A stretch of DNA of 64,000 nt. Source: Heptranchias perlo. Taxonomy: Eukaryota. Shown here in pieces: positions 1-64,000 of the stretch. The stretch spans positions 26,102,001 through 26,166,000 of the forward strand of contig NC_090341.1 in NCBI RefSeq assembly GCF_035084215.1. Reading direction: 5' to 3'. The notes under the pieces were generated by a model, which was not told where the DNA came from, did no database searches, and saw nothing but the letters and a program-made list of their open reading frames with translations. How positions within the stretch are numbered: position 1 is the stretch's first letter; each line of letters begins with the position of its first letter. The translations under genes were made by a program, and so were the position numbers.

Positions 1-600
1 ATGTGGGGATATCCAGATTGGGGTTGGATGCAATACCTCCCAAGCTGGAATAGCTCGCTACACTTTGTCTAGGCTCCCACATGAAGAACAGCCACTTGGA
101 AGGTAACAAAGCTGCTGGCAACTTTATACCAAACAGGTGCTAATATTGAATTGGATGAATGTTGAATTGAAAAATAGCAACAAACTATTTTCTCCTGCAA
201 AAGCCAATTAAATTAACATAGGAAGGGGGGAAAAAAAAGGGACCCCCAGTTTTGAAAAATTAATTTCACTAATTTGGGTTTTCATGAGTTTCATAAGGTT
301 TTAAAAAAGGCAACACAAGTATGTTTCCAAAATAAAAAAAAGAGCAACGTTCAGTGAATTACAACCATCGCAATATTAAAGGATTTAAGTGATAAAACCA
401 CACTAAAATTTGCATGAAATCTGGTACAGCACTCAAGTTATTGAAAAGACAAGTTATTTTTCCAGACAGATAGAACCAAGGCATAGGCTTACAAATAAAA
501 TTACAAGATACTTAATTGTATGGGCTGATACTGTACATTACTCTCTAGGAAGTCCCGTTTCAGATAGTCAGTGTAAAACACAGAAACACACTTTCCTTAC

Positions 601-728
601 CTGAGCACAATTGGTTTGGTTATTTTGGGAATTTTATTTTCCTTGTAAACAAAGGATACCACAGCATAGGGGCAAACATGCCTTGGATACTGCCTTATAC
701 CTTCATTTCCAAATTCATAAAGGTAAAA
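601..728 (-). CDS. TASOR: TASOR coding exon 7 (end of pseudo-PARP domain); gene continues beyond the window start
   Basis: Acceptor ttttcAG at 730-729 and donor GTAAGG at 600. Encodes FYLYEFGNEGIRQYPRHVCPYAVVSFVYKENKIPKITKPIVL(R). The PRHVCPYAVVSF motif matches recalled human TASOR. 128 nt, phase 0 to 2. Confidence 0.93.
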
Positions 729-874
729 CTGAAAAATTAAAAAAGTGATCGTTAATAAGCCAATGTAGCAAAAATAACGTGTTAGTTCAGAACACATCTG
801 CATAAACAATAAACTGATTAACAGATTAAGTCAAATATTTATTATTTCAAGGAATGGAAATTACAATTAATGTT

Positions 875-1612
875 GGGCCGGATTTTGCTATTGAGCGACA
901 TATGAATGGCGCTAGCTGTTCATTAGACTTGAAAGCCCATAGACTTTCTATGAGCGTTTGCACGGCAAGTTACTGTAAGTTAGAGAGGCATTCAGTACGG
1001 CCCCTCTACAGAGCATCTGGGACCTGTGTGAACAGGGCAAGCAACTGTGTATCTCCTTAACCAATCAGATTAAAGCATCGTTAATGAGCAGCACAGAGAC
1101 TAAAGCAGGAAGTCTAAGTTAGAATAGTGAATTCAATGTCAAATCAGGTACAGTAAGCGAAACAGAGGGGGAAAGAAAGATTGGATTAAGAGACAGAGAT
1201 AGAAGAGACAGATAAAAAGAACATTTAAAAAAAAATGTCTAACAATAATTAAAAGAAAGAGACTCCACACTTGTAAAAGTTAATTTTCAGTGCCAGAGGG
1301 GTTGTTTGGCAGTAAGACAGACTTACCACACCGTTAAATGGGTACTTACGCCAGAATGGACAAGCCCTAACTTTTTCTGACCAGTTTAGTCCGTATCTAC
1401 GATGTCAGTGTACGAACTTCATGCTGTTCAATTCATTTGAATGGGGAACCAGACGGCGAGATGCCGTTTTCGTGCAGCTTACACAGCAGCAGCGCATCTC
1501 GGACAGCAACTTCCGAATTTCCGCGTTTAACTGCACATGTTGCTGTTCAATTCACACAAATAACAGTGAGCGCCGTTAGCCTCACCGTTACTTTTACAAC
1601 AAAATCCGGCCC
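875..1612. mobile_element. Non-autonomous DNA transposon (MITE, probably Harbinger-like) in TASOR intron 6
   Basis: Terminal inverted repeats GGGCCGGATTTTG (875) and CAAAATCCGGCCC (1612). Internal sequence resembles the element at 27592-28307. TSD not clean. Confidence 0.75.
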
Positions 1613-1640
1613 ATTCTCTTTAAAAGTTTTCAAACTGTAC

Positions 1641-1775
1641 CTGTGTAAGATCAAATGCTCTGTAAGTGAACAGCGAAGTGACACGGTTAAGGTTTCTAAA
1701 AACGTGGCAATCATGTTTCGGTGTTGGAGGGGTGAAATTCTTGGTGGTGTTATCAAACACAGCTTTTACCCTTCC
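1641..1775 (-). CDS. TASOR: TASOR coding exon 6
   Basis: Not in the ORF track in this frame. Acceptor ttttttAG at 1777-1776, donor GTACAG at 1640. Encodes GRVKAVFDNTTKNFTPPTPKHDCHVFRNLNRVTSLFTYRAFDLTQ (135 nt, phase 0-0), similar to the human PTPKHECHV...TSLLAYRAYELTQ segment. Confidence 0.93.
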
Positions 1776-1872
1776 CTAAAAAAATTAAACACGTCAAAAT
1801 TAGATATTTGTGTTCAAGGCATCAAGTTGTGTATCATTTTCAAATGAGCAATTGGACAGGGAATAGTTCTTC

Positions 1873-4365
1873 ATAGTAGGTACAACTCAGGAGGTGGCCA
1901 TTTGGCCCATCGTGCCTGTGCTGGCTCTTTGAAAGAGCTATCCAATTAGCCCCATTCCCTATCTCTTTCCCCATAACCCTGTAAATTTTTTCCTTTCAAG
2001 TATTTATCCAATTCCCTTTTGAAAGTTACAATTGATTCTGCTTCCACCACCCTTTCAGGCAGTGCATTCCAGACCTTTACAACTCGTTGCATTAAAAAAA
2101 TGTTTCCTCAAGTCACCTCTGGCTCTTTTTTCTGATCACCTTCAATCTGTCTCCTCTGGTTACTGACCTGTCCGCCACTGGAAACAGTTTCTCCTTATTT
2201 ACTCTGTCAAAACCGTTCATGATTTTGAACACGTATCAAATCTCTCCTTAACCTTTCCTGTTCTAAGGAGAACAACCCTAGCTTCTTCTGGATTTGGAAA
2301 GGGTGGGTCAAGCCTGACGAACTTGATTGAATTTTTTTTTGAAGAGGTAACTAATAGTGGACAGGGGAATGTCAATGGATGTTGTTTATTAGGATTTCCA
2401 GAAGGCATTCAATAAAGTTCCCCATAAGAGACTGTTAGCTAAAGTTGAAGCTCATGGAATTGAGGGCAAATTATTGACCTGGTTAGGAAATTGGCTGAGC
2501 AGCAGGAAAGAATGTAGGGATAATGGGCAGGTACTCAAATTGGCAGGATGTGAATAGTGGTGTTCCACAGGGATCTGTGTTGGGGCCTCAAATATTCATT
2601 GTATTTATTAACAACTTAGATGACAGGACAGAGAGCCACAGATCCACGTTTGCTGATGACACAAAGATAGGCAACATTGTAAGCAGTGTAGAAGGAAGAA
2701 TAATCTGTTAACATCTCTAATTTTAAGTGAATGGGCAAAACTGTGGTAAATGGATTTCAATTAGCACCTAAAAAGGTTAGAGCAGAGTACTTTCTAAATG
2801 GTGAAAAGCTCAAAGCAGCGGAGGTCCGAAGAGACTTAGGGGTCCATGTACATAGAGTAAAATGCCATGGACAGGTATAAAAGAGTCAAAAAGGCTAATG
2901 GAAAGCTGGCCTTTATCTCCAGAGGACTAGAGTACAAGGGGGTAGAAGTTATGCTAGAGCTATACAAAGCCCTGGTTAGACCACACCTGGTGTACTGTGT
3001 TCAGTTCTGGGCACTGCACCTTAGAAAGTATATACTGGCCTAGGAGAGTGCGCAGTGTAGATTTACTAGAATGATCCCCAGACTCCAAGGGTTAAATTAC
3101 AAGGAGAGATTGCACAAACTAGAATTGTATTCCCTGAGATTTAGAAAATTTAGGGTGATTTGATCAAAGTTGTCAAGATATTAAGGGGAGTCCAGAAGGT
3201 AGATAGAGAGAAACAATATTCACTGGTTGGGGAGTCTAGGAGGACAAGGGGACACAGCCTAAAAATTAGAGCTAGGATGTTCAGGAGTGAAGTTAGGAAA
3301 CACTTCTACACGCAAAGGGTGGTAGAAGTTTGGAACTCTCTTCTGCAAACGGCAGTTGACGCTAGCTCAATTGTTAATTTTAAATCTGAGATTGATAGAT
3401 TTTTGTTAACCAACGGCATTAAGGGATATGGAGTTAGGTCACAGATCACCAATGATCTCAGTGAATGGCAGAACAGGCTCGAGGGGCTAAATAGCCTACA
3501 CCTGTTTCTATGTCCCTTCTCCAGTCTCTCCACATAACTAAAGTCCCTCATCCTTGGCACCACTCTAGTAAATCTCTTCTGCACCCTTAATAAGGCCTTG
3601 ACTTTCTTCCTAAAATGTGGTGCCTTGAAGTGAACACAATACTCCAGCTGAGGCCTAAACAGTGTTTTATAAAGGTTTAGCATTACTTTATTGTTTTTGT
3701 TCTCTAAGCCTCTGTAAATGAAGCCCAGGGTCCTATATGCTTTCTTTTAAAAAAAAACAGCTTCTCAACTCGTCCTGCCACCTTCAGAGATTTGTGCATG
3801 TGCACCCCGAGCTGTATCTGTTCCTGCAACCCCTTTAAAATTGTTTATATTGCCTCTCCTCATTCTTCCTACCAAAATGCATCACTTCACACTTCTCTGC
3901 ATTAAATTTCATCTGCCATGTGTCTGCCCAGTTCACCAGTCTATGTCCTCCTGAAGTCTGTTACTATCCTCCACATTGTTTACTACATTGCCGAGTTGTG
4001 TCATCTGCAAACTTTGAAATTATGCGCTCTATACCCAAGTCCAGGTCATTAATATAGATCAAAAAGGGCAGTGGTACTAATACTGACCCCTGGGGAGCAC
4101 CACTGTATACTTCGCTCCAGTCTGAAAAATCATTCACCACTACTGTCTGCTTTCTGTCCCCTAGTCAATTTTGTATCTACGCTGCTGCTGTCCCTTTAAT
4201 CCCACGGGCTTTAATTTTGCTAACAAGTCTATTATGTGGTACTTTATCAAATGCCTTTTGAAAGTCCATATACACATCAACCACACTACCCTCATCAAAG
4301 AACTCAATCAAGTTTGTGAAACACTATTTTTCTTCAACAAATCCGTGCTGACTTTCATTTATTAG
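1873..4365 (-). mobile_element. Degenerate CR1 LINE (RT and 3' end), interrupted by a second CR1
   Basis: Minus-strand RT peptides such as LYKTLFRPQLEYCV; CR1 3' tail near 1873-1990. The sequence resumes after the inserted plus-strand copy. Confidence 0.85.
2290..3513 (+). mobile_element. 5'-truncated CR1 LINE nested in the opposite-strand CR1
   Basis: SGVPQGSVLGP and FADD motifs, FYTQRVVEVWNSL, and a CR1 3' tail. Short flanking repeat CTTCT on both sides. Confidence 0.85.
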
Positions 4366-4775
4366 CCCTCTGGCAATACAGCGTCGAACTGATCACAGAA
4401 AGATGACCTGCCCTTTTTACATGACCTTCTAGGACTAACACCTAGTCTCCATTCGCTGCCTTTCCTCAGATGGCCAGCAAAGATTCATCAATCATGACGT
4501 CAGAAATTACAAGGAGAATCGGTGTTCTACTGAACCAAAGTCCTCCTGTACAGCATCACTATTCCACCACAAAATTTGGTACTGTCAAACTGAAATCTTT
4601 ATTCCTGGGCCTTCTGTAGATAAACATTAAAATATATAGAAAATGTACATTTTATTGCATAGGAATTAAGTTGAGGTTGTGGGGCCGGGGGGGGGGGGGG
4701 GGGGGGGCGTTGGTGGGGAATGAAAAACAAAAAAAAAGAATAAGGCCACCTTAAAGAAATGAAGTCAGGCATTAC

Positions 4776-4867
4776 CTTTATGATCTTGAAAATTATTATC
4801 TCTGCCTTCCTTCCACTATCCAAAGGATTGGGCTGAAGTATATCACAGTATTTTGAAAGATAGACTC
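4776..4867 (-). CDS. TASOR: TASOR coding exon 5
   Basis: Acceptor ctcccAG at 4869-4868, donor GTAATG at 4775. Encodes (G)VYLSKYCDILQPNPLDSGRKAEIIIFKIIK. 92 nt, phase 1 to 0. Confidence 0.94.
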
Positions 4868-5054
4868 CTGGGAGAGGGGGGAAAAAAAAAATCATTAAAT
4901 CCTCAACCGCTGTCTTAAAGCTTTCCATTAGGTTAATCTGAGAAAATTGAAATACTCAAAATATTTCCAGTAAGACTGTACGCAAGATAATTATACAACA
5001 CTATGTATCTTTAAAAATACCAATTACTGCTTCAGTGAAGAAATTTTTTTTTAC

Positions 5055-5127
5055 CCATTGTAGGATTTCCGAGAATTGTTACTTTGGAGTTCCCCACAGG
5101 CAACCCTTTCTCACAAATAATGGGAAT
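5055..5127 (-). CDS. TASOR: TASOR coding exon 4
   Basis: Acceptor tttcctgctAG, donor GTAAAA at 5054. Encodes IPIICEKGLPVGNSKVTILGNPTM(G). 73 nt, phase 0 to 1, matching human ICEKGLHVGQSKITILGSPSMG. Confidence 0.94.
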
Positions 5128-6109
5128 CTAGCAGGAAAAAAAAAGTGGTTATTGAAAAGCCATTGATTCAATTGAGATATATAAACAAATTTTTTTTTAA
5201 AATATACATTACCTACTTTGCAGGGTTTTCTGGATCATATGCACCCTCCACACTGTAGGAATAAAGCTTGCCTGGCTGATTCTGGATAAGCCAAATGCTA
5301 TGCATGCAAATAAAAATGTTGCCATGACATTGTAAATAGGCAGGGCCACACATGTTCTATACCGTACTAAGCTCAAGACCTGTACCAATCTCGTTCAGCC
5401 TGAAGCAAATCTAAAACAGCCAAGCCAATGACCTCACTGGATGCACTGCAGGAACTAAACAAGGTAACCAAAATTGCTCCATCTGCATGACTCTTTTGAA
5501 TCACTCTATATCAAGTGAAGTAAGAGAAAATGAATACAGAAATGTATTCAGGTAAAGTAGCCCATCCAGGCTGCGGCAGCCTTCATTTCCAAACAGAAAT
5601 AATGTCAGCATGCACGCACAAATTTTGCCCGATATCACGGTCTGAAAATGATCCAGATCTAACCTTAACCCCCTTAATGCCAGGCAAATTGTCATTGTTA
5701 AACAAATGCTTTTCACCAAAATATAAGTGTCACTTAATTTGCTATTGTATTTTGTCCAGTTTTTAAAAGCCTTTTGCAGATATCGGTGCACAGATGCTGA
5801 ACTAAATGTGCAGACAAAGTTTTTTTTGATGAAATATTTTGTGTGGGTTAGTACCAAATAGCATTATCACATTACAACAGCCCAGAGGAGGGAACATACA
5901 CAGTGCTGTATGTAAAATTATGATGTGCTACTGTCCTCTTCTATATGCTCATTCATTTTTGCCTGTTTATTGTTCCCCAAAGTGTTTAGGGAACACAGGG
6001 GGGTTGGCTGTACAGCTTTGCTCTCTCCCCTCACCTTGACCCTGATAACTTTCTTTGTGAACCGGCAGTCAGGCCAACTCAATTTATTTTGTGTTTCTCT
6101 GGAGGGTCA

Positions 6110-7160
6110 ACGACATACATTTCTATAGCATTTGTCAGAGATGCTTCAAAGCACTTAACAGGACGATACAGAAGCAACAGGGTCAGGTGAGAGAGATTAG
6201 GAGGAAGTAAAAGTATAGCCAAAGCAAGGATGCTTAGGAAGCAGGCAGAAAACAGTGCTTGAAGGAGTAGCCACGAATGGCAATGCAAAGAATGAGAAAT
6301 ATGCAGGTGGCATGGAAGCAGAGGATGTTCAAAGGTATATATGATTGAAGATTGTGGAGGGTGAGGAGATGAAGGAACTTGAGGTTAAGATCTTGAAGCC
6401 AATTCTCTGGGGTACAGGGAGCCTACAGAAGGACTGGGGAGAGGGAAAAAAGACAAACATGTAGGGGAGATAGCAGAGTCTGGGACTGAGCATCTTTAGG
6501 CTTGGTCCAAGGTGATGGCCAAGGAGGTCGGTGGAGGAATGCAGGTGTTTTCAGTAGCTGAAATGGATGCCTTCGGTTTTTCCAACAATTAGCTGGAGGA
6601 TGATTTGGTTCATCCAGCCCTTAATGCTGGATAGGCAATTGAACAGTCCTGGGGTCAAAGGGGTACAGTTGAGTGTAGTCAGATGTCATTCTTCTAAATT
6701 ATGTTGCTACGGGGTTCTCCAATCTTGGACCTCAAATGGTACATTAGAGGTCGTTATGAGGGCAGTGGAGGAGAAGCCATTGAAGGTGATGTAGTGGTTA
6801 TGATGCAATAATAGGAGTAAAGCCACGAGACAGCAGTGCCATGGCTGCGAAGGAGACTAGAGGATAGAGTTGTCAACTGAGGAGGGGCAACAAGCCATGA
6901 CCGCAGTTACACTGGACGTTAATAAATTTGATCAGCATGGTCTTAGTGTTGTGGGTGGGATAGAAATTTGATTTGGAAAGCCTCAACAGGAAGAAATGGA
7001 GTGACATTAAAGCACAAACACATTCCAGGACATTAGAAAGGAGGAAGAGAAATGTGGGGTGGAGAATGGGTTTTAAAGAGGAATTATTTATACTTTTTAA
7101 TGATGTAGCGACAGATTGATGTCAGCAAACATGGGGGAATTTAGTAGCAGTAGTAGGTTC
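6110..7160 (-). mobile_element. Old, highly degenerate L2-like LINE fragment
   Basis: L2-type 3' tail remnant (ttctatagcattt...aaagcacttaac) followed by purine-rich antisense RT remnants. Confidence 0.5.
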
Positions 7161-7893
7161 AACATGATCAGCAAATGCAAACTTTAGCCAACAAAACAAA
7201 CTGGCATCATGGAACTGGACTTCATACAAAACATGAGTAAATGTGCAGCACCTCCTAACTTCGACATCATGACATTTTTATGTGCATAGCAGATGATTTC
7301 AGCAGAACCAACCAAGCTAGTCTTCACACCTACAATGTGTAAAGGATGCTTAAATGAATAGTAATTGGTATGCAATTCCAGATTTTCAAGTAGGTAAATG
7401 CACTCCACTTAACAGACAATGATAGGCACATCGGAACAGACATCCTACAATTGTATTTTATCTATACAGTTAAAAAGTGGATACTTCCACTTGCTGGGAG
7501 CAGTCATTTGGTATATGTAGACTTGCACTCAGTTTTGTCTCACTGCTTGCTGAAGTTATGTGCAAATGCTAGTCTTTTTCAATTGGTTTGTCATCAGAGG
7601 ACAGGATTAAAACAAAGAAAACTCATCTCAAATATAAGTTAAAACTCCCCCAAGCAATTTAGGGGCAGTGCAATACAAGTAGTGATTAAAGGCCAATAAC
7701 ATTGACTCAAGACATTCATTTTGTTTAGTTGAAACAATATATGAATGCGTTGGGAACTAACCACTGAAACATGCCTGTTTCGCAAATTTCATCTGCCCAA
7801 AAGGAGGCTCCATTGCACAATGCAATTCCAAAAGCAGCATTCAACAGGCTAGTTTCAAAAATTTCACTTAAAATAAAGATGAGCAATACACAC

Positions 7894-7986
7894 CTGTGAT
7901 GTGTCAAGCAGCAAGAATGCATACGATTCTGCCAACTCCTTTTCAGTTCGACCCTCATTTCTCAGCTCCTTCCTTTTTTCCATGTA
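7894..7986 (-). CDS. TASOR: TASOR coding exon 3
   Basis: Acceptor tttctAG, donor GTGTGT at 7893. Encodes YMEKRKELRNEGRTEKELAESYAFLLLDTSQ. 93 nt, phase 0-0; preceded by a 93-nt intron. Confidence 0.94.
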
Positions 7987-8079
7987 CTAGAAATATTAAA
8001 AAATACATTTCACTCACATGGACACTACCTGGAAAGAACATATGCAATAAATTAAGCCAAAATGATGAAATATACCAAC

Positions 8080-8228
8080 CTCTTTTTCTAGTCTTTCGTT
8101 GTGAATCATACTAGCTTTCACATAGGTGAAGTTAGCACTGGATGTGGTATCCAGGCAAGAAGAATTGAGAATTTTCAAAATATCTTGTCTGAATTCTCTG
8201 GAGCCCACTGGTAGCGGTTGACAGAGTT
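8080..8228 (-). CDS. TASOR: TASOR coding exon 2 (start of pseudo-PARP/DUF3715 domain)
   Basis: Acceptor gctttcAG, donor GTTGGT at 8079. Encodes (E)LCQPLPVGSREFRQDILKILNSSCLDTTSSANFTYVKASMIHNERLEKE. 149 nt, phase 1 to 0. Confidence 0.94.
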
Positions 8229-9064
8229 CTGAAAGCAAATTTATTCAATTAATACAATGAGAGCACATTTTCAGGACTATTTTTAATTTTCCCCCCTAGT
8301 TTGCAATGTGAACATAGTTTTTACCGTAGACTGCAACGTATCATTAAACATTGTGCTTTTTGCCAAAAGACTTGATGTACGTATCACTGTTTTGAGTAAT
8401 GGTAACAGAGCACCTAGGTATGCAAAATGTGCTGTGGTATTAAAATGAGGTTTGCATCCACAACTCTCCACATGCTAACTTCCTGAACTCACCACACCAT
8501 CAAAAAGATGCACACTGCCACAGGGTAGAACAGTCATCTAGACCATTTTTGCACACAAGAATGTGAAACAAGTAAGTCACCTGCCAACCTTTTCAAACCA
8601 GAGACAGGGGACAAAAGCTTTAAAAAAAGAGAAAATAACTATTTAAATACTGTTTGTACATCTGTCCCTGTCCCCCCCATCCAATCCAATCAGCTTGCAA
8701 TTGAATGCAGCAAGGAAATAACACTAGTGGTAACCAGGTATCTTCCAAGCAGCTAAATTATCCGACAGCGTATGAAAATAAAAAGGTAAACAAATGTATA
8801 TTAATGTTTTGGGCTGAAGACCACTGGTCAACCTAGCGTTTTCTTCCAAATAATCGATCAGTTTCAAGTGTCAGATTTGTCCAGTGGTATCACTCCTGCC
8901 TGAGGCAGGTCATGAGTTCAAGCCCCACTCCAGGCATTTAAGCCACTCAGTTGTATCAAATTTTCTCAAGGTAACTGGTGATGGGGACACAAAAAAAATG
9001 TCTTTCCTTGTCATGATTCTTTTAACTAATAGCACTGTATCTTCCTTCTCAATAAGATTTTATC

Positions 9065-10600
9065 CAGTTGTGAAAAATACTCAACTGGAGGAGGGCTAAT
9101 TTCACTGAGTTGAAAAGACATCTGGCCCAAGTGGATTGGAATCATGGATTGGCAGTTAAAACAGTAAATGAGCAATGGGAGGCCTTCAAAGAGGAGACTG
9201 TATCTAATCTGTACCTGAAATTTCTCAAGGGGGAAAAAGGAAGGGCATCCAAAGCTAGAGCTCCCTGGATGACTAAAGACATATAGATTAAAATGAAACC
9301 AGAAACGGAGGCTAATGATAAATGTCAGGCTCATAATAGAGTAGAGAACCAAGCTGAATACAGAAAGTACAGAGGAGAACTGAAAAGGGAAGGAAGAGGG
9401 GCAAAAAGAGAGTGTATAAGAAAAGATTAGAGGGAACCCAAAAGTCTTTAATAAACATGTAAATGGCAAAAAGGTAGTCAAAGGAAGGATGGGGCCGATT
9501 AAGGACCAAAAAGGAGATCTTCTAGTGGAGCCAGAGGGCATGGCTAAGGTGCCAAATGAGTACTTTGCATCAGTGTTCACTAAAGAGGATGTTGCCAATG
9601 TCAGAGTAAAGGAGGAGGTAGTAGAGAAATTGGATAGAGTAAAATAAATAGAGGAGCTACTTAAAAAGGTTAGCAGCGCTCAAAGTAGAAAAGTCACCCG
9701 GTCCAGATGGGATGCATCCTAGGTTATTGAGGAAAGTTAGGATGAGATAGGATGGAGGCACTGGTCACAATCTTCCAATCCTCCTTAGATATGGGAGTGA
9801 TGCCATAGGACTGGAGGACTGAAAATGTTATGCCTCTGTTCAAAAAAGATGAGGGGGATAAACCTGGCCACTACAGGCCAGTCACCCAAACGTTGATGGT
9901 GGGGAAACTTTTAGAGACAGTAATCAGACAAAATTAATTGTCATTTGGAAAAATATGGGTTAATAAATGACAACCAAGCACGGATTTGTTAAAGGCAAAG
10001 CGTGTTTCATTAACTTGACCGAGTTCTTTGATAAAGTAATGAAGAGGGTTGATGAAGGTAGTGCAGTTGGTGTTGTGTATATGGACTTTCAAAACATGTT
10101 TGATAAAGGACCACATAATACCTATTAGCAAAATTGCATCCCATGGGATTAAAGGGGCAGTTGCCATGTGGATACAAAATTGGCTAAGGGACAAAAAGTA
10201 GAGAATAGTCATCAGCGGTTGTTTTTCAGACTGGAAGGAAGTATAGTAAACAGTGATGAGGACAATAACAGACTTCAGGAGGACATAGGCAGGCTGGTGA
10301 AATGGACAGACATGGCAGATGAAATTTAATGCAGAGAAGTGTGAAGTGATGCATCTTGGTAGGAAGAATGAGACAACGTGATATAAACTAAATGCTACAA
10401 TTTTAAAGGGGGTACAGCGGAGAAACCTGAGGGTGTATATACACAAATCTTTGTAGGTGGCAGGACAAGTTGAGACGGCTGTTAAAAAAGCATATGGGGT
10501 CCTTGGCTTTATAAACAAAGGAATAGAGTACAAAAGCAAGGAGGTTATGCTGAATGTTTACAAATCATTGGTTAGGCCTCTGCTGGAGAATTGTGTCCAA
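9065..10600 (+). mobile_element. Degenerate CR1 LINE ORF2 fragment
   Basis: CR1 ORF2 remnants (KSPGPDGMHP-, DFQ..FDK-type motifs) with frameshifts and deletions. Confidence 0.8.
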
Positions 10601-11437
10601 ATTAATGAGAAGATGGATTTAAACTTCATATGATCTTTGAAGCTTCATAATATGCACCCAGGCAGCCAATGACACAAACCTTTAACACTCCTGGTTTACT
10701 GCAACAGATAACATACTAGTAAGAAAAACACAAATCTAATGACCGTGGGGAAATGTTTAAAAAGCCATGATCTATGCTGAGTTAGGCTATTTCAAATAGT
10801 CCACTATAACCCCAACCTCGGGGTTCCAGGGCAAAGAGGAAGTAATCAGCAAATCTGCTCTGGAGTATTATCTAGCAACTCTTGCTTAAGATGGGTTGCA
10901 CGTGTACAGAATCTGGCATGTCTGCGATGGTCGTCATGATCATAGCATCTGGCAAGCATTCACTGTTTAAACTGATACGGCTATTTTAGTTAACCACTGG
11001 GTTACTGTGAATCCATACCCGAGTAGCATGCAGAAACCAAGTGACTACATTTAAAAGTCAGCTATGCAATTGAGCAGTCTGGATTTGATTTAAATCAGCA
11101 GTGTTTCAAGGGACTTCAAGTTCTAATATTAAAAATCTGTTGCTTGCCACAAACTGCATTTTAGAAAAGTGTTAAAACATAGATGGAGAAATGGAAAGGC
11201 CTATTCTTCTCACAGTATGTACTATATGCTCTCTCTCCCAAGGAAAATGTTCTGCAAAGCCTTTCCCATTTAAAACCAAGCAAAGCTTAAAAAAAGATTT
11301 TTTAAAATTTATGTCCTACATTATTCATCCTGGTCACTTTTGTTGGCATTATTTATTTTTGTAATCAAAAATTCTTTAATGTGATGTTTGTTCACTTAAC
11401 AGTGATAATATTTTTCAAAAGGTAGACTTTCAGTGTC

Positions 11438-11848
11438 CCAGCTTGACTCAGTAGTACCACTCTTGCCTTAAAAATCAGAAGGTCATGAATTCAAGCCCCA
11501 ATCCGCAACTGAGCACATAATCTAGGCTGACACTTCAGTGCAATACTGAGGGATGACTGCATTGTCAGAGACAGTGTCTTTCGGATGAGATTATTCTGAG
11601 ACCGCTTGTAAGAGATTCCACAGCACTATTCAAAGAGAAGCCAGGGAGTTATCCCCCAACCAACGCCTTCAAAAACAGATTACCAAGTCATTCATCTCAT
11701 TGCTGTTTCTGGGGCCTTGGTGAGTGCAAATTTGCTGCCTTGTTTGCCATCAAAACAAGTGACTACACTTCAAAATTAATTGACTGTAAAGCACATTGAG
11801 ATATCCTTAGCACACGAAAGGCATATAGAAGTTCAAGTTTTCTTCCTT
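11438..11848 (+). mobile_element. tRNA-headed Deu-domain SINE (SacSINE1/AmnSINE-like) with L2-type tail
   Basis: Degenerate A/B-box head; Deu core CAGTGCAATACTGAGGG...TCTTTCGGATGAGA...CATTGCTGTTT; tail gaaaggcatatagaagttcaag. Confidence 0.75.
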
Positions 11849-12084
11849 TGAACGAAATTTAGTTGACTATATATCTGTACCCATGAACAAATGACCGCAG
11901 CAACTGCAACTTTAATAGCTACAAGTCAATCTGTGCAGGCTTAATCTGTTCACTATCACAGAGTCATAACTAAAAAGCATTAAAGACTTCAAATGCAGTC
12001 CATGGACATTTATCCTTAAACAAATTAAAGTGCAGGGAGGTTAACAAATATGATTGAACCAGTGTTTACTTGCACATCAAATTA

Positions 12085-12365
12085 CATAGAATTTACAGCA
12101 CAGAAGCAGGCCGTTTGGTCCAACTGGTCTATGCTGGTGTTTATGCTCCACACGAGCCTTCTCCCACCCTATTTGATCTAACCCTATCAGCATATCCTTC
12201 TATTCCTTGCTCCCTTGTGTATTAATCTAGTTCTCCTTAAATGCATCTATACTATTCGCCTCAACTAGTCCATATGGTAGCAAGTTCCACATTCTAGCCA
12301 CTCTCTGGGTAAAGAAGTTTCTCCTGAATTCTTTATTGGATTTATTAGTGACTATCTAATATTTA
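12085..12365 (-). mobile_element. CR1 3' end fragment
   Basis: Reverse complement of the CR1 3' UTR seen at 18780-18890. Confidence 0.8.
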
Positions 12366-12642
12366 TGATGTGGAGATGCCGGTGATGGACTGGGGTTGAC
12401 AATTGTAAACAATTTTACAACACCAAGTTATAGTCCAGCAATTTTATTTTAAATTCACAAGCTTTCGGAGGCTTCCCCCTTAGTCAGGTGAACGATGTGA
12501 AATGAAATCCTCGAAATGAAATCGCATTTATAATTCACAGAACAATGCTTGGTGAGTACAGACAGTTTTTTCAACTGCCCGTTGCCAAGGCAATCAGTGT
12601 GCAGACAGACAGGTGTTACCTGCCAGGTCTCACAGAATATAC
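12366..12642 (-). mobile_element. Penelope-like element pseudo-LTR/3' fragment
   Basis: Closely similar to 32861-33120 (gatgtggagatgccggtgatggactgggg...caagctttcggagg). Its hammerhead-like core is altered (CTGACTA). Confidence 0.8.
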
Positions 12643-12841
12643 TCAGATGAGTGTATGTTAAGTTCTCATTCTTTCACCCATGCATTTCCCATTTATGAAA
12701 CAGCTGTAATTCATTCATTGTTAGGGAATGCAAAGCTTCACTCTTCAATGTTACCTAATGCTGAATTTACACTATCTTGCATTGCAGCACCAGTGGGAGC
12801 TGCACTGCCCACTGTGGAATGATCAAAAGCAGAGTGCCATC

Positions 12842-14408
12842 CATGTGATATCAAGAAACAGATGAGTGCACTGGATATAGCAAGGGCTATGGGCCCCAAC
12901 AACATCCCGATTGTAGTGCTGAAGACTTGTGCTCCAGAACTAGTCGCACGTCTAGCCAAGCTGTACTAGTACAGCTGCAACACCGGCATCTACGCGACAA
13001 AGTGGAAAAATGCCCAGGTATGTCCTGTCCACAAAAAGCAGGACAAATCCAATCCGGCCAATTACAGCCCTATCAGTCTACTCTCAATCATCAGCAAAGT
13101 GATGGAAGGTGTCATCGACTGTGCTATCAAGCGGCACTTACTCATCAATAACCTGCTCACCAATGCTCAGTTTGGGTTCCACCAGGACCACTCGGCTCCA
13201 GACCTCATTACACCCTTAGTCCAAACATGGACAAAAGAGCTGAATTCCAGATGTAAGGAGAGTGACTGCCCTTGACATTAAGGCAGCATTTGACCGTGTA
13301 GCATCAAGGAGCCCTAGTAAAATTGAAGTCAATGGGAATCAAGGGGAAAACTCTCCAGTGGCTGAAATCATACCTAGCACAAAAGGAAGATGGTAGTGGC
13401 TGTTGGAAGCCAATCATCTCAGCTCTAGGACACCGCTGCAGGAGTTCCTCAGGGCAGTGTCCTAGGCCCAACCATCTTTCGCTGCTTCATCAGTGACCTT
13501 CCCTCCATCATAAGGTCAGAAGTGGGGACGTTCGCTGATGATTGCACAGTGTTCAGTCCCATTCACAACCCCTCAGATAATGAAACAGTCTGTTCCCGCA
13601 TGCAGCAAGACCTGGACAACATCCAGGCTTGGGCTGATAAGTGGCAAGTGACATTCACACCAGATAAGTGCCAGGCAATGACCATCTCCAACAAGAGAGA
13701 GTCTAATCACCTCCCGTTGACATTCAACGGCATTATCATCGCCGAATCCCCGACCATCAACGCCGTGGGGGTCACCATTGACCAGAAACTTAACTAGACC
13801 AGCCACATATAAATATTGTGGCTACAAGAGCAGGTCAGAGGCTGGGTATTCTGTGGTGAATGACTCACATCCTGACTCCCCAAAGACTTTCCACCATCTA
13901 CAAGGCACAAATCAGGAATGTGATTGAGTACGCTCCACTTGTCTGGATGGGTGCAGCTCCAACACCACAAGAAGCTCGACACCATCCAGGACAAAGCAGC
14001 CCGCTTAATTGGCATCCCATCCACCATTGGAGCACCGTGGCTTCAGTGTGCATTATCTACAAGATGCACTGCAGCAACGCGCCAAGGCTTCTTCGGCAGC
14101 ATCTCCCAAATCCACAACCTCTACCACCTAGAAGAACAAGGGCAGCAGACATACAGGAACACCACCACTTGCATGTTCCCCTTCAAGTCTCTCACCATCC
14201 TGTATTGGAAATATATCGCTGTTTCCTTCATCGTCACTGGGTCAAAATCCTGGAACTCCCTACCCAACAGCACTGTGGGAGTGCCTTCAACACATGGACT
14301 GCAGCGGTTCAAGAAGGCGGCACACCACCATCTTCTCAAGGGCAATTAGGGATGGGCAATAAATGCTGGCCTTGCCAGCGACGCCCACATCCTATGAATG
14401 AATAAAAA
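12842..14408 (+). mobile_element. 5'-truncated, frameshifted copy of the 36447-39762 LINE family
   Basis: Same RT motifs (FADDCTVFS) and same 3' end (GGGCAATTAGGGATGGGCAATAAATGC...CCCACATCC...AATAAAAAA). Confidence 0.92.
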
Positions 14409-14809
14409 ATAATTCAAATATATCCAGAGTGCTGCAGTCACTTTATAACCAATTTTCCAGGTACCTGTTCGGAGTCAAGTTTTTTTTTAAGCTAGTGGAC
14501 TGAAAGGTGGCCTGTTGCACCAAAGTTCTTCTGAAAGCTTGAAAGCACATGAGTTTTAAAAAAATGGGCTTACCTACTCTGCCAATAATGGGAAAACAAA
14601 AACAAAAGCAAAACTACATCTTGGAGTCTCTCAATTAATCCCACACAGCAGCTTTATATAGCCCTTCCACACCAACGTACTGAAAATACTGATAAAGCAC
14701 CAATGCTAATAAGCCTGTATTAAAACCTACCTCATGCTGAATATTCGGTTCTTTTGTACTAGAAGTTGTTCAGACATACTTCCATTACTCTATACATTAT
14801 TTGAAATAG

Positions 14810-16555
14810 TAAATGCTAAATACAGAAAGTGCAGAGGAGCAAAGAGAGTATGAGAATAGATTAGCAATTAACATAAAAGTGAACCAAAAAGACTTTTATA
14901 AACATATAAATAGTAAAAGGGTAGTCAAAGCAAGGGTGGGACTGATTTGGGACAAAAGATCTTCTTGTGGAAGCAGAGGGCATGGCTGAGATACTAAATG
15001 AACACTACGATTCCATCTTCACTCGAGAAGAGGATGCTGCCATTATAGCAGCAAAGGAGGAGGTAGTAGCGATATTGGAAAGGATATAAAAAAAGGTATT
15101 TAAAAGATTGGCATTACTCAAAAGGGGAAAAGTCACCTGGTCCAGATGGAATGCATCCTTGGTTACTGAGGGAAATAAGTATGGAAATTGCAGACGCTCT
15201 GGCCTAAATCCTCCTTAGATATGGGGACAGTGCCAAAGGACTGGAGGATTGCAAATGTTACACCCCTGTTCAAAAAAGGGGAGAATAAACCCGGCAATTA
15301 CGGCTAGTCAGCCTAACATCAGCAGTGGGGAAACTTTGAGACCCAATAATCCATGGCAAAATTAATTGGCACTTGGAAAGTATGGGCTAATAAATGAAAG
15401 TCAGCACAAATTTGTTAAAGGAAAATTGTGTTTGACTAACTTGATTGAGTTCTTTGATGAAGTAGCAGATGGTTGATGATGGTAGTGTGGTTGATGTGTC
15501 TACGGACTTTCGAATGGCATTTGATAAAGTACCACATAATAGACTTGTTAGCAAAATTAAGGCCCATGGTATTAAAGGGACAGTGGCAGAGTGGATACAA
15601 AATTGGCTAAGGGACAGAAAGCAGAGTAGTGGTAAACGGTTGTTTTTCAGACTGGAGTGAAGATGACACAAAACTCAGAAATGTAGTAAACAATGTGGAG
15701 ATAGTATCAGACTTCAGGAGGACAGACAGACTGGTGAAATGGGCACATATGGCAGATGAAATTTAACGCAGAGAAGTGTGAAGTGATGCATTTTTGTAGG
15801 AAGAATGCGACAACGCAATATAAACTAAATGGTACAACTTTAAAGGAGGTGCAGTGACCTGGGGGTGCACATACACAAATCTTTGACGGTGGCAGGACAA
15901 GTCGAGAAGGCTGTTAAAAAAGCATATGGAATCCTGGGCTTTATTAATAGAGGCACAGGGAGTACAAAAAGCAAGGAAGTTATGCTAAACTTTTATAAAA
16001 CACTGGTAAGGCCTCAGCTGGAGTACTGTGTTCAATTCTGGGCACCACACTTTAAGAAGGATGTCAATGCCTTAGAGAGGGGGCAGAAGAGATTTACTAG
16101 AATGGTACGAGGGATGAGGGATTCAGTTATGTGGAGAGACTGGAGAAGCTGGGGTTGTTCTCCTTAGAACACAGAGAAGGTTAGATCGAGGTGTTCAAAA
16201 TCATGAACAGTTTTAATAAGAATAAATAAGGAGAAACTGTTTCCACTGGCAGAAGGGTCAGTAACCAGAGGGGACAGGTTTAAGGAGATCGGCAAAAGAG
16301 CCAGAGGCGACATAAGAAAACATTTTTTTTTAAAGCAGCGAGTTGTAATGATCTGGAATGCACTGCCTGAAAGGGTAGTGGAAGCAGATTCAATAGTAAT
16401 TTTGAAAAGGGAGTTGGATAAATACTTGAAGGGAGAAAAATTACAGGGCTATTGGGACAGAGCAGGGGAATGGGACTAATTGGATAGCTCTTTCAAAGAG
16501 CTTGCATAGGCACGATGTGCCGAATGGCCGCCTCTTCTGCTGTATCTACTATGAT
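14810..16555 (+). mobile_element. Degenerate CR1 LINE
   Basis: DFRMAFDKVPHNRL and RPQLEYCVQFWAP motifs, with a CR1 3' tail ending near 16555. Confidence 0.88.
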
Positions 16556-16719
16556 CTGTGAATTTTCAAGTAATGTTACAAAATCACAAATCCTCAAATC
16601 AAAAAAGAACCAAAATTATGCTTCAGAAGTCAAATAGTTCTTTACCAGTTAGTGCCACACATCATGTCCCCAGATGCAGCTAACAAGCTATGCCTAGCAA
16701 TTGCAATCACAACATAATG

Positions 16720-18890
16720 TTTAAGATAAAAATTGAGAAGGACATAAAGACAAAGACCAAACTAATAAATTGGAAAAAAAGCTGATTTTCAGGGACGAGA
16801 ATGTAACTGGGGAAAATAAACTGGAAAAATTTACTGATAATCAAAGAAACAGAACAGCAGTGGGAAGCATTTAAAACGGTGATCCAGAGAGTTCAGGAGA
16901 AATATATCCTGCTAAAAAGCAAGAATAAACTAGCCAGTAATGAGACACATGGATAAAGAAATAAATAAGGGGAAAATTGAAACAAAAGAAAAAGGCATAC
17001 TCTAAGTACATAGACAAAAAGGAGGATGACAAAAAGGGAATACAAAAAGGTTACAAAAAAAAATGTTTTAAAACAAACAATTAGGAAAGCAAAGAGAAAC
17101 TACAAATTTAAAATATCAAGGAATATAAAAATAGTAAAAGTATTCTACAGACACCTAAATAACAAAAGAAAAATCAGGATAGGAATAGGGCCACTAAGGG
17201 GTGCACAAGATAAACTCACAGGAAATGTCAGCAAAATAGCAGAAATATTAAATAATTACTTTGCCTCAGTATTTACCAGGGAGACCAACATGGCAGGCAT
17301 GACATTATATCTTTTATGATCTCTTATAAAGACATAAGATAGAAAATGGAGGTAATTGATAAACTATTCAAACCTAGAGAGGATAAGACCCCTGGTCTGG
17401 GTAGATTGCATCCATGCATATTAAAAGAAGTTAGACAAGAGCTATCAGAGGCACTTTTACATATATATATAAAAATTAATTAGAAAAAGGAATAGTGCCA
17501 GATGACTGGCACACAGCTAACGTAATTCCTATATTTAAAGAGAGATAGAACCAGTCCCGTGAACTAAAGATAATGGAATCCTTACTCAAAGTAGAAAAAA
17601 AATCTAGAAACCGAAAATATAATAAAGAATAGTCAGCATGGATGTCAAAAGAGGTCATGCTTGACCATCCTTATTGGATTCTTTGAAGTGACAAAAAGGG
17701 TGGACGGGTTAATACAGTAGATGTAATATATTTGGATTTTCAAAAAGGTCATTGATAAGGTACCGCGTAGTACTCATGACTAAGGTAAGAGCATGTGGAG
17801 TTAGGGGACAAATAGCAGATTAGATAGCAAGCTGGCTACAAAACAGAAAACAGAGAGCAGGGGTTAAAGGTAGTTTCCCATATTTTACCAGTCTGAAGTG
17901 ATGTTCTACAAGGATTGGTGCTGAGACCACAATTGTTCATCATTTACATAAATGGTTTGCACTCGGGAATTGGAAGTACAATTTCAAAATTTGTGGACAA
18001 CACCAAATTGGGAGGTATAGTTAATACCAAAGACGGCTACAAAATAAAGGAAGACATTAATAAACTTGCAGAATGGGCATGTAACTGGCAAATGAATTTC
18101 AATATAAATAAGTGTGAGGTATTACATTTTCATAGGAAGAATAAAGGGGCCCAATAATGCTTTGGTAAGAAGTCTAAATGGGGTAGAGTATAAGGATTTG
18201 GGGGTACAGATACAGAAATCATTAAAAGTAGCGATGCAGGATAATAAGGCCACAAAAAAAAACAAAGCACTAGGGTCCATTTCTAGAGGGATAGAATTGA
18301 AAAGCAGAGAAGTTATGTTAAACTTGTATAGAACCTTGGCTAGACCACACTTGGAGTACTGTGAACAGTTCTGGTCTCCATTATATAAAAAGGATAGAGG
18401 CACTGGAGAAGGTGCAAAAAAGATTAATTAGGGCGATACCAGAACTGAGAGGTTATACCTATCAGGAAAGATTGAGCAGGCTGGCGCTCTTTTCTCTAGA
18501 AAAAAAAAGACTGGGGGGTGACCTGATAGAGGTCTTTAAGAATATGAAAGGGTTTGATAGGGTAGATGTAAAGATGTTTCCACTTGCTGGGGAAACTAGA
18601 ACTAGGGGCCATAAATATAAGATAGTAACAAATAAATCCAATAGGGAATTCAGGAGAAACTTCTTTACCCAGAGAGTGATTAGAATGTGGAACTTGTTAC
18701 AAAGAGCAGTTGAGGTGACTAGCATAGATGCATTTAAGGGGAAGCTAAATAAAGACAAGGGAGAAAGGAAGAGAGAATATGCTGATATAGTTAAGACGAA
18801 GTAGGGAGGGAGGAGGCTCATGTGGAGCATAAACACCGGCATGGACCTGTTGGGCCAAATGGCCTGTTTCTGTGCTGTACATTCTATGTA
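16720..18890 (+). mobile_element. Degenerate CR1 LINE (second subfamily)
   Basis: NNYFASVFT, RPHLEYC and NFFTQRVIRMWN motifs; tail ending ttctatgt. Confidence 0.88.
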
Positions 18891-19194
18891 ACTATTGCCA
18901 TTTTTCCCCACAATTATTCCACTTTTCCTTGTAACATTAGAATGAACAGGATGGGAACATGAAACTATGGTGTACAAACCACTCAATTTTGAGTGATGTA
19001 CATTAAAACAATGTGCAATACTAGTCTTCCTTGGATTACCAGGGTAGGTCTATTATATGAAATCTGAGCCAAGATTTCTGCCCTGTTGCTCACCCAATGA
19101 ATCTCATTTAGAGCCTTTCCATTATTAAAATAATTTATGATCTGGCCTCCAGAACTTACCTGAAGCAGAATACATCACACCTGATCTCAACATT

Positions 19195-22100
19195 ACTACT
19201 GGGGAGGTTAACTAGTGCTGTGGGGGAGGGTTTAAACTAATTTAGCTGGGGGATGGGCACCACGGTGCAACATTAGAGAGAAGAAACAAGGTGCACAGAG
19301 GGCTGAGAGAGACAAATAGCACTAAAGAATAGTTCAGAAATAGGAGGGATCAAACAGTGCAAATGCGAGGCAGTATAAGATGAGTTTGCTGCGTATGCAC
19401 GCAAATACACATAGCATGGTAAATAAAGTTGGTGAGCTGCAGGTACAAGTTGCCACATGGGTCTATGATATAGTGGCAATAACAGAGACCTGGCTCAAAG
19501 AAGGGGATTGGGTTCTTCATATTCCTGGCTACAAGGTATGCAGGAAAGATAGGGAAGGAAAGAAAGGGGGAGGGTGGCAGTATTGATCAAAGAAACTATG
19601 ATAACACTGGAAAGGGATAATGTAGTTGAGGGGTTAAAGACAGAATCTATTTGGATAGAATTAAGGAACAATAGAGCTAGCTAGCTACTGGATGTATACT
19701 ATAGGCCACCAAATAATGGGAAGGAGATAGAGGAGAAAATTGCAGAAAGCCAGAACTATAGGGTAGTGATAATGGGAGACTTCAATTATCCCAATATAGA
19801 CTGGGATTGTAACAGTGTTACAAAGAGGTGGAGCAATTCCTGAAATGTATACTAAAGAACTTTCTTGATCTGTGTTTCCAGTCCAAAGAGGAAGAAAGCA
19901 CTGCTGGATCTAGTTCTGGGGAATGAAGTGGGGCAAGTGGAGCACTTTTCAGTGGGGGAGCATTTGGGGAACACTGATCATATCATTTGGTTTAGAATCG
20001 TTATGGAAAAAGGACAAGGAACTGAACAACGGAAGGCCTTCAAGGAGGAGATGGTTCGGGTGCAGATTAGACACATCCCGACGAGGGGGAAAGGAAGAGC
20101 ATCGAAAGCTAGAGCTCACTGAAATTAACCCTCCTCCAGTTAAGTATTTTTACACTTGATTGTTCCTTGTCCTTTTTCCATAACGATTCTAAACCAAATG
20201 ATATGATCAGTGTTCCCCAAATGCTCCCCCACTGAAAAGTGCTCCACTTGCCCCCCTGGTGGACTGGAATCAAAAATTGGTAGGCAAAACAGTAACTGAA
20301 CAACGGAAGGCCTTCAAGGAGGAGATGGTTCGGGTGCAGATTAGACACATCCCGACGAGGGGGAAAGGAAGAGCATCAAAAGCTAGAGCTCCCTGGGTGA
20401 CTAAAGATCTAGAGATTAAAATGAAACAGGAAAAGGAGGCTTATGACAAATGTAAGGTTTATAAAATACAGTGGAGAACCAAGCTAAATACAGAAAGTAC
20501 AGAGGAGATCTAAAAAAGGGAACAAGAGGGACAAAAAGAGAGTATGAGAATAGATTAGCAGCTAACATAAAAGGGAGCCCAAAGTCTTTTGGGTAAAAGG
20601 GTGGTCAAAGGAAGGGTGGAGCCAATTAGGAACAAAAAAAAATCTTCTTGTGGAGGCAAAGGGTATGGTTGAAATACCAAATGAATACTTTGCATCGGTC
20701 TTCACTAAAGAGGATGTTGCCAATGTAGAAGTAAAGAAGGTAATAGCGATATTGGATAGGATAAAAATGAGGTACTTAAAAGGTTGGTGGTTCTGAAAGT
20801 AGAAAAGTCACCTGGTCCAGCTAGGTTACTGAGGGAAGTAAAGGTAGATATTTCAGAGGCTCTGGCCACAATCTTCCAATCCTCCTTAGATATTGGGGCG
20901 GTGCCAATGGACTGGAGGATTGCAAATGTTACACCCCTGTTCCATAACAGGAAAGAGGGATAAAGTCGGCAATAACAGGCCAGTCAGCATAACATCAGTG
21001 ATGGGGAAACTTTGAGATACAATAACGCTAGACAAAATTTATTGGCACTTTGAAAATATATGAACGTCAGCACAGATTTTTTAAAAAAGGAAAATTGTGT
21101 TTCACTAACTTGAGTTCCTTGATGAAGTAACGGAGCGGGTTGATGAGAGTTGATGTGTATGTGGACTTTCGAACAGCATTTGATAAAGTACTACATAATA
21201 GACTTGTTAGCAAAATTAAAGCCCACGGGATAAAAGGAACAGTGGTAGCGTGGATACAATTAGCTAAGGGACAGAAAGCGGAGTGTAGTGGTGAATGGTT
21301 GTTTTTCAGACTGGAGGGAAGCTCTTTTGAAGAGCTGGAACAGGCACGATGGGCCAAATGGCGGCCTCCTCCGCAGTACCCGTTATACTATGATACAGTG
21401 AGGTTCCCAGGGATCAATATTCCAGATAGATATATATTACACATATAAACACATGACCTGGACTTGGGTCCGGGTACAATTTCAAAGATTTCAGATGACA
21501 CGAAACTCGAAAATGTGGTAAACAATGTAGAGGATAGTAACAGACTTCAGGAGGACATAGACTGGTGAAATGGGCAGGCACACGGCAGATGAAATTTAAT
21601 GCTAAGAAATATGAAATTATACATTTTGGTAGGAAGAATGGGGAGAGGCAATATAAACCAAATGGTACAATTTTTTAAAGGGGGTGCAGGAACATAGACC
21701 TGGGATGTATGTACACAAATCTTTGAAGGTGGCAGGACAAGTTGAGAAGGCTGTTAAAAAAGCATATGGGATCCTGGGCTTTATTAACAGAGGCTCAGGG
21801 TACAAAAACATGGAAGTTATGCTAAATCTTTATTAAAAAAAACACTGGTTAGGCCTCAGCTAGAGTATTGTGTTCAGTTCTGGGCACCACACTTTAGAAA
21901 CGTGGTCAAGGCCTCAGAGAGGGCGCAGAAGAGATTTATTAGAATGGTACCGGTGATGAGGGACTTCGGATATGTGGAGAGACTGGAGAAGCTGGGGTTG
22001 TTCTCCTTAGAACAGAGAAGGTTAAGGGGAGATTTGATAGAAGTGTTCAAAATCATGCACGGTTTTGACAGAGCAAAAAAAGAGAAACTGTTTCCAGTGG

Positions 22101-22375
22101 CGGACAAGTCTGTACAGAGACAACATAAGGAAACTTTTATTAAAAAAAACGCAGCAAGCTGCAATGGTATAGAATGCGCTGCCTGAAAGGGTGGCGGAAG
22201 CAGATTCGATAGCAACTTTCAAAAGGGAATTGGACAAATACTTGAAGGGAAAAATTTACAGGGTTATGGGGAAAGAACAGGGGAATGGGATTAATTGGAT
22301 AGCTCTACCGAAGAGCTGGCACAGGCACAATGGGCCAAATGGCCTCCTTCTGTGCGGTGTCATATTACTATGATA
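19195..22375 (+). mobile_element. Long degenerate CR1 LINE (APE and RT) with an internal duplication-inversion
   Basis: APE motifs (DIVAITETWL, GGG, YRPP, GDFN, LLDLVL), RT remnants and a 3' tail; rearranged at 19930-20391. Confidence 0.88.
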
Positions 22376-23654
22376 CTAACCTCTTTTTGGAATCAAGACT
22401 CCAAGTTCCTAGGATATGCCATCGTACCTTTAACAGAACAGCTTAATAATGGATTTAAAAAGCTCTTCAGCCAAATGTGAAGATTGCCAAAAAGACAAGC
22501 AGATTCGATTAAATTCCTGTTGGTGCAAAACTGGCACACAAGTTTCCTGTAATTTGGTACTAACTGGCAGTCTCACTCAGAATTCTCAGAGGGGTGATCC
22601 TGAGAAATATGGAGTTATTATATTACTGGGGCAACGCAGAAGAACCCCGATTTTATATTTTCACCTCTTCTACACTGGACAAAGAAAATGGTTTGGATAT
22701 TCCTCAACTTAATCATAAAATTGACCCCTTCCCTAAAAGCTCATAGAAATGAAGCTATAAGGGAAAACAGGCTCATTACTGATAGCGATACAACAGACTT
22801 CTGAATGAACATTACTTGAAATTATTAATCATGCCATTCTGAAGCTTACTATTTTTGGATCTTCCTCATCCATTTAACAATATTCAAAATCTTGAGTAGG
22901 GCACACACTTCCTATTTACAAACTTTAATTCCTGTTGCCACGATTTTTCATCATGATTTTCTGTCAACGACACCAGTGTCAGTTTTTTCCTTTAATTTTG
23001 CTATGTGAACCATCATGATGCAACTGCAGATTCTGGCCACTAGATGGCCAAAGAAGGCGCTTCTGAAGTCTCCCTCCCAACTGTCATTTGTATATATGGA
23101 AAAAAACATTAACCAATAGTAGGCAACATCATGGTCAACATGCTAGTCCTTTTTATAAAAACTTGCCTCAACTCAGGTCAACAAAAGCATTTCACCAACC
23201 AAGACTAGCTAACAAGCTTCTGCCAATACAAACATATGAATTAAGAGCAGAAGACGACCATTTGGCCCCTCGAGCCTGCTCTGCCATTTGGTAAGATCAT
23301 GGCTAATATGATTGAGACCTCAACTCTACTTTCTCGTCTACCTAATATAATCTTTGACTCCCTTGTTAATCAGGAATGCTGTTTTGTAGCCAACTGCTTA
23401 AATGTACTGCCCCCACTGCACAAGCCAAGATCAAAATTTACCACGTAGGGTATTCATCATGAAGCTTCCCTATCTTTATGGTCGGCTGTGTCAATATACC
23501 ACACTGTATTGCACCGTACCACTGGAGTACTTTGAATTGAAGTAGTGCTCATGAAAACGTAAGCTACAGCAATTTGTATTCCAATATCCTTAGGCTCTTT
23601 AGAAAAAGGAATCTTTGCAGCCATACAAACGTCCTAAAAGTAACGTACTATTTT

Positions 23655-24315
23655 TGAAGGTGGCAGGACAAATTGATATGGCTGTTAAAAAAAAAATGGG
23701 ATCCTTTGCTTTATAAATAGAGATATAGGCAAGGAAGTTATACTAAACAGTTGTAAATGACTGGTTAGGCCTTACCTAGAGTGGTGTGTCCAATCTGGGC
23801 ACCAAACTTTAGGAAGGTTGTCAAGGCCTTGGAGAGAGTGCAGAGGAGATTTACTAGAATGGTATTAGGGTTGAGGGACTTTGGTTATGTGCAGAGACTA
23901 GAGAAGCTGGAATTGTTCTCATTAGACCAGAGAAGGTTAAGCAGAGATTTAATAGAGGCGTTCAAAAGCATGAAGGGTTTTGATAGAGTAAATAAGGAGA
24001 AACTGTTTCCACTGGCAGAAGGTCAGTAACCAGGGGACACAGATTTAAGATAATTGACAAAAGTGCCAGAGGTGAGATGGGTTTTTTTTTTAAATGCAGC
24101 AAGTTATGATGATCTGGAATGCACTGCCAGAAAGGATAGTGGAAGCAGATTCGATAGTAACTTTCAAAAAGGGAATTGGATAAATACTTCAAAGGGAGAA
24201 AATTGCAGGGCTATGAGGAAAGAGCAGAGGTGGTGGGACTAATTGGCTAGCTCTTTCAATGAGCTGGCACAGGCAAGATGGGCCGAATAGCCTCCTCCTC
24301 TGCTGTATGATTCTA
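23655..24315 (+). mobile_element. CR1 3' fragment
   Basis: ALERVQRRFTRM motif and a CR1 tail. Confidence 0.85.
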
Positions 24316-24631
24316 CAAGATGGCATTTCAAATAAATTCTAAAACAACTGCAAATGGCTGGAAAGTGTGACCATCAGGTGAGAGCTCAATTGTGATGACC
24401 ATGGTACATCTGAAGTCTGGAAATATTAGTGCAAAAATATTTTGCAGCTAACACTTGTGCAAAATTTGTAGTGCAATGATATAGATGTGGCAGAATTTAC
24501 AGTAATGCTTGCCTAATTTAATGTTACACTCTTGTATTTCTGTACTTCAGAATCACCCATTTTATGTGTATATATATTTTTTCAGCGGCTGTAGTACATG
24601 CACCATTAATAACTGCTAACACATAAAAACA

Positions 24632-25078
24632 ACTAACTTGCAATTATACAGCACCTTTCACGTCATGAGGACATCCTAAAGCACTTCACAGCCAAGAAGA
24701 ACTTTTGAAATGAAGTCACTAATGTCAGCAAACTTGGCAGCCAATTTGCACACAGCAAGATCTCACAACAAAGCAATGAGATAAATGACCAGAAAATCTG
24801 TTTTAGTGGTGTCGGCTGAAGTAAACATTGGCCAGAAGACTGGGCGAAATCTTCTGCTTTTCTTTGAATAGTGCTAAGGGATCTTATACTTCCACCCAAG
24901 ACTGACGGCACCTTGAGTTAATATCTCATCCAGAAGTCAGCATCTCCAACAGAAGAGCACTCCCTCAGTACTACACCGCAGTACCAGTCAAGATCATGTG
25001 CTCAAGTTTCTGCAGTGGAGCTGGAACCCATGACCTTATGACTCAGAAGTGTGTGCGCTACCACTGAGCCAAAGCTAA
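24632..25078 (-). mobile_element. Deu-domain SINE
   Basis: Reverse complement of the SINE at 49785-50240, including the tRNA-like head near 25020-25078. Confidence 0.75.
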
Positions 25079-26294
25079 CAACTATTCAGTATCGTACTAA
25101 GGCTTACAGATCTGGTGCTAGATTCAATTTCTACCTCTGCCAAGTTAATCAATATTAGCTGGGGTCAGGTGACCTTAATATGTCTTGGAAGAAAGACAAA
25201 GAAAAGATTCCTACTCACGATCACTACTAAGTCACCTTTACCGACATCCCATGAACAATAATGTGTTCAGCTACAACAGCCTCCTTAGCCAAACAGTCTG
25301 CCAACTCACTATCTAGGCTCAAACTATGAAGATCGGCCCCGTTGGCAAAGCAATGGAGGGCTATCAGCATCCACAGAACTATATCTCAGGAGTCAGTGCC
25401 TTCAAGGTCGAGGTGTGGGGTAACAGAATTCCTTTAGCTGCACACATAAAAAATATAAAGTCTTTTTTTAATCTAAAGGGTTTTTTGTTGACAGTACAAG
25501 TTCTTTGATAAATAAAACAATCCACAATTTTGTCTAGAGACTGCCTGCTTTCTCAACATCCTCCTCCAGTTCCAGTATCATTGCAGCACTGCATGAATTT
25601 AACGTGATGTAAATGGAGGAATTTAAATGGGATTGCTAGCATTATTGCTGTGCAAAAAACAGTTTAGCTCAGAACTTCTTTGCAAAATGTGCCATTTAAT
25701 AATACCCAAAATAATTAGACCCAAACTTAAAACCTCAAATTATACTAGAGTCTGACATTTAATTGCAAATGAGGCTCCCTAACAGAAATAAATGATAATG
25801 AGTATCAGTGGTAATGATGCAGTTACTATAATTTTGTACCCTAAGACAATTTCCATTTTGTTACAGGATGGTATATACACAAGTGCTTCATGAGTTTAGT
25901 ACTGGGTTATCATGAAGAAGCATGTTTGTAATGGGTGAGCCAGAAAGGTTTCAAAATGCCAGCAAGATCTTTTTTCTTAACATGAAGATAATGTACAAAC
26001 TCTACTCATCCAGATATTTATATTCTATTGGTTGCATATATAAAGTATACTAAAGACTCCTGTTATATAATCAAATGAAGAATGCAGATCCATGGAAATA
26101 ATGCATGTCAATTATATTTTATTATGCTCAATGTGTGTGGTGAAACTAACATTAAAAACAAACGTGGATCAGGTAAGAACATGGCATGCAAGAACAGAGA
26201 ATTGCGTATGCTTAAAACTCACCGCATTGAAATCCAAATACCAGGCGACTGCAGTTAAAGCAAGGAGGCTTCTAGGTAGTCTTTCATTTATATA

Positions 26295-26645
26295 GTGGTT
26301 TCGGTCTCAAAGCACTACATACACTACTTTGAAGTGCAGTGCCTTATGTAGGTAAACGCAACACCTATTTTGCAAACAAGAACCCACAAGCAGCAATGAG
26401 ATGGATGTTATTGGTTGAGGGTTGGCTTGGAAAAAAGATAACATCCTGCTCTTTTTCAAAAATAGTACCATGGGATCTTTAGCTTCTACCAGAACAGGTA
26501 AGGAGCCTTGGTTTAAAACCTCACCTTAAGGACAATATATTTGACAATGCAGCACTCCAGAATATTATGCACTTGAGCCAGGCGTGTGGCTCAAACCCAC
26601 CATCTTCTGATTCAGAGGCAAAATTGGTCCAACTGAATTGTGCTG
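26295..26645 (-). mobile_element. Older Deu-domain SINE copy
   Basis: Degenerate match (cccacaagcagcaatgagat, agtaccatgggatctt). Confidence 0.6.
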
Positions 26646-26759
26646 ACAATTTATTGAAATGGACCCAAAATGTTCCTTTAAATCACAACCATTCAGTATA
26701 CGCATATTATCCATTCATTTGAGTGGTAAAGACAATCTATGTTTCCTGTATGGTGGAAG

Positions 26760-27009
26760 GGTCCTCCAATTCTTGCCTCTTGCGCATCCCTGATTTTAAA
26801 TCACAACACCACTGGCAGCTGTGCCTTCAGCTGCCTAGGCCCCAAGCTCTGGAATTCCCTCTTTAAACCTCTCCGCCTCTCCTCCTTTAAGACGCTCCTT
26901 AAAACCTACCTCTGCGACTCAGTGTCTAATTTTGTTTGATAACGCTCCTGTGAAGTGCCTTGGGACATTTTACTACGTTAAAGGCGCTATATAAATGCAA
27001 GTTGTTGTA
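26760..27009 (+). mobile_element. L2 LINE 3' end
   Basis: AFSCLGPKLWNSL...FKTLLKTYL followed by the tail GGCGCTATATAAATGCAAGTTGTTG. Confidence 0.82.
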
Positions 27010-27591
27010 TGTGACCCAAAAGAATCTTACTCCACTACAATCTAAGACAAACAGTTTTCTAATTTACATTAGACTAAGAAAAAATTTCAGAAGCACTCCA
27101 ATCTCAATTTAGATGCACTGGTATGATGCTGAACAACAGAATTATTGTGTTATATTTACATTGCAACAAAGTCTTGACAAATATTAGCAACATACTATGC
27201 AGCAATCTGGAAACCTTGCACTGAAAAAGTGGAATTACAAGCAAGAGCAATCATTGAACAAGACTGACTACATGAGACCACCTAAGTATTAGATAATAAC
27301 CGATTAATCACATCTCAGTTGCATGGAGTAGTTTGAAAGGCTAACAAAATATCTGCTGGAAGATTGATAACTGCTTGTCTCCATCAAGAATATCCAGTAA
27401 GCAGATACATTATTGTTCAGCAACACTTCCACAAAAAAACTATACTGCATAAAACCAAATACAAAAGCTGGCTCTGGTATGTTACTGCAAGAAATTCTAC
27501 CTGAACAATCAAAATATAGAGGGAGATATCCCAGCTAACATTTATCCTTCAACACCACCCAAAAATAAATCAACTGGTCATTCATCTTAAT

Positions 27592-28307
27592 GGCCTAGAA
27601 ACTGCTGGAGCTGTGCACCTCATGCAGAGTGCTGTGAATTTGATTTTTTTCCCTCACCCTTCAGAGCGTATTATTTTTGCGCCGCAAATGGCCAGAAACG
27701 CAAATTGATAATGGCGCGGGGGGGGGGGGGGGGGGGGGTCAACTGGGACCCCGTAAGTGTCGGGTTCAACTGCCTATCTCCTTAGCCAATGAAATTTAAG
27801 GCCAGAGAAAGGAGGAGAGATTGACAGAAGAAAATAGGGTGAATGAGTCAAATAAGATAGAGAGAAAGAGAGGGAAAGAAAGATTGGGTGGAGAGCAAAA
27901 AGACAAGGAAATTAAAAATAATTTTTTAAAAAAACCTCTAGGAACAATTTACAACACGCACAAGTGAGACTCCAGTTTCAAATATTCCTTTTCTGGGCCT
28001 CCATGGTTGAGTTACGTATCAGGACCATAAATCACATCATTAACAGGGTCCTTACAACATGAAATACCAGCCCTAAATGTCTGCAGTGGGATTCATTTGT
28101 ATTTACGGCTCAAATCCAGCAATTTCTTCATGGCGAGCTCCCATTTTTACAAGGCTAACAGCAGAGCGTAGCACGTTGTACAGCAAATTGTGACAAATCA
28201 TAACTCATTGTGTACATCTCGTCCTAAGCACAAATTGCTGGGGTTTTTTTAAGCACAAACAGCAGGCGCTGTGAACTCGCCATTATTTTTCCAGCAATTT
28301 CTGGGCC
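27592..28307. mobile_element. Harbinger-like MITE inserted into a Deu-SINE (SINE halves about 27525-27591 and 28308-28432)
   Basis: TIRs GGCCTAGAAACTGCTGG and CCAGCAATTTCTGGGCC; 3-bp flanks AAT/ATT. The SINE sequence continues across the insertion. Confidence 0.75.
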
Positions 28308-28914
28308 ATTGTTGCTGTGGGCCTTACCATACATAAACTGGTTGCCAAGTTTACCTCTGAAGTGACTTTCACTGAAGTGCTTTTGGACATCGAGGATATG
28401 GCAGGTGTTACATGAGCGCAAATCTGTCCTTTATTTACACTGTTGCCAAGGTGGGCAGCAACATATCATTAAAGTTTAATCCATTTGGATCCTGTGAAAT
28501 TTAATCAGGTAACTCGGAAAATAATAAGGAAATTTATGGTTTCTTTTCTAGAACCCAGCCCATCCAGTAGTAAGAGTCACTGATAATTTACCTCAGAAAT
28601 GCAAATTTGCAGTCATGTTGCACTATGGACATAATGAAGCAAAATAAACCTCCATTACATTTTATCATCGTGACCAACTGGTAAGACCTAGGCAACCATA
28701 AAAGCCAGTAAGTCCCTATACCTGTAGGTGTACTTTTACACATTATACTTGACTAGTTGCAGAAAGTTCCAGTTATTTACTCCAAATGGATATTAACTCA
28801 GAGCTCCTAAGCACTTAACCTCACCCACACTATGTCCAAGACCACCATCATTCAGTAGTCAGTACAGGACATGGGTAATCTAAAGATAATGGTTTCCCAT
28901 CTTTAGATAGTGAT

Positions 28915-29165
28915 TACAGCAAAAGAACCAGAGGAGCGATGGAGAATTCCTTTTTACATAGCAATTTATGATGATCTGGAATGCACTGCCTAAAAGGATG
29001 GAGGAAGCAGATTCTATAGTAACTTGCAAACAGGAATGAAACATATATTTGAAAAGGAAAAATTTGAACAGCTATGGGGAAAGAATGGGACTAATTGGAT
29101 AGCTCTTTCAAAGAGCTGGCACAGGTAGGATGGGCTGAACAGCCTCCATCTGTGCGGTATGATTT
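28915..29165 (+). mobile_element. CR1 3' fragment
   Basis: gatctggaatgcactgcc...agctctttcaaagagctggcacagg tail. Confidence 0.75.
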
Positions 29166-30062
29166 CAAGAACAGAATAGAATCACTTTCTTCAAGAGGCT
29201 TGTGTCAACTGTACAGAACACATTATGGCTCTAAGCCCATATCTAACTTCAGAAGTATTCTGTAGTATAACTACATCTTGTATAGCACTGATGTGACAAA
29301 GGAGTTTATCACCCAAATTACAAACCAGTTGCACTGCCTCTTCCTTAATGCAATACACCACTGAAATGCAGCGTTAAAAAACTAGTGACATCACAAATTT
29401 GATACAAATAAGTAAAATAACACTACTAGTATCATATCCAAATTTAGACAATTCAGATGGCATTTGGGAATGCAAAACTTCAAAATGAAGGAGCTATTTT
29501 CAAGAATATAGTCGTTCTGCAATATTTAACTCAAGAACCACTTGCTTCCAGGGTCTTCCACCAAACCCAAAACCCTACATAAGGCTGGGACGGACTATCC
29601 CAACTCATATGGTCGGATTAACAAGAACAAAGAAAATGGATGTTCTGCCAAACAAAACCGAGTTAAAGTGGGTCAGTAATACCCCCATTTTCCATTGCAT
29701 CGATGTGGATGAAGAAGAAATCTGAAGTGCGAGTAAACAGACAAGAGTCTATCCACAAGACCTTGCATAAATGCAAGTACGAACGCCCCATAGGGTTGGA
29801 GATACAATGACGGTCTGGTCAGGTAACCGTAACAAGTACCGAATTCCACATTTCTGACCACAGACCACATGCTGGCCTTGCGGTCCACTTACCTGTTATA
29901 AGAGCCAGAAGTAGAAACAAAGATTGAGTATTGATTTTCTTATTTGCTAACATTCCCTATCAAAAATGGTTTCCAACCACTTTCCAGCAAGAGGCAAATG
30001 AATTAGAATTCATGGATAGCATCAAGAAGCAAACAGCGCTGTGTGTTAAGAGAGCAAAGCAC

Positions 30063-30405
30063 CTTTCTTTTCTTTGTTCTTCTTAGGGATCTGAAAACTC
30101 TTCCGAACAAGATCTTCGGTGGTTTTCTGAACGGCTGAGGCTCCGTGCTCCTCGCTTTCTGCAGCGAATTCGTTAGGAGCCGCAGCCGTGTCCGCTCGGA
30201 GCAGCCCGGGGGCGCTTCCTGCCAGCGGCCCGTTCGTTTGTTCGCCATTTTGTTGTTTGGATTTCGACGCGTTTCGGAGGAGAGATGATGATGGCTTCGC
30301 CCTGCCAGCAGCTCCAACCCCGCTCTCACTACTCGGGTGCCTCTCCCGACTGTCTCCTCTCAAAGTCGGGGCTCGTTTCTCCTCAATGTCGCTGTGAGAA
30401 GCCAT
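30063..30405 (-). CDS. TASOR: TASOR coding exon 1
   Basis: ATG at 30405 in strong context (aaaATGg). Low-complexity N-terminus ending VRKSFQIPKKNKEKK, matching human VRRSFQIPRKSREKK. Donor G|GTGCTT at 30062; 343 nt, phase 1, in frame with exon 2. Confidence 0.92.
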
Positions 30406-30610
30406 TTTACTGGCGTGAGAGCGGTTCTGTGTGTTTGTGTTGTAGCGCGGCCCAGTTGCTTAATGTCCCTGCGCCATGCTCCCTATGTCTCCTCTCCTTC
30501 CACTCCAGCGGCATCCGCGCACGGGGAGGCGGGGCTACGCGGCCCAGCGGCCAATTAATGAGCGCCTCGCTGCGCACTTATATAAAAGGCGCGGGTGGCG
30601 AAAGGAGGTC
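30100..30610. promoter_or_regulatory. CpG-island promoter of TASOR with GC box, CCAAT, TATA and YY1-like motifs
   Basis: Sharp CpG and GC enrichment. GGCGGG at about 30528, CCAAT at 30551, TTATATAAAAG at 30578-30588, GCCATTTT at about 30244 and 30401. Confidence 0.8.
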
Positions 30611-30629
30611 ATTATTTGAACAGCCATCC

Positions 30630-31195
30630 AAGGTTGGAATAATTCAGCAACTCTTCAGCAAAAAAAAGGGAGAAATAATCCAGCAGTTCATTATCAGAAA
30701 ATAATCGAAAGAAATATCAAAGTAATAATCTATCAGAAAATAATCCATGACAGTACTGTGGTATCACCAAAATGAAAATCCAGAGCAGCAAAACCGAAAC
30801 AATATCACCAGAGTAATAACCAAGTAACCCCTGAAGAGAAAATACTCCAGGTTACATCGAAGCAATATCACCAAAACAGTAACCAAGCAGCTGTCTATCA
30901 AAAAGTAATTCAGGATTGTAACACTAAAATAGCAATACAACAGTTCCCTATAAGAAAATAATGTTGGGCAGCAACACCAGAGCAATAATTCACCAGCAAT
31001 CTATGAGAAAATAATCCAGGTAGCCCTACCAGAGTAATAATCTAGTAGCTCCAGGCCAGAAAATAATCTAAAGCAACAACAGAATAATCTTCCAGGTTGT
31101 CAACAGAAGAGCAAGTAAATGTAAGATAATTTGCTGTTGAGCCCCCTATCAAAACCTGGGTATAACCTAGCAGCTCTTTATCAAAATAATCCAGG
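30630..31195. repeat. Degenerate tandem array of a TATCAGAAAATAATCCAG-like motif
   Basis: Motif variants (aaataatccag, gtaataatcta, gaaaataatc) recur about ten or more times with irregular spacing. Confidence 0.6.
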
Positions 31196-31904
31196 TTGGC
31201 AATAATTTACATTTATATAGTGCCTTTCATTTGCAACAAAATGTCCCCAGATGCTTTATAGGGCAAGTATTGGACAAGAAACAGGAAGTAGGAAAGAAGT
31301 TAGAAGAGATGACTAAAGGCACAGTTTGATGAGGTGAGTTTTGAGGAGACTTTTGTAAGTAGGGAGAGAGGCAGCAGGGGTAAAGAATCCCAGAATGCAG
31401 GGGCATGACGGTGAAGCCTCTACTACAAAGATGAAGTGGAAAAGGAGGACAGAGTCAGATAATCAGGGGGTCTGAATTGGGTCACAAGATCAAATGCTAA
31501 TTATGGATGAGGAAGACCATTTGGCCAATTGCAGTTCATCCATCCAGAATGACGCTAAAGTGCCTAATTGGTACTTTAAAAATTCCAAGGTTTTCACCTC
31601 ACTACTGCATCTGAGAGTGCATTCTATGTGATCACTCTTTGAAGAAAAAAACTTCTTGATATCAGTCCTAAATGTGCCCTTTACTGGTTTGAATGTGACA
31701 CATTGTCCCACTCTCACAATTTAATTTAAAGTAATTTTCAAGATTTACCTTTCCCATACCATTTACAATCTATAAGATCACCTCTCAGACTCTTCCTTTC
31801 CAGGCCAAGAAGTCCAAGTTTCTCCACTCTTCATTACTCAGACCTCTAAGGCTGGAGATCAGCCTTGTGGCTTTTCTTTACACTGCCTTAATGTTTGATT
31901 TTTA

Positions 31905-32000
31905 TTTTATTTATTTTCGGGATGTGGAAATTGCTGGCAAGGCTGGCATTTATTGCCCATCCCTACTTGCCCTGAGAGATTGTTGGTGGGACTTATTTTT
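31905..32000 (-). mobile_element. 3'-tail fragment of the 36447-39762 LINE family or its partner SINE
   Basis: gatgtgg...gctggcaaggctggcatttattgcccatccc matches the family 3' end. Confidence 0.75.
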
Positions 32001-32857
32001 TGTATAGAAATGATTTTGGATTAATTTATATTAAGATGATGCTGTTAAGTTAAATTCAGCACATAAGGCGTTAAATCTTAAGACTGTTCAAAAGCACTGA
32101 TATCTAATAACTTTAGACATGAATTGTAAATCTCACACTTTTCTGATGTAGATTGTAGAAAAGGGGCAAAAGACTTCTCTAATACCCTTTGGTTTAGATT
32201 TCTTATATAATTTACGGCTTTGGTTTTTCCAATCCAACAATTTTGCAAGAGAAATAATTCAGCAGTTCACTGACAGATCTGAGGATTTGCCCTGCTTCAG
32301 AGCATGAGAATCTCTACTGTGATATTAAAATTCTTGCATATGGTGCACATATCCTGTTCGCAACCCTTACTTCCTGTTGTCATGCTTTTTAGGTCAAAAT
32401 TTATAATTAAAAATCCTACATTAACATGCCAACATTTTATATTGGAATGATCCCTATGTCGACACCCTGTCACATTGTAGTTGCAGGTCTCTGACAATTA
32501 GGTGATAATGTTGCTTGTCAGGTAACCCAGGTTTAAGGATGTTTTCTGAAAAAGGCGAGGGTGTGAAGGGTTATGGAAAAGGTTAGTTAGCAAGGGTTAA
32601 GGACATAGTGAAAACTGCTGAGCACCGTATATGCTGACTGCTGCAATGAGCAGACGTCCCTTATCTGAGTAACAGGACTGGCATATTTCCTTATGCCTGC
32701 CTTTGCAAGGCTGACTCATTGTCTTTGTTTGATACCAACTTGCAATGTGATTAACCACTAACTAGGTCATCTGCTTCTAACACTATCTTCCTGTGTGAAC
32801 TGTCTTGACGACCGTTGCTTCCGTCCTGTCTCTCCTGCACTGTCTGGTTCTATTAGA

Positions 32858-34420
32858 CATGATGTGGAGATGCCGGTGATGGACTGGGGTGGACAAATGT
32901 AAGGAATCTTACAACACCAGGTTATAGTCCAACAGTTTTATTTGAAAATCACAAGCTTTCGGAGGCTTTCTCCTTCGTCAGGTGAGTGTGGGAATCCTTG
33001 AAGGTTACCGCATATATATTCAGAGAACAATGCCTGGTGATTACAGATAATCTTTCCAACTGCCCGTTGTCAAGGCAATCAGACAGAGAGACAGTACATA
33101 CAGGGCTACTGAATATACAAACGGTCCGAACCCAAAGACAGAGAGAGAGAGAGAGAGAGAAACATCCAAAAGGAAGGGAAAGAGAGAGAATGACCAGTTG
33201 TATTAAAAACAGATAACTCTTTTTTCGCTGGTGGGGTTACGTGTAGCGTGACATGAACCCAAGATCCCGGTTGATGCCGTCCTCATGGGTGCAGAACTTG
33301 GCTATCAATTTCTGCTCGACGATTTTGCGTTGTCGTGTGTCTCGAAGGCCGCCTTGGAGAACGCTTACCCGAAGATCGGTGGCTGAATGTCCTTGACTGC
33401 TGAAGTGTTCCCCGACTGGGAGGGAACCCTCCTGTCTGGCGATTGTTGCGCGGTGTCCGTTCATCCATTGTCGCAGTGTCTGCATGGTCTCGCCAATGTA
33501 CCATGCTCCGGGGCATCCTTTCCTGCAACGTATGAGGTAGACAACGTTGGCCGAGTCACAGGAGTATGAACCATGTACCTGGTGGGTGGTGTCCTCTCGT
33601 GTGATGGTGGTATCTGTGTCGATGATCTGGCATGTCTTGCAGAGGTTGCCGTGGCAGGGTTGTGTGGTGTCGTGGACGCTGTTTTCCTGAAAGCTGGGTA
33701 ATTTGCTGCGAACGATGGTCTGTTTGAGGTTGGGTGGCTGTTTGAAGGCGAGTAGTGGAGGCGTGGGGATGGCCTTAGTGAGGCGTTCGTCGTCATCGAT
33801 GACATGTTGAAGGCTGCGGAGAACATGGCATAGTTTCTCCGCTCCAGGGAAGTACTGGACGACGAAGGGTACTCTGTTGGTTGCGTCCCGTGTTTGTCTT
33901 CTGAGGAGGTCTATGCGATTTTTCGCTGTGGCCCGTTGGAACTGTCGATCGACGAGTCGAGCGTCATATCCCGTTCTTACGAGGGCGTCTTTCAGCGTCT
34001 GTAGGTGTCCATCGCGTTCCTCCTTGTCTGAGCAGATCCTGTGTATTCGCAGGGCCTGTCCATAGGGGATGGCCTCTTTGACGTAGTTAGGGTGGAAGCT
34101 GGAAAAGTGGAGCATCGTGAGGTTGTCCTTGGGCTTGCAGTAGAGTGAGGTGCTGAGGTGCCTGTCTTTGATGGAGATCCGTGTGTCCAAGAAAGAAACC
34201 GATTCTGAGGAGTAGTCCATGGTGAGTTTGATGGTGGGATGGAACTTGTTGATGTTATCGTGTAGTCTCTTCAGTGATTTTTCGCCGTGGGTCCAAAGGA
34301 AGAAAATGTCGTCGATGTATCTGGTGTATAGCGTTGGTTGGAGGTCCTGTGCAGTGAAGAAGTCCTGCTCGAACTTGTGCATGAAAATGTTGGCGTATTG
34401 GGGTGCGAATTTGGTCCCCC
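32858..34420 (-). mobile_element. 5'-truncated Penelope-like element (RT C-terminus, GIY-YIG endonuclease, pseudo-LTR)
   Basis: Open 381-aa ORF at 33237-34382 with RYIDDIF, FLD, NVVYLIRC...WYIGET motifs. Candidate TSD ATTAGA (32852-32857 and 34421-34426). Confidence 0.93.
32952..32981 (-). ncRNA. Minimal hammerhead-ribozyme-like motif in the Penelope pseudo-LTR
   Basis: CTGACGA-A-GGAG-AAAGC-CTCC-GAAA-GCTTG: CUGANGA and GAAA cores, stem II, and palindromic AAGCTT. Confidence 0.6.
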
Positions 34421-35489
34421 ATTAGAAGTATATTGCTGATCTGTCTGGCCCTGCTAAATAGATTACTAGTGGTCATGTGTCTTTGGGGGATGTGCTGGCT
34501 TGCACATTTGCCCAAATTAGGCAAGCATGATGAAACAAGAAGGAAGTAGTTTATGTGATAATATATAAGGATGAGATTTGGTAGAGAAGTTAAGCAGCTT
34601 GAAGTACCTGGACTAGAGGTAAGACTGGAGGACTGGGTTATCCCAATGAGCTGTTTGCTTGAGACATATGGACGTATGTATTTTCTGCTTGCTGATTGTA
34701 ATTAACATCTGAAATGAAGAAAGTCGATCACTGATACCAGAGTCTGAATCTGATGATTATTTAAGATATCAAGACGATATCTTACATTGCTGTCTTCTGG
34801 ACTCCCCAAACATTGGCCTGGTAACAAAGCAATTTCATTTACTTAAATGCTAATCAAATGCTAATGTATGTTTTAGTATCCCGCTGCCAAATTTGGCATA
34901 AACTAGGCGGTGCATGCGGATCTACATCGGCCTAACCAGAGGTTTTAAAGGGACCGCAGCAGGCCGCCAAAGAATAGGGCTCTGACTGCTACTTTTATGC
35001 AGCTGAGACCCAAGGCCCAATTTGGAGCGAGCCTCAGATCAACGTCGGGCATGCATTCCAGGCGCAAAACCAATTTCTCGGTCATTCATTCTTTTGCTTT
35101 GTGCTAGAAATATGAAACTTGTATCAGGAATCCTGCAAACACAGAAAACCATGAGATATTGGAGAAGAGAAGGTTCAGCAATGATTTTATAGAAGTATTC
35201 AAGATCCTGAAGAATATAGGCAAGATAAATTTCAGTATGCTTAACATAAACACAGATTCTACAACAAGAGGCCATCGCCTCCAAATTTGAGGAGGGAAGG
35301 TAAAAAGACAAATCAGATTTAACCACTTTATGCAGTTGATTGTATCAGCACATTCAAGAGATAGTTGGTTAAGTACCTGGCAAAAAGTTTGATAGAGGGA
35401 TATTGTGGGATATAGTATTTCCTAGATACAGGGACTAGCCAGACAGACTGCAGTAGTCTTTTCTGGTCTTGTATGTTCCTTTGTTCCTC

Positions 35490-36240
35490 CTCACATCTAG
35501 AATCAGAGGTGAGGATGGAGGATGCGGAGGAACAAGGTTAGAGAAGAAAGTTAGTGGTGGTGAAGGGGAGTTTAGTGATAAGTCATGGGAGGATTTGGCC
35601 ACTAAGAGAAAGAGGTGCTATTCCTTGAGGTTGTTAAGTCACATTTGGCCATGGACAGCCAGGCTGATTATATGCTATGTGCATTCTTGTCTCTGACTCA
35701 CAGACTTAGGAATCTGGAGGTAGTTTTTTAGCCAAGTGGCATGCTGGCAGAAGGAGACCGTCTGGGATTTGATAGGAATGAGGATTTGAAAGATTATTGG
35801 AAAATAGTTATTTAGCAGATCACTTGAGGTTTCAATTTGAGTACATGAAGCAGGTAAGAGGAGTGAAAAAGCAGGAGGGGGGATTAGGAGGTGACATATG
35901 GTGAAAGAAACTAAGTGATGACTGGAGGTGGACCTGTGGTCTTGAAGTTAGTGGGCCTTGTGTGATAGCAATGTCCAGGGGGTGGTTGTCAATGTTGGTT
36001 GGGAGGGTTGTGCGGAGTGTGAGGTTGAGAGAGGAAAGGAGAGGGGTCAGGTACAGGTTGAAGACACTAAGGATGGGGAGTTGCTCAGTGAGGACAGGAG
36101 CAAGCAAATTTCAGCAAGGAAAGCACAAGGGGGAGCTGGGGCAGTAATTGGAGAGATGGGAAGGGTGTTTGGAGAATGAGGTGTTTAATTGAGTGAAAGA
36201 TGCTGAAGAAATATGTGGACATGCCAAAATGAGATTTGGC
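35490..36240 (-). mobile_element. Old L2-like LINE endonuclease remnant
   Basis: PT..DNHPLDIAIT-like APE remnant on the minus strand. Confidence 0.5.
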
Positions 36241-36511
36241 GGTTTGGGTAGGCTATTTGGTAGAACGTGTAACTGGTCAGAGTTTCTTTGGTAAGGGGGG
36301 AGATTTTGCTCTCTCCACATATCCTAATATCTTTCTCTGCTTTAAATATTTATTCATTTTTCCCTTAAAAGGTGCAATGGTGTCTGCCTCATCTACTTCA
36401 TGTGGCAAAGCATTCTATGCTCCAACAACTCTACAATATAACATGCTTTTTTTTTTTATTCGTTCACGGGATGTGGGCGTCGCTGGCAAGGCCGGCATTT
36501 ATTGCCCATCC

Positions 36512-39418
36512 CTAATTGCCCTCGAGAAGGTGGTGGTGAGCCGCCTTCTTAAACCGCTGCAGTCCGTGTGGTGACGGTTCTCCCACAGTGCTGTTAGGAA
36601 GGGAGTTCCAGGATTTTGACCCAGCGACAATGAAGGAACGGCGATATATTTCCAAGTCGGGATGGTGTGTGACTTGGAGGGGAACGTGCAGGTGGTGTTG
36701 TTCCCATGCGCCTGCTGCCCTTGTCCTTCTAGGTGGTAGAGGTCGCGGGCTTGGGAGGTGCTGTCGAAGAAGCCTTGGCGAGTTGCTGCAGTGCATCCTG
36801 TGGATGGTGCACACTGCAGCCACAGTGCGCCGGTGGTGAAGGGAGTGACTGTTTAGGGTGGTGGATGGGGTGCCAATCAAGCGGGCTGCTTTATCTTGGA
36901 TGGTGTCGAGCCTCTTGAGTGTTGTTGGAGCTGCACTCATCCAGGCAAGTGGAGAGTATTCCATCACACTCCTGACTTGTGCCTTGTAGATGGTGGAAAG
37001 GCTTTGGGGAGTCAGGAGGTGAGTCATTCGCCGCAGAATACCCAGCCTCTGACCTGCTCTCGTAGCCACAGTATTTATATGGCTGGTCCAGTTAAGTTTC
37101 TGGTCAATGGTGACCCCCAGGATGTTGATGGTGGGGGATTCGGCGATGGTAATGCCGTTGAATGTCAAGGGGAAGTGGTTAGACTCTCTGTTGTTGGAGA
37201 TGGTCATTGCCTGGCACTTATCTGGCGCGAATGTTACTTGCCACTTATGAGCCCAAGCCTGGATGTTGTCCAGGTCTTGCTGCATGCAGGCTCGGACTGC
37301 TTCATTATCTGAGGGGTTGCGAATGGAACTGAACACTGTGCAGTCATCAGCGAACATCCCCATTTCTGACCTTATGATGGAGGGAAGGTCATTGATGAAG
37401 CAGCTGAAGATGGTTGGGCCTAGGACACTGCCCTGAGGAACTCCTGCAGCAATGCCCTGGGGCTGAGATGATTGGCCTCCAACAACCACTACCATCTTCC
37501 TTTGTGCTAGGTATGACTCCAGCCACTGGAGAGTTTTCCCCCTGATTCCCATTGACTTCAATTTTACTAGGGCTCCTTGGTGCCACACTCGGTCAAATGC
37601 TGCCTTGATGTCAAGGGCAGTCACTCTCACCTCACCTCTGGAATTCAGCTCTTTTGTCCATGTTTGGACCAAGGCTGTAATGAGGTCTGGAGCCGAGTGG
37701 TCCTGGCGGAACCCAAACTGAGCATCGGTGAGCAGGTTATTGGTGAGTAAGTGCCGCTTGATAGCACTGTCGACGACACCTTCCATCACTTTGCTGATGA
37801 TTGAGAGTAGACTGATGGGGCGGTAATTGGCCGGATTGGATTTGTCCTGCTTTTTGTGGACAGGACATACCTGGGCAATTTTCCACATTGTCGGGTGGAT
37901 GCCAGTGTTGTAGCTGTACTGGAACAGCTTGGCTAGAGGCGCAGCTAGTTCTGGAGCACAAGTCTTCAGCACTACAGCTGGGATGTTGTCAGGGCCCATA
38001 GCCTTTGCTGTATCCAGTACACTCAGCCGTTTCTTGATATCACGTGGAGTGAATCGAATTGGCCGAAGACTGGCTTCCGTGATGGTGGGGATATCGGGAG
38101 GAGGCTGAGATGGATTATCCACTCGGCACTTCTGGCTGAAGATGGTTGCAAACGCTTCAGCCTTGTCTTTTGCACTCACGTGCTGGACTCCGCCATCATT
38201 GAGAATGGGGATGTTTGCAGAGCCTCCTCCTCCCGTTAGTTGTTTAATTGTCCACCACCATTCACGACTGGATGTGGCAGGACTGCAGAGCTTTGATCTG
38301 ATCCGTTGGTTGTGGAATCGCTTAGCTCTGTCTATAGCATGTTGCTTCCGCTGTTTAGCATGCATGTAGTCCTGAGTTGTAGCTTCACCAGGTTGGCACC
38401 TCATTTTTAGGTACGCCTGGTGCTGCTCCTGGCATGCTCTTCTACACTCCTCATTGAACCAGGGTTGATCCCCTGGCTTGTTGGTAATGGTAGAGTGAGG
38501 AATATGCCGGGCCATGAGGTTACAGATTGTGCTGGAATACAATTCTGCTGCTGCTGATGGCCCACGGCGCCTCATGGATGCCCAGTTTTGAGCTGCTAGA
38601 TCTGTTCTGAATCTATCCCATTTAGCACGGTGGTAGTGCCACACAACACGTTGGATGGTGTCCTCAGTGCGAAGACGGGATTTCATCTCCACGAGGACTG
38701 TGCGGTGGTCACTCCTACCAATACTGTCATGGACAGATGCATTTGCGACAGGTAGATTGGTGAGGACGAGGTCAAGTAAGTTTTTCCCTCGTGTTGGTTC
38801 GCTCACCACCTGCCGCAGGCCCAGTCTAGCAGCTATGTCCTTCAGGACTCGGCCAGCTCGGTCAGTAGTGGTGCTACCGAGCCACTCTTGGTGATGGACA
38901 TTGAAGTCCCCCACCCAGAGTACATTTTGTGCCCTTGCTACCCTCAGTGCTTCCTCCAAGTGGTGTTCAACATGGAGGAGGACTGATTCATCAGCTGAGG
39001 GAGGACGGTAGGTGGTAATCAGCAGGAGGTTTCCTTGCCCATGTTTGACCTGATGCCATGAGATTTCATGGGGTCCGGAGTCAATGTTGAGGACTCCCAG
39101 GGCCACTCCCTCCTGACTGTATATCACTGTACCGCCACCTCTGGTGGGTCTGTCCTGCCGGTGGGACAGGACATACCCAGGGATGGTGATGGAAGAGTCT
39201 GGGACGTTGGCTGAAAGATATGATTCTGTGAGTATGGCTATGTCAGGCTGTTGCTTGACTAGTCTGTGGGACAGCTCTCCCAATTTTGGCACAAGTCCCC
39301 AGATGTTAGTAAGGAGGACCTTGCAGGGTCGACTGGGCTTGGTGTTTTGCCGTTGTCGTGTCCGGTGCCGGGTGGTCCGTCCGGTTTTATTCTTATTATG
39401 ACTTTTCGTAGCGAGATT
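36512..39418 (-). CDS. LINE APE-endonuclease/reverse transcriptase, uninterrupted; no AUG before the endonuclease
   Basis: Stop-to-stop frame from 39418 (preceded by TAA). Motifs NIWGL, TESYL, GGG, YRPP, GDFN, LDLV, SDH, YRPISLL, QFGFR, DIKAAFD, GVPQGSVLGP, FADD. The ORF-track start at 39292 is a GTG inside the APE domain. Confidence 0.9.
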   Translation of the reverse strand, partial: NLATKSHNKNKTGRTTRHRTRQRQNTKPSRPCKVLLTNIWGLVPKLGELSHRLVKQQPDIAILTESYLSANVPDSSITIPGYVLSHRQDRPTRGGGTVIYSQEGVALGVLNIDSGPHEISWHQVKHGQGNLLLITTYRPPSADESVLLHVEHHLEEALRVARAQNVLWVGDFNVHHQEWLGSTTTDRAGRVLKDIAARLGLRQVVSEPTRGKNLLDLVLTNLPVANASVHDSIGRSDHRTVLVEMKSRLRTEDTIQRVVWHYHRAKWDRFRTDLAAQNWASMRRRGPSAAAELYSSTICNLMARHIPHSTITNKPGDQPWFNEECRRACQEQHQAYLKMRCQPGEATTQDYMHAKQRKQHAIDRAKRFHNQRIRSKLCSPATSSREWWWTIKQLTGGGGSANIPILNDGGVQHVSAKDKAEAFATIFSQKCRVDNPSQPPPDIPTITEASLRPIRFTPRDIKKRLSVLDTAKAMGPDNIPAVVLKTCAPELAAPLAKLFQYSYNTGIHPTMWKIAQVCPVHKKQDKSNPANYRPISLLSIISKVMEGVVDSAIKRHLLTNNLLTDAQFGFRQDHSAPDLITALVQTWTKELNSRGEVRVTALDIKAAFDRVWHQGALVKLKSMGIRGKTLQWLESYLAQRKMVVVVGGQSSQPQGIAAGVPQGSVLGPTIFSCFINDLPSIIRSEMGMFADDCTVFSSIRNPSDNEAVRACMQQDLDNIQAWAHKWQVTFAPDKCQAMTISNNRESNHFPLTFNGITIAESPTINILGVTIDQKLNWTSHINTVATRAGQRLGILRRMTHLLTPQSLSTIYKAQVRSVMEYSPLAWMSAAPTTLKRLDTIQDKAARLIGTPSTTLNSHSLHHRRTVAAVCTIHRMHCSNSPRLLRQHLPSPRPLPPRRTRAAGAWEQHHLHVPLQVTHHPDLEIYRRSFIVAGSKSWNSLPNSTVGEPSPHGLQRFKKAAHHHLLEGN

Positions 39419-39679
39419 TTACAACTGAGTGGCTTGCTAGGCCATTTCAGAGGGCAATTAAGAATCAACCACATTGCTGTGGGTCTGGAGTCACATATAG
39501 GCCAGACCGGGTAAGGGCGGCAGGCTTCCTTCCCTAAAGGACATTAGTGAACCAGATGGGTTTTTACGACAATCCGGTAGTTTCATGGCCATCATTACTG
39601 ATACTAGTATTTTAATTCCAGATTTTTTATTTTAATTAATTGAATTTAATTAATTAATTGAATTTAAATTCGCCAGCTG

Positions 39680-39762
39680 CCGTGGCGGGATTTGAACTCA
39701 TGACTCTGGATTTTAGTCCAGGCCTCTGGATTACTCGCCCAGTTACATAACCACTATGCTAC
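39680..39762 (-). promoter_or_regulatory. tRNA-derived internal Pol III promoter at the LINE 5' end
   Basis: A-box TAGCATAGTGG (39761-39751) and B-box GAGTTCAAATCCC (39699-39687). Confidence 0.75.
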
Positions 39763-40024
39763 AGTTATAGAAGATTGCTAACAACATCTGCAAGATCTCT
39801 GGAAGTCATGAATCCATTATCGTAAAATCAATGGACCATTTGGCCCATATACTGTTTACATAGACAGCCTATTTAAACACCTCATTATCAGAAAGAGTAC
39901 AGCTTTGGCACAGAAAGGTCTTCCCGTACTCGGGGGTCTCAGAGTGAATTCCAGTGATTGGAACCAAGGCGGCTGAAGACTCTACCATCAACAGTGGGAC
40001 AAAAGTCATGAGCAGATGCACAAA

Positions 40025-40625
40025 ACAACCACAACTTGCACTTATAAAGCGCCTTTAACATAGTCAAACATCCCAAGGCGCTTCACAAAAGCGTTATCAA
40101 ACAAAATTTGACATTGAGCCATATAAGGAGATATTGGGACAGGTAACCAAAAGAGGTAGGTTTTAAGGACATCTTAAAGAGGGAGCAAGTGGTAGAGAGG
40201 CAGAGAGGTTTAGGGAGGTAATTCCAGAGCTTAGGGCATAGGCAGCTGAAGGTACAGCCGCCAATGGTGGAGTGATTAAAATTCGGGATGCGCAAGAGGC
40301 CACAATTGGAGGACTGCAGAGATCTTGGAGGATTGTAGGGCTGGAGGAGGTTACAGAGATAGGGAGAGGCGAGACCATGGAGGGATTTGAAAACAAGGAT
40401 GAGAATTTTAAAATCGAGGCGTTGCCAGACTGGGAGATAATGTAGATCAGTGAACGCAGGGATGATGGGTGAACGAGACTTGGTGCGAGAGTCAGCGGGG
40501 TGACGGGTGCAGTGAGGCTTGAGAATGTTGCAGAGATAAGGAAGGGCAAGGGCACAAAGAGATTTGGTGAGAACAAGGATTTTAAGATCAATGCTTTGGC
40601 GCTCAGGCAGCCAATGCAGATTCAC
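40025..40625 (-). mobile_element. L2 LINE 3' portion (two overlapping remnants)
   Basis: LHYLPVWQRLDFKILILVFKSLHGLASPYL and an L2 tail; a second LHWLP...IDLKIL remnant lies upstream. Confidence 0.82.
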
Positions 40626-41516
40626 GAGATAAGTGAGTGGGACATAGTGAGTGACTAATTTTGAATTTTGAACATGTTGGCGGTGGGTCGGGGGGGGGTG
40701 GCGGTTGAAGTATGGGAGGTTGACAATAAAGACTTTGGAGAAATGGCATCTGGAGGTTACAGAAGTGCAGATTTCAGCAATAGTAGGGGTGAGGCAGGAA
40801 GCATCATCGAGTTACATCGAGTCTACAGCACAGGAAGAGGCCATTCGGCCCAAATGGTGGTGTTTATGCTCCACACGAGCCTCCTCCCACCCCTCTTCAT
40901 CTAACCCTATCAGGATACCCTTCCATTCCTTTCTCCCTCATGTGCTTATCTAGCTTCCCCTTAAATGCATCTATGCTATTTGCCTCAACTACTCCTTGTG
41001 GTAGTGCGTCCCACATTCTTACCACTCTCTCCTGAATTCCCTATTGGATTTATTAGTAACTATCTTATATTAATGGCCTCTATTTTTGGACTCCCCCACA
41101 AGTGGAAATATTTCTCTACATCTACCCTATCAAACCCTTTCGTTATATTGGGGGGTGTAGTTAATACAAAGGAAGAATGCGTCAAAATGCAAGAGGACAT
41201 TAATAACCTTGCAGATTGGGCATATAATTGACAAATGAATTTCAATATAGTGTGAGATGGTGCATTTTGATAGGAAGAATAAGGAGGCACATATTGCTTG
41301 GATAATAAGTCTAAACAGGATAGAGGAGCAAAGGGATCTAGGGGTACAGATACACAAATCACTAAAAGTAGCTACATAGGTTAATAAGGACATAAAAAAG
41401 GCAAATCAAGCACTAGGGTTCATTTCTAGAGGGATAGAATTGAAAAGCAAAAAAGTTATGTCAAACTTGTATAGAACCTTGGTTGGACCACATTTATAGT
41501 AATGTGCACAGCTCTG

Positions 41517-42618
41517 GGCCTAAATTTTAACCCCATGAACAAGTGGGTTGGGGGCGGGTGGGAATGTAAAAATTGTAAAAAATTAAAACCTGACCCCAAC
41601 TCGCCTCCAACCCGCCCATTTCCGGTTTTAACGGAGGCGGGACGAGGGGTTGGCGACCAACCCGCTCTTTGGAGGCAGGTCGGTCAGTGAAAACTTTCAA
41701 GGATACAAATGACAAGCTTTTTTATTTTTAACTCCCGGGGGCCATGATTCCCGGGCCTTCTGCTTCACACCATGTGAGAGGAGGCGTAAAGGCCTGATAC
41801 AGCAGCTAAGCGCCTTTATCACACTGCTTGTGGGCCCGGAGGAGCAGGAGTGCTTCCCTAAAGCCCAACAAGCCTATCTGCAGCGACCACCCCCATGATC
41901 TCCGATCCCTCCCCTCCACGATCTCCGACCCCCCAATGACCGACCCCTGTTGATCCCCAGCCCCTCGATGATCCATGCCCCCCCCCCCCTTGATGGCCAA
42001 CTCCGATGACTCCCGACCTCCGATGACCGACCACTGATAACCCTGACCCTTCCAATGACTGACCCCCCGATGACTCCTGACCCCCCGTGACTCCTGATCC
42101 CCCAATGACACCTGACCCCCGATGACGGACCCCCAATGATGGACCCCCGATGACGGACTCCCGATGACTGAACCCCGATGACGGACCCCCGATGACTGAA
42201 CCCCGATGACCGACCTCAGATGACTGACTCCTGATGATTCCCAACCCGCGATTACTTCCGACACCTGATGACTGACCCCCGATGACCCATGACCCACCCT
42301 CGATAACCGACCCCCGATGACTCCCGACCCCTGATGATTGACTCCCCGATGACCGACCCCGATGACCCTGATGACTCCTGATCTCCGACCCCTCTGACTC
42401 CTGACCCCCAATGATCTCTGACCCTGACACCCCCCACCCCAATAATCGACCACCCCACCCATCTAAGACTTACCTGCTGGCATCCACTTCCTGGCTCTTC
42501 TCCCATCTGACTGACGGCCAGCTTGTCAATCAGGCTGTCAGGCCTGTCAACCCGTACATCCAAGTTTCCCGTCAGGAATTCCCCCGCCTCCTTCCAGCTC
42601 CAGGTTAAAATTTACCCC
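41517..42618. mobile_element. Harbinger-like non-autonomous transposon carrying an internal minisatellite
   Basis: TIRs GGCCTAAATTTTAACC and GGTTAAAATTTACCCC (14/16 match); 3-bp TSD CTG (41514-41516 and 42619-42621). The host CR1 continues across it. Confidence 0.8.
41890..42460 (+). repeat. C-rich degenerate minisatellite (CCCCGATGAC/CCGA-type units)
   Basis: Many imperfect ccccgatgac(t/c/g)ga units; these explain the G/S/V-rich spurious ORFs. Confidence 0.85.
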
Positions 42619-43983
42619 CTGGCCTCCATTTAATAGAGAGGATATAGAGGCATTGGAAAGGGTGCAAAAAAGATTCACAAGAATGATACCAGGGAAGGCT
42701 GAACAGACTGGAGCTCTTTTCTCTAGAAAAGGGAAGGCTGAGAAGTGACCTGATAGAGGTCTTTAAGATAGTGATAGACGTAGAGAAAATGTTTCCACTT
42801 GTGGGGGAGTCCAAAACTAGAGGTCAGAAATATAAAATAGTTGCTAATAAATCCAATAGGAGAAACTTCTTTACCCAAAGAGTGGTAAGAATGTGGAATG
42901 TGCTACCACAAGGAGTAGTTGAGGCAAATAGCATAGATGCATTTAAGGGGAAGCGAGATAAGCATATGAGTGAGAAAGGAATAGAAGAATATCCTGATAG
43001 GGTTTGATGAAGTAGGGAGGGAGGAAGCTCGTGTGGAGCATAAATGCCTGCATAGAGCGGTCGGGCCAAATGGCCTGTTTCTGTGCTGAAATTTCGATGT
43101 AACTCGGTGTAACTTTATCAGGTCACCCCTCAGCCTTCTCTTTTCTAGGAAAAGCATCCCTGCCTGTTCAGCCTTTCCTGATATGTTGAAATTCATTTGC
43201 TAATTATATGCCCATTCTGCAAGTTTATTAATGTCCGCTTGCATTTTGGTGCATACTTCCTTTGTATTAATGACACCCTCAAATTTGGTGTCATCCGCAA
43301 ATTTTGAAATTGTACTTCCGAGGCAGATGCAGGTGATGTTGTGGAGTTGGAAGTAAGAGGTCTTGGTGATTGGATAGGATGTAGAATTTGGAGCTCAACC
43401 CTGGGTTGAACAGAGCATCAAGGTTTCACACTGTCTGATTCAGTCTAAGTAAGTGGCTAGAGAGGATAATAAAAGTGGGAATGGTGTTTATAGCCTTCCT
43501 GATGTTCATTTGGGGGAAATTTTAACTCATCCATGCCACGATAAGACAGGGAGTCTGACAGCAAGAAGATGGTCATTGGGTCGAATAAAATGATGGCAGG
43601 ATAGAACTGGGTAACATCAGCATACACCTGACCCTGTAGATGATATCACTGAGAGGCAGCATATAGATAAGGAAGAGCAGAAGAGCCAAGAATTGATCCT
43701 AAGGGAATCTGGCAGTGATGGTGCAGAGGCAGGAAGAGATGCCATTGCTGGAGATGCACTGGCTGCATTCAGACCCGGAGGAGTGGAATCTCCTATATAA
43801 AAATATATTTGTAAAACTAGCACAAATACAACTATTACATTCAGACAGTTCTGGTTCTTGTCTTTGAAAATTAAAAAAACTAATTCTTTGAAGATTATCC
43901 ACCAGAGGGCAATATCACACCATGGGGTTTTTACTACTATCAGAACGCATTGAATTCCATCCATCGCTGTTTCACTAGTTTCA

Positions 43984-44110
43984 ATTTTTAAAATTCATTC
44001 TTGGGATACGGGCGTTGCTGGCAAAGTCGGTATTTATTGTCCGTCCCTCATTGCCCTGAGAAGGTGCTGGTGAGCCGCTTCTTGAACCGCTGCAGTTCGT
44101 GTACTGAGGG
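43984..44110 (-). mobile_element. 3'-tail fragment of the 36447-39762 LINE family
   Basis: gggcgttgctggcaaag...attgccctgagaaggtgctggtgagccgcttcttgaaccgctgcag. Confidence 0.75.
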
Positions 44111-44629
44111 TGCTCCCGCAATTTTGTATTAGATATACGCCTATATGTACCAGCATAAATCCAGTTCAAATACAAGGTGCATATATATATTTGGAATCAT
44201 TGTTGTGCTTCCTTCAGACCCTCAAGAAAGAAGACCAACTATGTGTTTCTATTGTGCTAGCTTTAATATAACAGTTGGAGCTGACACAACATGGAAATGA
44301 TCTCTGGCTAACCTAGTTACCAGTGTGATTCATTCCTCCCTCAGATAGGTGAACTTATATATATATATATATATATATTTCAGTGTTTTTTATTAGGTAA
44401 TGTGTATTGGACAATTTGATGTTTTGTCTGTTTTTATTTGTCAGTGAGACCTTCACTAAATCTGAATTTTATTGGTATTTCATTTGATAAAATAATGAAT
44501 CACCAATTTCTCACCTACCCCTCAAAAGCTGCTGCAGCTGTCTCTTCCTCGTGAGTTTGGGCGCTGTCCCTTTGGATGTTGTGCAATAGAAACCACTTCC
44601 TTTTTAGGGATAAAAGCAGCACTGCAGAC

Positions 44630-44805
44630 TCAAATGGCTAACTCAGATAGATTTCTAGACACAAAAGGCATCAAGGGGTATGGGGAGAGAGCGGGAATAT
44701 GGTATTGCGATAGAGGATCAGCCATGATCATACTGAATGGCGGAGCAGGCTCGAAGGGCTGAATGGCCTTCTCCTGTTCCTATTTTCTATGTTTCTATGT
44801 TTCTA
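44630..44805 (+). mobile_element. CR1 3' tail with (TTTCTATG)n repeats
   Basis: gaatggcggagcaggctcgaagggctgaatggcct...ttctatgtttctatgtttcta. Confidence 0.8.
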
Positions 44806-46258
44806 ACAGTTGCTACCTGACATCTGTGGGGTTCACTCTCCATACTGCTCCTCTCAATTCAGGTTTTGCTGCTGGAAACTGATTGAGTGGAGCAAAGATG
44901 TCATTGCCATTGTACAACATTGAGTTCCATCAAGCAATATTCAGCTCCTGTTAATTCAAAACTATGTTTTGCTTGAAAAATTAGAATTATCCAGTAATTT
45001 GAATTAATCTGTTTAAGTAAAACAGCACAGGAGCTATTTTTTGGATGATTTCAATTCAAATTAACAGACAATTTGAATTAAGCAACTTTGAATTAAGAGG
45101 AGTAGACTGTAAATCACAACACCAACCCAACAAGGCAGAGAAATACAGGTTTCCAAATTTTAGTTTGCCAGATTTTATTGGTGTTACTGAAATAAACAAT
45201 TGCTCCAAATTTGTCTTGCTGGCATTGGGCTGGGTCCCACCCTTTCCCGCAGAAGTCGTGAAAATCTATACCTTTTTGTTTAGAATTTTAGCTCAGCTAA
45301 AGTTGGCAAACTTAAGCTCAACTGAGGTAGTGCTACTGAGTGTAATAATTGGCCTCAACACTCTTGGATTAGCGAGGAGAAAAATCAGACAACTTTTCTC
45401 CCGCTGACTGCTGATCACATATGTGAGCATTAGGTGAAGATAGGATAAGGCTAGGCTGTCCACTATTCCCCTACAGTTAACCAGCCCTCAATGCTCACTG
45501 TCGAAGATTACATGTGAAATATGGCCATTTGGGCAAGACAGTGGAGTGCGGCCAGCTGCTGTGGAATCTTTCCACAACAACTTTTAGGAACAAAAGGGAA
45601 GGAAAATGGTGATTTTTTAAAAAAATGTGGCAAACCCTAAAAAGACACTGTTTTTGTCACTGGTTGAGGAGGTGGAATGATTTTGCAAAATATACAATCA
45701 TATTTCTTCATGTTTGATTTCTTACTAAGTTTATTTGTGCTGCAGTGCATGTTTGTTACAATCAAGCTGCATTCAATAACAGATTGTTAATTGTATCATG
45801 TGATTTATATCAATTAGTGTTAATTGTATTCAGGTGGTGTGTGTCAATTGGGGACTTTCTTGTATTCTTTTTATGAGAGCTTATCTAGGGTGTGGTGTGT
45901 GTGTGTAAGGGGGATCTCTGTGAATAAAGGCTTGGAAGCAACTGAAGACCAGGCTCTAGTATTCTATCCTTCACCACTTGGCTATCCAATTTAGAACACT
46001 GATGTCTCCTCTGCTTTTAGTTGGACTACCTGACCTTCAGCTTAGTTGTGGATTACCCAGCAGAGTGCAGCCTTAAGTGTATTTTACATGCCAGCATTCA
46101 TTATAGTATCACATAACAGCAAATCTGGCCCACATCCCCATTTCATTACTTTGTGTTGATCAGATTTTTTGTACATGGCATAGGTTTGTCTATTAAATAA
46201 TTTGATGCATTATAATTTAATATTAAATGAGTACCTTTCAGGAAGATTACAATTTACA

Positions 46259-46609
46259 ATGCAATGATCCAAAGAAATATGCTGAATAGCTTGGCTACAA
46301 GTATTCACAGTAGCCTGAAGCCAATTAAATTGGTGTAGGACTTGTAGGCAGTATCATAAACTCTGTAATCAGGTAATGAAGGAGATTTTGTTTTGTCTCA
46401 AGAACCGCTTTGTGACAGAGGAGGTAATGGAAATCATTATACTCTAATTAGGAAATGTATTAATATTAAAATGTTATATTCATGTGTTATTCTATTCTTT
46501 AAAAAGTTATCAATCATAGAGTCCTTCATAAATCTGCAACTATTTGACAGTTTTTGCAAAAGATCCCACGGCACGATTTCGAAGACGAGCAGGGGAGTTC
46601 TCGCTGGTG
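46259..46609 (+). repeat. Local duplication, copy 1 (351 bp)
   Basis: Highly similar, same-length direct copy at 47883-48233. Confidence 0.9.
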
Positions 46610-46825
46610 CTCTGGACAATATTTATCCTTCAAACAACACCTAAAATAGATTATCTGATCATTTTCACATTGCTGTATGTGGGAGCTTGCTGCGTGCAAA
46701 TTGGTCACTGCCACTCCTATATTACAACAGTGACTACACTTTAAAAAAAGTACTTAATTGGCTGTACAGCACTATGGGACATCCTGAAGTCATGAAAGGC
46801 ACTATATAAATGCAAGTCTTTCTTT
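46560..46825 (+). mobile_element. 5'-truncated Deu-domain SINE
   Basis: aaagatcccacggcacgatttcgaag...gaaaggcactatataaatgcaagtctttc. Confidence 0.8.
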
Positions 46826-47163
46826 TATCCAACTCATCAGCCTTCTTTGCCCTTACATGATCATGCCAATAATAATCACCAGATTGAATATGTCAGCACA
46901 AAATAAGTGCACCTTTTCTTCTATGACTCTAATCTCCATGAACAACAAAATACAACATAAGTGCATATTCTCGACAATGACCACAACTTGCATTTATATA
47001 GTACCTTTAACATAGTAAAACGTCCCAAGGCACTTCATAGGCATGTAATCAGACAATATCTTCGCTATTCTCCTCTACTACAATCAAGTCAAAAGTGAAC
47101 ACAAACCAACCTACTCTTTCCTCACACTATGCTTCCCCTGGGTGACTAAATGTCTCTCTCTTC

Positions 47164-47783
47164 TGTTAAAGTAAAATTTAAGCTGTTGGGTTAAAGGCAA
47201 AGATGAAGTGACTATTGTGTGCATGGCTGCGGTCACTGCCCCGAGACCACACTGAAATGCGCTTTGCACAGACCAGACTAACCATAATCAAAAGCTTAAA
47301 CACAACATATGACAAATTAGTGTACTACTAAACAAAATGGACTCTACTAAACAAAATGGATTCTGCTCAAGATGGACTGTGTGAGAAGACATTAAAAAAT
47401 GCTGAGCTTGTGTGTTTAGAAAGCTGACTTACAGTCTGGAGTCACAAAGACATTTCACAATGAGCTGATAAAAACTACAGAACCAGACTGGATAGACAAA
47501 GACCATACTGTCTTAAGTTGATAACAGTTGTTTTAATGTGATTGGAGGTCAACTGTTGCTGTGGGGGCCTAATTGGCTAATGTGTAACTAATCAAGACTA
47601 ATAATGTAATAGCTGCTGAAAGTCTGTACTTGAAAGGTATAAAAAAGCGCGACAACCATTTTGAAGTTGAGAAGGTGGCTGCGTACACTGCGGAGTGTCC
47701 AGTTCTTCTCCCAAAGTACTTTGTCCAATAAACTGCATGTTGAATCTTTAAGTCTGACTCCGAGTGGTGATTTTCCCACAACA
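47164..47783 (+). mobile_element. Solo LTR (620 bp; ERV1- or Gypsy-like)
   Basis: TGTT...AACA termini, 4-bp TSD CTTC (47160-47163 and 47784-47787), TATAAAAA at about 47638, AATAAA at about 47727, internal ~19-bp tandem repeat near 47325-47362. Confidence 0.8.
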
Positions 47784-47882
47784 CTTCTATTCTACTGCTT
47801 TCCTAGCTGCAACCTGAGGGTCAATTTCATGAGAGGTGGTTGGCTGCTCCTGTTCTCAAAAGGCTATTGGGACGGAGGTAGT

Positions 47883-61350: not shown

Positions 61351-62722
61351 GCAATGTCTAGAGGGTCCTGCTGGCATTTAAGCAGCTTAAAAGCTTAGCT
61401 TATTAGGACTTGTAAACTTTTCACTGCTCTGCCCGTTAATGGATTGACTTGCAGGGTTATCTAAAACCTCTATGGATCAACCTATCCTTTCAGATTCCAC
61501 TAATGAGCTAGGATGGTTGCTCAATTACTAATCGTACTCTGGAGTACTGTGCACCTGTGTGAACACGTACATTGCCACCATCCTTCTGACACACCATACT
61601 CCATCGAATATTGGTTCCATAAGTTGGGGTGTGGAGCTTCAACAGCAGCTCCTTTCCTCTTCGGAATCGAATCATGGTAGGCACCGAGCCCGGGATGTAT
61701 GAGCGTACATTCTTATGCCTGGCCTCCAGGTAACATCTTCCGTCGACTGTCATTCCAAGTCTGAGTTTCCTCATCAGCTTCATGACAGACACCCACCTTC
61801 AGCATGGTAGAAGGACTTGCACAGGGTAGCCAAACACCTACTGTTTAAGACATCCATGTCCTCTGCTGCATACCAGGTTTATTTATCGCAAACTGTTTAA
61901 TCTGGGTCCCCTAGTTTGGGAAGAGGCATACTTGCTGTGAGGCTGACTCCTCCTCCAAGGTATTTGGCATCAGGTTGGTGTAGGCTCCCTGCAGCTGCTT
62001 TCCCTTTTTTACAAACATCCACCTCAGAGCTTGGTCCTGCATTCCACATGTGGGCATGCTCAGAAGTTCTGAACCTTAAAGGAGAACTGTTTGGACAAAT
62101 GTCCTAAACACTGTGGCCTGGAATTATCTCTGTGATTTACATCACTATTGAACCTTTTAAAAAGTGTCACAACCACCGGTGACCTCTAGAGAGAGATACA
62201 TGAGTTTCCTGGGTCTGCTTATTTGCGTACTCATCGGTGCAGGCATTGGTGTAAAACTGGTGTAAGCTGCTGAACTACAAGGTCCTAGCATTTCCTCAAT
62301 GTGATTTCAACTGCTGTTGTACCTTTAAAAAAATGTGTTACATCCACCATTGGCTCTAGAGGGAGATGCATGAAAGTTTCCTGGGAATGCTCATTTGCAT
62401 ATCAATTGGTGTAAGCATTGGTGTGAAACTGCAGCTGAACCAGTAGGAAACTTTTAAATGTGTTGTTCAGCCTTTGCTCTTTAGCAGAACACTGGGGGAC
62501 AAGAAGGTAAGGCAGGAGCATTTCTCTCTGAAATTACTTCACCTGCATGACTTATCAATATTTTTATTACACTTAGACAGAATTATGAATATTCAAGTGC
62601 CATCTGTGCTCAAGGTGCAGCAGGGTGTGGCTCAAAGGCAGGTGAGAAGAATGTACAACTTCACTCATGCAGGTCTCCAAACCTTCCTAAGGATGGCAGG
62701 AGGAACTGACTCCTAGGGGTGG

Positions 62723-62857
62723 GTGCCATCGTCACCCAGAATTATCACTTGTACCACCTGGAGGGAGGTTGCATTGGCACTAACTGGCAACTCCTTCAGT
62801 CCCAGGACTACAGAACAGTGCCGCAAGAAATTCCACATCCTCGGCAGGGCAGGCAAG
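62723..62857 (+). pseudogene. Myb/SANT-like DNA-binding domain remnant, typical of Harbinger ORF1 (NAIF1/MSANTD-like)
   Basis: WREVALALTGNSFSPRTTEQCRKKFHILGRAGK fits W..VA.......R...QCRKKF..L and is followed by an AAG|GTAAAA donor. Confidence 0.65.
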
Positions 62858-63045
62858 GTAAAACACCGCATACCTGTTCCTTTTCCTCCTTGCTCACCCT
62901 GGGCACCAGCGCCCACTTAAGGCAACACTTCTACAACTAACTATTCACAATGCTTTCTGGTTAAGAGGGGTAGCCAACTTGGCATCTTGCACTACACAGC
63001 TCCTCTCGCAACAATTACTTATATGCACAACCCTAAAACCCCTTT

Positions 63046-63932
63046 GACAAAAGCAAAATACTGCAATGCTGGAAATGTGAAATATAAACAAAAAATGCTG
63101 GAAATACCCAGCAGGTCAGACAGCATCTGAGGAACAGCACCTCATCTTTCATTTAGCACATTACAACCTTCCAGACTCAACATTGACTTCAACAACTTCA
63201 AATCATTACCACTCCTCCCATTTTTTCAGTCAGCAGGTGCTGGTAATGATTCTGCTGTTGCCATTTACAGCTCCTCTCGACCCATCTTTTGTTTCTTTAT
63301 TTATTCCATTACCACCCTCCTGGCCTTGCACCATCATCCCTTTAATCATTTAGTGAGTCCTGCTCTCCACCTATCACAGACCTTCCATTTTGACACCCAA
63401 ATCCCTCTGAATACCAACATTTACTAATCTCTCACCATTTAAAAAATATTCTGTTTTTCTATTCTTCCTATCAAAGTGGATAACTTCACATTTCCCCACA
63501 TTATACTCAAACCCTCCCAATCCTCAGGCTTACTATTCTTTTTGGCAACATTGTAAGCCTCTTCCTTTAATCTAATTCTATCCTTAACTTTTCTAGTTAG
63601 CCACGGTTGGATCACTTTTCCCGTGGATTTTTTATTCCTCAAGGGAATGTATATTTGTTGAGAATTATGAATTATTTCTTTAAATGCTCGCCATTGCTTA
63701 TCTACCGTCATGTCTTTGAATCTAATTTCCCAGCTACCTTAGCCAACTCACCCCTCGCACTTATATAATTGGCTTTGTTTAAATTTAAGACCCTAGTTTT
63801 GGACTTAACTACATCACCCTCAACTTCTTCCAGTTCTGACGAAAGGCCATCGACCTGAAATGTTAATTCTGTTTCTCTCTCCATGGATGCTGCCTGACCT
63901 GCTGAGTATTTCCAGCATTTTCTGTTTTTATT
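63046..63932 (+). mobile_element. Second-family Penelope remnant with inverted pseudo-LTR, GIY-YIG C-terminus and a nested CR1 fragment (about 63390-63822)
   Basis: Inverted ends (aatgctggaaata..cagcaggtca / tgacctgctgagtatttccagcatt), EEQHLIF..TLQPS.LNIDFNNF remnant, hammerhead-like CTGACGA...GAAA at 63836-63865, 14-bp TSD CCTAAAACC(C/T)CTTT. Confidence 0.8.
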
Positions 63933-64000
63933 CCTAAAACCTCTTTCTCCACTTGAACAGTCTTATCCCCTGAATCTCTTACTTCACCTCTCCTATGCCA

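Follow-up and report, generated by a model that had tools for sequence, protein, structure and literature searches.

The window analysed here, a 64,000-nucleotide stretch of the Heptranchias perlo genome (NC_090341.1, positions 26,102,001 to 26,166,000), contains a copy of an abundant LINE, probably of the CR1 clade, on its minus strand, from 39762 to 36447 (Table 1). The copy is 3.3 kb long and young, with 0.4% divergence from the family majority. As the original prediction stated, it has no ORF1 and an unbroken APE-RT frame, a single frame of 968 codons with APE and RVT_1 domains. The element was also said to start at its A box; this box is present, but the window copy lacks the 7 nt (GGGTACG) with which the family begins.

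Table 1. The tRNA-headed LINE and related copies in the 64,000-nucleotide window
Feature	Position	Strand	Remarks
tRNA-derived head, Thr-like	39676..39762	-	AGT in anticodon loop; anticodon arm duplicated; from sequence
A box	39751-39761	-	TAGCATAGTGG; TRGYNNARNNG type
B box	39688-39697	-	GTTCAAATCC; GTTCRANNC; sole such motif within the element
A/T-only spacer	39613..39671	-	T runs of 2-3, A runs of up to 5-6
5′ UTR body	39419..39612	-	upstream AUGs
Single ORF	36512..39418	-	968-codon frame between stops; N-terminal leader rich in Arg, then APE and RT
APE endonuclease domain	38696..39319	-	motifs TNIWG, LTES, GDFNVH, SDHR; Pfam PF14529, PF03372
Reverse transcriptase domain (RVT_1)	37106..37852	-	QGSVLGP, FADD; PF00078, E=5e-39
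3′ UTR	36447..36511	-	AATAAA, A11 tail
Older 5′-truncated copy	12840..14412	+	89% identity; 0 TTTT
5′-truncated copy	59510..61350	-	96% identity; 0 TTTT
Old 3′-end fragment	43985..44120	-	82%
Old 3′-end fragment	31899..31988	-	82%

Both promoter boxes predicted at the 5′ end were located. A family copy with a single anticodon arm (L097) aligned end to end with a same-genome tRNA-Thr(TGT) gene (z = 7.3), in a comparison for which the available tRNA genes were Cys and Thr only. The head is degenerate as a tRNA, its anticodon arm being duplicated. It was not called as a tRNA by ARAGORN run over the window or by an Rfam search of the 5′ end at E ≤ 1. Of 26 copies that were sampled by their ORF start and carry the full head, 25 retain an intact A box. 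Between an older and a young lineage of the family, the A box shows two differences, with the consensus preserved in both lineages, and the B box differs in 0 of 11 columns, compared to 10 of 59 for the spacer that follows.

The head is an integral part of the LINE and not a chance neighbor. All 39 top matches to a query spanning head and junction have the head joined to the body, and 18 of the 20 matches to a head-only query are full-length LINEs. When 40 copies were instead chosen by their ORF start, 26 carried the whole head, 5 a partial head, and 9 were truncated at scattered points; no alternative common 5′ end was found among these 40. The consistent joining of head and ORF on which the original prediction depended is therefore observed. 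The older lineage, with copies 76–91% alike, carries an identical head-body join, and the majority states of the two lineages show 155 well-supported differences. Thus, the fused unit has been amplified via at least two lineages. It also repeatedly yields SINE-like deletion derivatives composed of head, UTR, and tail; among the first 30 matches to the head pattern, 10 are of this kind. At 440–540 bp, these bipartite forms are short and non-coding, unlike the 3.3-kb parent with its selected ORF; they retain the 5′ UTR body, and several keep the first ORF codons. Exact matches number 50,434 for a 3′ 24-mer and 3,166 for an ORF-start 24-mer, indicating mostly 5′-truncated copies with a common 3′ tail. 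Fragments of the family at 79–82% occur in shark and ray gene models, and the host is a cartilaginous fish.

We compared the 5′ region with the 5′ UTR of L255, a headless full-length sister with 42% amino acid identity. Element positions 150–440 show weak homology (P = 0.0025, dinucleotide shuffles; P = 0.04 for positions 150–345 alone), and the head shows none (P = 0.69). The UTR body may be an old LINE UTR that could retain a Pol II promoter, a point that we count against transcription by Pol III.

The 5′ end of the family is sharp at the tRNA start, with 63 of 98 headed copies beginning GGGTACG. Absent or very short target-site duplications are typical of CR1. The original prediction proposed a test for head and ORF inside shared duplications, but this family has none above chance; in 39 copies, overlap lengths equal those of shuffled pairs. 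TTTT occurs inside 17 of 115 A tails versus 3 of 314 other A runs. We considered a terminator of the T+ SINE type before the A tail and rejected it, as TTTT-tail copies are not clustered by lineage (P = 0.23–0.33) and across the genome such runs most often take the form T4+A4+ (98 of 167). An extra 5′ G in copies is described as the mark of a cap in the portion of PMC2912911 available. The base preceding GGGTACG is G in 9 of 63 copies (background 20%), in a test that lacks a positive control; G is not in excess, so there is no sign of a copied cap.

The APE and RT frame with catalytic motifs, dispersed truncated copies, A tails, and selected ORF identify the element as a LINE. Like SINE2 elements, it has a tRNA-related head holding an A and a B box and lacks an internal Pol III terminator, but it is neither short nor non-coding. 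Its RT is 33% identical to that of a same-genome CR1, 24% to L2, and 22–23% to Tx1-type elements. In an RT tree without curated references, it lies in an 11-row starred clade within the CR1/L2 radiation, where branching is not resolved. Its companions there (96/91) are 10 database proteins, of which one carries a moth label; the same-genome two-ORF vertebrate CR1 falls apart from this group. The absence of ORF1 and a clade separate from that of L160, the same-genome CR1, place it outside the vertebrate two-ORF CR1 elements of the HER1 type. That ORF1 is missing probably goes back to the ancestor of this CR1 subgroup rather than to the head. A PDB search returned L1 and R2 proteins only. We also looked behind the head for the 66-bp Meta domain of MetaSINEs; no likeness was apparent by eye to two bivalve alignments in the accessible part of PMC4824008.

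The ORF is under purifying selection, with shared variants at S55:N34 versus private variants at S384:N1020 (P = 7e-11) and changes between the old and young lineages at S68:N57. The first in-frame AUG is codon 245, and nine upstream AUGs precede it. N-terminal codons are nevertheless under coding constraint: of the 11 shared changes within codons 3–37, 9 are synonymous. The upstream AUGs, together with the missing start AUG, would block cap-dependent scanning. AATAAA hexamers lie early in the element, at positions 132 and 372. We considered and dropped the idea that the UTR holds a structured IRES or a ribozyme, since the UTR body folds no better than shuffled sequences (z = -0.17); an Rfam search of the 5′ end gave no IRES or ribozyme match. 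These two results leave the route of translation unexplained, and we count them against the Pol III reading.

T runs stop RNA polymerase III. The sense strand of the element contains 0 TTTT, exactly 8 TTT, and 22 runs of AAAA or longer, matching an earlier estimate of no TTTT, about eight TTT, and frequent AAAA. The lack of TTTT in both truncated window copies and its repeated occurrence in neighboring elements had likewise been noted and hold on recounting (3 in 1185 nt of a Penelope ORF and 14 in 1374 nt of a CR1 piece). The element forms the longest TTTT-free stretch on the minus strand of the window, at 3457 nt, the next unrelated one being 917 nt. By itself, the zero count is only marginal against chance, with a mean of 2.2 under codon-order shuffling (P about 0.07) and P = 0.09 under a dinucleotide Markov model; a mononucleotide shuffle gives P = 0.015. 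The ORF holds 6 runs of TTT or longer versus 13.2 under codon-order shuffling (P about 0.002), 83 TT versus 99 expected (0 of 500 shuffles as low), and 3 windows with four T in five positions versus 10.9 expected (P = 0.02), and it uses a synonymous T at 6 of 61 sites where TTT would form versus 190 of 692 elsewhere (OR 0.29, P = 0.002), although these several statistics are post hoc and mutually non-independent. Depletion thus survives codon shuffling for TTT and TT but not for TTTT.

None of 23 control ORFs, L255 among them, shows such avoidance in the synonymous-T test (OR 0.79–2.42). The same-genome CR1, Penelope, and two Tx1-type ORFs give OR 1.5–1.9 and carry 2–12 TTTT each, and three of these families have a T content equal to or lower than that of the element; 19 related metagenome ORFs span OR 0.79–2.42, and the L2 controls are decayed pieces of 330–336 codons only. 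The headless L255 has no A or B box, 9 TTTT, and an in-frame AUG just upstream of the APE domain. T-run depletion is therefore absent from the headless relative and from other LINE families. Four short related fragments (0.5–1.1 kb) likewise lack TTTT. Phe makes up 2.1% of the ORF, below all 78 homologues examined (2.6–8.6%).

The majority states of the young and old lineages both contain 0 TTTT. After insertion, TTTT arises freely (14 of 479 private changes to T); in the A/T-only spacer, it appears privately in 2 of 66 copies and in no shared variant. Lineage-level synonymous changes to T created TTT in 1 of 56 cases versus 23 of 343 private ones (P = 0.12) and TTTT in 0 of 56 versus 3 of 343 (P = 0.63), which is the expected direction but not significant. 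Lineage synonymous changes to A made AAA or longer in 10 of 32 cases. The earlier description of an element purged of Pol III terminators thus stands for synonymous TTT and falls short for the marginal TTTT count and the lineage test. We count the latter two results and the short TTTT-free relatives against the Pol III reading.

Taken together, we consider it probable that Pol III makes the element RNA, which would be translated uncapped and copied in cis by its own protein; we deduce polymerase, cap status, and translation from the sequence. T-run avoidance suggests that Pol III makes the RNA that is copied. The purifying selection seen in the ORF points to cis preference, in which the copied RNA is also the translated RNA. 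With both selections acting on a single lineage, a copied Pol III RNA that is also translated would yield protein from an uncapped RNA with an AUG-independent start. In a cartilaginous-fish ancestor, a single-ORF, poly(A)-tailed CR1-clade LINE may have gained a tRNA-derived SINE head ahead of its own 5′ UTR. TFIIIC and Pol III would initiate on the head's first G, read through 3.3 kb owing to the purged sense-strand T runs, and end at the first T run of flanking DNA. Initiation would occur near codons 1–16, either by internal entry on the UTR body or by re-initiation after short upstream ORFs. APE-RT proteins nick the target and reverse transcription is primed on the A tail; the protein of this element would do the same and leave no target duplication. 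We also weigh against this scheme the available portions of the literature, in which Pol III processivity is seen as a limit on SINE length (PMC10886601) and Pol III RNAs are non-coding as a rule (PMC2666806).

An unlikely but serious alternative is that the element, despite its captured SINE head, is transcribed by Pol II. Either the head or the retained ancestral UTR would then act as a Pol II promoter, or the head would merely set the 5′ end, and the RNA would be capped. The poverty in U runs would then have another cause, for example, the silencing of early AATAAA hexamers via loss of U-rich downstream elements, or avoidance of splice acceptors. The two early hexamers fit this account, as do the weak homology of the UTR body to a headless, presumably Pol II relative, the non-significant TTTT count, and the literature searched, whose accessible text describes all LINEs as Pol II. 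However, T-run avoidance is missing in the same-genome LINEs and the 19 related ORFs, all presumably Pol II, and the B box is unchanged between lineages. In addition, a capped RNA would meet the block to scanning, and the 5′ G excess is not seen.

Transcription and translation could also be divided, as in a SINE/LINE pair: Pol III would make the template RNA, and protein would reach all headed RNAs in trans from some copies, via their capped Pol II or read-through transcripts. This arrangement needs no uncapped translation to explain the boxes and the purge of T runs. In its favor, too, the bipartite derivatives move in trans, and tens of thousands of copies offer ample read-through. Yet we find it quite doubtful, as purifying selection needs the copied RNA to gain from its own protein, and a read-through mRNA would still meet the missing AUG. 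It seems very improbable that the head survives by descent as a mere vestige and that T-run poverty arose by compositional chance in a single, slowly evolving lineage. In favor of this view, the family is one lineage of low divergence, whose copies do not amount to independent tests; T makes up only 20% of the sense strand; order-2 Markov controls absorb the signal (though TTT frequency is fixed there by construction); and the lineage-level test is not significant. Against it, avoidance is context-specific at synonymous sites and opposite to all same-genome controls, lineages make A runs freely, and ORFs of equal T content hold 2–10 TTTT.

Known systems share parts of this organization. Zenon, of the CR1 clade in Lepidoptera, is likewise ~3.3 kb with a single APE-RT ORF and a poly(A) tail, and internally deleted derivatives with 5′ and 3′ parts (Persaeus) were born from it repeatedly, according to the accessible text of PMC6740152. 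As described there, Persaeus lacks a Pol III promoter and any homology to tRNA, in contrast to the tRNA-headed shark element. The Zenon subfamily is lepidopteran, whereas our host is a cartilaginous fish. A 'Zenon-like' label is tentative, resting on this description and a single named moth protein on a long branch. Bov-tA with BovB, and SINE2-1_ACar with Vingi-2_ACar, likewise combine a tRNA head with LINE-derived 5′ and 3′ parts, but the parts of PMC5786205 and PMC4494074 available place the head on the non-coding derivative only. Here, it sits on the autonomous LINE, from which the SINE-like forms arise by deletion. The available text of PMC5786205 also states that 'SINEs cannot encode a protein', treats bipartite LINEs and their LINEs as Pol II, and assigns the 5′ UTR of Ingi-3_AC a Ceph/RTE-like piece and not a tRNA head. 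In cartilaginous fishes, SacSINE1 (Deu, L2 tail), SINE2-1_CM (tRNA-Ala, CORE, L2-2_CM tail), and HE1/HER1 are tRNA-headed and LINE-tailed; by the descriptions accessible in PMC5499810 and PMC3747384, they have other heads and bodies, L2 or HER1 tails, and are non-coding. The TRIMp3 elements Cassandra, Helenus, and Ajax are non-SINE retrotransposons with a Pol III promoter, as proposed here, but in the part of PMC10886601 available they are non-autonomous LTR elements of up to about 1.3 kb that encode no protein. The literature searched, with subscription journals, Repbase, and Dfam outside its reach, yielded no description of a tRNA-headed autonomous LINE. Ingi and Vingi LINEs, of a different clade, are said to carry SINE-like 5′ parts.

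The original prediction of a coding retrotransposon with a SINE promoter is thus sustained by the head join and by TTT and TT depletion, and not by target-site duplications or the TTTT shuffle (P = 0.07–0.09). On balance, we lean toward a very successful natural retrotransposon that codes for protein and whose 3.3-kb Pol III mRNA would come from a SINE promoter and be translated without cap or AUG. Such an element would belong to the LINEs and the SINEs alike and would directly give rise to a SINE family of its own. The division between these classes rests on LINEs being Pol II-transcribed and coding and SINEs being Pol III-transcribed and non-coding. Even if Pol II is responsible, a LINE family in which all autonomous members are tRNA-headed was not found in the literature searched. 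If the proposal is true, this element with its selected ORF of 968 codons would provide a long Pol III mRNA occurring naturally in a vertebrate, a natural case of cap- and AUG-independent translation from a 0.35-kb leader, and a compact ORF1-free retroelement, and SINEs could arise in one step from a parent LINE by simple deletion.

The single frame of the headed LINE, a family probably of the CR1 clade with a tRNA-like head, comprises 968 codons with APE and RT domains. The copy in the window starts 7 nt short of the family 5' end and is 0.4% divergent from the majority state of 94 aligned copies. The original prediction had described a sense strand with no TTTT, few TTT and many AAAA runs, two truncated copies equally free of TTTT, and several TTTT in the neighboring CR1 and Penelope. 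Counting bore this out, with 0 TTTT, 8 TTT and 22 runs of AAAA or longer in the element, 0 TTTT in both truncated family copies, and 14 and 3 TTTT in the CR1 piece and the Penelope ORF, respectively.

Headed LINE and other repeats located in the window
Position	Strand	Feature	Description
39762-36447	-	headed LINE	tRNA-like head, A/T spacer, 5' UTR body, ORF, short 3' UTR, A11 tail
51417-51923		near-perfect palindrome	507 bp, 98.6% self-complementary; repeat recurs at 12366-12642 and 32860-33145
46259-46609 and 47883-48233		local duplication	351 bp at 96.6%
41726-42717		G-rich tandem repeat	both strands T-run-free; source of spurious long ORFs
33237-34421		Penelope	example of inverted pairing

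The tRNA-like head is part of the LINE unit. Among the best 40 scored of 1288 candidates from a biased head-plus-junction query, head is followed by body in 39/39 copies besides that in the window, and 37 of these reach the A tail within the stretch examined (L065 and L066 represent a single insertion that lies in duplicated DNA). Two unbiased samples were added against the query bias. The head-only query (20 of 27 new matches examined) returned 18 full-length LINEs, one derivative of head, UTR and tail, and one short copy of the head next to a long one. Copies selected by ORF start alone (40 of the first 49 places listed, one contig) carry a whole head in 26 cases, a partial head in five, and scattered cut points in nine, with no alternative shared 5' end among the 40. 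The predicted joining of head to ORF was recovered in all three samples; the family makes no target-site duplications around it (39 copies, overlap lengths equal to those of shuffled pairs). This head-UTR-ORF join also occurs in an older lineage, whose copies are 76-91% alike to the young majority. Contigs from three further organisms cover all 30 bins, bipartite joint included; none spans the unit, and their RNA status is a guess.

The family is large. The head pattern has 2328 matches in the genome (among the first 30 places listed, 17 run into the ORF, 10 are bipartite and SINE-like, and 3 are broken), and exact matches number 50,434 for a 3' 24-mer and 3,166 for an ORF-start 24-mer. Six full-length copies (L065, L069, L080, L083, L047, L061) bear a short inverted or direct head duplicate at the 5' junction, the product of fold-back or a template jump when reverse transcription ends. 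Four young copies (L033, L054, L056, L072) are broken by later 170-1200 bp insertions that resemble one another in the spacing of their T runs and probably represent one younger repeat inserting into the headed family.

The head contains an A box, a B box and, in duplicate, an arm CTGGA-loop(AGT)-TCCAG. Neither ARAGORN nor Rfam called a tRNA in it; single-arm head copies match a host-genome tRNA-Thr gene in end-to-end alignment (z = 7.3 for copy L097), in a comparison covering only the Cys and Thr genes of the genome. The old and young lineages differ at 0/11 positions in the B box versus 10/59 in the spacer, and the A box has two differences, with its consensus kept by both. Large tRNA-Cys gene arrays, spaced at about 2.35 kb with interspersed tRNA-Thr genes, occupy host contig C23 (L176-L205).

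Zero TTTT by itself is a weak signal, as 2.2 are expected from codon-order shuffling (P = 0.07) or third-position resampling (P = 0.09), 2.3 from a dinucleotide model (P = 0.09), and 4.3 from base shuffling (P = 0.015). Shorter T words give a clearer signal: 6 TTT+ words versus 13 expected (P about 0.002), 83 TT words versus 99, and 3 windows with four T in five versus 10.9. Under the proposed codon-shuffle control, depletion held for TTT+ but not for TTTT. The sharpest test is that of synonymous context, in which T is used at 6/61 sites where TTT would result versus 190/692 elsewhere (odds ratio, OR, 0.29; P = 0.002). The OR is 1.5-1.9 in four host-genome control ORFs (CR1, Penelope and two Tx1-type, labels assigned by inspection of proteins) and 0.79-2.42 in 19 related ORFs at least 400 codons long, drawn from 42 metagenome loci. 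Each of eleven control ORFs contains 2-12 TTTT, several of them with a T content of 17-21%. Counting against the signal, four related fragments of 0.5-1.1 kb likewise lack TTTT, and two further control ORFs fall under their TTTT expectation (P = 0.013, 0.033) though containing 27 and 16. After insertion TTTT arises readily: 14/479 private mutations to T produce it, and the 272 kb of aligned copies hold 13 such runs. It is nevertheless absent from the majorities of both lineages, 155 differences apart. Among 40 of 276 variants of other organisms listed, none creates TTT. Changes making TTT number 1/56 in lineages versus 23/343 private, which is not significant (P = 0.12), and A runs were made freely in lineages (10/32). 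Phe constitutes 2.1% of the protein, under all 78 homologues examined (the top 80 matches less two exonised fragments). Jointly, these statistics, which overlap and were picked in sequence, show an avoidance of T runs on the sense strand that is specific to this family; they do not show what causes it.

TTTT in A tails (17/115) was considered as a sign of likeness to T+ SINEs, which carry TTTT in their tails according to sections of PMC9599045, and was rejected: the copies do not cluster, and runs of this kind are the A-T-A form most frequent across the genome. A-T-A runs flanking the examined loci are mostly T4+A4+ palindromes (98/167), which points to mutational drift from single T to T runs next to A runs.

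The frame is under selection despite its late AUG. Its first in-frame AUG is codon 245, beyond the endonuclease; nine AUGs lie upstream, and 74/82 copies have an in-frame stop ahead of codon 1. Shared variants are 55 synonymous to 34 nonsynonymous versus 384 to 1020 for private ones (P = 7e-11), and of the 11 shared changes that fall within codons 3-37, 9 are synonymous. The codon-4 ACG is not conserved in older copies, and the 5' UTR fold is no better than shuffles.

A headless full-length single-ORF relative from a metagenome contig (L255) shares 42% amino-acid identity across the whole ORF. In the suggested comparison with such a relative, L255 has 9 TTTT and an OR of 0.89 versus 0.29, no A or B box was found in it, and an in-frame AUG stands immediately ahead of its APE domain. 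Alignment of the L255 5' region with the UTR body plus leader of the headed LINE shows weak likeness (P = 0.0025; body alone, P = 0.04), and alignment with the head shows none (P = 0.69). Judging from the single-ORF plan of L255 and this UTR likeness, the plan probably predates the head, which was probably gained ahead of a UTR that the LINE already possessed. In an RT tree the protein groups (96/91) with 10 proteins from databases, of which one bears a moth label, and apart from the host's two-ORF CR1. The nearest named model, likened by description rather than by aligned sequence, is Zenon, characterized in parts of PMC6740152 as a 3.3-kb single-ORF lepidopteran CR1 whose deletion derivatives lack a Pol III promoter. 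Gene models of sharks and rays contain fragments of the protein at 73-82% identity, which points to a cartilaginous fish as host; the ORF pieces in P0007, P0071, P0081, P0086, P0096, P0098 and P0101 are either exonisation or annotation artefacts.

Two other host repeats were noted. A Tx1-type LINE with intact 1311-1319-codon ORF2 (contigs C38, C725, C1626, C13; L140, L141) occurs as near-identical copies at intervals of about 7.1-7.5 kb, which suggests site-specific insertion into tandemly arrayed genes. Young Penelope copies often form inverted pairs, tail-to-tail or head-to-head, a few kb apart (C13:16208439 and 16211542).

Protein function and T-run avoidance are two selections on the same source-element line. 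Alongside the observed anatomy, linkage, selection and T-run avoidance, and the absence of these traits in the headless relative, the simplest joint account of both selections is one RNA, for which we infer the polymerase, the lack of a cap and the cis action. Pol III would make a single full-length RNA, whose translation would use neither cap nor AUG and which its own protein would copy in cis; we consider this reading probable. Pol II transcription with the head as a passenger is unlikely. An extra 5' G has elsewhere been interpreted as a copied cap (in portions of PMC2912911); here the 5' start GGGTACG, present in 63/98 headed copies, is preceded by G in 9/63 versus a 20% background, and therefore shows no excess extra G, with no positive control for this RT. 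A Pol III template with protein supplied by Pol II read-through is quite doubtful beside the selection on the frame along the copied lineages. A compositional accident, set beside the synonymous-context test, is highly improbable. Returning to the single Pol III RNA, such RNAs do not require ORF1p in the L1 system (passages of PMC2666806); this independence fits but is not needed, because relatives of the headed LINE also lack ORF1.

No description of a tRNA-headed autonomous LINE was found in the openly accessible papers searched. Ingi/Vingi elements are said to have SINE-like 5' parts. The usual LINE/SINE split is stated in PMC5786205, PMC4494074 and PMC10886601, among which internal oligo-T serves as the ground for excluding Pol III transcription of SINEU. 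Going by the descriptions in PMC5499810, PMC3747384, PMC1845163, PMC7245038 and PMC4824008, the SINEs known from sharks and chimaeras are unlike the headed LINE. The headed element is real and, within the literature searched, a previously undescribed variant of LINE, probably of the CR1 clade; the chances are better than even that it is a Pol III-transcribed coding element.
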